The notes: generated by a model from the sequence alone, not told the origin. A stretch of 64,000 bases of DNA from Candidatus Limnocylindrales bacterium (GCA_036508755.1 DATCGV010000007.1:24153-88152), one strand, 5' to 3'; shown: positions 1 through 64,000, numbered from the stretch's first letter. Program-made: numbers and translations.

Positions 1-1
1 C

Positions 2-1129
<1,128 letters not shown>

Positions 1130-1138
1130 AGGTCAGAG

Positions 1139-1732
1139 ATGGGTTTCATCAGCCGCGTCCTTCGGCCGGCGATCGTCATGCTCCTCGCGCTCACGCTTAT
1201 CACCGGCGCCGCCTATCCGGCGCTGATCACAGCCATCGCCCAGGTCGTCTTCCCGTCCCAGGCCAACGGGTCGATGATCGTCGTCAACGGCCAGACGGTC
1301 GGGTCCAGCCTGATCGGCCAGTGCTTCGATCAGTCCAAGTATTTCTGGGGCCGCCCGTCAGCGGCCGGCGTCACAGACTCGAACCCGTGCGGCTATGACG
1401 CCAACAACTCGGCCGGCTCGAACCTGGGCCCGACGAGCCAGGCGCTGATCGACCGGATCACGGCCTCAGTCGATAGCCTGCGCGCCGCCAATGGCAACGG
1501 GCCGGTGCCCGTTGACCTGGTCACCACGTCCGCGTCAGGCTTCGACCCCGACATCAGCCCTGCCGCGGCCGAATACCAGGTTGCTCGCGTCGCGGCGGCG
1601 CGCGGCATGACTGCCGACGCAGTGCGCGCCGCCGTTGCACGGCATACACAACAGCCGTTGCTTGGCTTCCTGGGCGAACCGAACGTCAATGTCCTGCTGC
1701 TCAACCTGGACCTGGACGGAGTCATCCAGTAA
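1139..1732 (+). CDS. kdpC: potassium-transporting ATPase subunit KdpC
   Basis: 197 aa with one N-terminal TM helix. GAAYPALITAIAQVVFPSQANGS and TSASGFDPDISPAAAEYQ are typical of KdpC. Sits directly after kdpB. Confidence 0.9.
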   Translation: MGFISRVLRPAIVMLLALTLITGAAYPALITAIAQVVFPSQANGSMIVVNGQTVGSSLIGQCFDQSKYFWGRPSAAGVTDSNPCGYDANNSAGSNLGPTSQALIDRITASVDSLRAANGNGPVPVDLVTTSASGFDPDISPAAAEYQVARVAAARGMTADAVRAAVARHTQQPLLGFLGEPNVNVLLLNLDLDGVIQ

Positions 1733-1751
1733 GCCAGTTGCACCTATCGTT

Positions 1752-2939
1752 ATGAGCCGGAGGCAGCGGGAAAACGTGGATCCAGACGATCACGAGCGCG
1801 ATCCCTTCGATATCCGTCCGACCGCGGACGAGATGCTCGCCCGAATCCAGGGCGAGCAGCCGAGCGCGCGCGGACGGCTGCGGCTCTACCTCGGCATGGC
1901 GCCCGGGGTCGGCAAGACCTACCGCATGCTCGAGGAAGGCCACCGCCGACTTGAGCGGGGTACCGACGTCGTAGTCGGCTATGTCGAGGCGCACGGTCGG
2001 CCAAATACGGCTGCGCTGCTCGACGGGCTGGAGGTCGTTCCGCGACGGCATATCGAGTACCGCGGCGTCACCGTCGAGGAGATGGACACCGACGCGATCA
2101 TCGCTCGAAACCCGACGGTTGCGCTGATCGACGAGTTGGCCCACACCAATGCTCCCGGCTCGCCACGCGCCAAGCGGTGGGAGGACGTCGGCGTCATCCG
2201 CGACGCGGGAATTCACGTGGTCACGACGCTCAACGTGCAGCATCTCGAGAGCGTCGCCGACGCGGTCGCGACGATCACCGGTGCCGCGGTCAACGAGCGT
2301 CTGCCCGACGAGGTCCTCGAGACTGCCGATGAGATCGAGCTTGTCGACATGAGCCCACATGCCCTGCGCCAGCGCATGAGGCACGGCAACGTCTACCCAC
2401 CCGAGCGCACGCAGGTCGCGTTGGACAGGTTCTTCACCGAGGCGAACCTGACGGCCCTGCGCGAGCTGGCCCTGCGGCTGACGGCGCGCCGCGTCGAGGG
2501 CCAGCTCGAGGAGACCAGCGGCAGCGGCCGGCTGACCCTCGTAACAGATCGAGTGCTCGTCCTGGTCGACGGCGGCCCGGCATCAACCCGAGCGATAAGA
2601 ACGGGCGCCGAGCTCGCCGGCGCGCTCCACGCCGCCCTCGTGGCGGTCGTCGTGCATACCCCGAACGACGACCAGATGTCCTTTGACCGGCAGCGCGATC
2701 TGCAGGAGTCAATCGATGACGCCGTCGATCTCGGCGCGGACGTGGTCCGGATTGAGGCCGCGGATGTTGCCAGCGGACTGGCCAGCATCGCCAAGCAACG
2801 CAATGCGTCGCATGTCGTGCTGCCGCATCGTTCGCGCGAAGGCCTGAAGCGGATCACGCAGCGGCCGCTGAGCGAAGAGATGCTCGAACGCTTGCCGAAC
2901 GTCAAGCTTCATCTCGTGGGCGAGGCGACGAAACCCTAG
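1752..2939 (+). CDS. kdpD: KdpD N-terminal sensor domain plus Usp-like domain protein (no TM, HisKA or HATPase part)
   Basis: ATG at 1752, 19 nt after the kdpC stop; the longer ORF from 1635 overlaps kdpC. Contains GMAPGVGKTY, LIDELAHTN and TTLNVQHLES (KdpD N-terminal domain), then a Usp-like segment (VLVLVDGGPAS...HVVLPHRS). The ORF ends at 2939. Confidence 0.85.
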   Translation: MSRRQRENVDPDDHERDPFDIRPTADEMLARIQGEQPSARGRLRLYLGMAPGVGKTYRMLEEGHRRLERGTDVVVGYVEAHGRPNTAALLDGLEVVPRRHIEYRGVTVEEMDTDAIIARNPTVALIDELAHTNAPGSPRAKRWEDVGVIRDAGIHVVTTLNVQHLESVADAVATITGAAVNERLPDEVLETADEIELVDMSPHALRQRMRHGNVYPPERTQVALDRFFTEANLTALRELALRLTARRVEGQLEETSGSGRLTLVTDRVLVLVDGGPASTRAIRTGAELAGALHAALVAVVVHTPNDDQMSFDRQRDLQESIDDAVDLGADVVRIEAADVASGLASIAKQRNASHVVLPHRSREGLKRITQRPLSEEMLERLPNVKLHLVGEATKP

Positions 2940-2993
2940 GAACATCGCCACGATCGCCCATACTGCGCGGGTGCGCTGTCCCTGGCACGTCAC

Positions 2994-5003
2994 GTGAGCG
3001 ATCCCAAGTACCTCCACGGCGCGAAGCCCGGCGACAGACGCGTGCGGGTCGACCGGCCGTACGCGCGCTACTTCCGCTATTCCGGCCGCGGCATTCTGAC
3101 CGCCAAGCTCGCCGCCCACGAGCCGACGAATGCATTCGAACGAGCGACTGGCCGGGCGCGGCACGTGCTTTTCGGGCGGCCGCTGTCGAACGAGGAGGAG
3201 CTCGAGGAGCGCCTATCCAAGAAGAAGGCACTGCCCGTCTTCTCGAGCGACGTCATGTCGTCCGTGGCATACGCGAGCGAGGCCAGCCTGTTCACACTCC
3301 TCGCAGCCGGGACCGGCAATTTCTGGCTGCTGATACCGATCTCGATCGCGATCGTGGGTGTCCTTGCCCTGGTCACGATCTCGTATCGGCAAACGATCCG
3401 CGCCTATCCCAACGGCGGCGGAAGCTACATCGTCGCCAAGGCCAACCTTGGGCCGCTGCCGGGACTGATTGCCGCTGCGGCGCTGCTCGTCGATTACGTC
3501 TTGACCGTCGCGGTGAGCGTCTCATCAGGCATCCAGGCGGTGGCCTCGGCGTTTCCGGCGCTCTTCTCGCTGACGGTGCCGTTGATCGTGCTCGCGATCC
3601 TGCTCGTCATGGCGGCCAACCTGCGCGGCCTACGCGAGAGCGGCACTCTGTTCGCCTCGCCCACGTACATCTTCCTGGGGTCGATGCTGCTGCTTCTCAG
3701 CGTAGGCATCTTCCAGACGCTGACGGGCAACGCGCCTCACGTCACCGGCGTGACTCCGGCGCTCGTGCCACCGGAAACATTCGGCCTGCTGCTCTTGCTG
3801 CGCGCGTTCGCCGACGGCTGCTCGGCCATGACCGGCACGGAGGCTGTCGCGAACGGCGTTCCGGCGTTCAAGCCGCCCGAGTGGAAGAACGCGCAGACAA
3901 CGATGCTGACGATGAGCGTCCTGCTCGGCGTGATGTTCCTGGGCACCTCGTTCCTGGCCGGCGTGACCGGTGCGATTCCGGCTGCGAGCGGTGAATCGGT
4001 GCTCAGCCAGATCGGTCGCTCCGTATTCGGCATTACGCCCATCTACTACGTGCTCCAGTTCGCGACGATGGGCATCCTGATCCTGGCCGCGCAGACCAGC
4101 TTCGCCGATTTCCCGCGGGTCGCCTCGATTCTTGCTCGGGACGGCTACTTCCCGCGCCAGTTCGCCTTCCGCGGCGAGCGACTGGCGTTTAATGCCGGCA
4201 TCGTCGTCCTGGCCGCGCTGTCTGTCGTCCTCGTGGTCGCATTCAACGGCCGCGTAGAGCTGCTCATCCCGCTCTACGCCATCGGTGTCTTCACCGCCTT
4301 CACCCTGTCCCAGTCGGGCATGGTCCGCCACTGGCTCACCGAGCGCGGGCCCGGCTGGCGACGAAGCATCTTCTTCAATTCGATCGGAGCCGTTGCCACG
4401 GGTGTGGTCACGGTCGTCTTTGCCGTGGCCAAGTTCGCGCAGGGCGCGTGGATCGTGCTGATCCTCGTGCCCGTTCTGGTTGGTGCCATGGTCTGGATCG
4501 GCCGCCAGTACCGGCAGGAGGCGCGCAGCCTGACCGTCCGGTCACGCATCGTCATTCCGCCGCCCAGCCGGCAGCAGCACGTCGTGGTCGCGGCGCCGGC
4601 GTTCTCGCGTGCCGTCGTTCAGGCCATTCGCATAGGCCAGACGATGGGCAAGAAGGTCGAGGTCGTCCACGTCACGGCCGACCGGTCAGAAGGCGAGGAG
4701 TTCCTGGACCGAGTGCAGGAGCAGGTGCCCGGGACGGAGGTCGTCGTGGTTGAATCGCCCTACCGGACGCTGGTGAACCCGTTCATCCACTACCTCGAGT
4801 CGCGCCAGGCAGAGGATCCCGACGAGGTCACGATCGTATTGCTGCCGGTCTACCTGGCCCGCCACTGGTGGCAGCGCATGCTGTACAACCAGAACACGAA
4901 ACGCATCGGCGACGCGCTCGTCGGTCGCAAGGACGTCGTTGTCCTCGACGTGCCGTATCGGCTGGAGGAAGATCCGGAGCCTGCCCCGGCGAAGAGACCC
5001 TAG
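2994..5003 (+). CDS. APC-superfamily permease with soluble C-terminal domain
   Basis: 669 aa, GTG start, many hydrophobic helices. N-terminal LPVFSSDVMSSVAYASEA motif as in APC-type transporters. About 150 aa of non-membrane C-terminal domain. Confidence 0.75.
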   Translation: MSDPKYLHGAKPGDRRVRVDRPYARYFRYSGRGILTAKLAAHEPTNAFERATGRARHVLFGRPLSNEEELEERLSKKKALPVFSSDVMSSVAYASEASLFTLLAAGTGNFWLLIPISIAIVGVLALVTISYRQTIRAYPNGGGSYIVAKANLGPLPGLIAAAALLVDYVLTVAVSVSSGIQAVASAFPALFSLTVPLIVLAILLVMAANLRGLRESGTLFASPTYIFLGSMLLLLSVGIFQTLTGNAPHVTGVTPALVPPETFGLLLLLRAFADGCSAMTGTEAVANGVPAFKPPEWKNAQTTMLTMSVLLGVMFLGTSFLAGVTGAIPAASGESVLSQIGRSVFGITPIYYVLQFATMGILILAAQTSFADFPRVASILARDGYFPRQFAFRGERLAFNAGIVVLAALSVVLVVAFNGRVELLIPLYAIGVFTAFTLSQSGMVRHWLTERGPGWRRSIFFNSIGAVATGVVTVVFAVAKFAQGAWIVLILVPVLVGAMVWIGRQYRQEARSLTVRSRIVIPPPSRQQHVVVAAPAFSRAVVQAIRIGQTMGKKVEVVHVTADRSEGEEFLDRVQEQVPGTEVVVVESPYRTLVNPFIHYLESRQAEDPDEVTIVLLPVYLARHWWQRMLYNQNTKRIGDALVGRKDVVVLDVPYRLEEDPEPAPAKRP

Positions 5004-5680
5004 CCCGCGGTCTGGCCTTGCTTGCGCCAGGGGTCACAGGCATGGGCGAACCAGACAACGTCCGGATCGAGCGCATTCATCGCCGCGATCGAGGCGTCGT
5101 AGGCCTCCTCGCTCCAAGCGTGCATTCGCCCCTCGCCGGTTCCCGCCCCCCACCATTCGTCGGGTGAGAAGCACGCCTGACCGGCCAGGATCACACGCTC
5201 CTCGGGGCTGTCGATGACGAGCGTCTGGTGGCCCGGCGTGTGCCCGGGTGTGGGCAGAATTGAGATCGCCGGCAGGACGTGCGCGCCGCCGTCGATCAGC
5301 CGGTAGTCGGCGCCCGCGAAGTCGACCCACTCGGGGATCGTGTACTCCGGTTCGTGGGCGGCGGCCCACTCGGCGCGCTGGGCAAAGATCGGGACGCCGG
5401 GGAAAGCCGCGTTCTGTCCGCAATGATCGAAATGCAGGTGGCAGTTGATGATGGCGACGATCTCGTCGTCCGGCACGTCCACCTCGGCGAGTGCCTCACG
5501 GATAGGCCGCGTCGTCGTCTCGTACTCCGCCAGATCTGGATGCGCGTCGCCGATGCCTGTGTCGAAGAGCACCCACCGGCCGTCAGCCTCCACGGCGTAG
5601 ATGACGACGACGCCGCGCTGGCCGAGCAGCGGTCCGTACGGCCAAATGAACGTGGATAGCTCCACCGGCACGATTCTCAC
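5000..5680 (-). CDS. MBL-fold metallo-hydrolase (lactonase-like)
   Basis: HxHxDH zinc motif in INCHLHFDHCGQN, plus TPGHTPGHQTL. 226 aa. Confidence 0.8.
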   Translation of the reverse strand: MRIVPVELSTFIWPYGPLLGQRGVVVIYAVEADGRWVLFDTGIGDAHPDLAEYETTTRPIREALAEVDVPDDEIVAIINCHLHFDHCGQNAAFPGVPIFAQRAEWAAAHEPEYTIPEWVDFAGADYRLIDGGAHVLPAISILPTPGHTPGHQTLVIDSPEERVILAGQACFSPDEWWGAGTGEGRMHAWSEEAYDASIAAMNALDPDVVWFAHACDPWRKQGQTAG

Positions 5681-5698
5681 GTTCGAGGCCGGCTGCGC

Positions 5699-6316
5699 TC
5701 AGTAGCCGCGCGCGATAAGCCGCTCGCGCATCGCGCGCGCGGCCCTGGCCCGATGAGAAACGCGATTCTTCTCGTCCTGCGGCATCTGGCCAACGGTCCT
5801 GCCACCCGACGGCTCGAAGTCAGGCTCGAAGACCGGGTCGTAGCCAAACCCGTTCTTGCCCCGCGGTTCGAAGGCAATACGTCCATCGAATACGCCTTCG
5901 GTCTGCTCGACAACCTGGCCGTCCTCGACCACGACGAGCACGCAGCGGTAGCGCGCGCTCCGCTCGTTGGGACCGTAGAAATCGGCCAGCTCTGTCAGCA
6001 GCTTGCGGTTGTTCTGCTCGTCGCTCGCGTTCACCCCGGCGTAGCGGCGCGTCTTCACGCCGGGTCGGCCGCCCAATACGTCGACCAGAATGCCCGAGTC
6101 GTCGGCGAGCGTGGGCAGGCCCGACTTCGCCGCGTAGTAGCGCGCCTTGATCGTCGCGTTGTCGGCAAAGGTCGCGCCGTTCTCGACCGCGTCGTCGGAC
6201 AGGCCCAGGTCCGTCAGCGAGACGAGGTCCGTGTCGTGCAGCTCGAGCAGGTCGCGCAGCTCGCCGAACTTGTGGCGCGAGCCGGTCGCGATCAGCAGCC
6301 TGCGGCGCTCAGCCAA
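5699..6316 (-). CDS. rdgB: non-canonical purine NTP pyrophosphatase (RdgB/Ham1 family)
   Basis: LLIATGSRHKFGEL, FGYDPVFEP and SHRARA motifs. Classic position next to rph. Confidence 0.9.
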   Translation of the reverse strand: MAERRRLLIATGSRHKFGELRDLLELHDTDLVSLTDLGLSDDAVENGATFADNATIKARYYAAKSGLPTLADDSGILVDVLGGRPGVKTRRYAGVNASDEQNNRKLLTELADFYGPNERSARYRCVLVVVEDGQVVEQTEGVFDGRIAFEPRGKNGFGYDPVFEPDFEPSGGRTVGQMPQDEKNRVSHRARAARAMRERLIARGY

Positions 6317-6409
6317 TGATTTAGCTCCGCAATCGGCCTGCGGGCCGCTGCTGCGCGGTCATCGACAGCTTCCCGCCGCTGGCGGGATGCTGTCGCCTTC
6401 CTTGCGGAG

Positions 6410-7135
6410 TCACTCGCGGCCGAGGACCGTGCGCTGGTAGCGAAAGAGCTGCTGCAGGCCGGTATCGGCGAGCTCGAGCAGACGATCCATCTGTGCCCGA
6501 TCGAAGGGCTTGCCCTCGGCCGTGCCCTGGAGCTCGACATACGCACCGCCGCTCGTGCCGACCACGTTGAAGTCGACCTCTGCGTGCGAGTCCTCCGAGT
6601 AGTCGAGATCGAGCAGCGGCAGCGCCTCGAAGATGCCCACGCTGACCGCCGCGACCTGGCCGTCGAGCGCCTGTTCGACGCCCATCTTGCGCAGCGCGAG
6701 GGCGAGCGCGATATAGCCGCCGGTGATCGATGCGGTGCGCGTGCCGCCGTCCGCCTGGAGCACGTCGCAGTCGACGGTCACCGTTCGATCGCCGATCTTG
6801 GACGTGTCGACCACGCCGCGCAGGGCGCGCCCGATGAGGCGCTGGATCTCCATCGTCCGACCGCTCTGGCGGCCCTTGGATACCTCGCGCTGGGTTCGCT
6901 CGCTGGTCGCGCGCGGCAGCATCGAGTATTCGGCCGTGACCCAGCCAAGGCCCTTACCGCGAAGGTGGGGCGGCACGCGATCCTCGACCGACGCGGCGCA
7001 CAGCACGCGCGTGTCGCCCATCTCGATAGTGCACGAGCCCTCGGCCCATTTCTGCGCGTCGAGCGTGATGCGTACTGTGCGCATCTGGCCGGGCGTCCGA
7101 CCATCCGCGCGAAACCGACCGCCTGCGATGCTCAC
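6410..7135 (-). CDS. rph: ribonuclease PH
   Basis: [25 protein letters not shown] and [18 protein letters not shown] motifs. 241 aa. Confidence 0.95.
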
Positions 7136-8286
7136 CGAGCCGCCACCTTTGCTTCCTTCCAGAGTTCGTCGAGTTCGTCGAAAGACAGGTCCCTGAGCTG
7201 GACCTCGCGTTGGGTTGCGAGCCGCTCGACATGTGCGAAACGCGCCGCGAACTTGGCACTTGCCTGGCGGAGCGCCGCCTCAGAGTCGATGTCCAGCTTG
7301 CGACCCAAGTTGACGAGCACCAGCAGGAGGTCGCCGAACTCCTCGCGCCGCTCGTCAGCGTTGGTCGCGGCCGTGATCTCGGCCGATTCCTCCTCAACCT
7401 TGGCGAGCACGTCTTGCGCGCTCGGCCAGTCATAGCCGAGGGACGCGGCACGCTCCTGCATCTCCTGCGCGTAGGCGAGCGCGGGCAGCGAGCGCGACAG
7501 CCCGGCAAACGCGGCGGGCATCGTTGGCCGGTCGTCCTGGGGCACCGATTCTGCGCTTCCGTTCGAGCGCGCCGCGCGTTCGCCTGCCTTGATCTGCTCC
7601 CAGTTGCGGATGACCTCCGCGGCCGAGTTCGCGATGGCGTCGCCGAAGACGTGGGGATGGCGCCGGACGATCTTGCTGACCACTTCGCGCTGGACGTCGC
7701 TCATGTCGAAGACACCGTCCTCGGCCGCGTATTGCGCATGGAGCACGATCTGGAGCAGCAGGTCGCCCAGCTCCTCGGCCAGGCTGGGCGTGGAGCCCTG
7801 CTCGAGCGCGTCGTAGACCTCGTACGTCTCCTCGAGCAGGAACTTGCGCAGGCTCAGGTGGTCCTGCTCGCGGTCCCACGGGCAGCCATCCGGCGCGCGC
7901 AAGCGAGCCACGAGCCACGGCAGCGCATAAGGACTGGCCATGTTGTCCAGTGGGTCGAGCGCGGGAAGGAAGTATGTGCTGGCTGCGAGCTCGTCGTCGG
8001 TGACCTGGCCGACCGTCGTGGGCCGATCGTCGTCGCCCAGGCGATGAACAGGATGGTCGGCGGGATAGAGCGCGCGCAGCATCGCGCAGGGCGACGCGGC
8101 ATGCGCCTGCCTGCCGGGCAGCGGCGGTTTGGGCATCGTGCCAGGTTCAGGCACGACGATGAGTGGCATTGCCGGATCGAACGGCCGTGCCACCAGGGCA
8201 GCCTGCCCAAGCAGCTGGATGCCGTCCGCCGCGCTGACTCCGAAGCGTATCTGCACCTCGTCGAGCAGCGCCGTCCAAGGGCTCAT
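7132..8286 (-). CDS. mazG: nucleoside triphosphate pyrophosphohydrolase MazG with N-terminal YabN-like domain
   Basis: Tandem MazG domains ([26 protein letters not shown] and [17 protein letters not shown]) after an N-terminal domain of about 130 aa. 4-nt overlap with the rph start. Confidence 0.85.
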
Positions 8287-8294
8287 CTGTGGCG

Positions 8295-10103
8295 CTATGG
8301 CACCGGTGATCCCTGGTCGCCGCCACCGGTCAGGCTGTTAGCGCTGCTACTCGCATTCGGACTGACGATCGTGCCGTTCGCTACCGCAGCGTCCTTCTGT
8401 GGCGAGTACCAATCAGAGAACGCCGTCGTACGCAGGGTCGAGATCTGGTCCGGGTCAAACGGCCGTGCCTGCTTGTCCTCGACCTTGATGAAGTACTGGC
8501 CGTTGCCCAGCAAGAGTGGGTCGCTGACGCCACCGATCGGCAGCGCCCAGACCGTGTCGACGATGCCCGAGCTGAGCTCGTTCTTGCTGAGCCAGCCGAT
8601 CTCGCCACCCTCGGCCTTCTCGGGTCCCTCGGACAGCTGCTTGGCGACGGCATTGAAGTCCGCGCCGGGCTGGGCAAGGGCATCCTTGACGGCCTGGATG
8701 CGGGCGTCGACTGAGGCGCGCTTGTTCTCGAACATCAGGACGTAGTACGCGGCGTCGCCGCGGATGGGGCCGATGATGTCGCCCTTCGTGTGCGTGCCGT
8801 TCCACAAGGCGTCGGAGACGGCTTGGGGCGGGATGTCCTGGGTGACGTAGCCAACCTCGCCGGCATTCTGTGACGTTGGATCGTCACTGTTGCTCGTGGC
8901 CATCGTCTGGAACTGCGTTGTGCGCTGGGTGACGTCGGTGATCGCGTTGAGCTGGTCGGCGGCCGCCTGGGCCTGGGTCTGAGCGGTGGCCCATGCCGGA
9001 TCGTTGGGATCGAGGTTGGGCGCCGTGTCGAGATTATCGTTGGGCGCGAAGACGATCTCGGCGTAGTCGACCTCGCCGTTCGCGGCGGCCGTGCTCGTGT
9101 CGCCGGTCGAGAGGCCATCGACGTAGATGACGGCCAGCTTGACCTGCTCGGGCGTCTGGGCGAGAGCGTCGGCGGTGACCTTGTCCATGAGGCGCTGATC
9201 GGCGATCTCGTAGCCCAGCAGCTGACGAACCTGGTCTTCCTGGACGGCCTTGAGCAGGTCGTTCTTTAGCGATGCATTCAGCGCGCCGGGCTGGACGTCC
9301 GTCACCCGTCCGATGCGATACGTGCCGTCGTCACCGCGAACGATGCCGGTCGTGCCGCCGTTGGGCAGGGCAAAGAGCTCCTTGCCAAGCTCAGTGTCAG
9401 AGATCGAGAGCTGCGGAACCACACCCATGTCGCCGCCCTGCTGCGAGAGGGTGTCGGTGCCGAACTGCTTGGCGACGGTCGACCAGTCCTGGCCGCCCTG
9501 GACGGCGGCGAGCGCCTGCGTGATCTTGTCGAGGGCCGCCGAGCGCTCGCCGTATGTCGGCCCGTTGGTCGTGTCGGCGACCGTTGGGGCGACGGCGATG
9601 ACGAGCACGTGGCGCTGCTCGGCGTCAGAGATCTCCTGCTGGTAGCGCGCGTCTACGTCAGCGGCACTGACGGTGATGTTCTGGCCCTGGGCGAGCTGCG
9701 ACTGGTACATCTCGTCGATCAGGTTGTCGACGCCGTTGGTCGACAGGTTCTGCGACTGCGTGTCGAGATCGGAGAGCTTGGTGTTGGCCGTGCCGGCGTC
9801 GAGCGTGCCGGCCACCTGGGCCTGTGTGATGCGGCTCTCGTCGCGCGAGATGCGCCACGTCTGGAGGGCAATGTCCGACTTCAGGAGCTGGGGCGAGATG
9901 TCGACGTTGCCGACCTTGCCCACGGGCTTGAGGTTGTCGTTGTACCAGCCGACGGCGACGGCGCCGACCAGGATCAGGATGACCGCAACGATGGTCAGGA
10001 TGAACAGGACGGTGACGGTCGCCTGCTGTCGCTCATCGGTGTCGACCAGCCGGTCGAGGCGCGTGCGGATGCCGAGCTGAGGTCGGCGCGAGCGAACGGT
10101 CAT
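8295..10103 (-). CDS. membrane-anchored peptidyl-prolyl isomerase, SurA/PpiD-like with two parvulin-like domains
   Basis: N-terminal TM helix (VLFILTIVAVILILVGAVAV). Two parvulin-type segments (GGDMGVVP...GIVRGDDGTYRIGRV and GGEIGWLSKNEL...GNGQYFIKVEDK). Confidence 0.8.
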   Translation of the reverse strand: MTVRSRRPQLGIRTRLDRLVDTDERQQATVTVLFILTIVAVILILVGAVAVGWYNDNLKPVGKVGNVDISPQLLKSDIALQTWRISRDESRITQAQVAGTLDAGTANTKLSDLDTQSQNLSTNGVDNLIDEMYQSQLAQGQNITVSAADVDARYQQEISDAEQRHVLVIAVAPTVADTTNGPTYGERSAALDKITQALAAVQGGQDWSTVAKQFGTDTLSQQGGDMGVVPQLSISDTELGKELFALPNGGTTGIVRGDDGTYRIGRVTDVQPGALNASLKNDLLKAVQEDQVRQLLGYEIADQRLMDKVTADALAQTPEQVKLAVIYVDGLSTGDTSTAAANGEVDYAEIVFAPNDNLDTAPNLDPNDPAWATAQTQAQAAADQLNAITDVTQRTTQFQTMATSNSDDPTSQNAGEVGYVTQDIPPQAVSDALWNGTHTKGDIIGPIRGDAAYYVLMFENKRASVDARIQAVKDALAQPGADFNAVAKQLSEGPEKAEGGEIGWLSKNELSSGIVDTVWALPIGGVSDPLLLGNGQYFIKVEDKQARPFDPDQISTLRTTAFSDWYSPQKDAAVANGTIVSPNASSSANSLTGGGDQGSPVP

Positions 10104-10822
10104 CGCAGCCGGCGAATGATCGCCAGCACGAGGCCAAGTCCGGCCCCGAAGCCGAGCGCGGTGCGCCAGTCGATGGTGGGCTGGACATCGCCCTCGAACG
10201 AGCGCGAGATGAGGATGAACGCGTTGGCGCCCTCCTCGACGGTCGCCTGGTTGGCGACGATGGCAAACGCCGAGGCGCCCGACCCAAGCGTGAGCGTGTT
10301 CGTGCGCGCGATGGCAACCCCGCTCTGGTCGAGCGTCATCGTGTCGGAGTTGACGCGTCCGGCGCCACCCTGGGTGATCGTCACCGTCGAGGCATCGATC
10401 GTCTGGACACCACCCTGCTTCAGGTTGACCGTCTCGCCGCGAACGTGTTCCGGGAGCGCGCCCGGCGCGGCAGGGCTGGCGTCGCCGAGCTCGATCGGTG
10501 CGTCGCTGTCGTCGCCCGGGTCGGCTGTCTCTTCGGCCGTTTCTTCGGCCGGGGCCGTGCCTACGAGGTCGGCCGCAGGCCAGGCCGCGTCGTCATCCTC
10601 ATGGTGGGCTTCGACAGCAGGGTCGGCCGTCGCGGGCGGCGCGTCCGCCGAGTCGGCTGACTGCTGATCGTCTGCCGCCGTGTCAGGTCCCGCGGGTGGA
10701 GGTGACGGCTGTTGCTGAGCGTCAGTCGAGGCGGCGTCGGCCACGGTCGGCGACTCGTCCGCATGCTCATCCGGCAACCCGTTTCCGAGGTCCGAGCCGG
10801 GCTCTCCTTCGAAGTCCACCAT
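10100..10822 (-). CDS. hypothetical tail-anchored protein with acidic disordered N-terminus and short beta-type repeats
   Basis: ATG at 10822 is preceded by AGGAG (10826-10830). The listed 742-aa ORF upstream of this ATG is Arg-rich antisense of the GT4 gene. About five repeats of roughly 15 aa (TVNLKQGGVQTIDAS, TVTITQGGAGRVNSD, TMTLDQSGVAIARTN, TLTLGSGASAFAIVA...). C-terminal helix GFGAGLGLVLAII. ATGA overlap with the next gene. Confidence 0.55.
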   Translation of the reverse strand: MVDFEGEPGSDLGNGLPDEHADESPTVADAASTDAQQQPSPPPAGPDTAADDQQSADSADAPPATADPAVEAHHEDDDAAWPAADLVGTAPAEETAEETADPGDDSDAPIELGDASPAAPGALPEHVRGETVNLKQGGVQTIDASTVTITQGGAGRVNSDTMTLDQSGVAIARTNTLTLGSGASAFAIVANQATVEEGANAFILISRSFEGDVQPTIDWRTALGFGAGLGLVLAIIRRLR

Positions 10823-10917
10823 CTGCTCCTGAAATTCCCCCGCGCGACATGTGATCGGTTGTCTGGTTCGGGACCCCCGGGGCACCGCCGCGCTCCGGCG
10901 TGCATCGTCAGGGTCCG

Positions 10918-12228
10918 TCAGCGTAGCGCGATCCGCTCGATCACGCTGCGCACCCGGCCGCGCGAGGCCGGCTCCGCGTCTTGCGTCGGCGAAGAGCGCG
11001 TCGCGTCGTGCGCCGCGGCCGCCAGGTATACGAGGCGCGTCTCGCGGGCCACGTCCGACCACGTCCGTTGGGTCGACGCGGCGCGCCGTTGAGCGTGGCT
11101 GACAAGCTGGCTTGCCAGCGGACCCTTGGCCCAGACCGCCTCGAGCGCAGCTGCCATGCGCGCCGCGTCGCGCGGCTCGACGACGATGCCGCAACTGCCA
11201 ATCGCCTCGGGCAGGGCGCCCGTTTTCGAGGACACCACGGGCACGCCGACGGACAGCGCCTCGAGAGCTGGCACGGCCGTGGCGTCGGACAGCGCCGGGT
11301 AGACGAACGCCTGGCTGCCGGCGATCACGGCGGCTCGCTGGCGCGCGCCGGTCGTGCCAACGACCGTGATCGAGCCGCTCAGGCCGTTCGCCTCGATCGC
11401 GCGCGCCAGCCGGGCGTGCTCCTCGGGAAATGCGACGTCGAGCGCCATGACCAGCGTCGGAACCTCGTCGCCGCGCGCGCGCAGCAGCGCGACGGCGCGG
11501 AACAGGGTGTGCAGGTCCTTGCGCGCGTCGTAGCGACCGGCAAAGACCATGTAGCGCGGCGGCAGCGAAAGCCGGTCGCGATCTGCGGCAAGCCGGTCGT
11601 GGTCGCGCGCCGCCGCGGCGAAATCGTCGCCCACGGCGAGCGGCACGACGGCAATGCTTTCGTCGGGAACGTGCAGGCGGCGGCGCGCCATCTCGCCCAC
11701 GGCGCGCGAGCAGACGATCACGCGTGCCGCGTCGCGCAGGACGCGCGCCCGAACACGGTGGCCGAAGCGCGCCGCGGCGCTTGCGGCGTACACCTCGGGC
11801 AGCTCCCACGGCGCGAGATCGAGGATCGTGGCCACGACCGGCAGCTGCGAGGCCAGTGGCACCGCTCCGCCAGCGGTGTGGAAGATCGTCTCGGCGTCGC
11901 CTCGCGCGCCGAGTTCGGCACCACGAAGCAGGAACGCGTCGAGTGTCAAGCCGGCGGAGCGCAGCGCCCGGGTCGTGGGCGGGATGCGCCGCGATGCCGC
12001 AACAGGAAGCCCCGCTGCGGCGAATCCGGGCGCTGGATCGGCGCGCAACGAGCGCGAGACGATGACGAACGATTCGCCTTCGAGCGGCTCTGCCGCGAAC
12101 GCGCTGAGCAGCTCGTCGAGGTACCAGCAGGTGAGCGGCGAGCGTTCTGGCTCCTGAAGCGGTCGGGCGTCGACGACGATGCGCACGCCGTGGCTGGGCG
12201 CGGCCGGCTGCGCCGGCGCAAGACGCAT
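10918..12228 (-). CDS. glycosyltransferase family 4 (GT-B, group 1)
   Basis: Starts at the internal ATG (MRLAPAQ...), which overlaps the ppm1 stop by 1 nt (TGATG). C-terminal PALSDATAVPALEALSVGVPVVSSKTGALPEAIG...VVEPRD matches the GT1/GT4 nucleotide-sugar binding region. Confidence 0.8.
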   Translation of the reverse strand: MRLAPAQPAAPSHGVRIVVDARPLQEPERSPLTCWYLDELLSAFAAEPLEGESFVIVSRSLRADPAPGFAAAGLPVAASRRIPPTTRALRSAGLTLDAFLLRGAELGARGDAETIFHTAGGAVPLASQLPVVATILDLAPWELPEVYAASAAARFGHRVRARVLRDAARVIVCSRAVGEMARRRLHVPDESIAVVPLAVGDDFAAAARDHDRLAADRDRLSLPPRYMVFAGRYDARKDLHTLFRAVALLRARGDEVPTLVMALDVAFPEEHARLARAIEANGLSGSITVVGTTGARQRAAVIAGSQAFVYPALSDATAVPALEALSVGVPVVSSKTGALPEAIGSCGIVVEPRDAARMAAALEAVWAKGPLASQLVSHAQRRAASTQRTWSDVARETRLVYLAAAAHDATRSSPTQDAEPASRGRVRSVIERIALR

Positions 12229-12971
12229 CAGCCGCTGCGCGGCAGCTTGCCGCGCAACTCTTCCCAGCGCAGGCGGAGGACGACTGCAAACGCCTCGACG
12301 ATGATGCCGCGCGACATCTTGCTCGCACCCTTCTGGCGGTCGACGAAGATGATCGGGATCTCGCGGATTCGGGCGCCGTTGCGTGCGGCGAGGAAGGTGG
12401 TCTCGATCGAGAAGACGTAGCCGCCCGAGTGCATCTCTGCCCACGGCAGGCTGGCCAGGGTGTCGCGCCGCCAAGCCTTGAACGCGCCCGTCAAGTCGTG
12501 CGCTGAGAGGCGCAGGACGGTGCGCGCGAAGATGGAGCCGCTGCGCGAGATCAGCTTGCGCAGCACGCTCCAGTTACGCACCCCGCCACCGGCGACGTAG
12601 CGCGAGCCGATCATCAGGTCGTTCTGCTCCAGCCCGGCCACGAGCGTGGGCAGGTACTTGGGATCGTGCGACCAGTCCGCGTCCATCTGCACGATGCGAT
12701 CGGCGCCAGCGTCGAGCACGACCTTGAAACCCGCGATGTAGGCCTTGCCGAGTCCCTGCTTGTACGGGCGGTGCATGACGCGAATACGCGCATCGTCGGC
12801 CGCCAGCTTGTCGGCAAGCTCGCCCGTGCCATCGGGCGACGAGTCGTCGACCACGAGCAGCGACGAGCCGGGCAGCGCCGCGAGGATCGCCGGGACGATC
12901 CCGGGCAGGTTCTCAGCCTCGTTGTACGTGGGCATGACGACCCAGGTTCCGGAATAGGTTTGAGATTCCAT
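12228..12971 (-). CDS. ppm1: polyprenol-phosphate mannosyltransferase (GT2, Ppm1/DPM1-like)
   Basis: WVVMPTYNEAENLP, LLVVDDSSPDGTGELA and RPYKQGLGKAYIAGF are typical of dolichyl/polyprenyl-phosphate mannose synthases. Confidence 0.85.
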   Translation of the reverse strand: MESQTYSGTWVVMPTYNEAENLPGIVPAILAALPGSSLLVVDDSSPDGTGELADKLAADDARIRVMHRPYKQGLGKAYIAGFKVVLDAGADRIVQMDADWSHDPKYLPTLVAGLEQNDLMIGSRYVAGGGVRNWSVLRKLISRSGSIFARTVLRLSAHDLTGAFKAWRRDTLASLPWAEMHSGGYVFSIETTFLAARNGARIREIPIIFVDRQKGASKMSRGIIVEAFAVVLRLRWEELRGKLPRSG

Positions 12972-12995
12972 CGGCCGCGAGTCTAGCGATGAAAT

Positions 12996-13030
12996 GCGCT
13001 GGGCCGGCCCCGTCGGGGCCGGCCCAGCGC
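12996..13030 (-). terminator. perfect 16-bp GC-rich hairpin, likely intrinsic terminator of the 13093-14985 gene
   Basis: GCGCTGGGCCGGCCCC-GTC-GGGGCCGGCCCAGCGC. On the minus-strand transcript it is followed by AUUUCAU. It lies 62 nt after the upstream stop and 24 nt before the ppm1 start. Confidence 0.55.
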
Positions 13031-13092
13031 TCCCTGCCTGCGGACCGGAGGCGTTCGGCCCGCGCGGCCCGCCCCCGAGTTCCGCTGATTGG

Positions 13093-14985
13093 TTAGTTGA
13101 GCTGGAAGGTGTAGTCCGTGTACTGGGCGACCGAGTTCGCGTCCGTGCCGGTGACCCGGAACTGAGCCGTGCCGGCCTGCGCAGTTGCGGTCATCTTGAC
13201 CGTGACGTAGAACCCGCCGTCGGCCTGCTTGGTCGTGCTGTAGGTCTTGGCGCCGAGACCGGGCAGCGTCACGCGCAGCTTGGGCTTGGTGGCCAATGCC
13301 GAGAGATGCTCGGCCGAGTAGATCGTGAACTTGACCTTCGTGCCACGGACGAACGGCCCGGGCGTGGCCGGCAGCAGCCGGAACGCTCGCGCGTCAACCG
13401 CCACGCGCTGGCTGTAAGTGCCGGCAGCAGTTGCCGCCGTCATGAGGCTGTAGTACGTGCCCTGGGCGACGTAATTGCTCAAGTCGTCCTTGCCGTCCCA
13501 GGTCCAGCTCTGTGAGCCGGCGCCGACAGAAACGTTCGTCATCTTCGTGCGCACGACGTTGTTGTTGCCGTCGACGATCGTCCAGCTGATGGTGGCCGGC
13601 TGGCTGAGCGTGACCGAGAGCGTCGTATTCGGGGCGAGGTTGTCGCCATCGGCGGCATAGAACAAGTTCGGGCTCGCAGCGGGCGAGGCCATCGTGGTCA
13701 GCACCTGGACGTCGATGCTCGATGGGCTGCCGGCGTTGCCGGCGCGGCTGCTCGGCGTGCCCGTGAGCGTGTACGTCCCGTCGGGGACGTAGCTGCCTGA
13801 GTCGTTCTTGCCATCCCATACCGCCATGCCCTGGCCGGCGGTTGACCAGCTCGTGAAGTTGCGCACGACGTTGTCGCTCGAGTCCTGGACCTGCCAGTTC
13901 ACGAACGTTTCCTTGTTGACCGTGTAATTGAAGGAGGCCGTGTCCGTGCTGCCGTCGCCGTTGGGCGTGAACAGCGTGCCGTTGCTGCCGACGAGCGTGG
14001 CGGCGCCGTCGGTCGACGCGGACAGGTTCTGGAACGACGGCGCCGCCGGGCCCTCAGGGCCGTCTCGCCAATCGCTGGCAGTCATGGTCAGGTCGCCGGT
14101 CACCGCGCGGTAGTAGCCGTCATGCGCGGGGTCCGGATCGATGAAGTTGGTCGCGCCGGGCGTGCGTACTGAGTCGAACTGCTGGGGGCTGACGCCGACC
14201 CAGCCCCAGGACTCGCCGACGTGGCCGATCGACGCGATGTGGAAGAGGTCGTTCACGGTCGGATCGTTCGTCGTGTCCATCATCGAGCGTAGCGTCTTGA
14301 CGAAGAGCTCCTCGCCGTAGGCAAAGACGGCCTTGGCGCCGGTCGCCAGCCAGCCGCTGGCCATGTTGTCGACGCGCTGGCGGGCAAGGTCAGGGGTCGG
14401 GAAAGCCATACCCGGCTCGCCGTTGCCGGCCGAGTAGCACAGGTGATTGAGGAAGACGATCGCGTTAGGCGCGAGATGGACGTACTGGCGCAGCATGTTG
14501 GCGCCGTAATACGTGTACGTTCCGCTGCCGCTGCCGTCGTAGCTGTTGAGGCCCATGCCGTCCTGGCGGCTTTCAGTCAGCACGCTCGTGTACTTGCTTG
14601 GCCAGCCGTAGCCGTGGCCCATGTAGACGACGAGGTTCGCGCCCTGGATGTTGGCCAGGACGTTGGCCCATGTGGCGTGCGGCCAGAAAACTCGTACCAC
14701 GTTCATGCCATACGACTGGGCAACTAAGGCAAGCGACTCGGCGTCGGCTAGGTTGCTCTGGGTGAGCGAGTTGGTCGGACCGACGATGAACACGGCCTTG
14801 AGCTGATGCGGAGTCGAGTCGTACTGGCTCGTCGCGGAGGTGCGCGGCGCGTTGTTCGACTCAGCATGGACGACGGCAACGCCGATTGACGTGGTTGCGA
14901 GCAGTCCCAGCAGCGACAGGATCGCTGCCGCCAGTGAGGCGCGCGCCAGGAGACTCCGACCGACAGCTCGAACAGACAACTGCAA
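13093..14985 (-). CDS. secreted protein: N-terminal alpha/beta domain plus two FlgD-Ig-like domains and a C-terminal Ig-like region
   Basis: Signal-peptide-like N-terminus. Two FlgD_ig-type segments (FTPNGDGSTDTASFNY...VWDGKNDSGSYVPDGTYTL and ...WTWDGKDDLSNYVAQGTYY). 630 aa. Confidence 0.75.
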   Translation of the reverse strand: MQLSVRAVGRSLLARASLAAAILSLLGLLATTSIGVAVVHAESNNAPRTSATSQYDSTPHQLKAVFIVGPTNSLTQSNLADAESLALVAQSYGMNVVRVFWPHATWANVLANIQGANLVVYMGHGYGWPSKYTSVLTESRQDGMGLNSYDGSGSGTYTYYGANMLRQYVHLAPNAIVFLNHLCYSAGNGEPGMAFPTPDLARQRVDNMASGWLATGAKAVFAYGEELFVKTLRSMMDTTNDPTVNDLFHIASIGHVGESWGWVGVSPQQFDSVRTPGATNFIDPDPAHDGYYRAVTGDLTMTASDWRDGPEGPAAPSFQNLSASTDGAATLVGSNGTLFTPNGDGSTDTASFNYTVNKETFVNWQVQDSSDNVVRNFTSWSTAGQGMAVWDGKNDSGSYVPDGTYTLTGTPSSRAGNAGSPSSIDVQVLTTMASPAASPNLFYAADGDNLAPNTTLSVTLSQPATISWTIVDGNNNVVRTKMTNVSVGAGSQSWTWDGKDDLSNYVAQGTYYSLMTAATAAGTYSQRVAVDARAFRLLPATPGPFVRGTKVKFTIYSAEHLSALATKPKLRVTLPGLGAKTYSTTKQADGGFYVTVKMTATAQAGTAQFRVTGTDANSVAQYTDYTFQLN

Positions 14986-15342
14986 AGCCCTCTTCCTTCA
15001 TCGCAGGCTGGGGGGCACGCCACCGCTCTTCAGAGGCGTACCTGCGAGGTGCCGTCAGCGTCGCGATCGAGGGCGTGTGCTGCCATTGCGAGAAGGTCCT
15101 GCCATCGACTGGACCGATGGCGGCCGATTTGACGCTCAGAAAACCCGTTCGCGAGCGCGTTCTGAGGGCCCGCCTGCGCACGTCCGGCGGGGTCCGGGTG
15201 AGGCGTGGGTGGAGCAGTGCAGATGCCGCGACGCAACAGCCCTTCTCGAGGTACTACCCGCGCTCAGCAACGGGGCTATGCCCAGCTGGACTCAGCGAGC
15301 CCGTGCTCCGCAGGCGCGGCGCGCTCCCGCTACTCTGGCCGC

Positions 15343-15876
15343 GTGTCCGACGCCTTTAATCAGCCGGGAGCGGCCGCGCCGTCGCCACTGCCTGCCTCGT
15401 CGCCGTCCGTCACCTCGCGTCGATCTTCTGGTGGCCTGGCCGGTTGGGTGATGGCCGTCATCGTCGTCCTGATCCTCGCCGTGGCAGGTGGCCTTTTCAC
15501 GGCCTGGGTCGTGGCCAACATGCGCGCCGTGCCGGCGCCGGTTGCGTTCGCCTCACCAACGCCGGCGCAGCATGCCAGCAGCTGCCTCGGCTGTGCGTCG
15601 CCCTCGGCTCCGGCCGCGAGCTCGACACCCGGACCGCGGTTCACTCCGACGCCGACGCCGACCGTCGAGCTGACGCCGCCGCCCTTCACCTACGTCGTGG
15701 GGCCGGGCGACAAGCTGGTGAACATCGCCGCCATGTTCCAGGTTGACGTCCAGGACATCATCAACCTCAACAACATCTCGAACCCGAACAAGATCTTTGT
15801 CGGCGAGCAGTTGCTGATCCCGGGTTACGGCGTCCAGCCGACGCCAAAGCCGCACAAGACACCCAAGCCGACGTAG
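15343..15876 (+). CDS. LysM domain membrane-anchored protein
   Basis: C-terminal LysM (YVVGPGDKLVNIAAMFQVDVQDIINLNNISNPNKIFVGEQLLIPG) and TM helix WVMAVIVVLILAVAGGLF. The start is uncertain: GTG 15343 is chosen, but the ORF is open from 15205. Confidence 0.7.
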   Translation: MSDAFNQPGAAAPSPLPASSPSVTSRRSSGGLAGWVMAVIVVLILAVAGGLFTAWVVANMRAVPAPVAFASPTPAQHASSCLGCASPSAPAASSTPGPRFTPTPTPTVELTPPPFTYVVGPGDKLVNIAAMFQVDVQDIINLNNISNPNKIFVGEQLLIPGYGVQPTPKPHKTPKPT

Positions 15877-15877
15877 C

Positions 15878-16753
15878 TCAGGGCGTTGCTGACGGCTCCG
15901 GCGAGAGCGGCGGCAGTCCGCCACTGTAGTTGGTGATCACGAGCACGTATTCGAGCGTGTCGAGATTCGCCGCCGGCGTCAGCAGCGCGGTCTGGAAGAG
16001 CTGGTCCGGTGAGCGCGACACGGCCGCGACCGTGCCGATCAGGAGCCCCTTTGGATACGGCGAGCGGATTCCCTCGGCGAGCTCGATGCCGGCCGTGACC
16101 ACGGCCTCGTTCACATTGACCGTGTTCTCGGCCGGAATGCCGTCCATCTCGAGCGGCCGGTCGAGCTGGCCATGGACCGTGCCGACGCCGCGGCTCGACT
16201 CGAGCAGGCCAACGACGTCCATGCGCGCGTCGGTGATGAGCAGCACGCGGCTGTAGTCCGGACCGACCTCGACGACCTGGCCGACGAGCGCGCCGCCACT
16301 GCCGACGACTGGATCGTCGACCTCGATGCCCGCATTCGTGCCGCGGTCAAGGCTGATGACGTTCTCCTGGTCGGTGATTCGCCGGCTGATCACTTCGGCG
16401 GCCGTTGAGTTGTAATCGAGCGACGATCGGACCTGGAGGATGTCGGTCAGCTGCTGGTTCTGGGCCTGCAGGCTCTGGAGCGAGCGGTTCTGCGTCTCGA
16501 GCTGATCGACCTGGGTCTGCAGATCCTGGTTCTGCTGGCGCAGCCGGTCGATCTCGCCGAGCGTGGCGAAGAATGAGCTGACCGTCCGGCCGCTCTCGCG
16601 CAGCACGTTCTGGATGGGCGCCATGGCAAAGCCGACGCCGTGGCGCAGTTCGGCGATCGGGGCAGACGCGCTGAACGCGAGCATGAGCAGGCTGATCGTC
16701 AGCAGCGCGACGTACAGGATGGTCTGACGCCGGCCGGTTTGACCGTTGGGCAT
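15878..16753 (-). CDS. mreC: rod shape-determining protein MreC
   Basis: N-terminal TM helix, Gln-rich coiled coil (LRQQNQDLQTQVDQLETQNRSLQ), then VVGSGGALVGQVVEVGPDYSRVLLITD beta domain. Directly downstream of mreB. Confidence 0.9.
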   Translation of the reverse strand: MPNGQTGRRQTILYVALLTISLLMLAFSASAPIAELRHGVGFAMAPIQNVLRESGRTVSSFFATLGEIDRLRQQNQDLQTQVDQLETQNRSLQSLQAQNQQLTDILQVRSSLDYNSTAAEVISRRITDQENVISLDRGTNAGIEVDDPVVGSGGALVGQVVEVGPDYSRVLLITDARMDVVGLLESSRGVGTVHGQLDRPLEMDGIPAENTVNVNEAVVTAGIELAEGIRSPYPKGLLIGTVAAVSRSPDQLFQTALLTPAANLDTLEYVLVITNYSGGLPPLSPEPSATP

Positions 16754-16788
16754 CTCAGTTCAGCTGGCGCGCCGCGCGGCGAGTGGCG

Positions 16789-17841
16789 TCAGCGCGGTGT
16801 GCGCGAGTAGGTCTCGGCGACCAGCGTCCGTTCCATGACGTCGAGCTCCTCGAGCGCCTTGCCCGTGCCGCGCGCCACGCACGTCAGCGGATCGTCAGCG
16901 ACGTGGACCGGCATCTGGGTGGCCTCCTGGACGCGCCGATCGAGGCCCTGGAGGAGTGCGCCGCCGCCGGCGAGGACGATGCCCTGGTCCATGATGTCGG
17001 CGACCAGCTCCGGCGGCGTCTCCTCGATCGTGTCCTTGATCGTGTCGACGATCTGCTGGACGGAGCTCTCGATCGCTTCGCGGATCTGCTCTGCGGTTAC
17101 CTCCACACCCCGTGGCAGGCCAGTGAGCAGATCGCGGCCGCGCAGCGTCGCGCGTTGGTCGTCGTATTCGCCCGGATAGGCCGAGCCGATGGCGATCTTG
17201 ACGTCCTCCGCAGTTCGCTCGCCGAGGAGCAGGTTGTACTCGCGTCGGGCGTAGGCAATGATGTCCTGGTCGAGCTCGTCGCCACCGATGCGCAGGCTGC
17301 GGCTGACGACGATGCCACCCAGGCTGATGACGGCGACCTCCGTCGTCCCGCCGCCGATGTCGACGATAAGGCTGCCGGTGGGCTCGCCGACAGGCAGCCC
17401 GGCACCGATCGCCGCGGCCATCGGTTCCTCGATCAGCCTCGCCCAGCGCGCTCCGGCGTTGAGGGCGGCGTCGCGGACGGCGCGCTTCTCCACCTCGGTC
17501 ACGCCGGACGGGATGCCGATCAGCATCCTCGGCCGCGGGATGAGCCCGACGCGGTCGTGCACCTTGTGCACGAAGTACTTGATCATCTGCTCGGTCACGT
17601 CGAAGTCGCTGATCACGCCGTCGCGTAGCGGCCGCACGGCGACGATGTTGGCCGGCGTGCGACCGAGCATGCGCTTGGCTTCCGCGCCGATGGCGAGCAC
17701 GCGCTTCGTCCGCTGATCGATCGCGACGACGCTCGGCTCGCTGATGACTATGCCGCGGTCGCGCACGTGTACAAGGGTGTTTGCCGTTCCCAGGTCGATC
17801 CCGATATCGCGCGAGAACATGCCTAGGAAGGCGTCGAGCAT
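16789..17841 (-). CDS. mreB: rod shape-determining protein MreB
   Basis: Starts MLDAFLGMFSRDIGIDLGTANTLV, which resembles the E. coli MreB N-terminus. Actin-fold motifs are present throughout. The listed 480-aa ORF has a spurious N-terminal extension. Confidence 0.95.
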   Translation of the reverse strand: MLDAFLGMFSRDIGIDLGTANTLVHVRDRGIVISEPSVVAIDQRTKRVLAIGAEAKRMLGRTPANIVAVRPLRDGVISDFDVTEQMIKYFVHKVHDRVGLIPRPRMLIGIPSGVTEVEKRAVRDAALNAGARWARLIEEPMAAAIGAGLPVGEPTGSLIVDIGGGTTEVAVISLGGIVVSRSLRIGGDELDQDIIAYARREYNLLLGERTAEDVKIAIGSAYPGEYDDQRATLRGRDLLTGLPRGVEVTAEQIREAIESSVQQIVDTIKDTIEETPPELVADIMDQGIVLAGGGALLQGLDRRVQEATQMPVHVADDPLTCVARGTGKALEELDVMERTLVAETYSRTPR

Positions 17842-18076
17842 TCCGATGATCGTGTCCTCAGGTGTCGTGTGGAGGGGCCCGAGTCCCGCGACGTGCGTAG
17901 AGCAGGGACGGAGCGTGCGAAGTGTATACCGAGGCTCATCCGTAGCCGCCCGAGCCTTCCGGGCTGCGCAGTCAGTGGCAGCGCTCGTCGCTTGTTTGCG
18001 CTGGACGACGACCTGTCCAGCCTGGGCAGTGTGGTGGTCGAACAAGTCCGCACATAGCCAGGTCGGGAATCGACAC

Positions 18077-18916
18077 TCAGTCCAGGAAGGCTTCCAGTTG
18101 GGCGCGGACAAACCCGGGCTCTTCGAGCCACGCCCAGTGGCCCCTGCCCTCGTGTACGACGAGCGTCGCGTCCGGAAGGAGGGCCGCCATCTGTTGCGCC
18201 TGTTCGAGCGGAATGGGCGAGCGCGAGCCATGGATGATGAGTGTTGGCACGCTCAACCCGAGCAGTGCCTTCTCCAACGTACGTGCCTCGAAGTGGGCCT
18301 GGATCGATATCCACGTGTCGCCGCCGTTGGTCGCGAAACGCAGCGGAGGCATTGCCGGCGCGCTCACCGGATCGCCGAAGTACTGCGGCCAAAGGAGGCC
18401 GAGGTGCTCGCGCTGCTCGTCCTCGGTCGGCTCTTCGATCGCCTCCAGCGCTTCGAGCCGAGCTGTGTCCGCCGCGGAAAGGCCGGCACGCAGCGCCGGC
18501 CCGAACTCCGCCTGGCCGCCGTCGCCCGTCGCGCCGAGCGCGTCGAGGATCACCAGTGCGCCGATTCGTTCCGGATGTGCCGCGGCCAGGTGAAGGGCGA
18601 GGTGGCCACCCCACGAGTGGCCGATCACGACTGGCTTCTGCCAGCCGAGCGAATCCATCACCGCCACGGCGTCCGCGACGTGGCCCTCGATGGACACATC
18701 ACCGGTCACGGCCGACGGCGCCAGGCCGCGCTGCTGGTAGCGCGCCGTGGTCACGCCGCCGTCGAGCTCGTCGGCGAGCGAGGACAGGTATTCGGACAGG
18801 CCCGGCCCACCGTGGAGGAGCAGGGCGCTGGCCTTTGCGTCTGCTGACTCGCGCAGCCAGCCGACGATCTCGCCGTCGGGCGTGACGGCTGAGAACTCGC
18901 GTTCCTGGGTTGGCAT
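18077..18916 (-). CDS. alpha/beta hydrolase (proline iminopeptidase-like)
   Basis: LLLHGGPGLSEY and nucleophile elbow GHSWGG. 279 aa. Confidence 0.8.
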   Translation of the reverse strand: MPTQEREFSAVTPDGEIVGWLRESADAKASALLLHGGPGLSEYLSSLADELDGGVTTARYQQRGLAPSAVTGDVSIEGHVADAVAVMDSLGWQKPVVIGHSWGGHLALHLAAAHPERIGALVILDALGATGDGGQAEFGPALRAGLSAADTARLEALEAIEEPTEDEQREHLGLLWPQYFGDPVSAPAMPPLRFATNGGDTWISIQAHFEARTLEKALLGLSVPTLIIHGSRSPIPLEQAQQMAALLPDATLVVHEGRGHWAWLEEPGFVRAQLEAFLD

Positions 18917-18931
18917 CCGCGCAGGATAGGG

Positions 18932-19609
18932 TCAGCGACGGTCGAAGGAAACGCCCCTGTCGCGCAGCGAGACATAGCCGTCCCGGGCGAGGATGACGTG
19001 GTCCAGGACCGCGACGTCGAGCAGACGCCCGGCCGCGACCGCCTCAGCCGTCAGGTGCAGGTCGTCGGCCGATGGCTCTGGATCGCCCGACGGATGGTTG
19101 TGGACGACGATGACGGCGGGCGCCTGCGTCCGGACCGCGTCGCGAAACAGCTCGGCCACGCGAACCACGGCAGCCGACACGTTGCCCAGGTAGACGGTCG
19201 TCGTGCGCTGAACGACATTCTTGGTGTTGAGCAGCAGGACGCGCAGCTCTTCGCGTTCGAGCAGCGCCATCTCCGGGCCCAGCCGATCCGCGACGTCGCG
19301 CGGCGCCCGCACCGTCCAGCGTTCACCGGGTGCCGCCGCGAAGCGGCGGCCGATCTCGAACGCGGCGACGAGCTGCGCCGCGCGTGCCACGCCAACCCCG
19401 GGCAGAGCCGTGAGCTCGCTCACGTGCGCCCGACCCAGGTCGCTCAGGCTGCCGTGCCGGGCCAGGGCCGAGCCGGCCGCGTCGACTGAGCCGGCTCCCC
19501 ACAGCACAGCCAGCAGCTCGCTGGCGCTGAGGGCCGTCGGGCCGAGCGCCGAGAGGCGTTCGCGCGGCCGTTCCGCGACGGGTAGCTCGCGGATCCGGTG
19601 GTTCGCCAC
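18932..19609 (-). CDS. radC: RadC-family JAB domain protein
   Basis: N-terminal IRELPVAERPRERL and HhH-like SELLAVLWGAG. JAMM-type VVHNHPSGDPEPSADD. Confidence 0.9.
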   Translation of the reverse strand: MANHRIRELPVAERPRERLSALGPTALSASELLAVLWGAGSVDAAGSALARHGSLSDLGRAHVSELTALPGVGVARAAQLVAAFEIGRRFAAAPGERWTVRAPRDVADRLGPEMALLEREELRVLLLNTKNVVQRTTTVYLGNVSAAVVRVAELFRDAVRTQAPAVIVVHNHPSGDPEPSADDLHLTAEAVAAGRLLDVAVLDHVILARDGYVSLRDRGVSFDRR

Positions 19610-19808
19610 AATCGGCCTCGCAATGCGTGTCCAGCAAACCTGGTGCTCCCCGGCCCGGACAACGGAGCCCGCCGATTTCCCCGCCGTCCGGACCGGGAAG
19701 CAAGGCGGACCTTACTCAGCGGCGCTCTACGTTCGATTGGCGCGGGATTTGTTTGCGCTCAATTTCGAATCCACGCGCGCTATCGGCGCCGGTGCACAGG
19801 TGATCGTG

Positions 19809-20705
19809 TCAGTGAATGGACGTTCCCTGGTACAGGATCAGGAGCAGCACGCCGTACAGGTTGAACGCGGCATGACCGGCGATCGAGGCGAGCAGGCCGC
19901 GGCGGAGGAATATCCAGCCCAGGACGAACCCGACCGGGGCGATGACCAGGAACTCGAGCAGCGCCTGCTTCAGCCCGTCCAGCGCGGCGCCATTCTGATT
20001 CTGATCGACGGTGATATTGAGGATGTGGGCGAGGCCAAAGAACAGCGTGGTCCGGATGAGCGCCGAACGCGGCCCGAGATCGCGCAGCCAGGCCGTGAAT
20101 GAATAGCCGCGGAAGAGCAGCTCCTCGCCGATCGGGATCAGGATGCACGCGCCAAGGACGACGAAGAGCGTCTCCAGAGCGGTGGTTGGTGCGGGCACGA
20201 CGTCGGGCGTGTTCGAGTTCAGAAGCTGGGCGATGATCGAACCCCATACGCCGACGACGAGCGCGGTGAAGAGCATCACCACGGCACCAAAGCCGATGTC
20301 GGTCAACCAGCGACTCGCGCCGCCGCCCACGGGCAGGCCGATCGCGCGCAGATCCAGGGCGCCGGTCCTGAAGCCGTACAGCCAGACGACGAGGACGTAG
20401 CCGGCCAGGAGCACGATCGCGTCGATGATGAACGCGACACCGTTGCCCAACACCGGGATCCCGAAAACGATCAGCAGGACCGTGGCGATGTTCACGATCA
20501 CGAGCTGGACCGCGAACACGATCAGTGGCGACGGACCGTGGAACATGCTTGCCGGCCGTGACGAGCGGACGACGACCTGGTAGCCGGCAGCCGACGAGAG
20601 GCCAATCGTCAGCAGCAGGAGGCCGCCCATGAGCAGCACGCCCGAGACCGGCGGCAGCGAAGCAAAACCGACGAAGGCGAGCATGAGCCCGGCGACGGAA
20701 AACAC
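19809..20705 (-). CDS. CPBP-family intramembrane glutamic endopeptidase
   Basis: Polytopic, with the three CPBP motifs GEELLFRGY, FGLAHI and HAAFN. Confidence 0.8.
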   Translation of the reverse strand: MFSVAGLMLAFVGFASLPPVSGVLLMGGLLLLTIGLSSAAGYQVVVRSSRPASMFHGPSPLIVFAVQLVIVNIATVLLIVFGIPVLGNGVAFIIDAIVLLAGYVLVVWLYGFRTGALDLRAIGLPVGGGASRWLTDIGFGAVVMLFTALVVGVWGSIIAQLLNSNTPDVVPAPTTALETLFVVLGACILIPIGEELLFRGYSFTAWLRDLGPRSALIRTTLFFGLAHILNITVDQNQNGAALDGLKQALLEFLVIAPVGFVLGWIFLRRGLLASIAGHAAFNLYGVLLLILYQGTSIH

Positions 20706-20860
20706 CCACGCGGCGGCGTAGAGCCCCGCTGCCGGACGACCGTGGACCGAGAAAACGGGCAGATTGGCTGTCGGCGAGACCCATGCCGGTGCAGCAGGCT
20801 GCCAACCCGGCGTCGGGGCGATGTCTGGACCGGGTGGCGGCCCTACGGGCTGAGAAACGG

Positions 20861-21520
20861 TCAGTGCTCGCCCGTGGCGGGACGCGGTGTGACCTCGGTC
20901 ACTCGTGTGTCAATCGAGCTCGATGAGATCTGCGGCACCGGAGCCCCCGTCGCGGGCAGATCTTCATAGTCCGGCGGCTCCTCGACGCGACTCGGGCGGC
21001 CCTTGGGCGGAGCGACGAGCACCTCCTGGAGCACCTCCGGCCGCTCGAAGTCCTTGCCGCACCACGCGCACAGTGACCAGTCAAGCTCGACGAGGCGCGA
21101 GCAGTTCGGGCACACGCGGCGCAACCGATTGCGGCACGTCGGGCAGATGATCCAGTCCTCGTGGACCTGCCGGCCGCAGTTGGCGCAGTGCGGCTGGGCC
21201 TCGATCTCGACCATCATCGCCTCTTCGGCGAGTGCTCTCTCGTTGGCCTGGGCCACCGTCTCGCGCGGACGCAGGATGCGGTAGACGATGACGCCGAAGA
21301 GGAACAGGACCGGCGTGAAGATGATGATCAGCGCCGCGGCGAGATAGGGCGCGACGGGGTTCGTCGTCCGCGTCTGGAGGTCGCGGTACGCCCAATAGGC
21401 GGTCGCGGCCCAGAGCAGCACGATATAGAAGCCGATCGCCTCGAGACCGACACGCACGATGGGCGTGTCGAAGAACTTCTGGATCTCCTGCCCAAGCGTC
21501 TGCAGGAGCTGGTCAATCAT
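20861..21520 (-). CDS. membrane protein with cytoplasmic double zinc-ribbon
   Basis: Two TM helices, then CANCG...CPTC...CPNC...CAWCG (four CxxC pairs). Pro-rich tail. Confidence 0.7.
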   Translation of the reverse strand: MIDQLLQTLGQEIQKFFDTPIVRVGLEAIGFYIVLLWAATAYWAYRDLQTRTTNPVAPYLAAALIIIFTPVLFLFGVIVYRILRPRETVAQANERALAEEAMMVEIEAQPHCANCGRQVHEDWIICPTCRNRLRRVCPNCSRLVELDWSLCAWCGKDFERPEVLQEVLVAPPKGRPSRVEEPPDYEDLPATGAPVPQISSSSIDTRVTEVTPRPATGEH

Positions 21521-21624
21521 CCGAAGCGCGCCTCAGTAGGAACAAATCGCAGCGCGTCACCGCGGGCGAGTTTACCAGCCAGCGCGGTGCGAGCCGCTCG
21601 CATCACGCTCTGACGATTGCAGCT

Positions 21625-22593
21625 TCAGCGCAGTGACGCGAGCGTCCACAGGCCGGCGCGCACGATCGAGACCAGCCCGCAGAGCGCGAGCGCACAGGTG
21701 AAGACGGCACCGAAGACGAGCGCGACGACCAGCGCGCCGGCGACATCCTGCACGCTGCCCGACAAGCCCGTCGCGAGGAACACGGCGCGCACCGCCTGCC
21801 AGGTCACGCTGAGCGCGACGACGCCAATGGCGAGGGCGCCGACGAACAGCAGCCAGCCGGCGATGGTGACGGCGACGAGGCGCAGCGGATGACGCCGTGC
21901 GCGCATGTGGCCGGCGAGCCCGAACGGGTGCGTCAGGACGGCGCGCGCGGCGATTGCCGAAATTGCCTCGATGACCACGAGCGCCACCAGCCAGCCTGCG
22001 AGCGGCACCCCCACGTCACCTACGACGCGGGTGTAGATCGACTGCGTCGACGACGGCAGCAGGATCTCGTTCAGCGTCGCGCTGCTGATCGAGACCGCGA
22101 GCGGAACCGCGGCGACAAGGACGGCCAGCAGCGCAACCGCCTCGACCACGAACAGGCGCGTCGTGGCCGCGCGTGCCACGGCCGTGCCCAGCCTGCCCGG
22201 CGCCGGCCAGGGATGGGCAGTCGTGCGCGCCGGGCTGTTCACGAATCGGCTGAAAGCGACCAGCTCGCAGCGCGCCAGGAGGTAGAGCACGACGAGTGCG
22301 ACGGCGAGGCTCGCGGCCGTGAGAACGGCCACGAGCACGTAGAAGCCGGCCGTCAGCCCGGTCGAGCCAAGGTTGCCGCCCAGCGCAAGGCGCACCTCGA
22401 CCTGCGTTGGCAGGATCAGGATGGGCACGGTCAGCAGCGCGATGCCACCGCGCAGGGCAAAGCCGAGGATGCCGATCAGGAGGAGCTTCGGATGGTCGCG
22501 GATCGTGCCGGCGACAGCGGCGATGTCAGAGCGCCACGGGCCGGGCACGGCCGTCCGGACTCGTGCCGCAGCCAGAGTTCGCGACGTGCCCAC
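21625..22593 (-). CDS. hypothetical polytopic membrane protein
   Basis: 322 aa with several long hydrophobic segments. No recognisable motif. Coding status is inferred from length and hydrophobic periodicity only. Confidence 0.5.
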   Translation of the reverse strand: MGTSRTLAAARVRTAVPGPWRSDIAAVAGTIRDHPKLLLIGILGFALRGGIALLTVPILILPTQVEVRLALGGNLGSTGLTAGFYVLVAVLTAASLAVALVVLYLLARCELVAFSRFVNSPARTTAHPWPAPGRLGTAVARAATTRLFVVEAVALLAVLVAAVPLAVSISSATLNEILLPSSTQSIYTRVVGDVGVPLAGWLVALVVIEAISAIAARAVLTHPFGLAGHMRARRHPLRLVAVTIAGWLLFVGALAIGVVALSVTWQAVRAVFLATGLSGSVQDVAGALVVALVFGAVFTCALALCGLVSIVRAGLWTLASLR

Positions 22594-22605
22594 CGTTGGC
22601 CGAGT

Positions 22606-23154
22606 CTATTCCCGCGGTCTCTGTGCGCTCGCTGAGTAGATGGCGCCCAGGAAGCGGCTCGGGACGCGGCCGGTGATCAGCGGGTCGAGCAGCCCGGCCG
22701 CCTCGGCGAGCCGCGGCCATGACCGCGCCGAGAACGGATAGGGCACCCACGGATTACCGCTGTCCGCGTCGTACTCGACGACGACGAATGTCCCGCCCGG
22801 CCGGATGTAGCCGGCCAGCCGTGCGACGACCGCGACCTGCTCCGCGCGCGGCACGAAATGAAGGCTGTTGGCCGCGACGAGACCATCCAGCTCCGGCAAA
22901 GGCAGTGTCGCGCGGAAGTCGGCAACGAGGTAGGAATGGCGTGTTCGTGGAAAGGAGGAGGTCAGTGCCGCGCTCGTCCTAACCAGCGCGCGTTCGTCGC
23001 GGTCCACGGCGATGACGGACGCGCCCGGCCCCAGGACGTCGGCGAGCGCGAGCGTGAAGGCGCCTTCACCCGCGCCAATGTCAGCCCACGTTGCGCCGGG
23101 CGGCGGTGTCGGAATCGCCGGCCGAACAAGCTTGACGTGGTCGCCGTGGTCCAA
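22606..23154 (-). CDS. class I SAM-dependent methyltransferase (start uncertain)
   Basis: Motif I ADIGAGEGAFTLALADVLGPGASVIAVDRDE. The ORF is open to 23325, but its upstream part is Arg-rich. TTG 23154 is the first plausible start. See the finding on a possible frameshifted N-terminus. Confidence 0.65.
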   Translation of the reverse strand: MDHGDHVKLVRPAIPTPPPGATWADIGAGEGAFTLALADVLGPGASVIAVDRDERALVRTSAALTSSFPRTRHSYLVADFRATLPLPELDGLVAANSLHFVPRAEQVAVVARLAGYIRPGGTFVVVEYDADSGNPWVPYPFSARSWPRLAEAAGLLDPLITGRVPSRFLGAIYSASAQRPRE

Positions 23155-23287
23155 GGCCGGGGCCAGTGCGCCTACTTCTTCTGGTCGATCGCCGTCTTGG
23201 CAGTGCGCCTGTCGCGCCAGGCATGTTCGAAGGCCCACACGGGCCGATAGTAGAGGTCGGTCTTCTTGAAGACGAGCGCGCCCTCGC

Positions 23288-23662
23288 TCAGGACGGCCGC
23301 GCGAGCGCCTCGATGGCTGAGGCAAAGCCGACGATCAGCTCGTGCGCCAGCGCATTGCGTGTCATGACCGAGGCACGTACCGGGTCCCAGCGCATGGCGA
23401 GCATGACCAGCATCGGCCGCTGCCACGGCCGTGCCTCGTCGGCCGCGGCGGGCATGCGCAACCTGATCAGCTGGCGGCCGTCTTCCTCGGCAATCAACCC
23501 TGAAAGCGCTCCGGCCAGCCGCGGCCCGAGCGCCGCGATCGGCGTCCCCGGCGGCGGCCCAGCCGCGGGCGCCAGCTGGAGCGCTTCGACGATGCCGGCG
23601 TCATCGGCGACCCACAGATGCGCCAGCCACCAGCCGTCGTCAGTGACGCTCGGTGCGGTCAT
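23288..23662 (-). CDS. hypothetical protein
   Basis: 124 aa from the internal ATG (MTAPSVTDDGWWLAHLWV...), downstream of the guaA stop. Composition looks globular. No motif recognised. Confidence 0.4.
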   Translation of the reverse strand: MTAPSVTDDGWWLAHLWVADDAGIVEALQLAPAAGPPPGTPIAALGPRLAGALSGLIAEEDGRQLIRLRMPAAADEARPWQRPMLVMLAMRWDPVRASVMTRNALAHELIVGFASAIEALARPS

Positions 23663-23769
23663 CCCCGCGTGGAGGGAGCCCGCGCCCGCACCCGAAGGCC
23701 CGCGTCCCCGGATCGGCTCCTCTTTGACGAACGACGGCCCCGGAACCGGCAGGCGCGATGTCAGCGAGC

Positions 23770-25416
23770 TCACTCCCACTCGATCGTCGCCGGTGGCTTC
23801 GACGAGATGTCGTAGACGACGCGGTTGACGCCCGGGACCTCGTTCACGATCCGCGAAGAGATCTTGCCCAGCACGTCGTAAGGCAGCTTGGCCCAGTCCG
23901 CTGTCATGCCATCTTCCGATGTCACGGCGCGGACGGCGACGACGTTGGCGTACGTCCGACCGTCACCCATGACGCCCACGCTGCGCACCGGCGTGAGGAT
24001 CGCGAAGCTCTGCCACAGCGAGCGGTATAGACCGGCGGCCTTGATCTCGTCGATGACGATCCAGTCGGCGTCGCGCAGCGTCTCGAGGCGCTCCGCCGTG
24101 ACCTCGCCGATGATCCGGATCGCCAAGCCTGGGCCGGGGAAGGGCTGGCGCTGGACCATCTGCTCGGGCAGGCCCAGCTCCGTGCCGACCACGCGGACCT
24201 CATCCTTGAACAGGTAGCGCAGCGGCTCGATCAGCTTGAAGCGCAGGTCCGCGGGCAGCCCGCCGACGTTGTGATGGGTCTTGATCTTCTGCGCCGCCTT
24301 GGTCTCGGGTGTCGCCGACTCGATCACATCGGGGTAAAGCGTGCCCTGCGTCAGGAAGTCGATGCTGCCTGCACCGTCCTTGATCTTGGCGGCCTCTTCC
24401 TCGAAGACGCGAATGAACTCGTCGCCGATGATCCGCCGCTTCTGCTCCGGCTCCTCGACGCCCGCAAGGCGGCGCAGGAAGCGCTCGCGCGCGTCGACCA
24501 TGACCAGGTTCATGCCCAGGTTGCGCTCGAACGTCTCGCGCAGCAGCTCCGACTCGCGCTTGCGCATCAGGCCGTGGTCGACGTAGATGCAGGTCAACTG
24601 ATCGCCGACGGCGCGGTGGACGAGCGTCGCCGCGACCGCAGAGTCGACGCCACCCGACAGCGCACAGATCACGCGGCCATCACCGACCTGCGCGCGGATG
24701 TCGGCGACGGTCGAATCGATGAAGCTCTGTGGCGTCCAGGACGGCCGGGCGCCGGCAATGCCGAGCACGAAGTTGCGCAATATGTCGCGCCCGGCCGGTG
24801 TGTGGACCACCTCGGGGTGGAACTGGATGCCGTACATCCGGCGGTCCGTGTTGGCGAGGCCGGCGAAGGGTGTCGAAGCCGTGCGCGCCAGCGGCAGGAA
24901 GCCAGGTGGCGGACTGACGATCGAATCGCCGTGGCTCATCCACACCGGTTGTTCACGGGCTATGCCCTTGAACAGACCGTCCTCGGTTGTGATCGAAATG
25001 ACCGCCGGACCGTATTCACGCTTGGCGGCCGGCACGACGTCGCCGCCCAGGTGATGAGCCATGAGTTGAACGCCGTAGCAGATGCCCAGCACGGGCATGT
25101 TCGATTCCGACCAGATGCGTGGGTCGGGGTGCGGCGCGCCGTCCTCGTAGACGCTCATCGGGCCACCGGACAGGATGACGGCGCGCGGCGCGCGGCGCGC
25201 GATCTCGTCCCACGGCGTGTCGAACGGCAGCAGCTCGCTGTAGACGTGCAGCTCGCGCACGCGGCGGCAGATGAGTTGCGCCGTCTGGCCGCCGAAGTCG
25301 AGGACTATGACGCTGTCGGGTGACTGGGCGTCGTCGTCAGGCGCGCGGTCGGGTGCCGGCGCATCGAGCGCGACCTCGAGGTATGCCTCCACCTCGGCGT
25401 CGTCCGGGGCGAGCAC
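23770..25416 (-). CDS. guaA: GMP synthase (glutamine-hydrolysing)
   Basis: GATase domain ([23 protein letters not shown]), ATP-PPase [10 protein letters not shown] and C-terminal dimerisation domain ending ...PPATIEWE. The N-terminal acidic extension may be shorter. Confidence 0.95.
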
Positions 25417-25515
25417 GCGATGACCCGCGTTGGCCTGTTCGCCGTGAACCGTCTTGCCACGCCCCGACTGCTCGATCTGCTCTCCTCCGCTGTGCTCGCA
25501 GTCTACCGGCAGCGG

Positions 25516-25968
25516 TCAGTCGTGCGGGTCGACCTCGACCATGCCCTTGCGCCATTCGGGCGCCTCGAACTCAGGCGCCCAGTACGTCTCGGCGTGCCAG
25601 ATCGTGTCGTCCTTCATGGTCAGGATCGACACGACCCACCAGCGCGAGCCGTCGGGATAAGAGGCGCGGCTCACGGTTGTGAAACGCTCTGGCCCTGACA
25701 GCGGCAAGACCGTGTAGCCCGGCGAGATCGCCCAGCGCTCTTCCTCGTCCAGGACCTTCGCGCCCGCATCGTCGTAGCTCTCCGCGGGCAGGCCGCCGGG
25801 GTATTGCTCGAGCTGGAAGCGGAACGCAGCAAATCCGCGGAAACGCTCTCCTGACTGCGGATAGACGGCAACGTAGTCGCGATGAATCATCTGCTCGAGC
25901 GCTGCGTAGTCGCGCTGGCCCATCGCGTTCATGTAGCGCCGGAAGAACTCCTGCCGCGACTCAGGCAT
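25516..25968 (-). CDS. NTF2/SnoaL-like fold protein
   Basis: Starts MPESRQEFFRRYMNAMGQRDYAALEQMIHRDYV..., the typical SnoaL-like N-terminal helix pattern. 150 aa. Confidence 0.55.
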   Translation of the reverse strand: MPESRQEFFRRYMNAMGQRDYAALEQMIHRDYVAVYPQSGERFRGFAAFRFQLEQYPGGLPAESYDDAGAKVLDEEERWAISPGYTVLPLSGPERFTTVSRASYPDGSRWWVVSILTMKDDTIWHAETYWAPEFEAPEWRKGMVEVDPHD

Positions 25969-26467
25969 TCCGAACTCCCGCTGCTGCACGTGCCGGTTCG
26001 GCCTGCCCAGCGGCAACGATCTTGGCCGTCGACAGCCGAGCCGCCTCGCTTGGCGAGAACGATCGTCGGAGCAGCAGGGCCGTCGCCGCGTGGTGCTCCT
26101 CGAGCACCTTGTGCAGCACGGCCTTGCGCACCGGCACGGGCAGCTTGTCGTCGCGCTGCGCCTGTTCGTAGCCGGCGTGGGCCATGTACGCCTTGACGAT
26201 CGTCTCCAGCTCGTCGGCGTGGAGCCACGTCGCCAGCTCTGGCAGCAGCGCGTCGAACGACGCGCGGCGCAGCGGCTGGAAAACGAAGTGCTGCTCGGCG
26301 ACGTTGATGTCGATCTCGTTCATCGTCAGCTCAAAGTAGACGGCCCGGGCGGCATTGCGCGACTGGCGCTCCGCCTGACGACGCTGCATGTAGATGCCGA
26401 CCAACAGCCAGCCAGCGGCCCCAAAGAAGGCGCCGACCGCGGCGGTCAGCAGTGCGTCGAAACTCAC
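25961..26467 (-). CDS. hypothetical membrane-anchored protein
   Basis: N-terminal TM helix LLTAAVGAFFGAAGWLLVGIY, then a helical soluble part. 8-nt overlap with the next gene. Confidence 0.45.
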   Translation of the reverse strand: MSFDALLTAAVGAFFGAAGWLLVGIYMQRRQAERQSRNAARAVYFELTMNEIDINVAEQHFVFQPLRRASFDALLPELATWLHADELETIVKAYMAHAGYEQAQRDDKLPVPVRKAVLHKVLEEHHAATALLLRRSFSPSEAARLSTAKIVAAGQAEPARAAAGVRNA

Positions 26468-26510
26468 CGCGAGATGCTACGCACCGAGCGAAGCACCGAA
26501 CACCCGATTT

Positions 26511-27581
26511 TCAGCCGTCCCCGTCGGCGTGGAACTCAGCCAGGCGCGCGGCCTCCTCTGCCACTTCCCGCCGCGCGTCCGCCGTGAGCTCGACCAGCGC
26601 GTCGGTCGTCACGCGGCCAGCCTCGTAGCGCCACGTGCCACAGATGTGGCCATCGACCAGGAACATGCCTACCGACCAGGGCGTGGAGCGGGTGAAGATC
26701 GTTGGCCGCAGATCGTCGGGCAGGATCTGTGTGCGCCGGCAGCTGACGAGCGTCGTCGGGTCGAACGGCGCAAGGAATCGGACGGGCGCAGTAGTCTCCG
26801 GGTCAGGCAGCGGCAGGCCGGGCAGATCGATCAGCTCGTGGCCAAGCTCGTCGCTGAATCGGCGCAGCTCGAACGAGTCGATGATCGGCTGCACGCGGCG
26901 CATCCGGATGCCTGCCCATTCGGCGAAATCCGTGGGTCGCGCCGGCCCGAACGCGGTCAGGTAGCGCCGCAGCATCAGGCGCAGTCCGTCCTCCTCCGTG
27001 GGCAGTCCGTCAGGGTGGACGGATTCGGGTGGCAGCCACTCGTCGGCCAGCGCGTACAGGTCGTTCATGCGCCGCTCCCACGTGCCCGATGGCGGAACGC
27101 GCACGAGGTCGACCCACAGCGCCCAACCGTTGCCCTCGAAGCCCCGTTCTGCCATTCGGCGCTTGAGCTCCGCCACGCGAAGCGTCGTGCCGCTCAGGAT
27201 CTCGCGTCCCGCGGCCGCGGCGGCTTCCATGTCCACTGACCGCGCGACTCGACGCCAGGCACTGGCGAACCATTCGCGCCGTGCCTGGCGCACGGCAATC
27301 GCCATCGGCCAGTAGTCAGTGGCGCTGACGGTGTGGATCGTGACGCGCATCAACGTGCCGTGAATCGCCTCGCGCGCCTCCATAGCCCGCGTCAGGTCGG
27401 CTCGCTGGAAGCCGTTCATGCGGCTCCAGAGCGAGATGTAGCCGGATGGCGCGTATTGAGTCTGGAGCCCGCCGAGCTCGTCGATCACCTGGGTCAGGGG
27501 CGCGTCACGGCGCTCGAGCAGGTGCTGCCGCGCGAGAAGCGCGCGGTTCAGCTGGCGCGTGCTCAGGACTTCGTGCTTCAT
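26511..27581 (-). CDS. winged-helix DNA-binding domain protein (YcaQ/DUF1006-like)
   Basis: From the ATG at 27581: MKHEVLSTRQLNRALLARQHLLERRDAP...LGGLQTQYAPSGYISLWSR, characteristic of the YcaQ family. Confidence 0.75.
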   Translation of the reverse strand: MKHEVLSTRQLNRALLARQHLLERRDAPLTQVIDELGGLQTQYAPSGYISLWSRMNGFQRADLTRAMEAREAIHGTLMRVTIHTVSATDYWPMAIAVRQARREWFASAWRRVARSVDMEAAAAAGREILSGTTLRVAELKRRMAERGFEGNGWALWVDLVRVPPSGTWERRMNDLYALADEWLPPESVHPDGLPTEEDGLRLMLRRYLTAFGPARPTDFAEWAGIRMRRVQPIIDSFELRRFSDELGHELIDLPGLPLPDPETTAPVRFLAPFDPTTLVSCRRTQILPDDLRPTIFTRSTPWSVGMFLVDGHICGTWRYEAGRVTTDALVELTADARREVAEEAARLAEFHADGDG

Positions 27582-27583
27582 GC

Positions 27584-27931
27584 TCACGAGCGGCCTTCGC
27601 GCGCGGGCTCGAGCCGAAAGGCCGGCCCGCGGCCGAGCCGCTCGGCGGGCGTGCCGTACTTGAGGATGAGCGAGCTGATCACATCGCTCCGCTCGGCATC
27701 GTGGAGCTCGCGCGCTTCGTAGCGCGTCGTTATCTCGCCGATGGTCGCGCGGCAATGTCCCTCAGATCGAAGGTTCAGCGCCCAGTCGGCGTCCTCGCTG
27801 CCAGCGGCGACGAGCAGGCTGCCGTCTGCCCGCTCGACGAAGCCCACCGCGGTTGCAGTCGCGTGGCCGGTCACTCGGCCGCGAGTCTCGATCAAGGCGA
27901 CCTTGCCCCACGCGGCGAGCTCCTCGCCCAT
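27584..27931 (-). CDS. PNPOx-like split-barrel protein (deazaflavin-dependent nitroreductase/DUF385-like)
   Basis: 115 aa. The pattern TRGRVTGHATATAVGFVE..DGSLLVAAGSEDADWALNLR resembles the DUF385 family. 2-nt gap to the next gene. Confidence 0.55.
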   Translation of the reverse strand: MGEELAAWGKVALIETRGRVTGHATATAVGFVERADGSLLVAAGSEDADWALNLRSEGHCRATIGEITTRYEARELHDAERSDVISSLILKYGTPAERLGRGPAFRLEPAREGRS

Positions 27932-27948
27932 CTCGTCGCGCGGACCGG

Positions 27949-29109
27949 TCAGCGCGCGGCGCCTCGCTGCCAGGACTTGCCCTCGACCGCGACCGCCGGC
28001 GCGTAGACCATCTCGACCTGCTGCATCGCCTTGATGTCGCGTGCGCCGAGCGCAGCCATCGACTGGCGCAGTGCGCCGACCAGGTTCTGGGTGCCGTCGG
28101 TGACGTCGGCCGGGCCGAACAGGATCTTCTCCAGCGGACCGACCGTGCCGACGTCGATGCGCGTGCCGCGCGGCAGTGTCGGCGACGGCGCGGCCATGCC
28201 CCAGTTCGTGCCCCGGCCGGGCGCCTCTGCTGCACGGGCGAGCGGCGAGCCGAGCATGACCAGGTCCGCACCGGCGGCGATCGCCTTGGCCAGCTCGCCG
28301 CCGCGGCGCATGCCACCGTCGGCGACGACGGGCACGTAGCGCCTGCTCTGCTCGTAGTAGTCGTCGCGCGCCGCGGCAACGTCCGCCACGGCCGTGATCT
28401 GCGGCACGCCGATGCCCAGCACGTCACGCGTCGTGCACGCCGCGCCCGGACCGACGCCGACGAACACGGCCGCGGCACCCTGGCGCATCAGCTCAAGGGC
28501 TGCCTCGTACGAGGTCGTGTTGCCGACCGCGACGGGGATGGGCATGAAGCGGGTGAACTCGGCCAGCGAGAGCGCCTCATAACCCGACGCGATGTGGCGC
28601 GCCGAGGAGACCTGCGACTGGACGAGGAACGCGTCGGCGCCATGCTCGGCGCAGAACGGGCCCAACCTGCGCGCGGCGGCCGGCGTCGCGGCCACCACCG
28701 CTGGCGCGCCGGTGGTCAGGATCTCCGCGATGCGGCGCTCGATCAGCTCATCGGAGATGGGCGTCGCATAGGCCTCGGCGAGCGCTGCACGGACATCGTC
28801 CGCGGGCAGCGTCGCGATGCGCTGGAGCACGTGCGCCGGATCCTCGAAGCGCGTCTGAAGGCCCTCGAGATTGAGCACGGCCACGCCGCCGAAGCCGGCG
28901 AGCAAACCGCACATCTGCGGATCCACGACTGCATCCATCGCCGCGGCGAGGATCGGAATTGAGAGTTGGAAGCCGCAGAACTCGACGCCCAGGTCGACGT
29001 CCGCCGGATCGAGCGTCTCCGTACCGGGCGCGAGCGAAACGTCATCGAAGCCGTAAGTCGGGCGCAGGCTGTCAGTCTTGGACGGTCTGCGGGGCGTCAT
29101 CTCGTCCAT
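27949..29109 (-). CDS. guaB3: GuaB3-type IMP dehydrogenase-related protein
   Basis: RPTYGFDDVSLAPG, IPILAAAMDAVV and VFVGVGPGAACTTR, with no CBS insert. Start taken at ATG 29109; the ORF is open to 29205. Confidence 0.85.
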   Translation of the reverse strand: MDEMTPRRPSKTDSLRPTYGFDDVSLAPGTETLDPADVDLGVEFCGFQLSIPILAAAMDAVVDPQMCGLLAGFGGVAVLNLEGLQTRFEDPAHVLQRIATLPADDVRAALAEAYATPISDELIERRIAEILTTGAPAVVAATPAAARRLGPFCAEHGADAFLVQSQVSSARHIASGYEALSLAEFTRFMPIPVAVGNTTSYEAALELMRQGAAAVFVGVGPGAACTTRDVLGIGVPQITAVADVAAARDDYYEQSRRYVPVVADGGMRRGGELAKAIAAGADLVMLGSPLARAAEAPGRGTNWGMAAPSPTLPRGTRIDVGTVGPLEKILFGPADVTDGTQNLVGALRQSMAALGARDIKAMQQVEMVYAPAVAVEGKSWQRGAAR

Positions 29110-29226
29110 CGGCTCAACGCTTTCGACGGGTACGAAGCTACCGACAGTCACGACGATTCGGTCCTCCACGCGGCCCTGCGCTCTCACGACCGAGCGCCAC
29201 TCCACAAGTCCGGGCAGTATACCGGG

Positions 29227-30222
29227 GTGCCTCCGTCATCAGCCCCTTCTCTGGTCACCGTCGAAGACGTCCGTCACGCTGCGCAACGCATCCGCGGTGT
29301 CGCGTTGCGCACACCGCTGCTCCGGTTCCGTGACCTCGGTTTCGTCAAACCGGAGAACCTTCAGCCAAGCGGCTCCTTCAAGATCCGGGGCGCATACAAC
29401 ACGCTGTCGCAGCTGTCCGACGAGGAGAAGGGACGAGGCGTAGTCGCCCACTCGAGCGGCAACCACGCCCAGGCCGTGTCTCTCGCGGCGCGGCTGCTGG
29501 GCATCCGCGCCGTCGTGGTCATGCCCGACAACGCGCCACAGGTCAAGGTCGACGGCGTGCGCCGCTACGGTGGCGAGATCGTCTTCGTCGGCCCGGCGAA
29601 CGAAGAGCGCGTGCAGCGCGCGCACGAGATCGCCGCTACGGAGGGCCTCGAGCTTATCTCGTCGGCTGACGACCGACGTGTCGTCGCCGGCCAGGGCACA
29701 GTCGGACTGGAGATCGTCGAGCAGCTCGACGAGATGTCAGATCCAGGCGCGACGGATCTCCTGGTCGTGCTCGTCCCGGTCGGCCTGGGCGGGCTCGCGG
29801 CTGGCGTTGCGCTGACCGTGAAGTCGCTCCGTCCCGACGCGCAGGTTTGGGGCGTCGAGCCCGAGCTGGCCGCTGACACACACGACTCGCTGGCGGCCGG
29901 CGAGCGCACGCCGTGGCCGGCGGACAAGGTCGGCCGGACGATCGCCGACGGCCTGCGTGGCGAGGCGCCCGCACCGATCCCGTTCGCGCACCTGAAGCGC
30001 TACCTGGATGGCGTCGTGCTCGTGCGCGAGATCGAGATCGAGCAGGCGATGGCCGTCGCCGCGCACGAGCTGAAGCTTGTCCTCGAACCCTCCGGTGCGG
30101 TGTCGCTTGCCGGCATGGTCGGGCACGCGAGCGAGCTACCGCAGGGTCGCTTCGTGGCCGTCCTGACCGGCGGCAACGTCGACCCGGCGCGCTACATCGA
30201 GTTCCTCAGCCGGAACCTCTGA
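29227..30222 (+). CDS. PLP-dependent threonine/serine dehydratase
   Basis: PLP-lysine motif PSGSFKIRGAYN, plus SSGNHAQAVSLAA. GTG 29227 gives a typical length of about 331 aa. Upstream ORF sequence overlaps guaB3 antisense. Confidence 0.85.
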   Translation: MPPSSAPSLVTVEDVRHAAQRIRGVALRTPLLRFRDLGFVKPENLQPSGSFKIRGAYNTLSQLSDEEKGRGVVAHSSGNHAQAVSLAARLLGIRAVVVMPDNAPQVKVDGVRRYGGEIVFVGPANEERVQRAHEIAATEGLELISSADDRRVVAGQGTVGLEIVEQLDEMSDPGATDLLVVLVPVGLGGLAAGVALTVKSLRPDAQVWGVEPELAADTHDSLAAGERTPWPADKVGRTIADGLRGEAPAPIPFAHLKRYLDGVVLVREIEIEQAMAVAAHELKLVLEPSGAVSLAGMVGHASELPQGRFVAVLTGGNVDPARYIEFLSRNL

Positions 30223-30232
30223 GCCCGACACC

Positions 30233-30493
30233 GTGCTCGTCGTCGAGCTTTCCATCTCGGCCGCCATGGCTCTCGAGGAGTGCCGGCGGCGCGGCCTGAC
30301 CGTCCGAAGCGAGCGCCAGCTGGCGGGCAAGCCGGGCAGTCATCACTGGCACCTCGGTATCCCGGGCCGGCCGGGAACAGTCGAACTGAACGAGTGGCGT
30401 GAACAGGTATGGGTCAACGTCCTCCCGCTGCGCGACGGTGGGTGGTCCAGCGCGTTCGCGCAACAGCTGGCACAACTGGGTGAACAGAGCTGA
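30233..30493 (+). CDS. hypothetical small protein
   Basis: 86-aa ORF filling the gap between two plus-strand genes. Non-repetitive composition. No motif. Confidence 0.35.
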   Translation: MLVVELSISAAMALEECRRRGLTVRSERQLAGKPGSHHWHLGIPGRPGTVELNEWREQVWVNVLPLRDGGWSSAFAQQLAQLGEQS

Positions 30494-30549
30494 CGGCAAG
30501 CCGACGCGACCACGTTGCGCGCCGTCGGCGCGGGCTATCATCGGCCGCA

Positions 30550-31581
30550 ATGGCCACGCCCGATTCGCCAGATCCCCGGATGACCCTGCTCGATGCGGCG
30601 CGCATCGTCGCGCGCGGCGGCGAGCTCGACGCGAAGCTGGACGCACTGTGCGGCCACGTCCTCGACGCTGCCGGTGCGGCGGCGGCTGTTATCTACCTCT
30701 TGGATCCGGTCTCGTCGATCCTCGTGCCCGCCGCCGAGGCCGGCCTCGACCCCAACCTTCTCGCCGAGCACGGCCAGATCGCGGTGGACGACCCGGACGA
30801 GCTGGTGGCCAAGGTCGTCCGCGAGCGACGGGCAATGACGGCGCTGGGTGCGGACGCAGCGCGCGGCTTCAGCGGCCAGCACGTTGAATGGCAAGGGCTG
30901 ATCGCGCTGCCCTTGATCGCGGCCGATGACGCGGGGGGCGAGGACGCCGAGGGCGCGCTCGTCGCGATGTTCGAGAAGGAGCCGCCTGACCCACAGAATC
31001 CGGAAAACATGCTCACTGCCCTTGCCGACCTGTGCGCCGTGGCCATCCACCAGGCCCGGCTCGAGAGCGCGCTGATGGAGAAGGCCGACTGGATCGGCAG
31101 GCTCGCCTCGACCGACTCACTGACGGGCCTCGCCAACCGGGTCACGTTCGAACGGATGCTCGAGCTCGAGATCGCCCGTGCCACGCGCCAGGAGACACAG
31201 CTCAGCGTCGTGCTCTTCGATGTCGACGGATTTGCCGAGATCAACGGGCGTGGCGGCGCGTCCGCCGGCGACGAGGTCCTGCGCCATGTCGCGGCGACGC
31301 TCGCCGACGAGGTGCGCCTCGTTGACACCGTCGCGCGCTTCGGCCCCGACGAATTCGCGCTGATCGCGCCCGGCGGAGCGGGTCAGATCGCCGGCCGCCG
31401 GGTACGCGACGCATTGCTGAGCCATGAGTCGGTCAGCGGGCCGATCAGCATCAGCGTGGGTGCCGCGATCTACCCGATCGACGGCGCGACCAGCGAAGAG
31501 CTCCTCAACGCAGCCGCCCGAGCGCTGGCCGAGGCCAAGCGGCGCGGCCGCGGCTCGATCTTCGTCGCCAGCGGCGCCTAG
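30550..31581 (+). CDS. GAF-GGDEF domain protein with degenerate GPDEF active site
   Basis: N-terminal GAF-like domain. DSLTGLANR start of the GGDEF domain. RLVD (I-site) and FGPDEFALIAPG. Confidence 0.85.
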   Translation: MATPDSPDPRMTLLDAARIVARGGELDAKLDALCGHVLDAAGAAAAVIYLLDPVSSILVPAAEAGLDPNLLAEHGQIAVDDPDELVAKVVRERRAMTALGADAARGFSGQHVEWQGLIALPLIAADDAGGEDAEGALVAMFEKEPPDPQNPENMLTALADLCAVAIHQARLESALMEKADWIGRLASTDSLTGLANRVTFERMLELEIARATRQETQLSVVLFDVDGFAEINGRGGASAGDEVLRHVAATLADEVRLVDTVARFGPDEFALIAPGGAGQIAGRRVRDALLSHESVSGPISISVGAAIYPIDGATSEELLNAAARALAEAKRRGRGSIFVASGA

Positions 31582-31584
31582 CTT

Positions 31585-32244
31585 CTAGTCGCGGAACAGG
31601 TCGGCCACGGCCGACCAGACCGCCTCGGCCACCGACTCCGGGCTGGACGAGCCGTCGACCACTTGCCAGCGCTCCGGCTCCTGCCGCGCCAACTCCAGGT
31701 AGCCGCGCCGAACGCGCTCATGGAACGTGGCGCCGTGCTCGTCGGTGTCCGTTTCGAAACGCGTCAAATCGGCGCTCAATCCAGTCTGGCGGCGCTCCAG
31801 GCCGGCCGCGACCGATAGATCGACAAGGATCGTCCGGTCGGGCGTGATCTCGCCAATCGCGATCAACTTCAACTCGCGCAGCCGCTCGAGTGGAACTCCT
31901 CCGCCGTAGCCCTGGTAGGCAAGGGTCGAATCGGAGAATCGGTCGCACACGACGAGGGTGCCCCGGCCGAGTGCAGGCCCGATCACCTCGCTCACCTGGC
32001 GCGAGCGCGCGGCGTTGAAAAGGAGAGCATCGCTGAGCGCGTCGTGTGACCCGGCCGGCGCGTACATGAGCACGTCGCGGATCCGCTCGCCGAGCGCCGT
32101 CCCGCCCGGCTCCCTGGTCAACACGACTTCGCGCCCAGTTGCCCGAATCCGCTCGGCGAGCATTCGCGCCTGGGTGCTCTTGCCCGCGCCGTCGGGGCCT
32201 TCAAGGGTGAGGAAGATGCCGCCGGGGCGGCTGCTGTCGGCCAT
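31585..32244 (-). CDS. tmk: thymidylate kinase
   Basis: P-loop LEGPDGAGKST, TREPGGT and DRFSDSTLAYQG. Confidence 0.9.
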   Translation of the reverse strand: MADSSRPGGIFLTLEGPDGAGKSTQARMLAERIRATGREVVLTREPGGTALGERIRDVLMYAPAGSHDALSDALLFNAARSRQVSEVIGPALGRGTLVVCDRFSDSTLAYQGYGGGVPLERLRELKLIAIGEITPDRTILVDLSVAAGLERRQTGLSADLTRFETDTDEHGATFHERVRRGYLELARQEPERWQVVDGSSSPESVAEAVWSAVADLFRD

Positions 32245-32275
32245 CTCCGGCCAGTCTATTGGTGCCCGGCGCGCC

Positions 32276-33079
32276 TCAGCTTGAGGTGGCCAGGTTGCCC
32301 GTGATTATCGGCGCGCTCGTCGGCTGGTTGGAGCCACCGGTTGGCTCGAGCGTGAACGCGACGATGTCTGTTCCGGCCATGGGCTGCATGCCCGAGCCGA
32401 TCAGCTCGCCATCCGGGCCGACATCCATGACGCCGGCCGAAGACGCCTTGCCGCCGACGATGTACCACCCTTGGTAGGTCATGCCGCTCGGCGCGGCGGG
32501 CAGGTCGGTCAACACGACAAAGCCACCGCCAGACTGGGGGAAGGCGGCAAAGCCGCGCGCTCCCTGCGCCGTGCCGCTGCCGTGCAGGATGGCGACCTGC
32601 GATCCGGGAGCGGCCATCGCCGCGACGGCCTGTGCCAGCTGTTGGGCGCGCCTGTTGGCCTGGTCTGCCTGGTTGCCCTGGCCGACCGCCCACACACCGA
32701 CCACTGCCAGGATGAGCACTGCCGCCACGGCCGTTGCCCAGCCCGCCCAGGTGGGCATTCGCCACGTCGCAGCGTGCGCAGGGACCTGGCTCACCGGAGC
32801 CGGTCGCATCCGCGGCTGAGGGGCAGGCGCGGGCCACGCCGGCTGTGGCGCGCCCATGTCGGATCGGTATGCGTCGAGCACCCTTGCCTTGAGCTCGCTG
32901 GGTGCAGCCATTGGCACAGCGAGAGTGGCCAGCGCGGGCGTCACGCCGCCCAACTCTGCGAACTCGGCGTGCTCGAGCGTGCATGCGCGCAGGTGGGCGT
33001 CCACCGCCTCACGTTCGTCGGGCGTCAGCGCATCGAGGACATAGAGGCCACTGAGCTCGAGTGCCTCGTCGTGGGTCAT
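32276..33079 (-). CDS. anti-sigma factor (zf-HC2 / RskA-like)
   Basis: N-terminal LSGLYVLDALTPDEREAVDAHLRAC, central TM helix WATAVAAVLILAVVGVWAV and an extracytoplasmic RskA-type C-terminal domain. ATGA overlap with the sigma gene. Confidence 0.8.
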   Translation of the reverse strand: MTHDEALELSGLYVLDALTPDEREAVDAHLRACTLEHAEFAELGGVTPALATLAVPMAAPSELKARVLDAYRSDMGAPQPAWPAPAPQPRMRPAPVSQVPAHAATWRMPTWAGWATAVAAVLILAVVGVWAVGQGNQADQANRRAQQLAQAVAAMAAPGSQVAILHGSGTAQGARGFAAFPQSGGGFVVLTDLPAAPSGMTYQGWYIVGGKASSAGVMDVGPDGELIGSGMQPMAGTDIVAFTLEPTGGSNQPTSAPIITGNLATSS

Positions 33080-33682
33080 GCCGGCTCCTCGAGCATGGGC
33101 TCCTCGAGCGCACGCCGGAGCGCGGCGAGGCCGAGACGCACGCGGCTCTTGACCGTCCCGAGTGGAATCTGCACGCGCGCCGCGATCTCCGTCTGGGTCA
33201 GCCCACCGAAATAGGCGAGCTCGATCGCCTCGCGCTGCGCGTCGGGCAGTGCCGCGACCGCGTTGCGTACCGCGGCAGCATCGGCAGCGCGGGCGACCTC
33301 AGGCCAGACATCCGGCGCCGTGAGCGCCTCGTGGACCTCGTCCACCTCGGGGCAGCGGCGCGGCCGGGCGGCGGCGGCGGACGATGTCGATCGCACGGTG
33401 ATGAGTGATGGACAGCAGCCACGTTCGCGCGCTTGAGCGGCTCTGCTCGTAGCGCGTCGCGTTGCGCCAAACGCCGGTAAAGGCCTCCTGGACTGCGTCC
33501 TGGGCCAGTGCCGCGTCGTTCGTTATGCGCATCGCGAGTCCGTACATCACTCCCTGGTAGCGGTCGTAAAGCTGGGACAGCGCGGCCTCGTCCAACCCCG
33601 CCGCGAGGCGTGCCAGGAGCTCCTCGTCCGTCGCGGCGGCGGTCGTGCTGTCAGCGACCACGTCGTGTCCGAGGTCGCTCAT
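33076..33682 (-). pseudogene. ECF (sigma-70 family) sigma factor, reading frame interrupted by a 1-nt shift
   Basis: Region 2 (LYDRYQGVMYGLAMRI..., WLLSITHHRAIDIVRRRR) lies in ORF 33299-33682. Region 4 (LPDAQREAIELAYFGGLTQTEIAARVQIPLGTVKSRV) lies in ORF 33076-33396, in another frame. The two frames overlap across a GGGG run and a GGC repeat. Confidence 0.7.
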
Positions 33683-33948
33683 CGGTTGATTCGCGCAAAG
33701 AACGCCACCGGTTCACTTCGGCGCGCTGGGTAGACGCGACGGGACGGGCACAGCGCCAGTTTAGGGCCGCAGCGCCCGCCCGAGCGTGCCTGTTCCCTGG
33801 ATCTGGCAAACACGCCGGCGGGCGCTGATCCGAACCACGCCCCGGCTGCGTATTCGGGGTCAGAGGGGAAGCAACGGAGAGGAGGAACGCCTAGCGAAGT
33901 GCCGGCCACTGCGCGCGGGGAGCGCGCGATCACTCATCCCATTCCTTC

Positions 33949-33955
33949 GAGGAGG
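33949..33955 (+). promoter_or_regulatory. Shine-Dalgarno-like GAGGAGG upstream of the DUF4331 gene
   Basis: GAGGAGG lies 11 nt before ATG 33967. Confidence 0.4.
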
Positions 33956-33966
33956 TAACTCGAGCA

Positions 33967-34998
33967 ATGCGCGACCAGCGCAATCGGGCAATGACGGCGT
34001 CGCTAGCCGGCTCATTGCTCATCCTGGCATTGGGTCTCGTCCCGACGACATTCGCGGCGGACCACCTCGATGCACCGGGCGTCGCCAACAACGGCGCGGC
34101 CGACATCACCGACCTGTATGCCTGGAGTACGGCGAACGGCAAGAAGACCGTATTCGTGCTCAACGTCAATCCCGGCGCCGGCGTTCTGGCCCAGTCGGGG
34201 ACGACGTTCGGACCGGGCATCAAGTACGAGATCAAGATCGACACGAACGGCGACTACAAGCCGGACGTGACCTACATGTACCGCTTCGGCCAGCCCAGCC
34301 ACGGCACGCAGAGCCTCAAGCTCTACCGCAACGGCCATCTCATCGCCAACGGCTGGACCGGCAGCAACATCTCCGTGTCCGGTGGCGGCAAGACGACGGC
34401 CGGGCTGTACGACGATCCATTCTTCTTCGACCTTGATGCGTTCAAGGGCCAGGTCCTTGGCAGCGGCAACGGCCGATCGTTCTGCGACGGCGGCACGACC
34501 GACTTCTTCCACGGCCTCAACGTGAGCTCGATGATCCTCAGGGTCCCCAATAGCCAGATTGGTGGCAGCGGCGCGCACATCGGCATCTGGGCGACAACCA
34601 GTGTCCTCAAGAAGGGCACCTGGGTCCAGGAAGACCAGATGGGTCGACCGGCGATCAACACGGTGTTCAACAACGTGGACACCGCGCACAAGACGGACCG
34701 TGACGACTTCAACCGGACGGTTCCGGTGGAGCAGCCACAGATCTTTGGCCAGCACGTCAAGGATGTCCTTACAGCGCTCGGCGCGGCCGATCCGACCGCG
34801 CTGGCAAACGTTCTCCTGCCCGATGTCCTGACTTACCAGACGGGCAACACTGGCGGCTTCCTGAACGGCCGCAAACTGACTGATGACGTAATTGACGCCG
34901 AGCTCTCGCTCGTCACCAACGGCGGCATCACCACCGACTGCGTGAGCAACGACAGCGCGTTCAGTAACGCGTGGCCGTATCTCGCGCCACCGAATTGA
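33967..34998 (+). CDS. secreted DUF4331-family protein
   Basis: Signal peptide ending TTFA. DHLDAP near the mature N-terminus. DITDLYAW, KYEIKIDTNGD and LYDDPFFFDLDAF are typical of DUF4331. Confidence 0.8.
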   Translation: MRDQRNRAMTASLAGSLLILALGLVPTTFAADHLDAPGVANNGAADITDLYAWSTANGKKTVFVLNVNPGAGVLAQSGTTFGPGIKYEIKIDTNGDYKPDVTYMYRFGQPSHGTQSLKLYRNGHLIANGWTGSNISVSGGGKTTAGLYDDPFFFDLDAFKGQVLGSGNGRSFCDGGTTDFFHGLNVSSMILRVPNSQIGGSGAHIGIWATTSVLKKGTWVQEDQMGRPAINTVFNNVDTAHKTDRDDFNRTVPVEQPQIFGQHVKDVLTALGAADPTALANVLLPDVLTYQTGNTGGFLNGRKLTDDVIDAELSLVTNGGITTDCVSNDSAFSNAWPYLAPPN

Positions 34999-36434
34999 GC
35001 GCGTTACAGACGCTGCTCGGCAAGCCCGGGGCCGCCGCAAGGCGGTCCCCGGGTCGGCGTCGCAACGGCGTCATCCTCCTGATACCGCCGCTCCTCGCGC
35101 TGGCCGTTGTGGGCGTCGTTCAGCTCACGGGCGCAGCGCACAGCACGAGCCCGAATCCGCCCGTCAACGGCGACCAGGTTCTGCCGGCGCGCGGGGACCC
35201 GAACGGCGACCTCATCCCGCAGACTGAGATCTCGTCGATCGGAGCGGTTGACACGACGGACATCGATCGGCGCATCGCGTTCTGGCAGCAGCGCACCGCA
35301 ACCACGGCGTCGTCCGAGACGAGCTGGATCTCACTCGGTGACCTGTTGGACCTCAAGGGCCGGATGACCGGCGACATCAACCAGTTCCTGGCCGCTCAGC
35401 AGGCCTACCAGAAGGCGGCCACCGTCGCCCCGAACAGCAGCGCGGCGCGGGCTGGAAGCGCGCGCGAGCTGCCGACACTGCATGATTTCAACGGCGCGCT
35501 CGATGCCGCAACCAAAACGGTCGAGCTGGACCCGAGCGCGGTTGGCGCGCTGGGCGTCGTCTTCGACGCGTCCGTCGAGCTGGGCCACATCCCGGACGCG
35601 CAACTCGCGCTTCAGGACCTCCAGGCGCGCGTCCAGGGTCCGTCGATCGCTGTGCGCCAGGCACGACTCGACTTCCTGAGTGGCGATACCGCGACGGCCG
35701 TCGGTCTAGTGGAAGGCGCAGTGGGCGCGGCCACCGACGAAGGGGATCTGCCTTCTTCGATCGCCTTCTACAACTACACCGCGGCCGAATACGAGCTCTT
35801 CGCGGGCAACCTTGATGCGGCCCAGACCGATTCCTCGAACGCGCTGGTGATGCTGCCCGGCTACCCGCTCGCCATCTACGACGAGGGACGTGTGGCATAT
35901 GCGCGCGGCGACATCGCCGGAGCGATCGGCTATCTCGAGGCGGCCACGGCGGCCTTGCCACGGCCGGACATGCTCGCCTTCCTGGGCGATCTGTACTCGC
36001 TCAGCGGCAACACGTCGAAGGCGGCCGACGAATACGCCACCGTCGACTTCATCGCCAAGATGACCGAGCAATCGGGGGCGGGCACGGTCTACGACCGCGA
36101 GTACGGGCTGTTCCTGTCCGAACACGGCCGCGATCCAAGCCGCGCGCTGGAAATCGCGCAGAGCGAGATCCAGAACCGCCAGGACGTTTACGGCTACGAC
36201 GCCTTGGCCATGGCGCTCCATGCCAACGGCCAGGACGCCGAGGCGCTCGGCACGCTCAATCAAGCCCTCGCGCTGGGCACTGCCGATGCTCGCCTGCTGC
36301 TCCACGCCGGCCTCATCGAGATTGCCAACGGCGAAACCGCCACCGGTCAGGCGCACCTGACACAGGCGCTTGCGCTCAATCCATCCGTATCACCGCTGCT
36401 CGTCGAGCAGGCGCGCAAGGCTCTCGGCCAATGA
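34995..36434 (+). CDS. membrane-anchored tetratricopeptide-repeat protein
   Basis: TTG 34995 overlaps the upstream stop (TTGA); the ORF is open from 34971. TM helix VILLIPPLLALAVVGVV, then repeated TPR-like helices (AQQAYQKAATVAPNS..., LTQALALNPS). Confidence 0.7.
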   Translation: MSALQTLLGKPGAAARRSPGRRRNGVILLIPPLLALAVVGVVQLTGAAHSTSPNPPVNGDQVLPARGDPNGDLIPQTEISSIGAVDTTDIDRRIAFWQQRTATTASSETSWISLGDLLDLKGRMTGDINQFLAAQQAYQKAATVAPNSSAARAGSARELPTLHDFNGALDAATKTVELDPSAVGALGVVFDASVELGHIPDAQLALQDLQARVQGPSIAVRQARLDFLSGDTATAVGLVEGAVGAATDEGDLPSSIAFYNYTAAEYELFAGNLDAAQTDSSNALVMLPGYPLAIYDEGRVAYARGDIAGAIGYLEAATAALPRPDMLAFLGDLYSLSGNTSKAADEYATVDFIAKMTEQSGAGTVYDREYGLFLSEHGRDPSRALEIAQSEIQNRQDVYGYDALAMALHANGQDAEALGTLNQALALGTADARLLLHAGLIEIANGETATGQAHLTQALALNPSVSPLLVEQARKALGQ

Positions 36435-37975
36435 GAGCACCGCGCCTGCTCCTCGGCTTTGCCCTCTCCTTCGCGGCGCTGGCGCTCGCCGCCCCGGCAG
36501 CGAGCGCCCACCCGCTGGGCAACTTCACGATCAACCACTACTCCGGGCTGCGCGTGGCGCCGACAGCCGTGACCGTCGACCACGTCATGGACTACGCCGA
36601 GATCCCGACCTTCTCAGAGCGGCGGACGATGGACACCGATGGCGACGGCCAGGTCTCGGACGCCGAGGCGCACCAGTACGCGCTCGACATGTGCAACCAG
36701 CTGGCGACCGACCTCGACCTCGAAGTCGGCGGCAGTCGCGCCGCACTCAACCTCACGCAGGTCGGCATCAGCTTCCCGATGGGCCAGGGGAACCCGACCG
36801 AGCGCCTGGTATGCATCTACACGGCACAGATCTCCGCGCTCCTGCCGGGCACCTCGATCACGTTTGCCGATGGCACTTATCCGGAGCGCCAGGGATGGCG
36901 CGAGATCACGGTCAACGGCGATGGAACGACGGTCTCAGGCTCGGACGCGCCGACGACGTCGGCGTCGAGCCGGCTGACCTACTACCCACCTGACCTCATC
37001 AGCGTGCCGCTCGGCCAGACGTCGACCGCGTTTGTCGTGGCACCCGGTGGAGCGACTCTGCCACCGTTCTCGGTGCCGGACGCGGCTCCTCTCGGTGCAA
37101 CCATGCCCGCGCCCGCACCCGCGGTCACCGATCCGGCCGCGGCCGCGGTGCCTGCCAGCGTGACTGAGCTGGGCTCCGACGTGACTTCGCTCTTCCAGGC
37201 GTCCGACCTGACGCCACCGGTCATCCTCCTGTCGCTGCTCGCGGCCGCCGCCTTGGGCGCGCTTCACGCGGTTTCGCCGGGTCACGGCAAGACCGTCATG
37301 GCCGCGTACCTCGTCGGCTCACGCGGCAACATCCGCCAGGCATTCGGCCTCGGTCTGACCGTAACCGTGTCGCACACGATCGGCGTCCTGGCACTCGGGT
37401 TGCTCAGCCTGTCCGCGGCTTTCGTCATCCCGCCCGACAAGCTCTACCCGCTGCTGAGCGTTGGCTCGGGCGCAATCGTCATCGTCATCGGCACGTACCT
37501 GCTGATCGGCCGTGTCCGCTCATGGCGCGCCCGACCCGTGCAGTCACACGATCACGATCACGGGCACGAACACGGGCACGAACACGGCCATGAGCATCCC
37601 GAGGGCTGGCATGAGCACGCCGGCGTCGGCCATACCCGTGTTCCGCAACAGCAGATGGGCAAACGTGGCCTGTTCGCGCTCGGCCTGTCAGGTGGGATGA
37701 TCCCATCCGTGTCGGCTCTGCTCGTGCTGATCGGCTCGATCTCGATCGGCAGGCCGGCCTGGGGCATCGTCCTGACCGTCGCCTTTGGCCTGGGCATGGC
37801 GGCCGTGCTGGTCGGCATCGGCCTCGCTCTGGTCTACGCGCGGCGGTTCGTGGAGCGCTTCCCGCAGTCGGCCGCGCTCGATCTCGGTCGTCGCGTGCCC
37901 GTCCTGAGCGCGGTCGTCGTGCTCCTCGCGGGCGCGCTGATCACCGGCCAGGGCCTCCTCGGCCTGGGCCTGTGA
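36431..37975 (+). CDS. NicO/RcnA-like metal (Ni/Co-type) transporter with large N-terminal extracytoplasmic domain
   Basis: ATGA overlap with the TPR gene. Signal peptide. HAVSPGHGKTVMAAYL signature of the NicO family. His-rich loop HDHDHGHEHGHEHGHEH. C-terminal TM bundle. Confidence 0.8.
   Translation: MRAPRLLLGFALSFAALALAAPAASAHPLGNFTINHYSGLRVAPTAVTVDHVMDYAEIPTFSERRTMDTDGDGQVSDAEAHQYALDMCNQLATDLDLEVGGSRAALNLTQVGISFPMGQGNPTERLVCIYTAQISALLPGTSITFADGTYPERQGWREITVNGDGTTVSGSDAPTTSASSRLTYYPPDLISVPLGQTSTAFVVAPGGATLPPFSVPDAAPLGATMPAPAPAVTDPAAAAVPASVTELGSDVTSLFQASDLTPPVILLSLLAAAALGALHAVSPGHGKTVMAAYLVGSRGNIRQAFGLGLTVTVSHTIGVLALGLLSLSAAFVIPPDKLYPLLSVGSGAIVIVIGTYLLIGRVRSWRARPVQSHDHDHGHEHGHEHGHEHPEGWHEHAGVGHTRVPQQQMGKRGLFALGLSGGMIPSVSALLVLIGSISIGRPAWGIVLTVAFGLGMAAVLVGIGLALVYARRFVERFPQSAALDLGRRVPVLSAVVVLLAGALITGQGLLGLGL
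37547..37618 (+). repeat. coding (His-X)n microrepeat in the transporter loop
   Basis: CAC GAT CAC GAT CAC GGG CAC GAA CAC GGG CAC GAA CAC GGC CAT GAG CAT ... CAT GAG CAC. The unit CACGGGCACGAA is repeated. Confidence 0.9.
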
Positions 37976-37979
37976 GGTC

Positions 37980-40043
37980 TCAGCCGCGTTGGGCGCGGGC
38001 GCCGTCGGGGTAGAGGCGGACTCGCCGGTACGGCTCGCGCCCGCGCGATTGCGATACGAGGTTGGCCTGCTCTGCCATCTGGTGTTGGAGCCGCCGGATA
38101 TACGCGTTCTGGGGTGACAGCTCCACCGGTTGGGCCTGCCGGTGGACCAGGCCGATCGCCTCCTCCACCTCGCGCAGCGCGGCGTCGCGCGGATCCGCCT
38201 CGAGCGCAAAGATCGAGGTCAAGGCTGATTCGACCTGGACCAGGGTGTTCGACTTGAGCACGAACATCGGCAGGCCGCGCTCCTCAGCCTCGCGCAGCGC
38301 GGGAGGCTTCTGCTTGTAGTAGTTGCGCAGCGTGATCACGACGTCGGCCTCGTCCGGCTCGCGCACCAGCGTCACCGGCAGCTGCAGCTCGCGCACCGCC
38401 TGCTCGAGGCGCTTGTTGGAGACGCCAAAGCCAAGGACGTTCAGCTTGGGCAGTGACGACTCGCCTGGCGCAGGCAGCGGAGTGAGGCGGCGCTCGCCGG
38501 AGAGCTCCTCGTCGGTGGCCTCGTCGTCCAACTCGAGCAGGCTGAGCGGCTCTTCGTCGGCCGCCTCGTCGTCGTCGCCAAAGGTCTCCTCGACGCGCAG
38601 CTGATTGATCGCCCGCGTCGCCTGGTCGCGCCACTCGCGCTGGCGCTGGAACTCGCGCACATCGCGCGCCCGTGGCTCGGGCGGCAGCGAGCCGCGCTCG
38701 AGCGGACCTCGGTCAGCTAGCGGGCCCGCTTGGAACGCCTCCGGCGGTCGTCGATCATCCTCCCATGGCGCGGGCGTGCCGCTGGAGCTGGCCGTGCGTG
38801 TTGATCGGCCGTGTCTCCAGCCACCACTCGCGCCCGGGCGGTAGCCGGGCCGATAGCCCCGTTCGGGCTGCTGCAGCCCGAACTCGTTGTTGAACGATCC
38901 CTGGGCCGCGCGGCCGCCCGGGCGCCAGCCGGGCTCCGTGCGCCAGCCGGCGCCGCTGGAGCCAACGAGGCCGCCGAAGCGCTCGCCGGGCATCTGCGAC
39001 TGCGGCGCCGGCCGCGGCCGAGCCTGCGAGCGCTGGACCGTGCCTACTTCGTCGCGCCAACGCAGCTCAGGCGCGATGGGATCGCCGCGCAGCATCGCGT
39101 CGACAGTCTCGGCGACATCGGGATGGACGCTGACCCGGTCGCGTGACTGGATCTCGACGACGACATCGAAGGTCGGCGGCGCCTTGCGCTCGAGGACGCT
39201 CTTCTGCGTCCTGCGCCGGCGCGCCTCCTCGTCACCCAGCGTGACGCTCTGGATGCCGCCGATCAGGTCGCTCAGCGTCGGATTGAGCATCAGGTTGTCG
39301 AGGTTGTTGCCGTGCGCCGTGCCGATCAACTGCACGCCGCGCTCAGCAATGGTTCGCGCCGCGCCCGCCTCGAGCTCCGTGCCGATCTCGTCGATGACGA
39401 TGACCTGGGGCATGTGATTCTCGACCGCCTCGATCATGACCGAGTGCTGCTGGGCGGGCGTGCGAACCTGCATGCGCCGCGCGCGGCCGATGCCCGGATG
39501 CGGAATATCACCGTCGCCTGCGATCTCGTTGCTCGTGTCGACCACGACGACGCGCTTGTCGAGCTCGTCGGCCAGGACGCGTGCCGCCTCGCGCAGCATG
39601 GTCGTCTTGCCGATGCCCGGCCGGCCCATGATCAGTACGCTCTTCCCAGACTCGACGAGGTCCTTGATGATCTCGATCGTGCCGAACACGGCACGCCCGA
39701 TGCGAGCGGTCAGGCCGACGATCTTGCCGCTGCGGTTGCGTATCGCGCTGATGCGATGCAGCGTGCGCTCGATGCCCGCGCGGTTGTCCTCGCCGAACGA
39801 GCCGATGTGGTCGATGACGTACTGGATGTCCTCGTCGGTCACCTCGCGTTCTCGCAGGAGCTGCTCACCGCCGGCGCCGAAACGCGCCTCCGGCGGCCGT
39901 CCAAGGTCCATCACGACCTCGATCACGTCGCGCTCCACGGGTATCTGTCGGATCGCGGCGCAGATCTCGGGTGGCAGCGCGACGAGCAGCGCCTCCAGGT
40001 CGCTGGGGGCGTCGGCATCGTGTTCGATGATCGGGTTCCTCAT
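37980..40043 (-). CDS. AAA-type ATPase (SpoIIIAA/Ycf45-like) with C-terminal R3H nucleic-acid-binding domain
   Basis: Walker [10 protein letters not shown], Walker [10 protein letters not shown] and [15 protein letters not shown]. Long low-complexity linker. C-terminal R3H-like [38 protein letters not shown]. Confidence 0.8.
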
Positions 40044-40065
40044 ATTGCCTTCGTTCTGGATGCGG

Positions 40066-41178
40066 TCAGCGCAGGACGGCGGGGACGAGCGCCGGCTTGG
40101 TCACACGCTCCACGGCCTCCTTCATCAGCAGCGATACGTGGGCGACGTCCGCGAAGCCATGCTCCTCCAAACGCCGATCAAGCGGTGACTCGTAGGTTCG
40201 CACCGCGCTCAGCACTCCGCGTTCTCCCGAGCCTCGCTCGGCGCGCTGCCAGCGGCCGGCCAAGTCGCTCCAGCGCGAGCGCGTCCGCTCGACGAGCGCG
40301 CTGAGGCAGAACGTGATCAGGTCGCTCGGATCATGGTCGGTACGCGAGATGACGCGAATGTAGTGCGGTTGTTCTGTCTTCGATGTCCCGATCTGGCAGA
40401 ACGCGAGCGCCTCACCATCCAACCTGCCACTCGTCGCCTGCTGGATGAAGGCTTCCACGTCGGCGAAGCGCAGGATGGGCGTCAGCGCCGAGCGTGGCAC
40501 GCGCCAGTGGTTGCCCTGTCGCTCCCAGTCGGGCTGGCGGTAGTCCTCGAGCCGTGCCACGGGTCCGGGCGTCGCGCTGCGGTACAGGCGATCAAGGGTC
40601 AACGCGTCGAGCGGCACCGCCGGGCGGATGCCGTGCTCGTGCGCCTCGGCGGCCGTCATCGGGGCGTCGGGCGCCTGGTCGGGCGATCGGAAGAGGATCG
40701 TTTCCTCTCCGTAACGGGCAAAGCCGGCTTGCATGAACAGCTCGACGTTACCCCCTTCGTCGGAACAGGCGACATGGAAACGCATGCCGCCGCGCTTGCT
40801 TGCGTCTCTCAGCACGCGCTGGACCAGGCGGAAGCGGATGTCGCCCGAGAGTCCTTCGTCCATCGCGTCGAGCTCGACGAATGTCCACTCGTCGCGGATG
40901 TTGTCGTGATCGACGTGGGCGAGGCCCTGAACACGGCCGTCTTCCTCGTAGACGTAGAGGAGGTCAGCGGGCAGCAGTGCCGACAACGGCAAGCGAAAAA
41001 GGGTGAAGACGCTAACGTGGCTCGAACCAACGGGCAGGCCAAGCGTCCGCATTCGGCCATCGCCTGTTGGCGCGAGGTGCGATTGACGCGACAGCTCGCC
41101 GAGCGCGGCGAGATCGGTCAACCGAGCCGCGCGAACGCGTCCGCTGCGCTGCGTCGACGGTCGGGGCGAGGTGATCAC
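40066..41178 (-). CDS. GNAT-family N-acetyltransferase-like protein, two-domain
   Basis: [16 protein letters not shown]..., [47 protein letters not shown]. Start taken at GTG 41178; the ORF is open to TTG 41235, inside the left direct repeat. Confidence 0.7.
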
Positions 41179-41198
41179 TCGGGACTGACCCCGGCATT

Positions 41199-41233
41199 CG
41201 CATCGGCCGCGCGGCGCCGAACCGGGTGCGGCC
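41199..41233. repeat. left copy of 35-bp direct repeat
   Basis: CGCATCGGCCGCGCGGCGCCGAACCGGGTGCGGCC is identical to 42604-42638 except at position 41210 (C versus G). Confidence 0.95.
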
Positions 41234-42603
41234 AAGAGGCGAGCACCGCGCGGTTGGGTAACGCAGCGACGCGCGTCGTGTCCCGACGCTCTCGTTCGGC
41301 GTCCGAGTTCCTCGCCGTGAGGCAGAACTCGAGGCAGGCGAACTTCCCGGACGACCTCAACGTGCCGTTCTTCACGACGGCCAGCACCCTAGGCACCGTC
41401 GAGTGGATCGGCTCGGACGCTTCCGGCACGAGGACGTCGTGACCCAACGTCGGACGGCCCGTCTCCCAAACCGGAGTCTGGACCTGCTCCAGGGGTGGGT
41501 AGGCATGGTCTCGGGGCGGATGAGCTCAAGCCGGCCGGCTGCGCCCTGTTAGCTGGCCTTCGCGTACCTTCATCTCGACTGGCCAACCCGGGTGGGATGC
41601 CGCAGGATCGATCCACGCGTATATTCTGGCCTCCGCTGTGAAGTTACTGCGACGATTGATTCGAACAGCGTTTCGCCGCTTGGGATACCACGTCTCGCAA
41701 CGGCCCCAGCTCCTCGACGATTTCGATAGCCATCTAGCTGGACTACTCCCACGACTCGGCGTCAACTGCGTACTCGACGTCGGTGCACATTGGGGGGAGT
41801 ACGCCACGAGCTTGCGCCGTCTTGGGTTCGATGGGCGGACCGTCTCCTTTGAGCCTGTCGCTCAGAGCTACGAGCGCTTGGCGGTTGTTGCGCGGAGCGA
41901 CGACCACTGGCTCGTACGCAACGTCGCCCTTGGGAGCCTCAACGAGCGAAGGATGATCAACGTTCCCGAAGGGACGGTCTTTGCGTCCTTTTTCGAACCC
42001 AACAAGTTTGGGCTCGAGCGCTTTCCGAAAAGCAGTGTCGGCCATATGGAGGAAGTCGAGGTCCGGACGTTGGACAGCATGGTTGACTCCTGCCTCGAAG
42101 GCCTGAGCCAGCCCAAGGTGTACCTGAAACTCGATACACAAGGCTGGGATCTCGAAGTTCTCAACGGCTCACGCACCGCGCTCCAGTATGTTGTCGGGCT
42201 CCAGAGCGAGCTCTCGGTCAAGCCGATTTACGTCGGAATGCCGAGTTACCTCCAGGTCCTAGACGCTATCCAGGGACTAGGCTTCGGACTCACAGGCATC
42301 TACCCGATATCGAGGGACCGGAATTCCCAGATCATCGAGTTCGATGCCGTCTTCATAAGGGTTGGCTAACACCTCCTGCGTAAGTGGCCAATGTCCCCAC
42401 ACAACGGGAGCTCTCGGCCGTCCCCGTCGACTAGAACTGGACCCGACGACCGCATTCGCCTGCCTAAGAGGACACACGGCTGCACCGGACATGGATTATC
42501 CGTGTGGCCCAAACTGGATCGGTCGGCCGCGCCTTACGCACGCGCCCGGACCATTGGGTGAATGGCCGCGACGTGGTCGTCATTCGTGGCTCGCCTGAGC
42601 GCC
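41234..42603. mobile_element. putative inserted DNA segment (cargo: FkbM methyltransferase) bounded by 35-bp direct repeats
   Basis: Bracketed by the repeats and transcribed opposite to all neighbours. Its 404-bp and 234-bp flanks have no convincing gene. GC is lower by hand count. No recombinase gene is present. Confidence 0.5.
41638..42369 (+). CDS. FkbM-family methyltransferase
   Basis: GTG start. VLDVGAHWGEYATSLRRLGFDGRTVSFEPV, KLDTQGWDLEVLNG and ...IIEFDAVFIR are typical of the FkbM family. Confidence 0.8.
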   Translation: MKLLRRLIRTAFRRLGYHVSQRPQLLDDFDSHLAGLLPRLGVNCVLDVGAHWGEYATSLRRLGFDGRTVSFEPVAQSYERLAVVARSDDHWLVRNVALGSLNERRMINVPEGTVFASFFEPNKFGLERFPKSSVGHMEEVEVRTLDSMVDSCLEGLSQPKVYLKLDTQGWDLEVLNGSRTALQYVVGLQSELSVKPIYVGMPSYLQVLDAIQGLGFGLTGIYPISRDRNSQIIEFDAVFIRVG

Positions 42604-43272
42604 CGCATCGGCCGGGCGGCGCCGAACCGGGTGCGGCCGGCGCCCACTGCCCTCGCCCGGCTCGGCGAACTCGGCGGCCATCGTCGCCACGAGGCGGTGG
42701 AAGCGCGTCTCGCCGGCCAGCTCGGGGTGAAACGCGGTAGCGATCACGCCACCCTTGCGCACGGCCACGACACGGCCGTCGTCGAGCTTCGCGAGGATGT
42801 CCACGTCCGGCCCGACACGCTCCACGATCGGCGCGCGGATGAACACTGCGTGCACGGGCCTGTCGCCCAGGACGGGCACATTGACCTCCGACTCGAAGCT
42901 CTCCAGCTGGCGGCCAAATGCGTTTCGCTTGACGCTGATGTCGAGCAGCGGCAGGACGGGCGCGTCGCCGTCGGTGATCTCACTCGAGAGCAGGATCATG
43001 CCAGCGCAAGTGCCGAAAATCGGGGCGCCCTTGCGCGCAAGATCAAGGATCGGCTGGCGCAGGTCCCAGGTGTCGATCAGCTTGCGCATGGCGGTGCTCT
43101 CGCCGCCCGGGATGATCAGGCCGCTGATGCCGTCCATGTCGCTGGGCAGCCTGATGGGAACGGCGTCGACGCCGAGCTGGCGCAGGATGGCGAGATGCTC
43201 AGCGAACGCGCCCTGGACGGCGAGAACGCCGATCCTGACGCGGCCGTGCGGCTGATCGTGGGTCCCTGTCAT
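42580..43272 (-). CDS. pdxT: pyridoxal 5'-phosphate synthase glutaminase subunit PdxT
   Basis: From ATG 43272: RIGVLAVQGAFAEH, LIIPGGESTAM, GTCAGMILL (nucleophile Cys) and FHPEL. About 35 aa of C-terminal tail runs through the right repeat. Confidence 0.88.
   Translation of the reverse strand: MTGTHDQPHGRVRIGVLAVQGAFAEHLAILRQLGVDAVPIRLPSDMDGISGLIIPGGESTAMRKLIDTWDLRQPILDLARKGAPIFGTCAGMILLSSEITDGDAPVLPLLDISVKRNAFGRQLESFESEVNVPVLGDRPVHAVFIRAPIVERVGPDVDILAKLDDGRVVAVRKGGVIATAFHPELAGETRFHRLVATMAAEFAEPGEGSGRRPHPVRRRPADAGAQASHE
42604..42638. repeat. right copy of 35-bp direct repeat
   Basis: CGCATCGGCCGGGCGGCGCCGAACCGGGTGCGGCC lies inside the 3' tail of pdxT. Confidence 0.95.
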
Positions 43273-43306
43273 GCCCGGACTCTGAGCCGGAAAAGCCGGC
43301 GTCTGC

Positions 43307-44194
43307 CTACCAGCCGCGGACGGCGAGGCGCTCGCTCTCCGGCATCGTCCGGACCTCGAGGCCGGGCATCGGCGCGCCCAGTCCCTTCGACACCTCGGCA
43401 ATGATCTGGGGATTGTCGAAGTGGGTCGTCGCCTGGACGATCGCGCGCGCCGTCCGCGCCGGATCCTCCGACTTGAAGATGCCGGAGCCGACGAAGACGC
43501 CCTCCGCGCCCAGCTGCATGGCGAGTGCCGCGTCGGAGGGCGTGGCGATGCCGCCGGCGACGAAGTTGACCACCGGCAGCTTGCCGTTCTGGGCGACGTC
43601 CTTGACCAGCTCGTAGGGCGCCTGGAGGTCCTTGGCCGCGACGAAGAGCTCGTCCTCGCGCATGCCCTGCAGCTCGCGAATGCCCGACCACAGCGCGCGG
43701 ATGTGGCGCACGGCCTCGACGATGTTGCCCGTGCCCGCCTCGCCCTTGGTCCGGATCATTGCCGCGCCCTCGTTGATGCGCCGGAGCGCCTCACCAAGGT
43801 CGCGGCAACCGCACACGAACGGGACCTTGAACAGGTGCTTGTCGATGTGGTTGAGCTCGTCGGCCGGAGTAAGGACCTCCGACTCGTCGATGTAGTCGAC
43901 ACCCAGCGCCTCGAGCACCTGCGCTTCGACGAAGTGGCCGATGCGCGCCTTGGCCATGACCGGGATCGTGACCGCATCCATTATCTGGGTGATCAGCAGC
44001 GGATCGCTCATGCGCGCCACGCCGCCCATCGCACGGATGTCACTAGGGACGCGCTCGAGCGCCATCACGGCGACGGCGCCGGCATCCTCGGCGATCTTGG
44101 CATGCTCGGCCGTGACGACGTCCATGATCACGCCGCCCTTGAGCATCTGGGCGAGGCCCTTCTTGGTCGTCCAGGTCGACTTTTCTTCGGTCAC
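43307..44194 (-). CDS. pdxS: pyridoxal 5'-phosphate synthase lyase subunit PdxS
   Basis: [27 protein letters not shown] and GGVARMSDP. Highly conserved PdxS sequence. Confidence 0.95.
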
Positions 44195-44550
44195 GCTCGG
44201 TCTCTGGAACCTCTCGGTGGTGCGCGGACGGGCGGTGGGTCGCGCCGCTTCGATGATTATCTCACCGCGACTCGTTCGGGCCGGTTATGCGCCAAACGCA
44301 CGAACCGTCCGCCGAGCTGCCTCCGGCCGCCGAGTTTCGCCCTGTCGCAGAAGCGTGCTCTGGCCGCCGTGATCCGTGGAGCGGATCGCTCCGCGCCAAT
44401 TCCCGCAGCAACACCGCACTCAGATCGTCGTTACGGATGCGTCTGACGCTGGGAATCGGCCGGTATCGAGCCTCCGCACGCATCAGGCCGATCATCGCCG
44501 TCGCGTGCCATGCCTGCGCTCCTGACCAACCTCCGTATGATCCGCCCACG

Positions 44551-46176
44551 ATGGCAGTGCTGATGACGCACGTTGATCCGCGCAGCGAAGAGGCGCGGAG
44601 CAACGCGCGAACGATGCGCGCGCTGGTCGCGGACCTGCGTGACAAGACGGCCGCGGTCAGCGCGCGCGGCGCAGCCGGCGACGAGCGCAGCATCGCGCGG
44701 CACCGCGAGCGGGGAAAGATGCCCGTTCGCGAGCGCATCGAGCAGCTGATCGATCCAGGCTCAGCATTTCTCGAGCTGTCCCCGCTCGCGGCGATCGGCA
44801 TGTACGACGACGACGCACCCGGGGCCGGCATGGTCACCGGCATCGGCAGGGTCGAGGGCACGGACGTGGTCATCGTCGCCAACGACGCGACGGTGAAGGG
44901 CGGCACGTACTACCCGATGACCGTGAAGAAGCATCTCCGCGCCCAGGAGATCGCGCTCCAGAACCGGCTGCCGTGCATCTACCTCGTCGATTCCGGCGGC
45001 GCCTTCCTGCCGCTTCAGGACGAGGTCTTCCCCGACCGAGAGCACTTTGGCCGGATCTTCTACAACCAGGCCCGGATGTCGGCGCAGGGCATCCCGCAGA
45101 TCGCGCTGGTGATGGGCTCCTCGACTGCCGGCGGCGCGTACGTGCCTGCCATGAGCGACGAGACGGTCATCGTCCGTGGCACGGGCACCATCTTTCTGGG
45201 CGGCCCGCCGCTGGTCAAGGCCGCGACCGGTGAGGACGTCAGCGCCGAAGATCTGGGCGGCGCGTCCGTTCACGCGCGCATCTCTGGCGTCGCCGACCAC
45301 GAGGCGCTGGATGACGAACACGCGCTGGCAATCGGGCGCCAGATCGTCGCCAGCCTTGCGTGGAAGAAGCCCGACCAACCGTGGGACCGACTGCCCGCGC
45401 CGCCGCCCGCCGTCGCCACGCCCGATCCCGACTCAGGCGCCGACGACCCGTTCGGGATCTACGGCGCGGTCAGCCCCGATCTGCGCCGCGGCTACGACGT
45501 CCACGAGGTGATCTCGCGGATCGTCGATGGCTCCGAGTTCCACGAGTTCAAGCAGGGCTATGGCGAGACGCTCGTGTGCGGCTTCGCGCATCTCGACGGC
45601 TACCCGGTCGGCATCCTCGCCAACAACGGCGTCCTCTTCTCGCAATCGGCGCTAAAGGGCGCGCACTTCATCGAGCTCGCCTGCCAGCGCAGGATCCCGC
45701 TCGTCTTCCTGCAGAACATCACGGGTTTCATGGTCGGTCGCGAGTACGAATCGGGCGGCATCGCCAAGGACGGCGCAAAGCTCGTCACCGCCGTGGCATG
45801 CGCCGAGGTGCCCAAGTTCACCGTCATCATCGGGGGCTCATTCGGCGCCGGTAACTACGGCATGGCCGGCCGGGCGTACGGCAGCCGCGGGCTGTGGATG
45901 TGGCCCAACGCGCGCATCAGCGTCATGGGCGGCGAGCAGGCCGCGATGGTCCTGTCGATCGTGGGCACGTTCAAGGACGAGACGGAGCGCGACATCTACC
46001 GCGATGAGATCCGGGCCAAGTACGAGCGCGAAGGCAATCCCTACCACTCGACGGCGCGCCTGTGGGACGACGGCGTGATCGATCCTGCCCAGACGCGCGA
46101 TGTGCTCGCGCTTGCCATCGCCGCGTCACTCAACGCGCCCATCCAGGAGACGAGGTTCGGCGTCTTCCGGATGTAG
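44551..46176 (+). CDS. acyl-CoA carboxylase carboxyltransferase (beta) subunit, methylcrotonyl-CoA carboxylase-like
   Basis: From ATG 44551 ([18 protein letters not shown]...). [30 protein letters not shown] and [16 protein letters not shown]. Lies in the same cluster as HMG-CoA lyase and an enoyl-CoA hydratase. Confidence 0.85.
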
Positions 46177-46192
46177 GCCAGCCCCGGTCGGG

Positions 46193-46678
46193 TCAGGGTG
46201 CTGCCGCGAAGTCACCCTCGACGGCGGCGACCTCGGTCGGATTGAGCGTGGAGCGGCCAAGGTCAAGCAGCAGCCGTTCGACCGTGCGGCCTTGGTCGAC
46301 CCGGTAAGTGCGTGTTCCGGTCCCGAGAGGTGCGACGGTTCCTCGATAGGCAACGAGTGTCTCGTCGGCTTGCCCCGGTGATCTGCGGACGATCGTGAAG
46401 CCGTGATATCCAAGCCCACCTTGCGGGGGCGTTCCAGTCGTGACCGGGAGTGCCTCGATCGTGTTCAAGACTTGCGCCACCTGCGCGTCCGTGAGGTCCC
46501 ACGACGGGTCGGGTCGGCCGGAGTAGATGCCAAGGCTCGTCGTGATGCTCGTGTTCGGTGCCGCGGACGCGGTGCCGGTCGCCACAGGGCTAACGTCCGC
46601 TGAGTTGCCGCAACCCAGGGTGGCTACAACCACCAGCAACGCGAAGGCTTCGGCCATCGTCGACGTCCTTCGGTCCAT
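46193..46678 (-). CDS. putative lipoprotein
   Basis: Signal peptide with lipobox VVATLGC (the start may be the second ATG at 46657). 161 aa. No other motif. Confidence 0.6.
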   Translation of the reverse strand: MDRRTSTMAEAFALLVVVATLGCGNSADVSPVATGTASAAPNTSITTSLGIYSGRPDPSWDLTDAQVAQVLNTIEALPVTTGTPPQGGLGYHGFTIVRRSPGQADETLVAYRGTVAPLGTGTRTYRVDQGRTVERLLLDLGRSTLNPTEVAAVEGDFAAAP

Positions 46679-46848
46679 ATGACGACGCTAGGCGGCGCCT
46701 TCCGGCGGCACAAGGGCCGTTTGCCTGCAGCTACCCAGACACCACGAGAGGTACGGCTGGCTAACGCAGGTGGATGCCGAAGGCCCTCTGCTCCCTAGTT
46801 AGTGATCGTGACCACGAAGTCGACTGGACTCAGGCGACAATGTGCCGG

Positions 46849-47280
46849 ATGCAGTACCAGCGTTTCGGTGACCGGACCGAGATCCGATTTGAGAGTGGCG
46901 ACGAGTTCATCGCCTCATTGACGGCGTTCGCGGAGGCGGAGTCGGTTTCCTTCGCCGTCTTCAGCGGCCTGGGCGGGGTCCGCCGCGCACGTATCGCCTA
47001 CTTCAACAGCGAGACCCGCGAGTACGAGACCCACGTGCTCGACGAGCAGTTCGAGGTCGTCAGCCTGATCGGCAACATCGCCCTGCGCGACGGCAAGCCG
47101 TTCATTCACGCGCATGCCGGCCTTGGCAGGAGGGATCTGTCGGTGGTCGGCGGGCACGTCATGGAGCTCGTGGCACGGCCGACGATCGAGCTCTGGCTGC
47201 GGCGCGAGGCGGCCGCAGTAAGCCGCGTGCCGGACGAGGAGAGCGGCCTGGCCCTGCTCGACCTGCCCGACCGCCTTTAG
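46849..47280 (+). CDS. PPC (DUF296) domain protein
   Basis: EIRFESGDEFIASLTAFAEAE, FEVVSLIGNIALRDGKPFIHAHAGL and VVGGHVME fit the PPC/DUF296 pattern. Confidence 0.7.
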   Translation: MQYQRFGDRTEIRFESGDEFIASLTAFAEAESVSFAVFSGLGGVRRARIAYFNSETREYETHVLDEQFEVVSLIGNIALRDGKPFIHAHAGLGRRDLSVVGGHVMELVARPTIELWLRREAAAVSRVPDEESGLALLDLPDRL

Positions 47281-47289
47281 CATCGCGGG

Positions 47290-48567
47290 GTGGATTCGCC
47301 GGCAACAGCCATTGCGACCGGGCGCGTGCTCCAGGTCTCCGTGTCCGCGGGCGGCGTGCCCAAGCTGCCCGTCGAGCGCTCATGGGTCGGACCGTTCGGC
47401 CTCGAGGGCGATGGGCACAGCGAGCCCACCGTGCATGGCGGTCCGCATCGCGCGGTCTGCCTGTTCGGGATCGAGGTCATCGAACGCCTTCAATCAGAAG
47501 GACACCCGATCGAGCCGGGTGGCGCTGGCGAGAACCTCACGACGTCGGGCATCGAGTGGTCGCTCCTGCCTGTCGGCGCGCGGGCGCGCGTCGGCGACAC
47601 CGTCGAACTCGAGATCTCGTCCTCGACGACGCCGTGCGTGACGCAGAGGGGCAACTTCAGCGACGGCAACTTCAACCGGATCCTGATCGACAGGCATCCA
47701 ACCGATTCGCGCATGTACGCGCGCGTTGTGCGCGAGGGCTACGTCGCTCCGGGCGACGCGATCGTCGTGCTTCCGGCTGCGCCCGACTCGCGGGCGGAGG
47801 ACGAGCTCCTGCTCAAGCGCCTGGATCGCGTTCAGGGCAAATCCATGCTCGCCGCGTGGATGGCGACTCGCGAGTCGGGCTACCAGATCGAGATATTCGA
47901 AGACGGCGAGATCTCGATGGCCTCGTCACGCCAACTTCCCGGACCTGCGTTCAATTCGGCCGACGGGCTGGCCAGACTCCCGAACATGCTGGAGATGGCG
48001 ACGCGCTTCTTCGATCGCCACGGCACACGCGGCTGGATCACCGCGGTCGAACCGCCATGGCCGGGTGCCGTTGATGACTACACGCTCGACGTGTTTGCGG
48101 CGGCGCCTGCTGAGGTCGCAGATGGTCCACTGCCCGCCGCTGTCGCCGTTCGCATCCTGGGCAGCGACGAGGGAGCGTTGTACAACCAGGTGAAGTCGGG
48201 CGAGGACACATCGTCAGGAGTAGATGCCGGAAGCTCCAATCCGTGGCCGGCCATCTACACAAGCCTCGCGCGGACTCATCGCCGGAAGCTGTTCCTCGTC
48301 GAGATCGATGGCCAACCATTGGCGCACGCGTCCCTCGCGATCAGCGCCAAGACGGGCTGGCTGCGGAGTGCAATGGTCGCCCCGGAAGCACGTGGCCGCG
48401 GCCTACAGCGAGTGCTGATCTCGGAGCGCGCACGGGCGGCGGCTCGGGCCGGGTGCGATCTGGTCGGCGCGGCCGCTGAGCCCGGATCGATCTCGGCCGA
48501 CAATCTCCAACATGCGGGCCTGCGCCGAGTTGGCACGCGGCGCCACTACATCTGCGACCCCAGGTGA
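47290..48567 (+). CDS. MOSC domain - GNAT acetyltransferase fusion protein
   Basis: GTG start. The N-terminal MOSC pattern is VHGGPHRAVCLFGIEVIERL..., GENLTTSGI and ELEISSSTTPCVT. The C-terminal GNAT motif A is MVAPEARGRGLQRVLISERARAAARAG. Confidence 0.7.
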   Translation: MDSPATAIATGRVLQVSVSAGGVPKLPVERSWVGPFGLEGDGHSEPTVHGGPHRAVCLFGIEVIERLQSEGHPIEPGGAGENLTTSGIEWSLLPVGARARVGDTVELEISSSTTPCVTQRGNFSDGNFNRILIDRHPTDSRMYARVVREGYVAPGDAIVVLPAAPDSRAEDELLLKRLDRVQGKSMLAAWMATRESGYQIEIFEDGEISMASSRQLPGPAFNSADGLARLPNMLEMATRFFDRHGTRGWITAVEPPWPGAVDDYTLDVFAAAPAEVADGPLPAAVAVRILGSDEGALYNQVKSGEDTSSGVDAGSSNPWPAIYTSLARTHRRKLFLVEIDGQPLAHASLAISAKTGWLRSAMVAPEARGRGLQRVLISERARAAARAGCDLVGAAAEPGSISADNLQHAGLRRVGTRRHYICDPR

Positions 48568-49361
48568 CCGACAACCTGCTCGTCGAGCGCAGCGGCCCGG
48601 GCGGTGTCGTCGCCCGTGTCACGCTCAACCGGCCGGACGTGCACAACGCGTTCAATGCCGAGCTCATCGGCGAGCTGCGGTCCGTGTTTCGGCGGCTTTC
48701 CGACGAACGGGCCGAAACGCTCCGCGCCGTCGTCCTGGCTGGCGCCGGTCCGTCGTTCTGCGCCGGCGCGGACGTCAGCTGGATGCGCGCCTCGCTCGGA
48801 TTGACGCGCGAGCAGAACGAGCAGGACGCGATGGTCATGGCCGAGATGTTCGACGCGATCGACCGTTGCCCGGCACCGGTCATCGCGCGCGTGCACGGCG
48901 CCTCGCTCGGCGGCGGCATGGGCCTGTGCGCGGTGAGCGACCTGGTCATTACCGAAGCCGGCGCCAAGTTCGGCTTCACCGAGACGCGCCTGGGCATCCT
49001 GCCTTCGGTCATCGCTCCGTTCGTGATCGCCAAGATCGGCGAGACACACGCGCGCGCGCTATTTCCGTCCGGCAGGCGCTTCGACGCGACGCGCGCGCTG
49101 CGCATCGGCCTGGTCCACGAGCTCGTCGAGGGAGAACAGGCGCTCGATGCGGCCGTCGAGTCAGCCCTCAGCGATCTCCTGGCGGCAGGCCCGACAGCGG
49201 CTCGCGCTGCGAAGGCCATCGTGCGCGAGGTGCGCGGCCTGCCGCACGAGTCGACACGGTGGCACACGGCACGGCGCATCGCCGCTCAGCGCACCAGCCC
49301 CGAAGGCCAGGAAGGCCTGCGCGCCTTCCTCGAGAAGCGCGACCCTGGCTGGCGGCAGTAG
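48564..49361 (+). CDS. enoyl-CoA hydratase (methylglutaconyl-CoA hydratase-like)
   Basis: VTLNRPDVHNAF and GAGPSFCAGADVSWM (crotonase oxyanion region). GTGA overlap with the upstream gene. Confidence 0.85.
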   Translation: MTDNLLVERSGPGGVVARVTLNRPDVHNAFNAELIGELRSVFRRLSDERAETLRAVVLAGAGPSFCAGADVSWMRASLGLTREQNEQDAMVMAEMFDAIDRCPAPVIARVHGASLGGGMGLCAVSDLVITEAGAKFGFTETRLGILPSVIAPFVIAKIGETHARALFPSGRRFDATRALRIGLVHELVEGEQALDAAVESALSDLLAAGPTAARAAKAIVREVRGLPHESTRWHTARRIAAQRTSPEGQEGLRAFLEKRDPGWRQ

Positions 49362-49369
49362 GCCTTACC

Positions 49370-49873
49370 GTGGATGGCCCGTCCCGGCTGATCACGAGGC
49401 TGGTCTTTCTCGGCTGCTGAATGCTGACCGGCTGCTCGGGGTTGCCGAGCGCGGGTTCGTCGGCTAATCAGACTCCTTCGCCGAGCCCTGCAGCCAGCAC
49501 CTCGCCCACGGACACAGCCTCCGACATCGGTTGTGACCTTGGTGCCGGTGGGCTGGGAGTCGAGACACAACCAGGCGGCGACATCTCGACGACGCTCCAG
49601 AGCAAGATCGACCCGTATCTCGCGGCGCAGTAATCGGACCAATCGGTGCTCGGCGTGCAAAGAGTCCTCGCCCTAGGCGGAAACGTCCCACCGCTCATTG
49701 GCAAGGACGTGGTCGTGGTCCGACTTGGACCCGGGACCACCGTTCAGGCAGCTCCGGGACCGCCGTACAGCGATACGATCGTCAAGTGCAGCCTTGTCGT
49801 GTTCGACTCGTCCGATGGGACCTGGCTGACGACCTACGGACAGCGCGAGGCAGTTCCAACAGCGTCGCCGTGA
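49370..49873 (+). pseudogene. possible decayed lipoprotein gene (one frame, two in-frame stops)
   Basis: GTG 49370 gives VDGPSRLITRLVFLGC, then TGA (49418-49420). ORF 49421-49633 (MLTGCSG...) ends in TAA (49631-49633). ORF 49646-49873 continues in the same frame. Confidence 0.3.
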
Positions 49874-49889
49874 CTCTGAGCACACGATC

Positions 49890-51914
49890 TTGACCATGGA
49901 CCGCGACAAACGCGACATTCGCGGCGAGCCAACAGGACCGATAGGCCCGGGTGAGGCTGCTCGTCGCCTCGGTGTGAGCACGCGCACCGTCCAGCGCTGG
50001 CTGCGCGAGGGCAGGCTGCCGGCGGTCAATGTCGGCGCGCGGGTAAAGGTCGACCCAAGTGCGTTTGGTCAACGCGTCGGTGGCCCGCGATCTATCGGCC
50101 GCCTGCTTGTCGCCAACCGCGGCGAGCTCGTGGTGCGCATTGCGCGCACGTGCCGCCAGCTCGGGATCACGACTCTCGCACTCGTGGCCGAGGACCAGGC
50201 GCGCGCCTGGTGGACCAACGCCGCTGACGAGCTCGTGCCACTGCGCGGCACTTACCTCGACATGGCCGCGGTGCTCGACGCGGCCCACGCCGCGGGTGCC
50301 GATGCGATCCATCCGGGCTATGGCTTCCTCGCCGAGAACGCCGACTTCGCCGAGGCCGTCATCGAAGCGGGCATCGTGTGGGTCGGGCCGCGACCCGAAG
50401 CGATGCGCGCGCTGGGCGACAAGGCAGCCGCACGCCGGCTGGCTGCGAGCATCAGCGTGCCGGTCCTGCCCGGCTACGACGGCAGCGACCAGTCGGACGC
50501 GAAGCTGCTGCGCGAGGCGCGGCGGATCGGCTTCCCCGTCCTCGTCAAGCCGAGCGCGGGCGGCGGTGGCAAGGGGATGCACGTCCTCCAACGAGCACGC
50601 GATTTCGAGGAGACGATCGCCCGCGCGCGACGCGAGGCGCGCGGCGCGTTCGGCGACGAGCGGCTCATCCTGGAGCGCTACCTGGCACGGCCGCGCCACA
50701 TCGAGGTCCAGCTCCTGGGTGACGAGCTCGGCAACGTGATCCACCTTGGAGAGCGCGAGTGCTCGCTCCAGCGCCGCCATCAGAAGGTGATGGAAGAGGC
50801 ACCGTCGCCGGTCGTCGACGAGGCACTGCGCGCGCGCCTGGGCGAGGCAGCGCTATCACTCGCGCGCGCGGCCGGCTATTCCAACGCGGGCACGGCCGAG
50901 TTCCTGCTGGCACCCGACGGCAGCTTCTACTTCCTCGAGCTCAATGCGCGGCTGCAGGTCGAGCACCCCGTCACGGAGATGGTCACAGGCCTCGATCTCG
51001 TGGCGCTCCAGCTTGCCGTCGCTTCCGGTCAGTCGCTGCCAATGGCGCAAGGTGACGTCCGCTTGAGCGGGCACGCCGTCGAGGCGCGGCTGTACGCGGA
51101 GGACGCCGAGCACGACTTCGTTCCGGCCACGGGCGAGGTGCTCGAGACGCGCTGGCCCGCTGGCGACGGAGTGCGGGTCGACGCTGGTATCGCCGCCGGC
51201 GACGTGGTCGGCACCCGATATGACCCCTTGCTCGCCAAGCTGGTCGCCCACGCGGCCGACCGACCAGCGGCTTTCGACCTGCTGCGCGACGAGCTTGATC
51301 ACGCGAGCGTTCTCGGGGTGACCACCAACCGCGGGTTTCTGGCATGGCTGGCGCGCGACACGGACGTCCGCGCCGGAACGATGTGGACCACGTTCATCGA
51401 CGAGCGCTGGCAGCCATCCGAGCATGACTTGGCAGATAGCGTTTGGGCTGAGGCAGCTACGCTCTTGCTCGAGCCCAAAGCGCACGCCGGCTTCAGGCTC
51501 AACGCGCTTCCGCGCGTCCGGCTTTCGATCGCCGGCGAAACACGCAGCGTCGACGCGGCCACGCGGGGCGACGCTGCGCACGCGACCCTTGGGGATGGAT
51601 CGATCGTGCTCGATATCGACGGTCAGGCCGTGAGCGCGGCGATCGCGCCGCCGCCGACGGTGGAGACCGCCTTGCGCCACGCAGCGCACGAGGGCGGCGG
51701 CGCCGCGTCGGTCCGAGCGCCCATGCCCGGGACCGTGATCGCTGTGCATGTCAGCGAGGGCGACGCTGTCGAAGCCGGTCAGGTGCTGGTCCTGCTCGAG
51801 GCAATGAAGATGGAGAACGCGGTGCCGGCCCCAGGCGCGGGCCGAGTTTCGCGCGTACTTGTCGTGCCCGGCCAGCAGGTCCAGCGCGCCGAGACGCTCG
51901 TCGAGCTGGATTAG
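49890..51914 (+). CDS. acyl-CoA carboxylase alpha subunit (biotin carboxylase + BCCP) with N-terminal excisionase-type HTH domain
   Basis: LLVANRGELVVRIARTC. ATP-grasp body. Biotinyl motif EAMKMEN near the C-terminus. Residues about 21-57, GEAARRLGVSTRTVQRWLREGRLPAVNVGARVKVDPS, match the HTH_17/MerR-superfamily pattern. Confidence 0.85.
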   Translation: MTMDRDKRDIRGEPTGPIGPGEAARRLGVSTRTVQRWLREGRLPAVNVGARVKVDPSAFGQRVGGPRSIGRLLVANRGELVVRIARTCRQLGITTLALVAEDQARAWWTNAADELVPLRGTYLDMAAVLDAAHAAGADAIHPGYGFLAENADFAEAVIEAGIVWVGPRPEAMRALGDKAAARRLAASISVPVLPGYDGSDQSDAKLLREARRIGFPVLVKPSAGGGGKGMHVLQRARDFEETIARARREARGAFGDERLILERYLARPRHIEVQLLGDELGNVIHLGERECSLQRRHQKVMEEAPSPVVDEALRARLGEAALSLARAAGYSNAGTAEFLLAPDGSFYFLELNARLQVEHPVTEMVTGLDLVALQLAVASGQSLPMAQGDVRLSGHAVEARLYAEDAEHDFVPATGEVLETRWPAGDGVRVDAGIAAGDVVGTRYDPLLAKLVAHAADRPAAFDLLRDELDHASVLGVTTNRGFLAWLARDTDVRAGTMWTTFIDERWQPSEHDLADSVWAEAATLLLEPKAHAGFRLNALPRVRLSIAGETRSVDAATRGDAAHATLGDGSIVLDIDGQAVSAAIAPPPTVETALRHAAHEGGGAASVRAPMPGTVIAVHVSEGDAVEAGQVLVLLEAMKMENAVPAPGAGRVSRVLVVPGQQVQRAETLVELD

Positions 51915-51923
51915 CCTTCGACC

Positions 51924-52853
51924 ATGGCACTGCCACGATCCGTGCGCATCTACGAGGTCGGCCCGCGCGACGGCCTGCAGAACGAGGCCACGCCGGTCTC
52001 GACCGAGACCAAGCTGCAGTACATAACGCTCCTCGCGGCCGCTGGTTTGACCGAGATCGAAGCCACCAGCTTCGTGGCGCCCAAGGCAATTCCGCAGCTG
52101 GCTGACGCAGACGCGCTGCTGCCGCTCCTCCCCGAGCGCGGACGAATCCGCTACCCGGTCCTCGTCCCCAACGAGCGCGGCATGGATCGGGCCGTCGCGG
52201 CCGGCGCGGACGCGCTCGCGGTGTTCACCGCGGCGAGCGACGAGTTCACGCGGAACAACATCGGCGTGACCATCGACGAGTCGCTGGCTGCCTTCCGTCC
52301 GGTGCTCGATCGGGCGACGCAGCTCGGTTGGTGGAAGCGCGCCTACGTCTCGACCGCCTTCGGCTGCCCCTTCTCGGGCCGTGTCGCGGTGGGTTCCGTC
52401 GTCGACGTCAGCCTGCACCTGCTTGACCTCGGCGCCGACGAGATCTGCCTGGGCGACACAATCGGCGTCGGTGTGCCGGCGCAGGTTCACGAATTGACGC
52501 AGGCCGTCACCAGCGCCGGCGTGCCGCTCGACAGGCTCGCCTACCACTTCCATGACACGCGCGGCACGGCCCTGGCAAACGTTGTCGCCGGCCTCGAAGA
52601 CGGCGTCTCGTGCTTCGATTCGTCGACCGGCGGAACGGGCGGCTGCCCCTACGCGCCCGGTGCCGCCGGCAATCTGGCGACCGAGGACCTCGTGTACATG
52701 CTCGACGCGATGGCTATCGAGCACGGCGTCAAGCTGCCCCAGGTGCTCGAGGCCGCGCGCTTCATTGCCACCGCCCTGGGCAAAGCCCTGGCCAGCAAGG
52801 TCGGCCAGGCTGGTGGCTGGGATCCCGAGACGGGAGCGCGGACCGGGGTCTAG
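51924..52853 (+). CDS. hydroxymethylglutaryl-CoA lyase
   Basis: IYEVGPRDGLQNE, DTIGVGVP and HFHDTRGTALANV. Confidence 0.9.
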   Translation: MALPRSVRIYEVGPRDGLQNEATPVSTETKLQYITLLAAAGLTEIEATSFVAPKAIPQLADADALLPLLPERGRIRYPVLVPNERGMDRAVAAGADALAVFTAASDEFTRNNIGVTIDESLAAFRPVLDRATQLGWWKRAYVSTAFGCPFSGRVAVGSVVDVSLHLLDLGADEICLGDTIGVGVPAQVHELTQAVTSAGVPLDRLAYHFHDTRGTALANVVAGLEDGVSCFDSSTGGTGGCPYAPGAAGNLATEDLVYMLDAMAIEHGVKLPQVLEAARFIATALGKALASKVGQAGGWDPETGARTGV

Positions 52854-53917
52854 TCCGCGGCCGAGAGCGCGGCCCGCACCTGCTGGGTGATGGCCGCGTC
52901 GTTGTCGCCGAGCAGGATCAGCACGTTCTTGCGCGCGAGCCAGCTATCGGCACTGACGCCAGCCGACAACCCGACGCACCTGTTGGCCGCGTCGAAGCTG
53001 GACAGGCTTTCCGCTGCACGTTGGATGTCGCGCCCGGCATCGATTCTCTCCACGGTGCTCGGAAACAGCATCACCAGGCGAACAGGCAGCGAGGTAGTGG
53101 CGGCGCGCGAAACGCTGGCCACGGATGCGAGATAGGTCTGGGACGGCCACGAAACCGGGCAGGATGTCGCTTCCAGGAAGGGCTGGAAGTCCATGTCCGG
53201 AAACGCATGTGAGAGGGAGCCCAGAGTCGAGATCGAGCTGAGTGGGTCGGCTGCGGTAAGCGGGTCGCCGGTCCAGATGATGCTGTCCGCTTCCAACCAG
53301 AGCGAGCAGGCGAGGTTGTCGTGAATCGGGCACGACGAGGTCTGCGTCGTGGTCCCTTGCAGGATGCGTGGTCCGCGGTCGCCCATCCAGAAAGGCGTCC
53401 CGGTCACGATCATCGATTTGCCGCGCGGTGAGCCGGCAGGATCGTCGGACAGGGTCGCGCTCGGGCAGACCGTCGAGTCGGCCTGACAAAGGGTCGAGTG
53501 GTACCAACCGCCGACGAGGACCATTGCGCCGGCCGGCAAGGCAAGCGCGTCCTCCACACGCAGGACCGGCCTGCCGTCATATGACGTCGGCAGTCCATCG
53601 ACGAAACGCAGGCCGCCAGAGCGCTGACCGAATGCCGAGACGAGGCCCGCAGGACTGGTCTCGGGTTGAGGTTCCGGAAGCACAATCGCAGTCGGCACTG
53701 GTTGCTCGTATGCCGAAGCGCTGGGCGTCGGTCCAGGCCCGACCGCCACGATTGGCGCAGGCGTCGTCAGCGTCGGGCGTGGACTATCGATTCCGGATCG
53801 GCCGAGATAGATGACGCCGCCGAGCACGATTGCCACGCCCAAGGCCGGCAACAGCCACGCCCGTGAGCGAGCGGTGCGCTCAAGCGGGGTCGGATCGACC
53901 ACATCGTCCTGTTTCAT
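52850..53917 (-). CDS. hypothetical membrane-anchored extracytoplasmic protein
   Basis: Start taken at ATG 53917 (MKQDDVV...). TM helix WLLPALGVAIVLGGVIYL. No motif. Confidence 0.5.
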   Translation of the reverse strand: MKQDDVVDPTPLERTARSRAWLLPALGVAIVLGGVIYLGRSGIDSPRPTLTTPAPIVAVGPGPTPSASAYEQPVPTAIVLPEPQPETSPAGLVSAFGQRSGGLRFVDGLPTSYDGRPVLRVEDALALPAGAMVLVGGWYHSTLCQADSTVCPSATLSDDPAGSPRGKSMIVTGTPFWMGDRGPRILQGTTTQTSSCPIHDNLACSLWLEADSIIWTGDPLTAADPLSSISTLGSLSHAFPDMDFQPFLEATSCPVSWPSQTYLASVASVSRAATTSLPVRLVMLFPSTVERIDAGRDIQRAAESLSSFDAANRCVGLSAGVSADSWLARKNVLILLGDNDAAITQQVRAALSAAD

Positions 53918-54015
53918 CCGTCCACCGTGTGACATTGTGACTCGGCCGTGTCCACGCTCGATTTTGCTACGATGCAAGCGTCGTTCGGCCGAGTCCCGGC
54001 TGGCCTCAGGGAGTC

Positions 54016-54531
54016 ATGGATTTCGCGGTACTGCTGCTCAACTCGGATTACGAGCCGCTGAACGTCTGCAACGTCCGGCGCGCCTTCCGCCTCGTCTTCG
54101 CCGAGAAGGCCGAGGTCATCCACTACGACCACCATGACATCCGCACCGCGACGGCAGTCTTCCGCGCGCCGAGCGTCATCCGCCTGCACCATCGCGTCAA
54201 GCGTCCACGGCCGCGCGTCCGCCTGAGCCGGCGCGAGATTTTCATCCGCGACAAGCACACGTGCCAGTACTGCGGCGCCCAGACCGGCGACCTGACCCTT
54301 GACCATGTCATCCCGCGCCACCGTGGCGGGGCCCACACTTGGGACAACCTCGTCGCCGCGTGCAAGACGTGCAACCACCGCAAGGGCGGCCGCTTCGTCG
54401 ACGAGGCGCGCATGCGCCTGATGCGCCAGCCGTTCGAGCCGCGCTGCGACGTCTACACGCTCTTCACGCCGTACCTGTCCGACCCGCGCAACGAGCCCTG
54501 GCGCGACTATCTCTTCGTCGGCCGCAACTGA
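54016..54531 (+). CDS. HNH endonuclease family protein
   Basis: CQYCG...DHVIPRHRGG...WDNLVAACKTCNHRKG. Confidence 0.85.
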   Translation: MDFAVLLLNSDYEPLNVCNVRRAFRLVFAEKAEVIHYDHHDIRTATAVFRAPSVIRLHHRVKRPRPRVRLSRREIFIRDKHTCQYCGAQTGDLTLDHVIPRHRGGAHTWDNLVAACKTCNHRKGGRFVDEARMRLMRQPFEPRCDVYTLFTPYLSDPRNEPWRDYLFVGRN

Positions 54532-54550
54532 GCGCTCGGGCGCGAGCTCG

Positions 54551-55912
54551 ATGAGCGAACTTGCCGTTCCTGACGGCGTCCTGGCCGTGCTCGAGACGCT
54601 CTGGTCGAGCGGATTTGGTGCGTATCTCGTGGGCGGTGGCGTGCGCGACACGCTCCTCGGTCGAAGCGTTCCAGGCGACTGGGACGTGGCCACTTCGGGC
54701 CGTCCCGAGGAGGTCAAACAGGCACTCCCCGCCGGACGCTACGAGAACCGCTTTGGCACGGTCACGCTCGATGTCGCGCCGTACACGGTCGAGATCACCA
54801 CGTTCCGGCGCGACCACCAGTACGCCGATCACCGCCGGCCCGACTCGGTGACGTTCACTGATTCGCTCGACGAGGACCTCGCTCGACGCGATTTCACTGT
54901 CAACGCCATCGCCTGGGGGCGCGAGCCAACTCAAGGCGCGGCCCATTTCGAGGATCCGACCAACGGAATGGCCGATGTCCAGGCTCGACTGCTGCGCGCC
55001 GTTGGCGAGCCGGCCAAGCGCTTCGACGAGGACGGCCTGCGCCTGCTGCGCGCGGCGCGTTTCGCAGGTCAGCTTGGCTTTGAGATCGAGCCCGCGACGC
55101 GCACCGGCATGACCGACAAGGCAGAGGTCGTTCGTTGGGTGTCTCAGGAGCGCGTCGGCGGCGAGCTCCGGCGGATGGTGGCCGCGAACCCACCGTCAGT
55201 CGCGTTCGTCGTTCTTGACCAGACCGGCGTCCTGACTCACGCCCTGCCGGAGCTCGCAACCCAGCGCGGCGTGGCCCAGGACAAGCTGCCCGGCATGGAC
55301 CTCTGGGCGCACAGCCTGGCCACGCTCGACGCGGCGGCCAGGATCGATCCGGACAATGAGCCGCTGCGCCTGGCCGCTCTGCTCCACGACGTGGGCAAGC
55401 CGAGCACCTTCGCCGACGGCCACTTCGTCGGTCACGACGCCGAGGGCGCCCGGATGGCCGCGGAGCTTCTGGCGCGGCTCGCGTTCCCACGGCGCGAGAT
55501 CGAGCCCATCGCTGCGCTGATCGGGAACCACATGTTCAACTACGAGCCGCGCTGGAGTGGCGCGGCCGTGCGCCGCTTCATACGCCGCGTCGGGCGCGCC
55601 AGGGTTGACGACCTTCTCATGCTGCGTGCCGCTGACAACGTGGGCAGCGGTCTCGCGCCCGACGCGGGCCGGCTGGCCGAGCTGCGCCGGCGCATCGACG
55701 ACGAGCTGCGCTCCAACCCGCCGCTCAGCCTGGCCGACCTGGCGGTACGCGGCGACGACCTGACACGTGAGCTGAAAATCCGGCCCGGTCCGGTCGTCGG
55801 CCGCGTGCTCGAGCGTCTGTTGCGCCTGGTGATTGCCGATCCCGCGCAGAACCGGCCCGACCTGCTCTTCGAACATGCACGTGACTGGCTGAAGCGCGAT
55901 GAACGTCGCTAA
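54551..55912 (+). CDS. cca: CCA-adding tRNA nucleotidyltransferase with HD domain
   Basis: YLVGGGVRDTLLG and DWDVAT head domain. HD motif LLHDVGKP. Confidence 0.88.
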   Translation: MSELAVPDGVLAVLETLWSSGFGAYLVGGGVRDTLLGRSVPGDWDVATSGRPEEVKQALPAGRYENRFGTVTLDVAPYTVEITTFRRDHQYADHRRPDSVTFTDSLDEDLARRDFTVNAIAWGREPTQGAAHFEDPTNGMADVQARLLRAVGEPAKRFDEDGLRLLRAARFAGQLGFEIEPATRTGMTDKAEVVRWVSQERVGGELRRMVAANPPSVAFVVLDQTGVLTHALPELATQRGVAQDKLPGMDLWAHSLATLDAAARIDPDNEPLRLAALLHDVGKPSTFADGHFVGHDAEGARMAAELLARLAFPRREIEPIAALIGNHMFNYEPRWSGAAVRRFIRRVGRARVDDLLMLRAADNVGSGLAPDAGRLAELRRRIDDELRSNPPLSLADLAVRGDDLTRELKIRPGPVVGRVLERLLRLVIADPAQNRPDLLFEHARDWLKRDERR

Positions 55913-56288
55913 CTACGAGAAGCAGATCCAGGCCGACCGGCTGCTGACCTACGGCCTGCTCGACCAGGCCGAGAAGCTGTACGAGGAAGTGCTGGCCGCG
56001 GAGCCGAGCAACGTCGAGGTCGCATTCGGCCTGGCACGCGTCGCGCTGGAGCGCGGCGACGAGCAGCTCGCCCACGAGCGGGTCAGGCGCGCGCTGACGA
56101 TCAACCCGCGCTTCGATGACGCGGTCAGGCTCGAACAGCGCCTGTCCGAGATCATTGCCGCACGCCAGGCCGGCGCTGCACATCAACCGGCGCCGGTCAT
56201 CCGTCCCTCCGAGCAGGCCACCTTCGCGCGGAATCGGTCGATGGCCGATCATCGGGCGATCGAAAGCAAGAGGAACGAGCAGAAGTGA
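55899..56288 (+). CDS. small tetratricopeptide-repeat protein
   Basis: LLDQAEKLYEEVLAAEPSNVEVAFGLARVALERGDEQLAHERVRRALTINP. 14-nt overlap with cca and GTGA overlap with galE. Confidence 0.65.
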   Translation: MNVANYEKQIQADRLLTYGLLDQAEKLYEEVLAAEPSNVEVAFGLARVALERGDEQLAHERVRRALTINPRFDDAVRLEQRLSEIIAARQAGAAHQPAPVIRPSEQATFARNRSMADHRAIESKRNEQK

Positions 56289-57277
56289 GAGTTCTCGTCA
56301 CCGGCGGCGCCGGCTTCGTCGGCAGCACCACGGCACAGCGCCTGATCGAGGCGGGCCACGAAGTCGTCGTGCTTGACACACTGCTGCGCGGCTTTCGCGC
56401 CGCCGTGCCGCCAGGGGCCAGCCTGGTCGTCGGTGACATCGGCGACGCCGATCTGGTGACCCGCACCTTGCGCGAGCGGCACATCGACGCAATCGTGCAT
56501 TGCGGCGCCATGGGCCTCGTTCCCGAGTCGGTGACCCAGCCCGATATCTATTACCGCGTCAACGTCGTCGGCGGCATGACGATGCTCGAGTCGATGCGCG
56601 CGGCTGGCGTGCGCCGGATCGTGTTCAGCTCATCGGCCGCTGTCTACGGTGAGCCCGAGCAGACGCCGATCCAGGAGGACCAGCCGCTGCGACCGATCAG
56701 CCCGTATGGCGACACCAAGCGTGCGTTCGAAGGCATGCTCACCTCGTTCACGCGTGCCTATGGCATGGCCGCCGTCTCGCTGCGCTACTTCAACGCTGCC
56801 GGAGCGACTGACAAGCTGGGCGAGGACCATCGGCCCGAGACCCACCTCATCCCGAACATCCTGTGCGCAGTGAGCCGCGCGGAGACGATCAAGATCTTCG
56901 GCAACGACTACCCGACCCCGGACGGCACGTGCATCCGCGACTACATCCACGTCGACGACCTCGCCGCGGCCCATGCGGCCGCGCTCGAGTTCACATCCCG
57001 TGCCGAGAACGGGCACACCGCGCTGAACCTGGGCTCCGGCAGCGGCTATTCGGTCCTCCAGGTCCTGAACGCTGCAGAGCAGGTGCTCGGGCATCCGATC
57101 GACCACGAGCTCACGCCCCGTCGCGCCGGCGATCCGCCCGTGCTGGTCGCCAGCAACGAGCGCGCACGCGAGGTGCTGGGCTGGCAGCCACAGCGCGGTA
57201 TCGAGGACATGATCGAGTCGGCGTGGCGCTGGCGGCAGGATCATCCGAACGGATACGACGAGGCCGCAAGGGGTTGA
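56285..57277 (+). CDS. galE: UDP-glucose 4-epimerase
   Basis: VLVTGGAGFVGS Rossmann motif and catalytic YxxxK in SPYGDTKRAFE. About 330 aa of SDR-extended family. Confidence 0.88.
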   Translation: MRVLVTGGAGFVGSTTAQRLIEAGHEVVVLDTLLRGFRAAVPPGASLVVGDIGDADLVTRTLRERHIDAIVHCGAMGLVPESVTQPDIYYRVNVVGGMTMLESMRAAGVRRIVFSSSAAVYGEPEQTPIQEDQPLRPISPYGDTKRAFEGMLTSFTRAYGMAAVSLRYFNAAGATDKLGEDHRPETHLIPNILCAVSRAETIKIFGNDYPTPDGTCIRDYIHVDDLAAAHAAALEFTSRAENGHTALNLGSGSGYSVLQVLNAAEQVLGHPIDHELTPRRAGDPPVLVASNERAREVLGWQPQRGIEDMIESAWRWRQDHPNGYDEAARG

Positions 57278-57900
57278 TGGCCGGGGAATTCGCCGCCGTT
57301 CCGACCGATGCCCGACTTTGGCGACCACAGCGCGCCAAGGTGGCCAAGGGTGCGCCGTACATCGACAACGCCATTGCCGAGCCGTTCTGGAATGGCACGC
57401 GTGTGCTGGTCCTGTTCCGTGAATCCGAGCGTGAGGACGAGTTCGGCTCGGTCGAGGTGATCGACGAGACGGGCGCCAACGCATTCGATCTGGCACCGCG
57501 TGCCCTGGACCAGCTGCGCCGCTCGATCTTCGCCGGCGAGGCGGTCGTCGACGGCATCGTCACCGGCCAGACGCTGGAGCCGGGTGTCGAGATGGAATTC
57601 GACGAGCACCGTGGGCGACTGGGCAAGGATCTCGCCTTCGTGGCGCTCGACCTGCTGCGCATCGACCGCGAAACACTTTTCGATGTGCCACTCCTGGAGC
57701 GCAAGCGCCTGCTCGAGGGGGCCATCCAGCAGAGCCCGCTGGTGCGTATCTCACCGTGGGTCAGGCCGCCGATCACGGCATGGCTGCGGACGTGGACGCG
57801 GGCCGGGTTCAAGGGAGCCATGGTCAAGAACTCGAACAGCCGCTACGTGCCCGGTTCGATGACCGTCGAATGGGCGCCGGTTGATGGCGACCTCCGTTGA
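57277..57900 (+). CDS. ATP-dependent DNA-ligase-like nucleotidyltransferase-fold protein lacking catalytic residues
   Basis: ATG overlaps the galE TGA by 1 nt. AEPFWNGTR replaces motif I E-P-K-x-D-G-x-R. Also EAVVDGIV, FVALDLLRIDRETLFDVPLLERKRLLE and GFKGAMVKNSNSRYVPG. Confidence 0.65.
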   Translation: MAGEFAAVPTDARLWRPQRAKVAKGAPYIDNAIAEPFWNGTRVLVLFRESEREDEFGSVEVIDETGANAFDLAPRALDQLRRSIFAGEAVVDGIVTGQTLEPGVEMEFDEHRGRLGKDLAFVALDLLRIDRETLFDVPLLERKRLLEGAIQQSPLVRISPWVRPPITAWLRTWTRAGFKGAMVKNSNSRYVPGSMTVEWAPVDGDLR

Positions 57901-59009
57901 GCGCGACGCGGAACTGGCCGCTGGCGGTTCGTCGGGCACGGCCAGAGGACGAGCACCAGGTCATGGCCTTCTCGACTCAGACGTGGGGCGGGTGGGACTA
58001 CATGCCCCGAGCGTGGCCGCGCTGGATCGATGCGCCTGACGGCGTGCTGCTCGTCGGCGTCGTCGGCGGGGACGGCGGGATTGACGCCGAAGGCGCGACG
58101 CTGGCCGCGGGAACGGTCGTGGCCGTCGTCCGCCTGGCTATGCCCGCCGCGGGCGAGGCATGGCTGGAGGGCATCCGGGTCGAGCCGCGCGTCCGCGCCA
58201 CTGACGTCGCCAGTGACCTCCAGGTCGCCGAACTGCACTGGGCCGCCGCGAACGGCGCGCGCATCGTTCGCTACGCGACCAGCGCGCGCAACGAGGGCTC
58301 GATGCGACTGGGCGCGCGCGGCGGCTTCGAGCTGATCACAAGGCTGCCGGGCGTGTCGTGGGATGCGCCGGCACCGGCGGGAGCAGCAGTGGCCACAGAC
58401 CACGGCAACCATGATCCGAGCGGCTTCGACCCGCAGGTACAGGCCGAGGCCCGCCGGCGCCGGCGCGCGCTGCTCGACAGTCTCGCCGAGCGCGGCATGG
58501 TCGCCACGGAAAGACGCAGCGACGAGCTGTGGACGATGCTCGACGGCGACGAGGGCTTCAACGCGGCTGCGCGGATTTATGAGCCACGGCCGTGGGCGCT
58601 TGAGGAACTGACCGACGCCAAGTTCGCGGCCCACGCCGGCCGCGGCGAGGTCGTCGTCAGTGACGGCGAGGATGGCACGGCCGCTGCGATCGTCGTGGCA
58701 GACGTGGCGCCCGCCGAGGATGCGGCCATCCGGCTGTCAGTGCTGGGCGGCGCGCCGCGCGCTGCCTTCAACCTCGTTGACACGGCGCGCCAGCTGGCCG
58801 AAACCGGCATCCGCTTCCGCCACGCGCACGGCGCGCCGCTCGTGGCCGCCGTCGAGCAGCTCTACCGCGACGCTGGCTACACGTTCAGCGAATGGCCGCT
58901 GCACATCCTGGCCCGCGACATCGACGCGGCCCACCCAGTGCCGCCGCTGGACTCGTCGGCACTCAACCTGCTCGATCCACCAGGTGCCGTGATAACACCC
59001 GCCCAGTAA
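57897..59009 (+). CDS. GNAT-like acetyltransferase domain protein
   Basis: TTG start overlaps the upstream TGA. VRRARPEDEHQVMAF..., VVAVVRLAM...AWLEGIRVEPRVR... and NEGSMRLGARGGFE fit the GNAT topology. Confidence 0.6.
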   Translation: MSATRNWPLAVRRARPEDEHQVMAFSTQTWGGWDYMPRAWPRWIDAPDGVLLVGVVGGDGGIDAEGATLAAGTVVAVVRLAMPAAGEAWLEGIRVEPRVRATDVASDLQVAELHWAAANGARIVRYATSARNEGSMRLGARGGFELITRLPGVSWDAPAPAGAAVATDHGNHDPSGFDPQVQAEARRRRRALLDSLAERGMVATERRSDELWTMLDGDEGFNAAARIYEPRPWALEELTDAKFAAHAGRGEVVVSDGEDGTAAAIVVADVAPAEDAAIRLSVLGGAPRAAFNLVDTARQLAETGIRFRHAHGAPLVAAVEQLYRDAGYTFSEWPLHILARDIDAAHPVPPLDSSALNLLDPPGAVITPAQ

Positions 59010-59018
59010 GGTTCGGCT

Positions 59019-60314
59019 GTGCCAGCCGCTGCCCTGCCCAAATCGATCCGCGAGGCCGTCGCCAAGCTGGGCAGTGCCGACATCATGGTCGGCATCCCCT
59101 CGTACCGGAATGCGGCGACCATCGGCCATGTCGCGCGGGCGGCGCAGGCCGGCCTGGCGCAGTACTTTCCCGACCTGCGCCCCGTGCTCGTCAACGCCGA
59201 CGCCGGCTCGCCCGACGAGACCCAGCGCGTGGTCGTCGAGACCGAACCGCCCGAGTACGTCGAGCGCATCCTTCTCGTGCGGCCCGTCAACCGCGTGCAG
59301 CGCATCTCGCTGACCTATCCCGAGGTCGATGGCGTGAGCGGCAAGGGTGCCGCGTTGCGCACGATCTTCCAGATCGCCGGCGCGCTCAAGGTGAGTGCCC
59401 TCGTCGTCGTCGACTCCGACCTGCGCTCGATCGTGCCCGAGTGGATCGAGCTCCTCGCGGGTCCCATCCAGAAGGGTGGCTTCGACTTCGTCGCGCCGCT
59501 CTACTCGCGCTACAAGTACGACGGCACGATCACCAACACCGTCACCTACCCGATGACCCGGGCGCTGTACGGCCTGCGCATCCGCCAGCCGATCGGCGGC
59601 GATTTCGGAGTTTCTGGCGATCTCGTCCGGCACTACCTCGAGCAGGACGACTGGAACGCCGAGGTCTCGAAGTTCGGCATCGACATCTGGATGACGACCA
59701 AGGCCCTTACGGGCGGCTTTGCGGTCTGCCAGACCCGACTCGGCGCCAAGGTGCACGACCCAAAGGATCCCGGCGCAGACCTGGGGCCGATGTTTTCGCA
59801 GGTGCTGGCCACGCTGCTCCGCCTGACCGAGGAGCACGCCGAGCGCTGGCTCGACGTGCGCGGATCGCATGACGTTCCAATCTACGGCTTCGAGCGCCTG
59901 CTCGATCCTCCGCCACTGTCAGTCAACACGGCACGCCTGCTCGAGGAGTTCGTCAAGGGCCGCCTGAACGTGGGCGACGAGTGGCAGACCGCGCTCGCGG
60001 CCGACAATCTCGACGAGGTGAACGCGCTCATCGGCGACGCTGAAGCCGCGCTCGACGGCGGACCGTTCGTGTTTCCCGACGAGCTCTGGGCACGCATCGT
60101 CTACGACATCGCGATCGCCAACCACGAGCGGCGGTTGGAGCTGGACCGCCTCGTGGCCGCGCTGATGCCGCTCTACTTCGGCCGCGTCGCGTCACTCGTG
60201 CTCGAGACAGCCGAGCTGACGACCGACCAGGCCGAGGCGTTCGTCGAGCGCCAGGCGCGCGTCTTCGAGCTGAGCAAGCCGTACCTGGTCGAGCGCTGGA
60301 GGCGAGCGCAATGA
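59019..60314 (+). CDS. GT-A-fold glycosyltransferase-like protein
   Basis: GTG start. IMVGIPSYRNAATIGHV (GT2-like beginning) and VVVDSDLRS (DxD-like). 431 aa. Confidence 0.6.
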   Translation: MPAAALPKSIREAVAKLGSADIMVGIPSYRNAATIGHVARAAQAGLAQYFPDLRPVLVNADAGSPDETQRVVVETEPPEYVERILLVRPVNRVQRISLTYPEVDGVSGKGAALRTIFQIAGALKVSALVVVDSDLRSIVPEWIELLAGPIQKGGFDFVAPLYSRYKYDGTITNTVTYPMTRALYGLRIRQPIGGDFGVSGDLVRHYLEQDDWNAEVSKFGIDIWMTTKALTGGFAVCQTRLGAKVHDPKDPGADLGPMFSQVLATLLRLTEEHAERWLDVRGSHDVPIYGFERLLDPPPLSVNTARLLEEFVKGRLNVGDEWQTALAADNLDEVNALIGDAEAALDGGPFVFPDELWARIVYDIAIANHERRLELDRLVAALMPLYFGRVASLVLETAELTTDQAEAFVERQARVFELSKPYLVERWRRAQ

Positions 60315-62233
60315 GCCCGGTCAGCGGCCTGCCGCGCCGGATCCTGATCCCACTCGCCAATCCGCGCACGGCCGCCGACCTGATCAAGGTCGGTGCCGGG
60401 CTGCTCGCGCCGAGCGGGACGCTGACTGCTGTGGGCATCGTCGAGGTCCCGGAGGGCATGCCGCTCTCGGAAGGTGCGACCAAGGCGCGCCAGGCTCGGC
60501 GGCTGTTGCAGCGTGTCTACGAGTTCGCGCCTGCCGGTCTCGAGCTGCGCACGGTCGTGCGCATCGGCCGCCGGGCCGCCGAGGGCATCGTCGAGCTGGC
60601 GACGGAAGAAGAAGCGGATCTCATCATCTTTGGCTGGGCAGGGCGGCCCGGCGGCCGCCAGCCGGCCCACGACGCGGTCTTCTCGCCAACGATCGACGAG
60701 GTCGTACGCCACGCACCGTGCAACATCGCGGTCGTCAAGCAGCGCGGCATCAAGGACGTGCGCCGCATCCTGACGCCGGTACGCGGCGGCCCGCACGCCG
60801 AGCTGGCGCTGACCTACGCCGCAGCGCTGGGCAGGTACTTCGAGGCAGCCGTGGACGTTGTCCACGTGGTTCCGGCCGATATCTCGCCGGTCGTGCGTGC
60901 CCAGATGGAGCGCGCGCTGTCGACCTTCGTGCGCCTCAACGCCGACGAGCCGGCGCGGCCGCTGCTGATCGATGGCACGAACGTCGCGACAGCGATCATC
61001 CGCGAGGCCGAGTCGGCGCAGCTCATCGTCATGGGCGCGGCCGCAATGGAACCGGCCAGCACGGCCAATCTCGAGGGCGCCCTGTTCGGCGTGCTGCCCG
61101 AGACGGTCGCGCAGCACGCGCAGCCGTCGGTCATGGTCGTCAAGACGCGCGAGCCGCTGAGCAGGCAAACCTTCGAGCAGCGCGCCGCTCAGGCCGAGAC
61201 GCTCGAGGCGGCCGACCTCGCCGCCGAGCAGGCGCGCAGCGTCGCTGCCCGAGTTGACCGCTGGTTCGCCGAGTCGAACTATCACCACAGCGAGTTCGCC
61301 GACCTGGGCCGCCTCGTCGCGCTCAAGGAGCGCCAGGGACTGACAATCAGCGCCGTGCTGCCGACGCTCAACGAGGCGGCCACGATCGGGCCGATCGTCC
61401 GCCAGGCACGACGCGAGCTGATGGAGCGCTTTCCGCTCGTCGATGAGCTGCTCGTCATCGACAGCGAATCGACCGACGAGACGCGCGCCATCGCCGAGGC
61501 GGAGGGCGCGCGGGTCGTCGTCCATTCGGACGTCCTGACCCAATACGGCAGCTTCCGGGGCAAGGGCGAGGCGCTCTGGAAGAGCCTCTACGCGACGAGC
61601 GGCGACCTCGTCGCCTGGTCCGACACGGACATCGTCGACTGGCATCCGCGCTTCATATACGGGACGCTGGGCCCGCTCCTCGCCGAGCCGCGCATCGGCT
61701 ACGTCAAGGCCTACTACCAGCGTCCGATCGTCGAGGGCGGCGTGCTCAAGGAGGGCGGCGGCGGACGCGTCACGGAGCTCGTCGCGCGGCCGCTGATCAA
61801 TCTCTTCTTTCCCGAGCTGTCGGGCTACATCCAACCCCTGGCCGGGGAGTACGCCGGCCGGCGCGTGCACCTCGAGCAGATCCCCTTCTTCACCGGCTAC
61901 GCGGTCGAGATCGGCCACCTGATCGACCTCGCCGAGCGGCTCGACCTCGCCGGGCTGGGCCAGGTCGACCTCGAGGTGCGCATCCACCGCAACCAGGAGC
62001 TCGAGGGACTGTCGAAGATGAGCTTCGTAATTCTCCAAGCAGTCATGAAGCGGCTCGAGGAGCGACGCAAGGCGCGCCTCTTCGCCGAGCTGGGCTCGAG
62101 CATCAAGCTGCCGCGCTCAGGTCCAGGCCACCTGTCGCTCGAGGTGATCGATCTCGCCGACCAGGAGAGACCGCCGATGATCCGGATACCGGAGTACGCC
62201 GAACGCCGGACGGCGGTCGCCACGCCGGGCTGA
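60311..62233 (+). CDS. gpgS: tandem universal-stress-protein domains fused to glucosyl-3-phosphoglycerate synthase (GT81)
   Basis: ATGA overlap with the upstream gene. The N-terminal ~290 aa hold two Usp-like domains (RILIPLANP..., RILTPVRGGPHAE...). The C-terminal half has ISAVLPTLNEAATIG, FRGKGEALW, WSDTDIV, GGGRVTELVARPLINLFFPELSGYIQPLAGEYA and YAVEIGHLIDL, as in GpgS. Confidence 0.85.
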   Translation: MSPVSGLPRRILIPLANPRTAADLIKVGAGLLAPSGTLTAVGIVEVPEGMPLSEGATKARQARRLLQRVYEFAPAGLELRTVVRIGRRAAEGIVELATEEEADLIIFGWAGRPGGRQPAHDAVFSPTIDEVVRHAPCNIAVVKQRGIKDVRRILTPVRGGPHAELALTYAAALGRYFEAAVDVVHVVPADISPVVRAQMERALSTFVRLNADEPARPLLIDGTNVATAIIREAESAQLIVMGAAAMEPASTANLEGALFGVLPETVAQHAQPSVMVVKTREPLSRQTFEQRAAQAETLEAADLAAEQARSVAARVDRWFAESNYHHSEFADLGRLVALKERQGLTISAVLPTLNEAATIGPIVRQARRELMERFPLVDELLVIDSESTDETRAIAEAEGARVVVHSDVLTQYGSFRGKGEALWKSLYATSGDLVAWSDTDIVDWHPRFIYGTLGPLLAEPRIGYVKAYYQRPIVEGGVLKEGGGGRVTELVARPLINLFFPELSGYIQPLAGEYAGRRVHLEQIPFFTGYAVEIGHLIDLAERLDLAGLGQVDLEVRIHRNQELEGLSKMSFVILQAVMKRLEERRKARLFAELGSSIKLPRSGPGHLSLEVIDLADQERPPMIRIPEYAERRTAVATPG

Positions 62234-62243
62234 GGACTGCGCC

Positions 62244-63392
62244 GTGCGCGTGCTGATTGCGCCCGATTCGTTCAAGGGCTCGCTCGATCCGCTGGCGGTC
62301 GCGCGTGCCATTCACGATGGCTGGCAACGCGCGCGACCGCTCGATTCGCTGCGGCTGGCGCCGCTCGCCGACGGCGGCGAGGGCACGCTCGAGGCGATCA
62401 AGGCAGGCGGTGGCGACTGGATCGAGCTGCCGGCGCACGCCCGTGACCCGCTCGGTCGGCCGATGCGCGCCGCGTTCCTGCGCCGCGGCGACGAGAGTGT
62501 CATCGAGCTCGCCACGGCCTCTGGGCTGTCGCTCGTCGCCGCCGACGAGCGCGATGCCATGGCCGCATCAACGTTCGGCACCGGTCTCGTGCTCGCCGCG
62601 GCCATTGGCCTGGGCATTCGCCGAATCGTGCTCGGGCTGGGTGGCAGTGCCACGACCGACGGCGGCGCCGGCCTGCTGACCGCGCTCGGCGCCCAACTCC
62701 TGGATGCGGCCGGAAAGGAGATTCCGGCCGGCGGCGCCGGGCTGGCCAAGCTCGCGCGAATCGATCTCGGCGACGTGTCACCCATCCTCGCCGAGGTATC
62801 GCTGACGGTCGCCTCGGACGTGACCAATCCGCTGCTCGGCGACCTTGGTGCGGCGGCCGTTTACGGCCCGCAGAAAGGCGCCGACGAACAGCACGTCCGG
62901 CTCCTCGACGCCAACCTCGCCCACTACGCGGACCTGCTCGAGGCGGCCAGCGGCCGGCCGATCCGCAACGTCCCAGGCGCCGGCGCGGCCGGCGGCACTA
63001 CCGCTGGCCTGCTCGCCATCGCCGAGCGATTCGCCTCGTTCGAGATCAGGCCGGGCGTCGAGGTGGTAATGGAGCTGACCGGTTTCGACGCGGCCCTCGC
63101 GGACTGTGACCTGGTGTTGACCGGGGAAGGCCGCGTCGACGCGCAGACGGCATTCGGCAAGACCGCGTTCGGCGTGGCGCGGCGAGCGCGGGCGGCCGGA
63201 AAGAGTTGCATCTGCTTCTGTGCCGGCGCGACTGTGGAAGGCATCTCTGCCCTCGCCGCGCTCGGCGCGATCGTCGTCCCGGCCGTCCAGCAGCCCATGT
63301 CCCTCGAAGACGCGATCGCGGCCGGCGCGGCGCCTCTCGTCCGTGCAGCAGAGCGCGCCGCGCGACTAGTCTCGTTGGATGCCAGCCGCTAA
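62244..63392 (+). CDS. glxK: glycerate kinase
   Basis: GTG start. MRVLIAPDSFKGSL, PLADGGEGT and VLTGEGRVDAQTAFGK. Confidence 0.88.
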   Translation: MRVLIAPDSFKGSLDPLAVARAIHDGWQRARPLDSLRLAPLADGGEGTLEAIKAGGGDWIELPAHARDPLGRPMRAAFLRRGDESVIELATASGLSLVAADERDAMAASTFGTGLVLAAAIGLGIRRIVLGLGGSATTDGGAGLLTALGAQLLDAAGKEIPAGGAGLAKLARIDLGDVSPILAEVSLTVASDVTNPLLGDLGAAAVYGPQKGADEQHVRLLDANLAHYADLLEAASGRPIRNVPGAGAAGGTTAGLLAIAERFASFEIRPGVEVVMELTGFDAALADCDLVLTGEGRVDAQTAFGKTAFGVARRARAAGKSCICFCAGATVEGISALAALGAIVVPAVQQPMSLEDAIAAGAAPLVRAAERAARLVSLDASR

Positions 63393-64000
63393 GCGACCGC
63401 GGGCCAAGCGCAGGCGGGCCAAGCCGGATCCGGTCAAGGCCTGGCACTCACGCCTGCGCCGCTACCGGCCCCGCCTGATGGACGACACGCTCGACGCGCT
63501 CCGGCAGATGTACAGCCGGCCGGACTGGCAGCGCATCTACGACCCGACGAGCGAGTTGGTGCTGACCATGCTCTCGGCCAATAGCGCCGACATCAACGCC
63601 GAGAAAGCGTTCGACGCGCTGTGCCGGCACTGGCCCGCGCAGGATGCCAACAGGTCAGTCGGTGCCAAATCCGGCTTTCGCGCTGGCTGGGGTGGAATCG
63701 GGATCCAGGAGGGCGAAGCCGACTGGGCGGCCATCGCCGATGCTCCGATCGACGAGCTGATCGACGTCATCCGACCAGGTGGCCTCGGGCCGACCAAGGC
63801 GCCGCGCATCCAGGCCGTGCTGCGCAAGATCCTCGAGGAGCGGAGCGATTTCTCGCTCGAGTTCCTGGGCGAGATGAAGCCGGCAGAGGCGCTGGCGTGG
63901 CTGACCCAGATCCCGGGCATCGGGCGCAAGACGGCGTCGGTCGTGCTCCTGTTCTCGTTCGGCATGCCGCTCATGCCCGTCGACCGGCACATCGAGCGGG
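63379..64000 (+). CDS. endonuclease III-like HhH-GPD family protein (3' end outside window)
   Basis: Not in the ORF track because there is no stop before the window end. I translated by hand from ATG 63379: MPAAKRPRAKRRRAKPDPVKAWHSRLRRYRPRLMDDTLDALRQMYSRPDWQ...LTQIPGIGRKTASVVLLFSFGMPLMPVDRHIER (helix-hairpin-helix). 14-nt overlap with glxK. Confidence 0.75.
   Translation, partial: MPAAKRPRAKRRRAKPDPVKAWHSRLRRYRPRLMDDTLDALRQMYSRPDWQRIYDPTSELVLTMLSANSADINAEKAFDALCRHWPAQDANRSVGAKSGFRAGWGGIGIQEGEADWAAIADAPIDELIDVIRPGGLGPTKAPRIQAVLRKILEERSDFSLEFLGEMKPAEALAWLTQIPGIGRKTASVVLLFSFGMPLMPVDRHIER

What the first reader, a model, noticed from the sequence alone, without database searches (positions are those of the whole stretch)
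41199..42638. 35-bp direct repeats bracket a 1.4-kb lower-GC insertion carrying an orphan FkbM methyltransferase and split a pdxS-pdxT-GNAT operon
Seen: CGCATCGGCCG[C/G]GCGGCGCCGAACCGGGTGCGGCC occurs at 41199-41233 and 42604-42638 in direct orientation, 34/35 identical (the mismatch is 41210 versus 42615). Between the copies lies one plus-strand gene (41638-42369, FkbM family, GTG start). It is transcribed opposite to every neighbour and flanked by 404 bp and 234 bp without convincing genes. Hand counts of seven consecutive 60-nt lines inside the gene gave 52-70% GC (mean about 60%). Two lines counted in the flanking GNAT and pdxS genes gave 67% and 78%. If one repeat copy and the intervening DNA are removed in silico, the pdxT frame reads ...[11 protein letters not shown]-stop. 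Its TGA (41175-41177) then overlaps a GTG (41176-41178) that is in frame with the GNAT gene, giving a GTGA overlap. This is the same stop/start coupling seen throughout this window. In the present state pdxT instead ends ...PADAGAQASHE, read through the right repeat. Inference: this is a fairly recent insertion with duplication of a 35-bp target. That is longer than typical transposon target duplications, and the insert carries no recombinase and no convincing terminal inverted repeats. The mechanism could be att-like site-specific integration in trans, a cassette-type element, or microhomology-mediated insertion, and it remains open.
Basis: partly seen in the sequence, partly recalled or inferred. 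Interest (0 to 1): 0.7.

Follow-up and report, generated by a model that had tools for sequence, protein, structure and literature searches.

The report
Foreign sugar-locus fragment splitting pdxT operon
A 1.3-kb piece of a foreign polysaccharide-synthesis locus (a decayed flippase gene stub plus an intact FkbM methyltransferase gene) sits between pdxT and its normally overlapping downstream gene in one uncultured Chloroflexota lineage; it looks like ordinary recombination-driven gene gain, not a new mobile element.

Summary
The 35-mer occurs twice (34/35 identical, none expected by chance). FkbM is the lowest-GC stretch of the whole window. Deleting one copy plus the insert restores a pdxT/downstream-gene GTGA overlap. 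Relatives show that empty site: 81 of 83 related loci, down to 55% protein identity, have pdxT directly upstream of the 370-aa gene, and none has FkbM.

Three points need correction:
- The repeat is 122 bp (41112-41233 and 42517-42638), not 35 bp. It duplicates the pdxT tail plus the first 63 nt of the downstream gene. Only its outer 35 nt are near-identical; the other 87 nt are 61% identical.
- The cargo is a random chunk of a polysaccharide locus. The 404-bp "empty" flank holds a decayed 5' fragment of a Wzx-type flippase gene that ends exactly at the repeat. One metagenome contig (L016) has the same divergent flippase/FkbM pair.
- There is no recombinase, no terminal inverted repeats, no attC, and no plasmid or phage match.

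The host flanks are mosaic. A tract running from just outside the right repeat, through the insert, to about 41050 resembles a different related clade (p about 1e-11). This suggests the filled allele arrived by homologous recombination from a relative. How the 122-bp duplication first arose is unresolved. Interest is low to moderate.

The parts
43307..44194 (-). pdxS (PLP synthase subunit)
   Evidence: PF01680 SOR_SNZ, E 3.4e-109.
42580..43272 (-). pdxT (glutaminase subunit). Its last 20 codons run through the right repeat copy, and it ends ...PADAGAQASHE.
   Evidence: PF01174 SNO, E 1.8e-54. ORF translation.
42517..42638 (.). Right copy of the 122-nt junction repeat. It comprises the 35-nt core (42604-42638), the functional pdxT tail plus stop (42580-42603), and a decayed in-frame remnant of the first about 21 codons of the 370-aa gene (42517-42582; MTTTSRPFTQWSGRVRKARPTD).
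   Evidence: The conserved RLTDL motif is changed to RPTDP.
42370..42516 (.). 147-nt 3' flank of FkbM. Origin unknown; 61.9% GC; no homology to L016 or anything else found.
41638..42369 (+). Intact FkbM-family SAM-dependent methyltransferase gene, 243 aa, GTG start.
   Evidence: PF05050 and TIGR01444 above their cut-offs. The DVGAHWGE motif is present. dN/dS is 0.22 against the 73%-identical L016 homologue. GC 58.1% and GC3 0.71.
41448..41637 (.). Upstream region between FkbM and the flippase remnant. Presumably what is left of the divergent promoter region and the 5' end of the flippase gene; no recognisable homology.
41234..41447 (-). Decayed 5' fragment of a Wzx-type (Polysacc_synt) flippase gene, truncated at about codon 112. 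It ends exactly at the repeat edge 41233|41234.
   Evidence: Positions 41266-41389 are 68.5% nt identical and 49% aa identical (E 8e-8) to residues 60-111 of the L016 flippase, which hits PF01943 at E 1.3e-14. Hydrophobic residues are replaced, so this is a pseudogene.
41175..41447 (-). Chimeric 90-codon ORF. The flippase remnant is fused in frame to the left pdxT pseudo-tail, and the ORF stops at the TGA that overlaps the GTG of the 370-aa gene. No evidence that it is functional.
   Evidence: It is called as a gene in L003, L006 and L007. No family hit.
41112..41233 (.). Left copy of the 122-nt junction repeat. It comprises the 35-nt core (41199-41233, now non-coding for pdxT), the pdxT pseudo-tail plus TGA (41175-41198), and the true 5' end of the 370-aa gene (41112-41178).
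40066..41178 (-). Conserved 370-aa gene, tandem-GNAT-like at fold level only. The GTG start at 41178 overlaps the old pdxT stop.
   Evidence: Full-length 365-370-aa homologues cover 100% of it. No Pfam, NCBIfam or PDB sequence hit. An AF2 model (pLDDT 57) matches tandem GNAT structures at Foldseek E 1e-10.
41044..42652 (.). Tract whose host-derived parts resemble the L015/L042 clade rather than the L012/L040 clade: both repeat copies and the first about 130 nt of the 370-aa gene. The breakpoints lie between 42637 and 42652 and between 41044 and 41052. Inferred to be a recombination import that carried the insert.
   Evidence: Informative sites are 25 L015-type against 8 L040-type inside the tract, and 74 against 338 outside it (Fisher p 1e-11).
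37980..40043 (-). Downstream operon member: a SpoIIIAA-like ATPase / PTPase / R3H protein, now separated from pdxST by the insert.
   Evidence: Pfam hits. The gene order is conserved in relatives.

Best explanation
What it is (shown). The insert is 1,283 bp (41234-42516) of compositionally foreign DNA cut from a polysaccharide (O-antigen/EPS-type) biosynthesis locus. It carries a truncated, decayed 5' stub of a Wzx-type flippase gene and, divergently transcribed, an intact FkbM-family methyltransferase gene. It lies in the junction between pdxT and a conserved 370-aa tandem-GNAT-like gene of an uncultured Chloroflexota (Limnocylindria-like) bacterium. In relatives these two genes overlap by 1-4 nt. 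It is not an autonomous or recognisable mobile element.

How it got here (inferred). This lineage did not create the insertion itself. It received the already filled allele from a related lineage (L015/L042-like clade) as a homologous-recombination tract of about 1.6 kb, with crossovers at about 42638-42652 and about 41044-41052. The mosaic repeat has a near-identical 35-nt block, about the minimal length RecA needs for efficient exchange. Next to it lie 87 nt that are not sister sequences. This mosaic is best explained by a crossover at or next to that block between molecules from different related lineages, either a Campbell-type single crossover of a circularised fragment or a crossover inside the left repeat during an earlier inter-lineage transfer. 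The founding event that first joined the polysaccharide fragment to the junction and duplicated 122 bp was an illegitimate, host-repair-mediated event and cannot be reconstructed from these data.

Consequences (inferred). pdxT keeps a functional but different 8-residue tail. The 370-aa gene and the ATPase gene behind it lose translational coupling to pdxT. The cell gains one methyltransferase that is still under purifying selection.
For: Insertion and empty site:
- Contigs L012, L013/L014 and L015, whose 370-aa protein is 84-91% identical, have pdxT overlapping that gene by 1-4 nt.
- 77 of 79 further metagenomic relatives (55-91% identity) have pdxT immediately upstream, and none carries FkbM.
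- Both junctions appear in at least 7 independent assemblies at 99-100% identity.

Foreign origin:
- FkbM has the lowest GC of the window, 4.4 sd below the mean, and GC3 of 0.71 against 0.81-0.92.
- The closest homologue is 73% identical and lies on contig L016. That contig also has a divergent Polysacc_synt flippase, homologous to window 41266-41389.
- Homologues at 52-60% identity sit in Wzy / GT4 / GT2 / flippase clusters.
- The best hit in GTDB genomes is only 45% identical.

Not a mobile element:
- No recombinase lies in the insert or within 10 kb either side.
- There are no terminal inverted repeats, Rfam hits or terminator/promoter signals, and no plasmid or phage match.
- The cargo includes a truncated gene ending exactly at the repeat edge.

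Repeat structure:
- The repeat is 122 nt at 71% identity, E 1.4e-11.
- The three segments are 34/35, 14/27 and 39/60 identical. The change-point gives Fisher p 1.7e-5.

Different origins of the two copies:
- In a quartet test the 35-mers are sisters (97% bootstrap), but the tail plus 5' part are sisters in only 9% of replicates. The best topology pairs left with L015 and right with L042 (81%).

Import tract:
- The window is 0.92 identical to L040 in the flanks but 0.74 in the patch, against 0.81 to L015.
- Informative sites give p 1e-11, with breakpoints at 42637-42652 and 41044-41052.

Background and gene state:
- MEPS of 25-35 bp, and shorter integration tracts with more divergent donor DNA: PMC6382021.
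- FkbM dN/dS is 0.22.
Against: - No donor lineage carrying the filled allele was found. No relative matches the right-hand remnant better than 75%, and FkbM at 75-99% identity is absent from a 5.8-billion-protein database.
- The right crossover falling within 15 nt of the repeat edge is a coincidence under a simple double-crossover import.
- The quartet result rests on 87 sites, one branch is a decaying pseudogene, and support is 81%, not decisive.
- If the insertion is old enough for the 63-nt remnant to have lost conserved residues, the now non-coding left 35-mer should have picked up about 4 changes; it has at most 1 (Poisson P about 0.08). That is only marginally compatible without a more recent crossover or conversion in the block.
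- The patch could instead be an old haplotype polymorphism linked to the 27-nt tail indel, unrelated to the insertion.
- The two collection scans for the 35-mer were uninformative, because those collections evidently do not hold this organism's contigs.
Confidence: 0.5

Rival explanations
1. In-situ origin. The polysaccharide fragment was captured in this very lineage at a staggered break or by replication template switching, which duplicated 122 bp of the junction. Both copies then decayed where they were unselected. The 35-nt block was later re-homogenised by a short gene-conversion or short-patch repair event, or it is held by an unknown constraint.
For: - It is the simplest topology: one event gives two direct copies of the exact junction.
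- Both 35-mers share the derived 'GGTTCGG', where all relatives have GGTCAGG or other variants. They are sisters at 97% bootstrap.
- The left pseudo-tail and the right 5' remnant are exactly the parts freed from selection, and they are the diverged parts.
Against: - The left, functional 5' end of the 370-aa gene shows 9 changes in 60 nt since the common ancestor of the two copies. That is more than its whole divergence budget since the split from the empty-site relative L012/L040.
- The tail plus 5' parts are not sisters (9% bootstrap).
- A 35-nt conversion tract abutting non-homology has no homologous anchor on either side.
- The predicted RNA fold of the block is no better than shuffles (z about 0), so a structural constraint has no support.
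- It does not explain the L015-like patch, which extends 60 nt beyond the repeat.
Confidence: 0.27
2. A small recombinase-less integrative module or cassette uses the 35-mer as an att-like core and is moved in trans by a site-specific recombinase encoded elsewhere. It integrates into the 3' end of pdxT and supplies a replacement tail.
For: - The identity block has sharp edges on both sides.
- Integration at the 3' end of a gene with the reading frame restored by insert-side sequence is typical of integrase-driven islands.
- The adjoining decayed junction copy could be a fossil carried by the element.
- Short metagenome contigs containing FkbM end near both repeats.
Against: - No integrase, transposase or relaxase lies in the insert or within 10 kb either side.
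- The cargo is a random chunk with a truncated flippase gene abutting the core, not a packaged cassette. There is no attC-like or terminal inverted structure.
- The module and its FkbM are found in only this one lineage among billions of proteins and 83 related loci.
- There is no second copy of the 35-mer flanking anything else in 64 kb.
- There is no plasmid or phage relative.
Confidence: 0.07
3. The arrangement is ancestral, and all relatives lost the insert by recombination between the repeats.
For: Direct repeats can delete intervening DNA precisely. The decayed remnants show the module is not brand new.
Against: - 81 of 83 relatives across a range of 55-91% identity have the tight junction, many with different tails. 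That would require many independent precise losses.
- FkbM GC and GC3 are far from the host's and not ameliorated.
- FkbM's nearest relatives lie in polysaccharide loci, not at pdxT.
Confidence: 0.02
4. Assembly chimera: the insert was joined to the pdx locus by mis-assembly at the repeat.
For: The data are metagenome-derived. One contig of the same sample (L039) has an obviously artefactual end.
Against: Both junctions are spanned by contigs of 3.8-61 kb from at least 7 separate assemblies made by two pipelines (JGI and ENA/MEGAHIT), at 99-100% identity. A 35-nt repeat is shorter than the k-mers used (k141).
Confidence: 0.01

Closest known systems
Acquisition of foreign genes by homologous recombination in flanking core genes, including homology-facilitated illegitimate recombination (HFIR) in naturally transformable bacteria (de Vries & Wackernagel 2002, Prudhomme et al. 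2002, Meier & Wackernagel 2003, as cited in PMC6382021)
   Same: Non-mobile foreign DNA is carried into a conserved locus. Short imported flanks come from a diverged relative. A MEPS-sized identity block (25-35 bp) lies at a junction. No element-encoded recombinase is involved.
   Different: Classical HFIR and double-crossover replacement do not leave a direct duplication of the target. Here a 122-bp junction duplication brackets the insert, which requires a single-crossover (Campbell-type) step or an earlier duplicative capture. The recombination machinery and competence of this uncultured organism are unknown.
Integrase-driven genomic islands that insert into the 3' end of a gene and rebuild it (attL/attR direct repeats)
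   Same: A direct repeat contains the 3' end of the target gene. The insert-side sequence supplies a new in-frame C-terminus and stop. The cargo has lower GC.
   Different: There is no integrase, the insert is only 1.3 kb, the cargo is a truncated locus fragment, the repeat also contains 63 nt of the next gene, and no other occurrences were found.
Integron gene cassettes / CALINs
   Same: A single intact ORF of about 0.7 kb of foreign composition is inserted in an ordered gene array.
   Different: There is no attC (no imperfect inverted repeat and no GTTRRRY core at the ends). The insert carries 400 bp of upstream DNA with a second, truncated gene. The ORF is oriented against the array, and there is no attI or intI.
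FkbM-family methyltransferases of O-antigen/EPS gene clusters
   Same: Profile hits are above threshold and the SAM-binding motif DVGAxxGE is present. Homologues lie beside Wzx, Wzy and glycosyltransferase genes.
   Different: This copy is orphaned from any glycan cluster, so its substrate in the present host is unknown.

Membership tests
Transposon / insertion sequence with target-site duplication | Transposase gene inside the element | tested here: not met
   The only family hit inside 41234-42516 is FkbM. The other ORFs have no Pfam or NCBIfam hit.
Transposon / insertion sequence with target-site duplication | Terminal inverted repeats at the insert ends | tested here: not met
   No inverted repeat pairs 41234-41330 with 42420-42516 (seed 7).
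Transposon / insertion sequence with target-site duplication | Short, exact target duplication (typically 2-14 bp) | tested here: not met
   The duplication is 122 bp at 71% identity, with a 35-bp near-exact block.
Integrase-mediated integrative element (att sites) | Tyrosine or serine recombinase encoded by the element | tested here: not met
   None in the insert or within 10 kb either side.
Integrase-mediated integrative element (att sites) | Identical core sequence as a direct repeat at both ends | tested here: met
   34/35 identity at 41199-41233 and 42604-42638.
Integrase-mediated integrative element (att sites) | Same element recurring at the same att site in other genomes, or an excised circle / precise empty site in the same population | tested here: inconclusive
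   It was not seen in 83 related loci or among FkbM homologues. Population reads could not be examined, and the collection scans do not cover this organism.
Integron gene cassette | attC recombination site (imperfect inverted repeats R''-L''/L'-R' with a GTTRRRY core) at the cassette boundary | tested here: not met
   There is no such inverted structure at either end. The 35-mer contains no GTTRRRY.
Integron gene cassette | Compact promoterless single ORF | tested here: not met
   The insert has 404 bp upstream with a truncated second gene and 147 bp downstream.
Homologous-recombination import from a diverged relative | Flanking host sequence with a different phylogenetic affinity from the rest of the locus, with definable breakpoints | tested here: met
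   The patch 42637/42652 to 41052/41044 is L015-like against an L040-like background (p 1e-11).
Homologous-recombination import from a diverged relative | A donor lineage carrying the same insertion | tested here: not met
   No filled site exists among the relatives. The best match to the right remnant is 75%.
Campbell-type single crossover at a MEPS-sized identity block | Identity block of at least 25-35 bp shared by both repeat copies, with flanking repeat sequence of different origin | tested here: met
   The block is 35 bp at 34/35. The adjoining 87 nt are not sisters (9% bootstrap). The MEPS size is from PMC6382021.
FkbM family methyltransferase (PF05050 / TIGR01444) | Profile score above the curated cut-off | tested here: met
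   PF05050 scores 43.8 bits (cut-off 22.7). TIGR01444 scores 66.9 bits (cut-off 37.7).
GNAT acetyltransferase (the downstream 370-aa gene) | Sequence-profile match to a GNAT family | tested here: not met
   There is no Pfam, NCBIfam or PDB-profile hit, even at E <= 1.
GNAT acetyltransferase (the downstream 370-aa gene) | GNAT fold (beta1-alpha1-alpha2-beta2-4-alpha3-beta5-alpha4-beta6), here in tandem | tested here: inconclusive
   The AF2 model has mean pLDDT 57. Its secondary-structure order fits two GNAT halves. The top 13 Foldseek hits are tandem-GNAT or related acetyltransferases at E 1e-10 to 1e-8, but TM is only about 0.4.
Wzx-type MOP flippase (remnant at 41234-41447) | Homology to a Polysacc_synt family protein | tested here: met
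   It is 49% identical over 53 aa (E 8e-8) to the L016 protein, which hits PF01943 at 1.3e-14. The remnant itself has no direct profile hit.

The most novel reading that the evidence does not exclude
The 35-bp block is a functional recombination site. A recombinase-less module (FkbM plus fossil flanks) would repeatedly excise and re-integrate at the 3' end of pdxT in related Limnocylindria-like bacteria. It would be driven in trans by a host or helper site-specific recombinase, or by RecA acting on a minimal identity segment. That would make it a new type of hitch-hiking micro-island that keeps its own copy of the target junction.
Probability: 0.06. Interest if true: 0.6.

Novelty: new member of a known kind. 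Interest (0 to 1): 0.27.

Why it matters
It is a clean, well-bounded natural example of how non-mobile DNA enters a conserved operon in an uncultured soil and freshwater phylum. The empty site, the donor-type locus, the truncated second gene and the imported host flanks are all visible. It shows that a "perfect 35-bp direct repeat around a low-GC gene" need not be an att site or a target-site duplication. Here it is the preserved end of a longer, mosaic junction duplication. For annotation, it warns that the 90-codon ORF called in several assemblies is a chimeric pseudogene, and that the pdxT C-terminus in this lineage is insert-supplied. It neither opens nor closes a major question.

Tried and rejected
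- **Dispersed repeat.** Only two copies of the 35-mer occur in the window with up to 3 mismatches, and nothing else in the window matches the insert. Exact scans of genome contigs and metagenome contigs gave 0 hits. I discount these, because JGI contigs that demonstrably hold the 35-mer were not returned, so those collections do not cover this organism.
- **Structured RNA or terminator in the 35-mer.** The folds are no better than shuffles (z from -0.4 to +0.1). The only Rfam match is a chance-level one (CrfA, E 0.61). No promoter or terminator pattern exceeds shuffles.
- **Terminal inverted repeats or attC.** None found.
- **Plasmid or phage origin.** No blastn match.
- **Donor among sequenced genomes.** The best FkbM in GTDB species representatives is 45% identical (Actinomycetota, Myxococcota), so the donor taxon is unknown.
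- **Donor lineage for the right-hand remnant.** The best match is 75%, to L015.
- **Contig-end evidence for presence/absence polymorphism.** L001 and L002 end at 42487 and 42490, L001 starts at 41173 and L039 starts at 41071. This is suggestive, but it cannot be interpreted without reads.
- **Relatives lacking pdxT upstream (L097, L104).** I checked them for a polysaccharide locus next to the 370-aa gene. They have EAL-domain and IspD genes instead.
- **Remaining flippase N-terminus upstream of 41447.** Not detectable in any frame.
Full report
**1. The observation**

- The 35-mer CGCATCGGCCG[C/G]GCGGCGCCGAACCGGGTGCGGCC lies at 41199-41233 and 42604-42638 in direct orientation. The single mismatch is at 41210/42615. 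With up to three mismatches allowed, these are the only two copies in the 64-kb window, and none was expected in 100 dinucleotide-preserving shuffles.
- Between the copies is one plus-strand ORF, 41638-42369, with a GTG start. It is an FkbM-family methyltransferase (PF05050 E 4e-11; TIGR01444 E 2.5e-18).
- Its GC content is 58.1%, the lowest of all 732-nt windows in the 64 kb (mean 68.2%, sd 2.3%). Its GC3 is 0.71, against 0.81-0.92 in the neighbouring genes.
- pdxT (42580-43272, minus strand) ends ...PADAGAQASHE, reading through the right copy.
- The left copy is followed by ...NAGVSPE-TGA. That TGA (41175-41177) overlaps a GTG (41176-41178) in frame with the downstream gene.

**2.

- The repeat finder and a pairwise alignment extend the homology to 41112-41233 versus 42517-42638: 122 nt without gaps, 71% identical, blastn E 1.4e-11.
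- Read on the minus strand, the repeat has three segments:
  - the 35-nt block, which encodes RPHPVRRRxADA of the pdxT C-terminus;
  - 24 nt of pdxT tail plus the stop codon;
  - the first 63 nt of the downstream gene.
- Identity is 34/35 in the block, 14/27 in the tail and 39/60 in the 5' part of the downstream gene. The drop at the block's inner edge is significant (Fisher p 1.7e-5).
- The outer edge at 41233|41234 and 42638|42639 is abrupt.
- The right copy therefore carries a functional pdxT tail followed by an in-frame but decayed stub of the downstream gene (MTTTSRPFTQWSGRVRKARPTD). In that stub, the RLTDL motif that is invariant in relatives has become RPTDP.
- The left copy carries a now useless pdxT pseudo-tail followed by the real start of the downstream gene.

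**3. The organism and the empty site**

- Homologues of the downstream 370-aa protein are numerous (2,472 at E <= 1e-5). Where they are named, they come from 'Candidatus Limnocylindrales' or Chloroflexota MAGs. Most close homologues are 365-370 aa long and cover the whole query, which supports the GTG at 41178 as the start.
- Contigs encoding the closest homologues show the predicted empty site:
  - L012 (protein 91% identical): pdxT at 197-862 and the next gene at 859-1971;
  - L015 (84%): 534-1241 and 1238-2332;
  - L013/L014 (86%): a 1-nt overlap.
- A metagenome scan returned 80 more loci. Of the 79 that include the 5' end, 77 have pdxT immediately upstream. The gap between the protein alignments ranges from -18 to 221 nt, and is mostly under 60 nt.
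- The other two loci (L097, L104) have unrelated upstream genes (EAL domain, IspD). None of the 83 related loci has an FkbM hit.
- The insertion is real, not a chimera. Contigs of 3.8-61 kb from at least seven separate JGI and ENA assemblies span both junctions at 99-100% identity.

**4. What the insert is**

- The closest FkbM homologue (73% aa, 79% nt) lies on a 1.9-kb metagenome contig, L016 (NCBI VFSW01217021.1).
- Upstream of it, and divergently transcribed, is the start of a Polysacc_synt (Wzx-type, MOP-superfamily) flippase gene (PF01943 E 1.3e-14).
It has the same orientation relative to FkbM.
- The remnant has lost the hydrophobic character of the transmembrane segment (GIFAGGGLGLTATKF has become GKFACLEFCLTARNS). 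Its N-terminal 59 codons are no longer recognisable. It stops exactly at the repeat edge (…NRAVLAS|WPHPVRRR).
- More distant FkbM homologues (52-60% identity) lie next to Wzy, GT4, GT2 and flippase genes.
- The insert is thus a 1,283-bp chunk of an O-antigen/EPS-type locus: one truncated gene, a shrunken divergent intergenic region, one whole gene and 147 nt of unidentified 3' flank.
- FkbM is still under purifying selection relative to L016 (dN/dS 0.22) and keeps the DVGAxxGE SAM motif.
- In GTDB species representatives the best FkbM match is only 45% identical (Actinomycetota, Myxococcota), so the donor taxon is unknown.

**5. It does not look like a mobile element**

- No transposase, integrase or relaxase lies in the insert or in the 10 kb on either side.
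- There are no terminal inverted repeats and no attC-like structure.
- No Rfam family matches beyond chance, and no promoter or terminator pattern exceeds shuffles.
- The 35-mer does not fold better than shuffled sequence.
- There is no DNA match in plasmid or phage collections.
- A cargo that consists of a gene stub plus a gene, with the stub abutting the repeat, is what a random breakage fragment looks like, not a packaged cassette.

**6. How it probably got here**

Two further results bear on mechanism.

- *The two repeat copies have different relationships in different segments.* In a four-taxon test with L015 and L042, the two 35-mers are sisters (97% of bootstrap replicates). They share the derived GGTTCGG, where relatives have GGTCAGG. 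The 87 nt next to them are sisters in only 9% of replicates. The favoured topology pairs the left copy with L015 and the right copy with L042 (81%). By additive distances, the functional left 5' end has 9 changes in 60 nt since the common ancestor of the two copies. That exceeds what the whole divergence from the empty-site relative L012/L040 allows.
- *The host flanks are mosaic.* The window is L012/L040-like almost everywhere (0.92 identity, against 0.80 to L015). The exception is a patch running from the outer edge of the repeat to about 41050, where it is L015-like (0.81, against 0.74 to L040). Informative sites are 25:8 in favour of L015 inside the patch and 74:338 outside it (p 1e-11). 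Using only sites where both members of each clade agree, the counts are 11:1 against 17:152 (p 2e-9). The breakpoints fall between 42637 and 42652 and between 41044 and 41052. The right copy's tail is also of the L015/L042 type.

In filled coordinates, the patch is one tract of about 1.6 kb containing both repeats and the insert.

My best reading is therefore that this lineage received the already filled allele from a member of the L015/L042 clade by homologous recombination with short flanking exchange. Short flanks are expected for donor DNA about 20% diverged (PMC6382021).

The mosaic repeat would record a crossover at or next to the 35-nt block between molecules of different lineages. That block is about the 25-35-bp minimal efficient processing segment for RecA-mediated exchange (PMC6382021). 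The crossover could have been a Campbell-type single crossover of a circularised fragment that carried its own junction copy. It could also have been a crossover within the left repeat during an earlier inter-lineage transfer.

Shown:
- the insertion and the empty site;
- the nature of the cargo;
- the 122-nt mosaic repeat;
- the mosaic flanks.

Inferred:
- the direction and number of transfers;
- the crossover positions;
- the founding illegitimate event that first duplicated 122 bp.

**7. Weaknesses of this reading**

- No donor with a filled site was found.
- No FkbM at 75-99% identity exists in the protein database.
- The quartet test has only 87 sites and one decaying branch.
- The right breakpoint lying within 15 nt of the repeat edge is a coincidence under a plain double crossover.
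- The patch might be an old haplotype linked to a 27-nt tail indel that itself does not follow the gene tree.
- The main rival is in-situ duplication, followed by decay and then a short conversion of the 35-nt block. It explains the sister relationship of the blocks, but not the excess divergence of the functional 5' end, the non-sister 87 nt, or the patch beyond the repeat. I give it about 0.27.
- The att-like or cassette reading gets about 0.07.
- Ancestral presence with many independent losses, and assembly chimera, are each at most 0.02.

**8. The 'GNAT' label**

- The 370-aa protein has no Pfam, NCBIfam or PDB sequence-profile match, even at E <= 1.
- An AlphaFold2 model built from 24 homologues is of low confidence (mean pLDDT 57). 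Its secondary-structure order nevertheless fits two GNAT halves.
- Its top 13 Foldseek hits are tandem-GNAT or related acetyltransferases (histidine acetyltransferase, VipF, the clavulanate-pathway tandem GNAT, MAB_4324), at E 1e-10 to 1e-8 and TM about 0.4.
- "Tandem-GNAT-like" is a reasonable but unproven name.

**9. Comparison with known systems and verdict**

- Functionally this is ordinary gene gain by host recombination, akin to import through flanking homology or homology-facilitated illegitimate recombination.
- The unusual feature is the 122-bp junction duplication, which those mechanisms do not normally leave.
- It fails the defining tests for an IS or transposon, an integrase island and an integron cassette (see the membership table).
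- It is a new instance of a known kind of event. It is well documented here, and of modest interest.

Noticed in passing
window 42580-42638; L012, L013, L015, L040-L050 junctions: The pdxT C-terminal tail carries a 27-nt (24-nt in some) indel polymorphism. It does not follow the gene tree: it is present in the window, L015, L042 and L046-L050, and absent in L012/L040, L013, L041 and L043-L045. This suggests recombination or recurrent indels in this segment.
   Followed up: partly
L008 (ERZ27294297 k141_1419976) vs window 42910-43018 and 43463-43595: Of the 37 differences from the window, 30 are clustered in two short stretches, one in pdxT and one in pdxS, while the insert has only 2. These are either recombination tracts from a related strain or a strain-mixed assembly.
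   Followed up: partly
window 41175-41447 (-): A 90-codon chimeric ORF fuses the flippase remnant in frame to the pdxT pseudo-tail and stops at the TGA that overlaps the GTG of the 370-aa gene. Gene callers annotate it in L003, L006 and L007. It could preserve translational coupling into the downstream gene, or it could be a chance ORF in GC-rich DNA.
   Followed up: no
L039 (JGI24129J20441_1011662): This contig comes from the same sample as the filled contig L006. It starts at window 41071, 41 nt from the left repeat, and ends with a 266-nt second copy of 38972-39237. That is probably an assembly artefact, though it might hint at heterogeneity near the junction.
   Followed up: partly
L001 (window 41173-42487) and L002 (41513-42490): Two short metagenome contigs that carry exactly this FkbM both end at 42487-42490, about 30 nt before the right repeat. 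One of them starts at 41173. This could reflect presence/absence variation in those samples, but it cannot be interpreted without reads.
   Followed up: no
L097, L104: In two relatives (about 58% protein identity) the 370-aa gene is preceded by an EAL-domain gene and an IspD-like gene instead of pdxT. The pdxT linkage is therefore not universal.
   Followed up: partly
window 40066-41178 (-): A widely conserved family of 365-370-aa proteins in Limnocylindria-like Chloroflexota, almost always translationally coupled to pdxT, has no Pfam or NCBIfam model. It appears to be a tandem GNAT at fold level. A possible link between PLP synthesis and an acyltransferase is unexplored.
   Followed up: partly
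collections metagenome contigs / genome contigs: Exact scans for the 35-mer returned nothing, although JGI contigs fetched by protein look-up (L003, L006, L007, L009) contain it. Negative results from these scans should not be read as absence for this organism.
   Followed up: yes
window 41638-42369: Gene callers disagree on the FkbM start (185, 229 and 243 aa in different assemblies). Alignment to the L016 homologue supports the 243-aa GTG start at 41638.
   Followed up: yes
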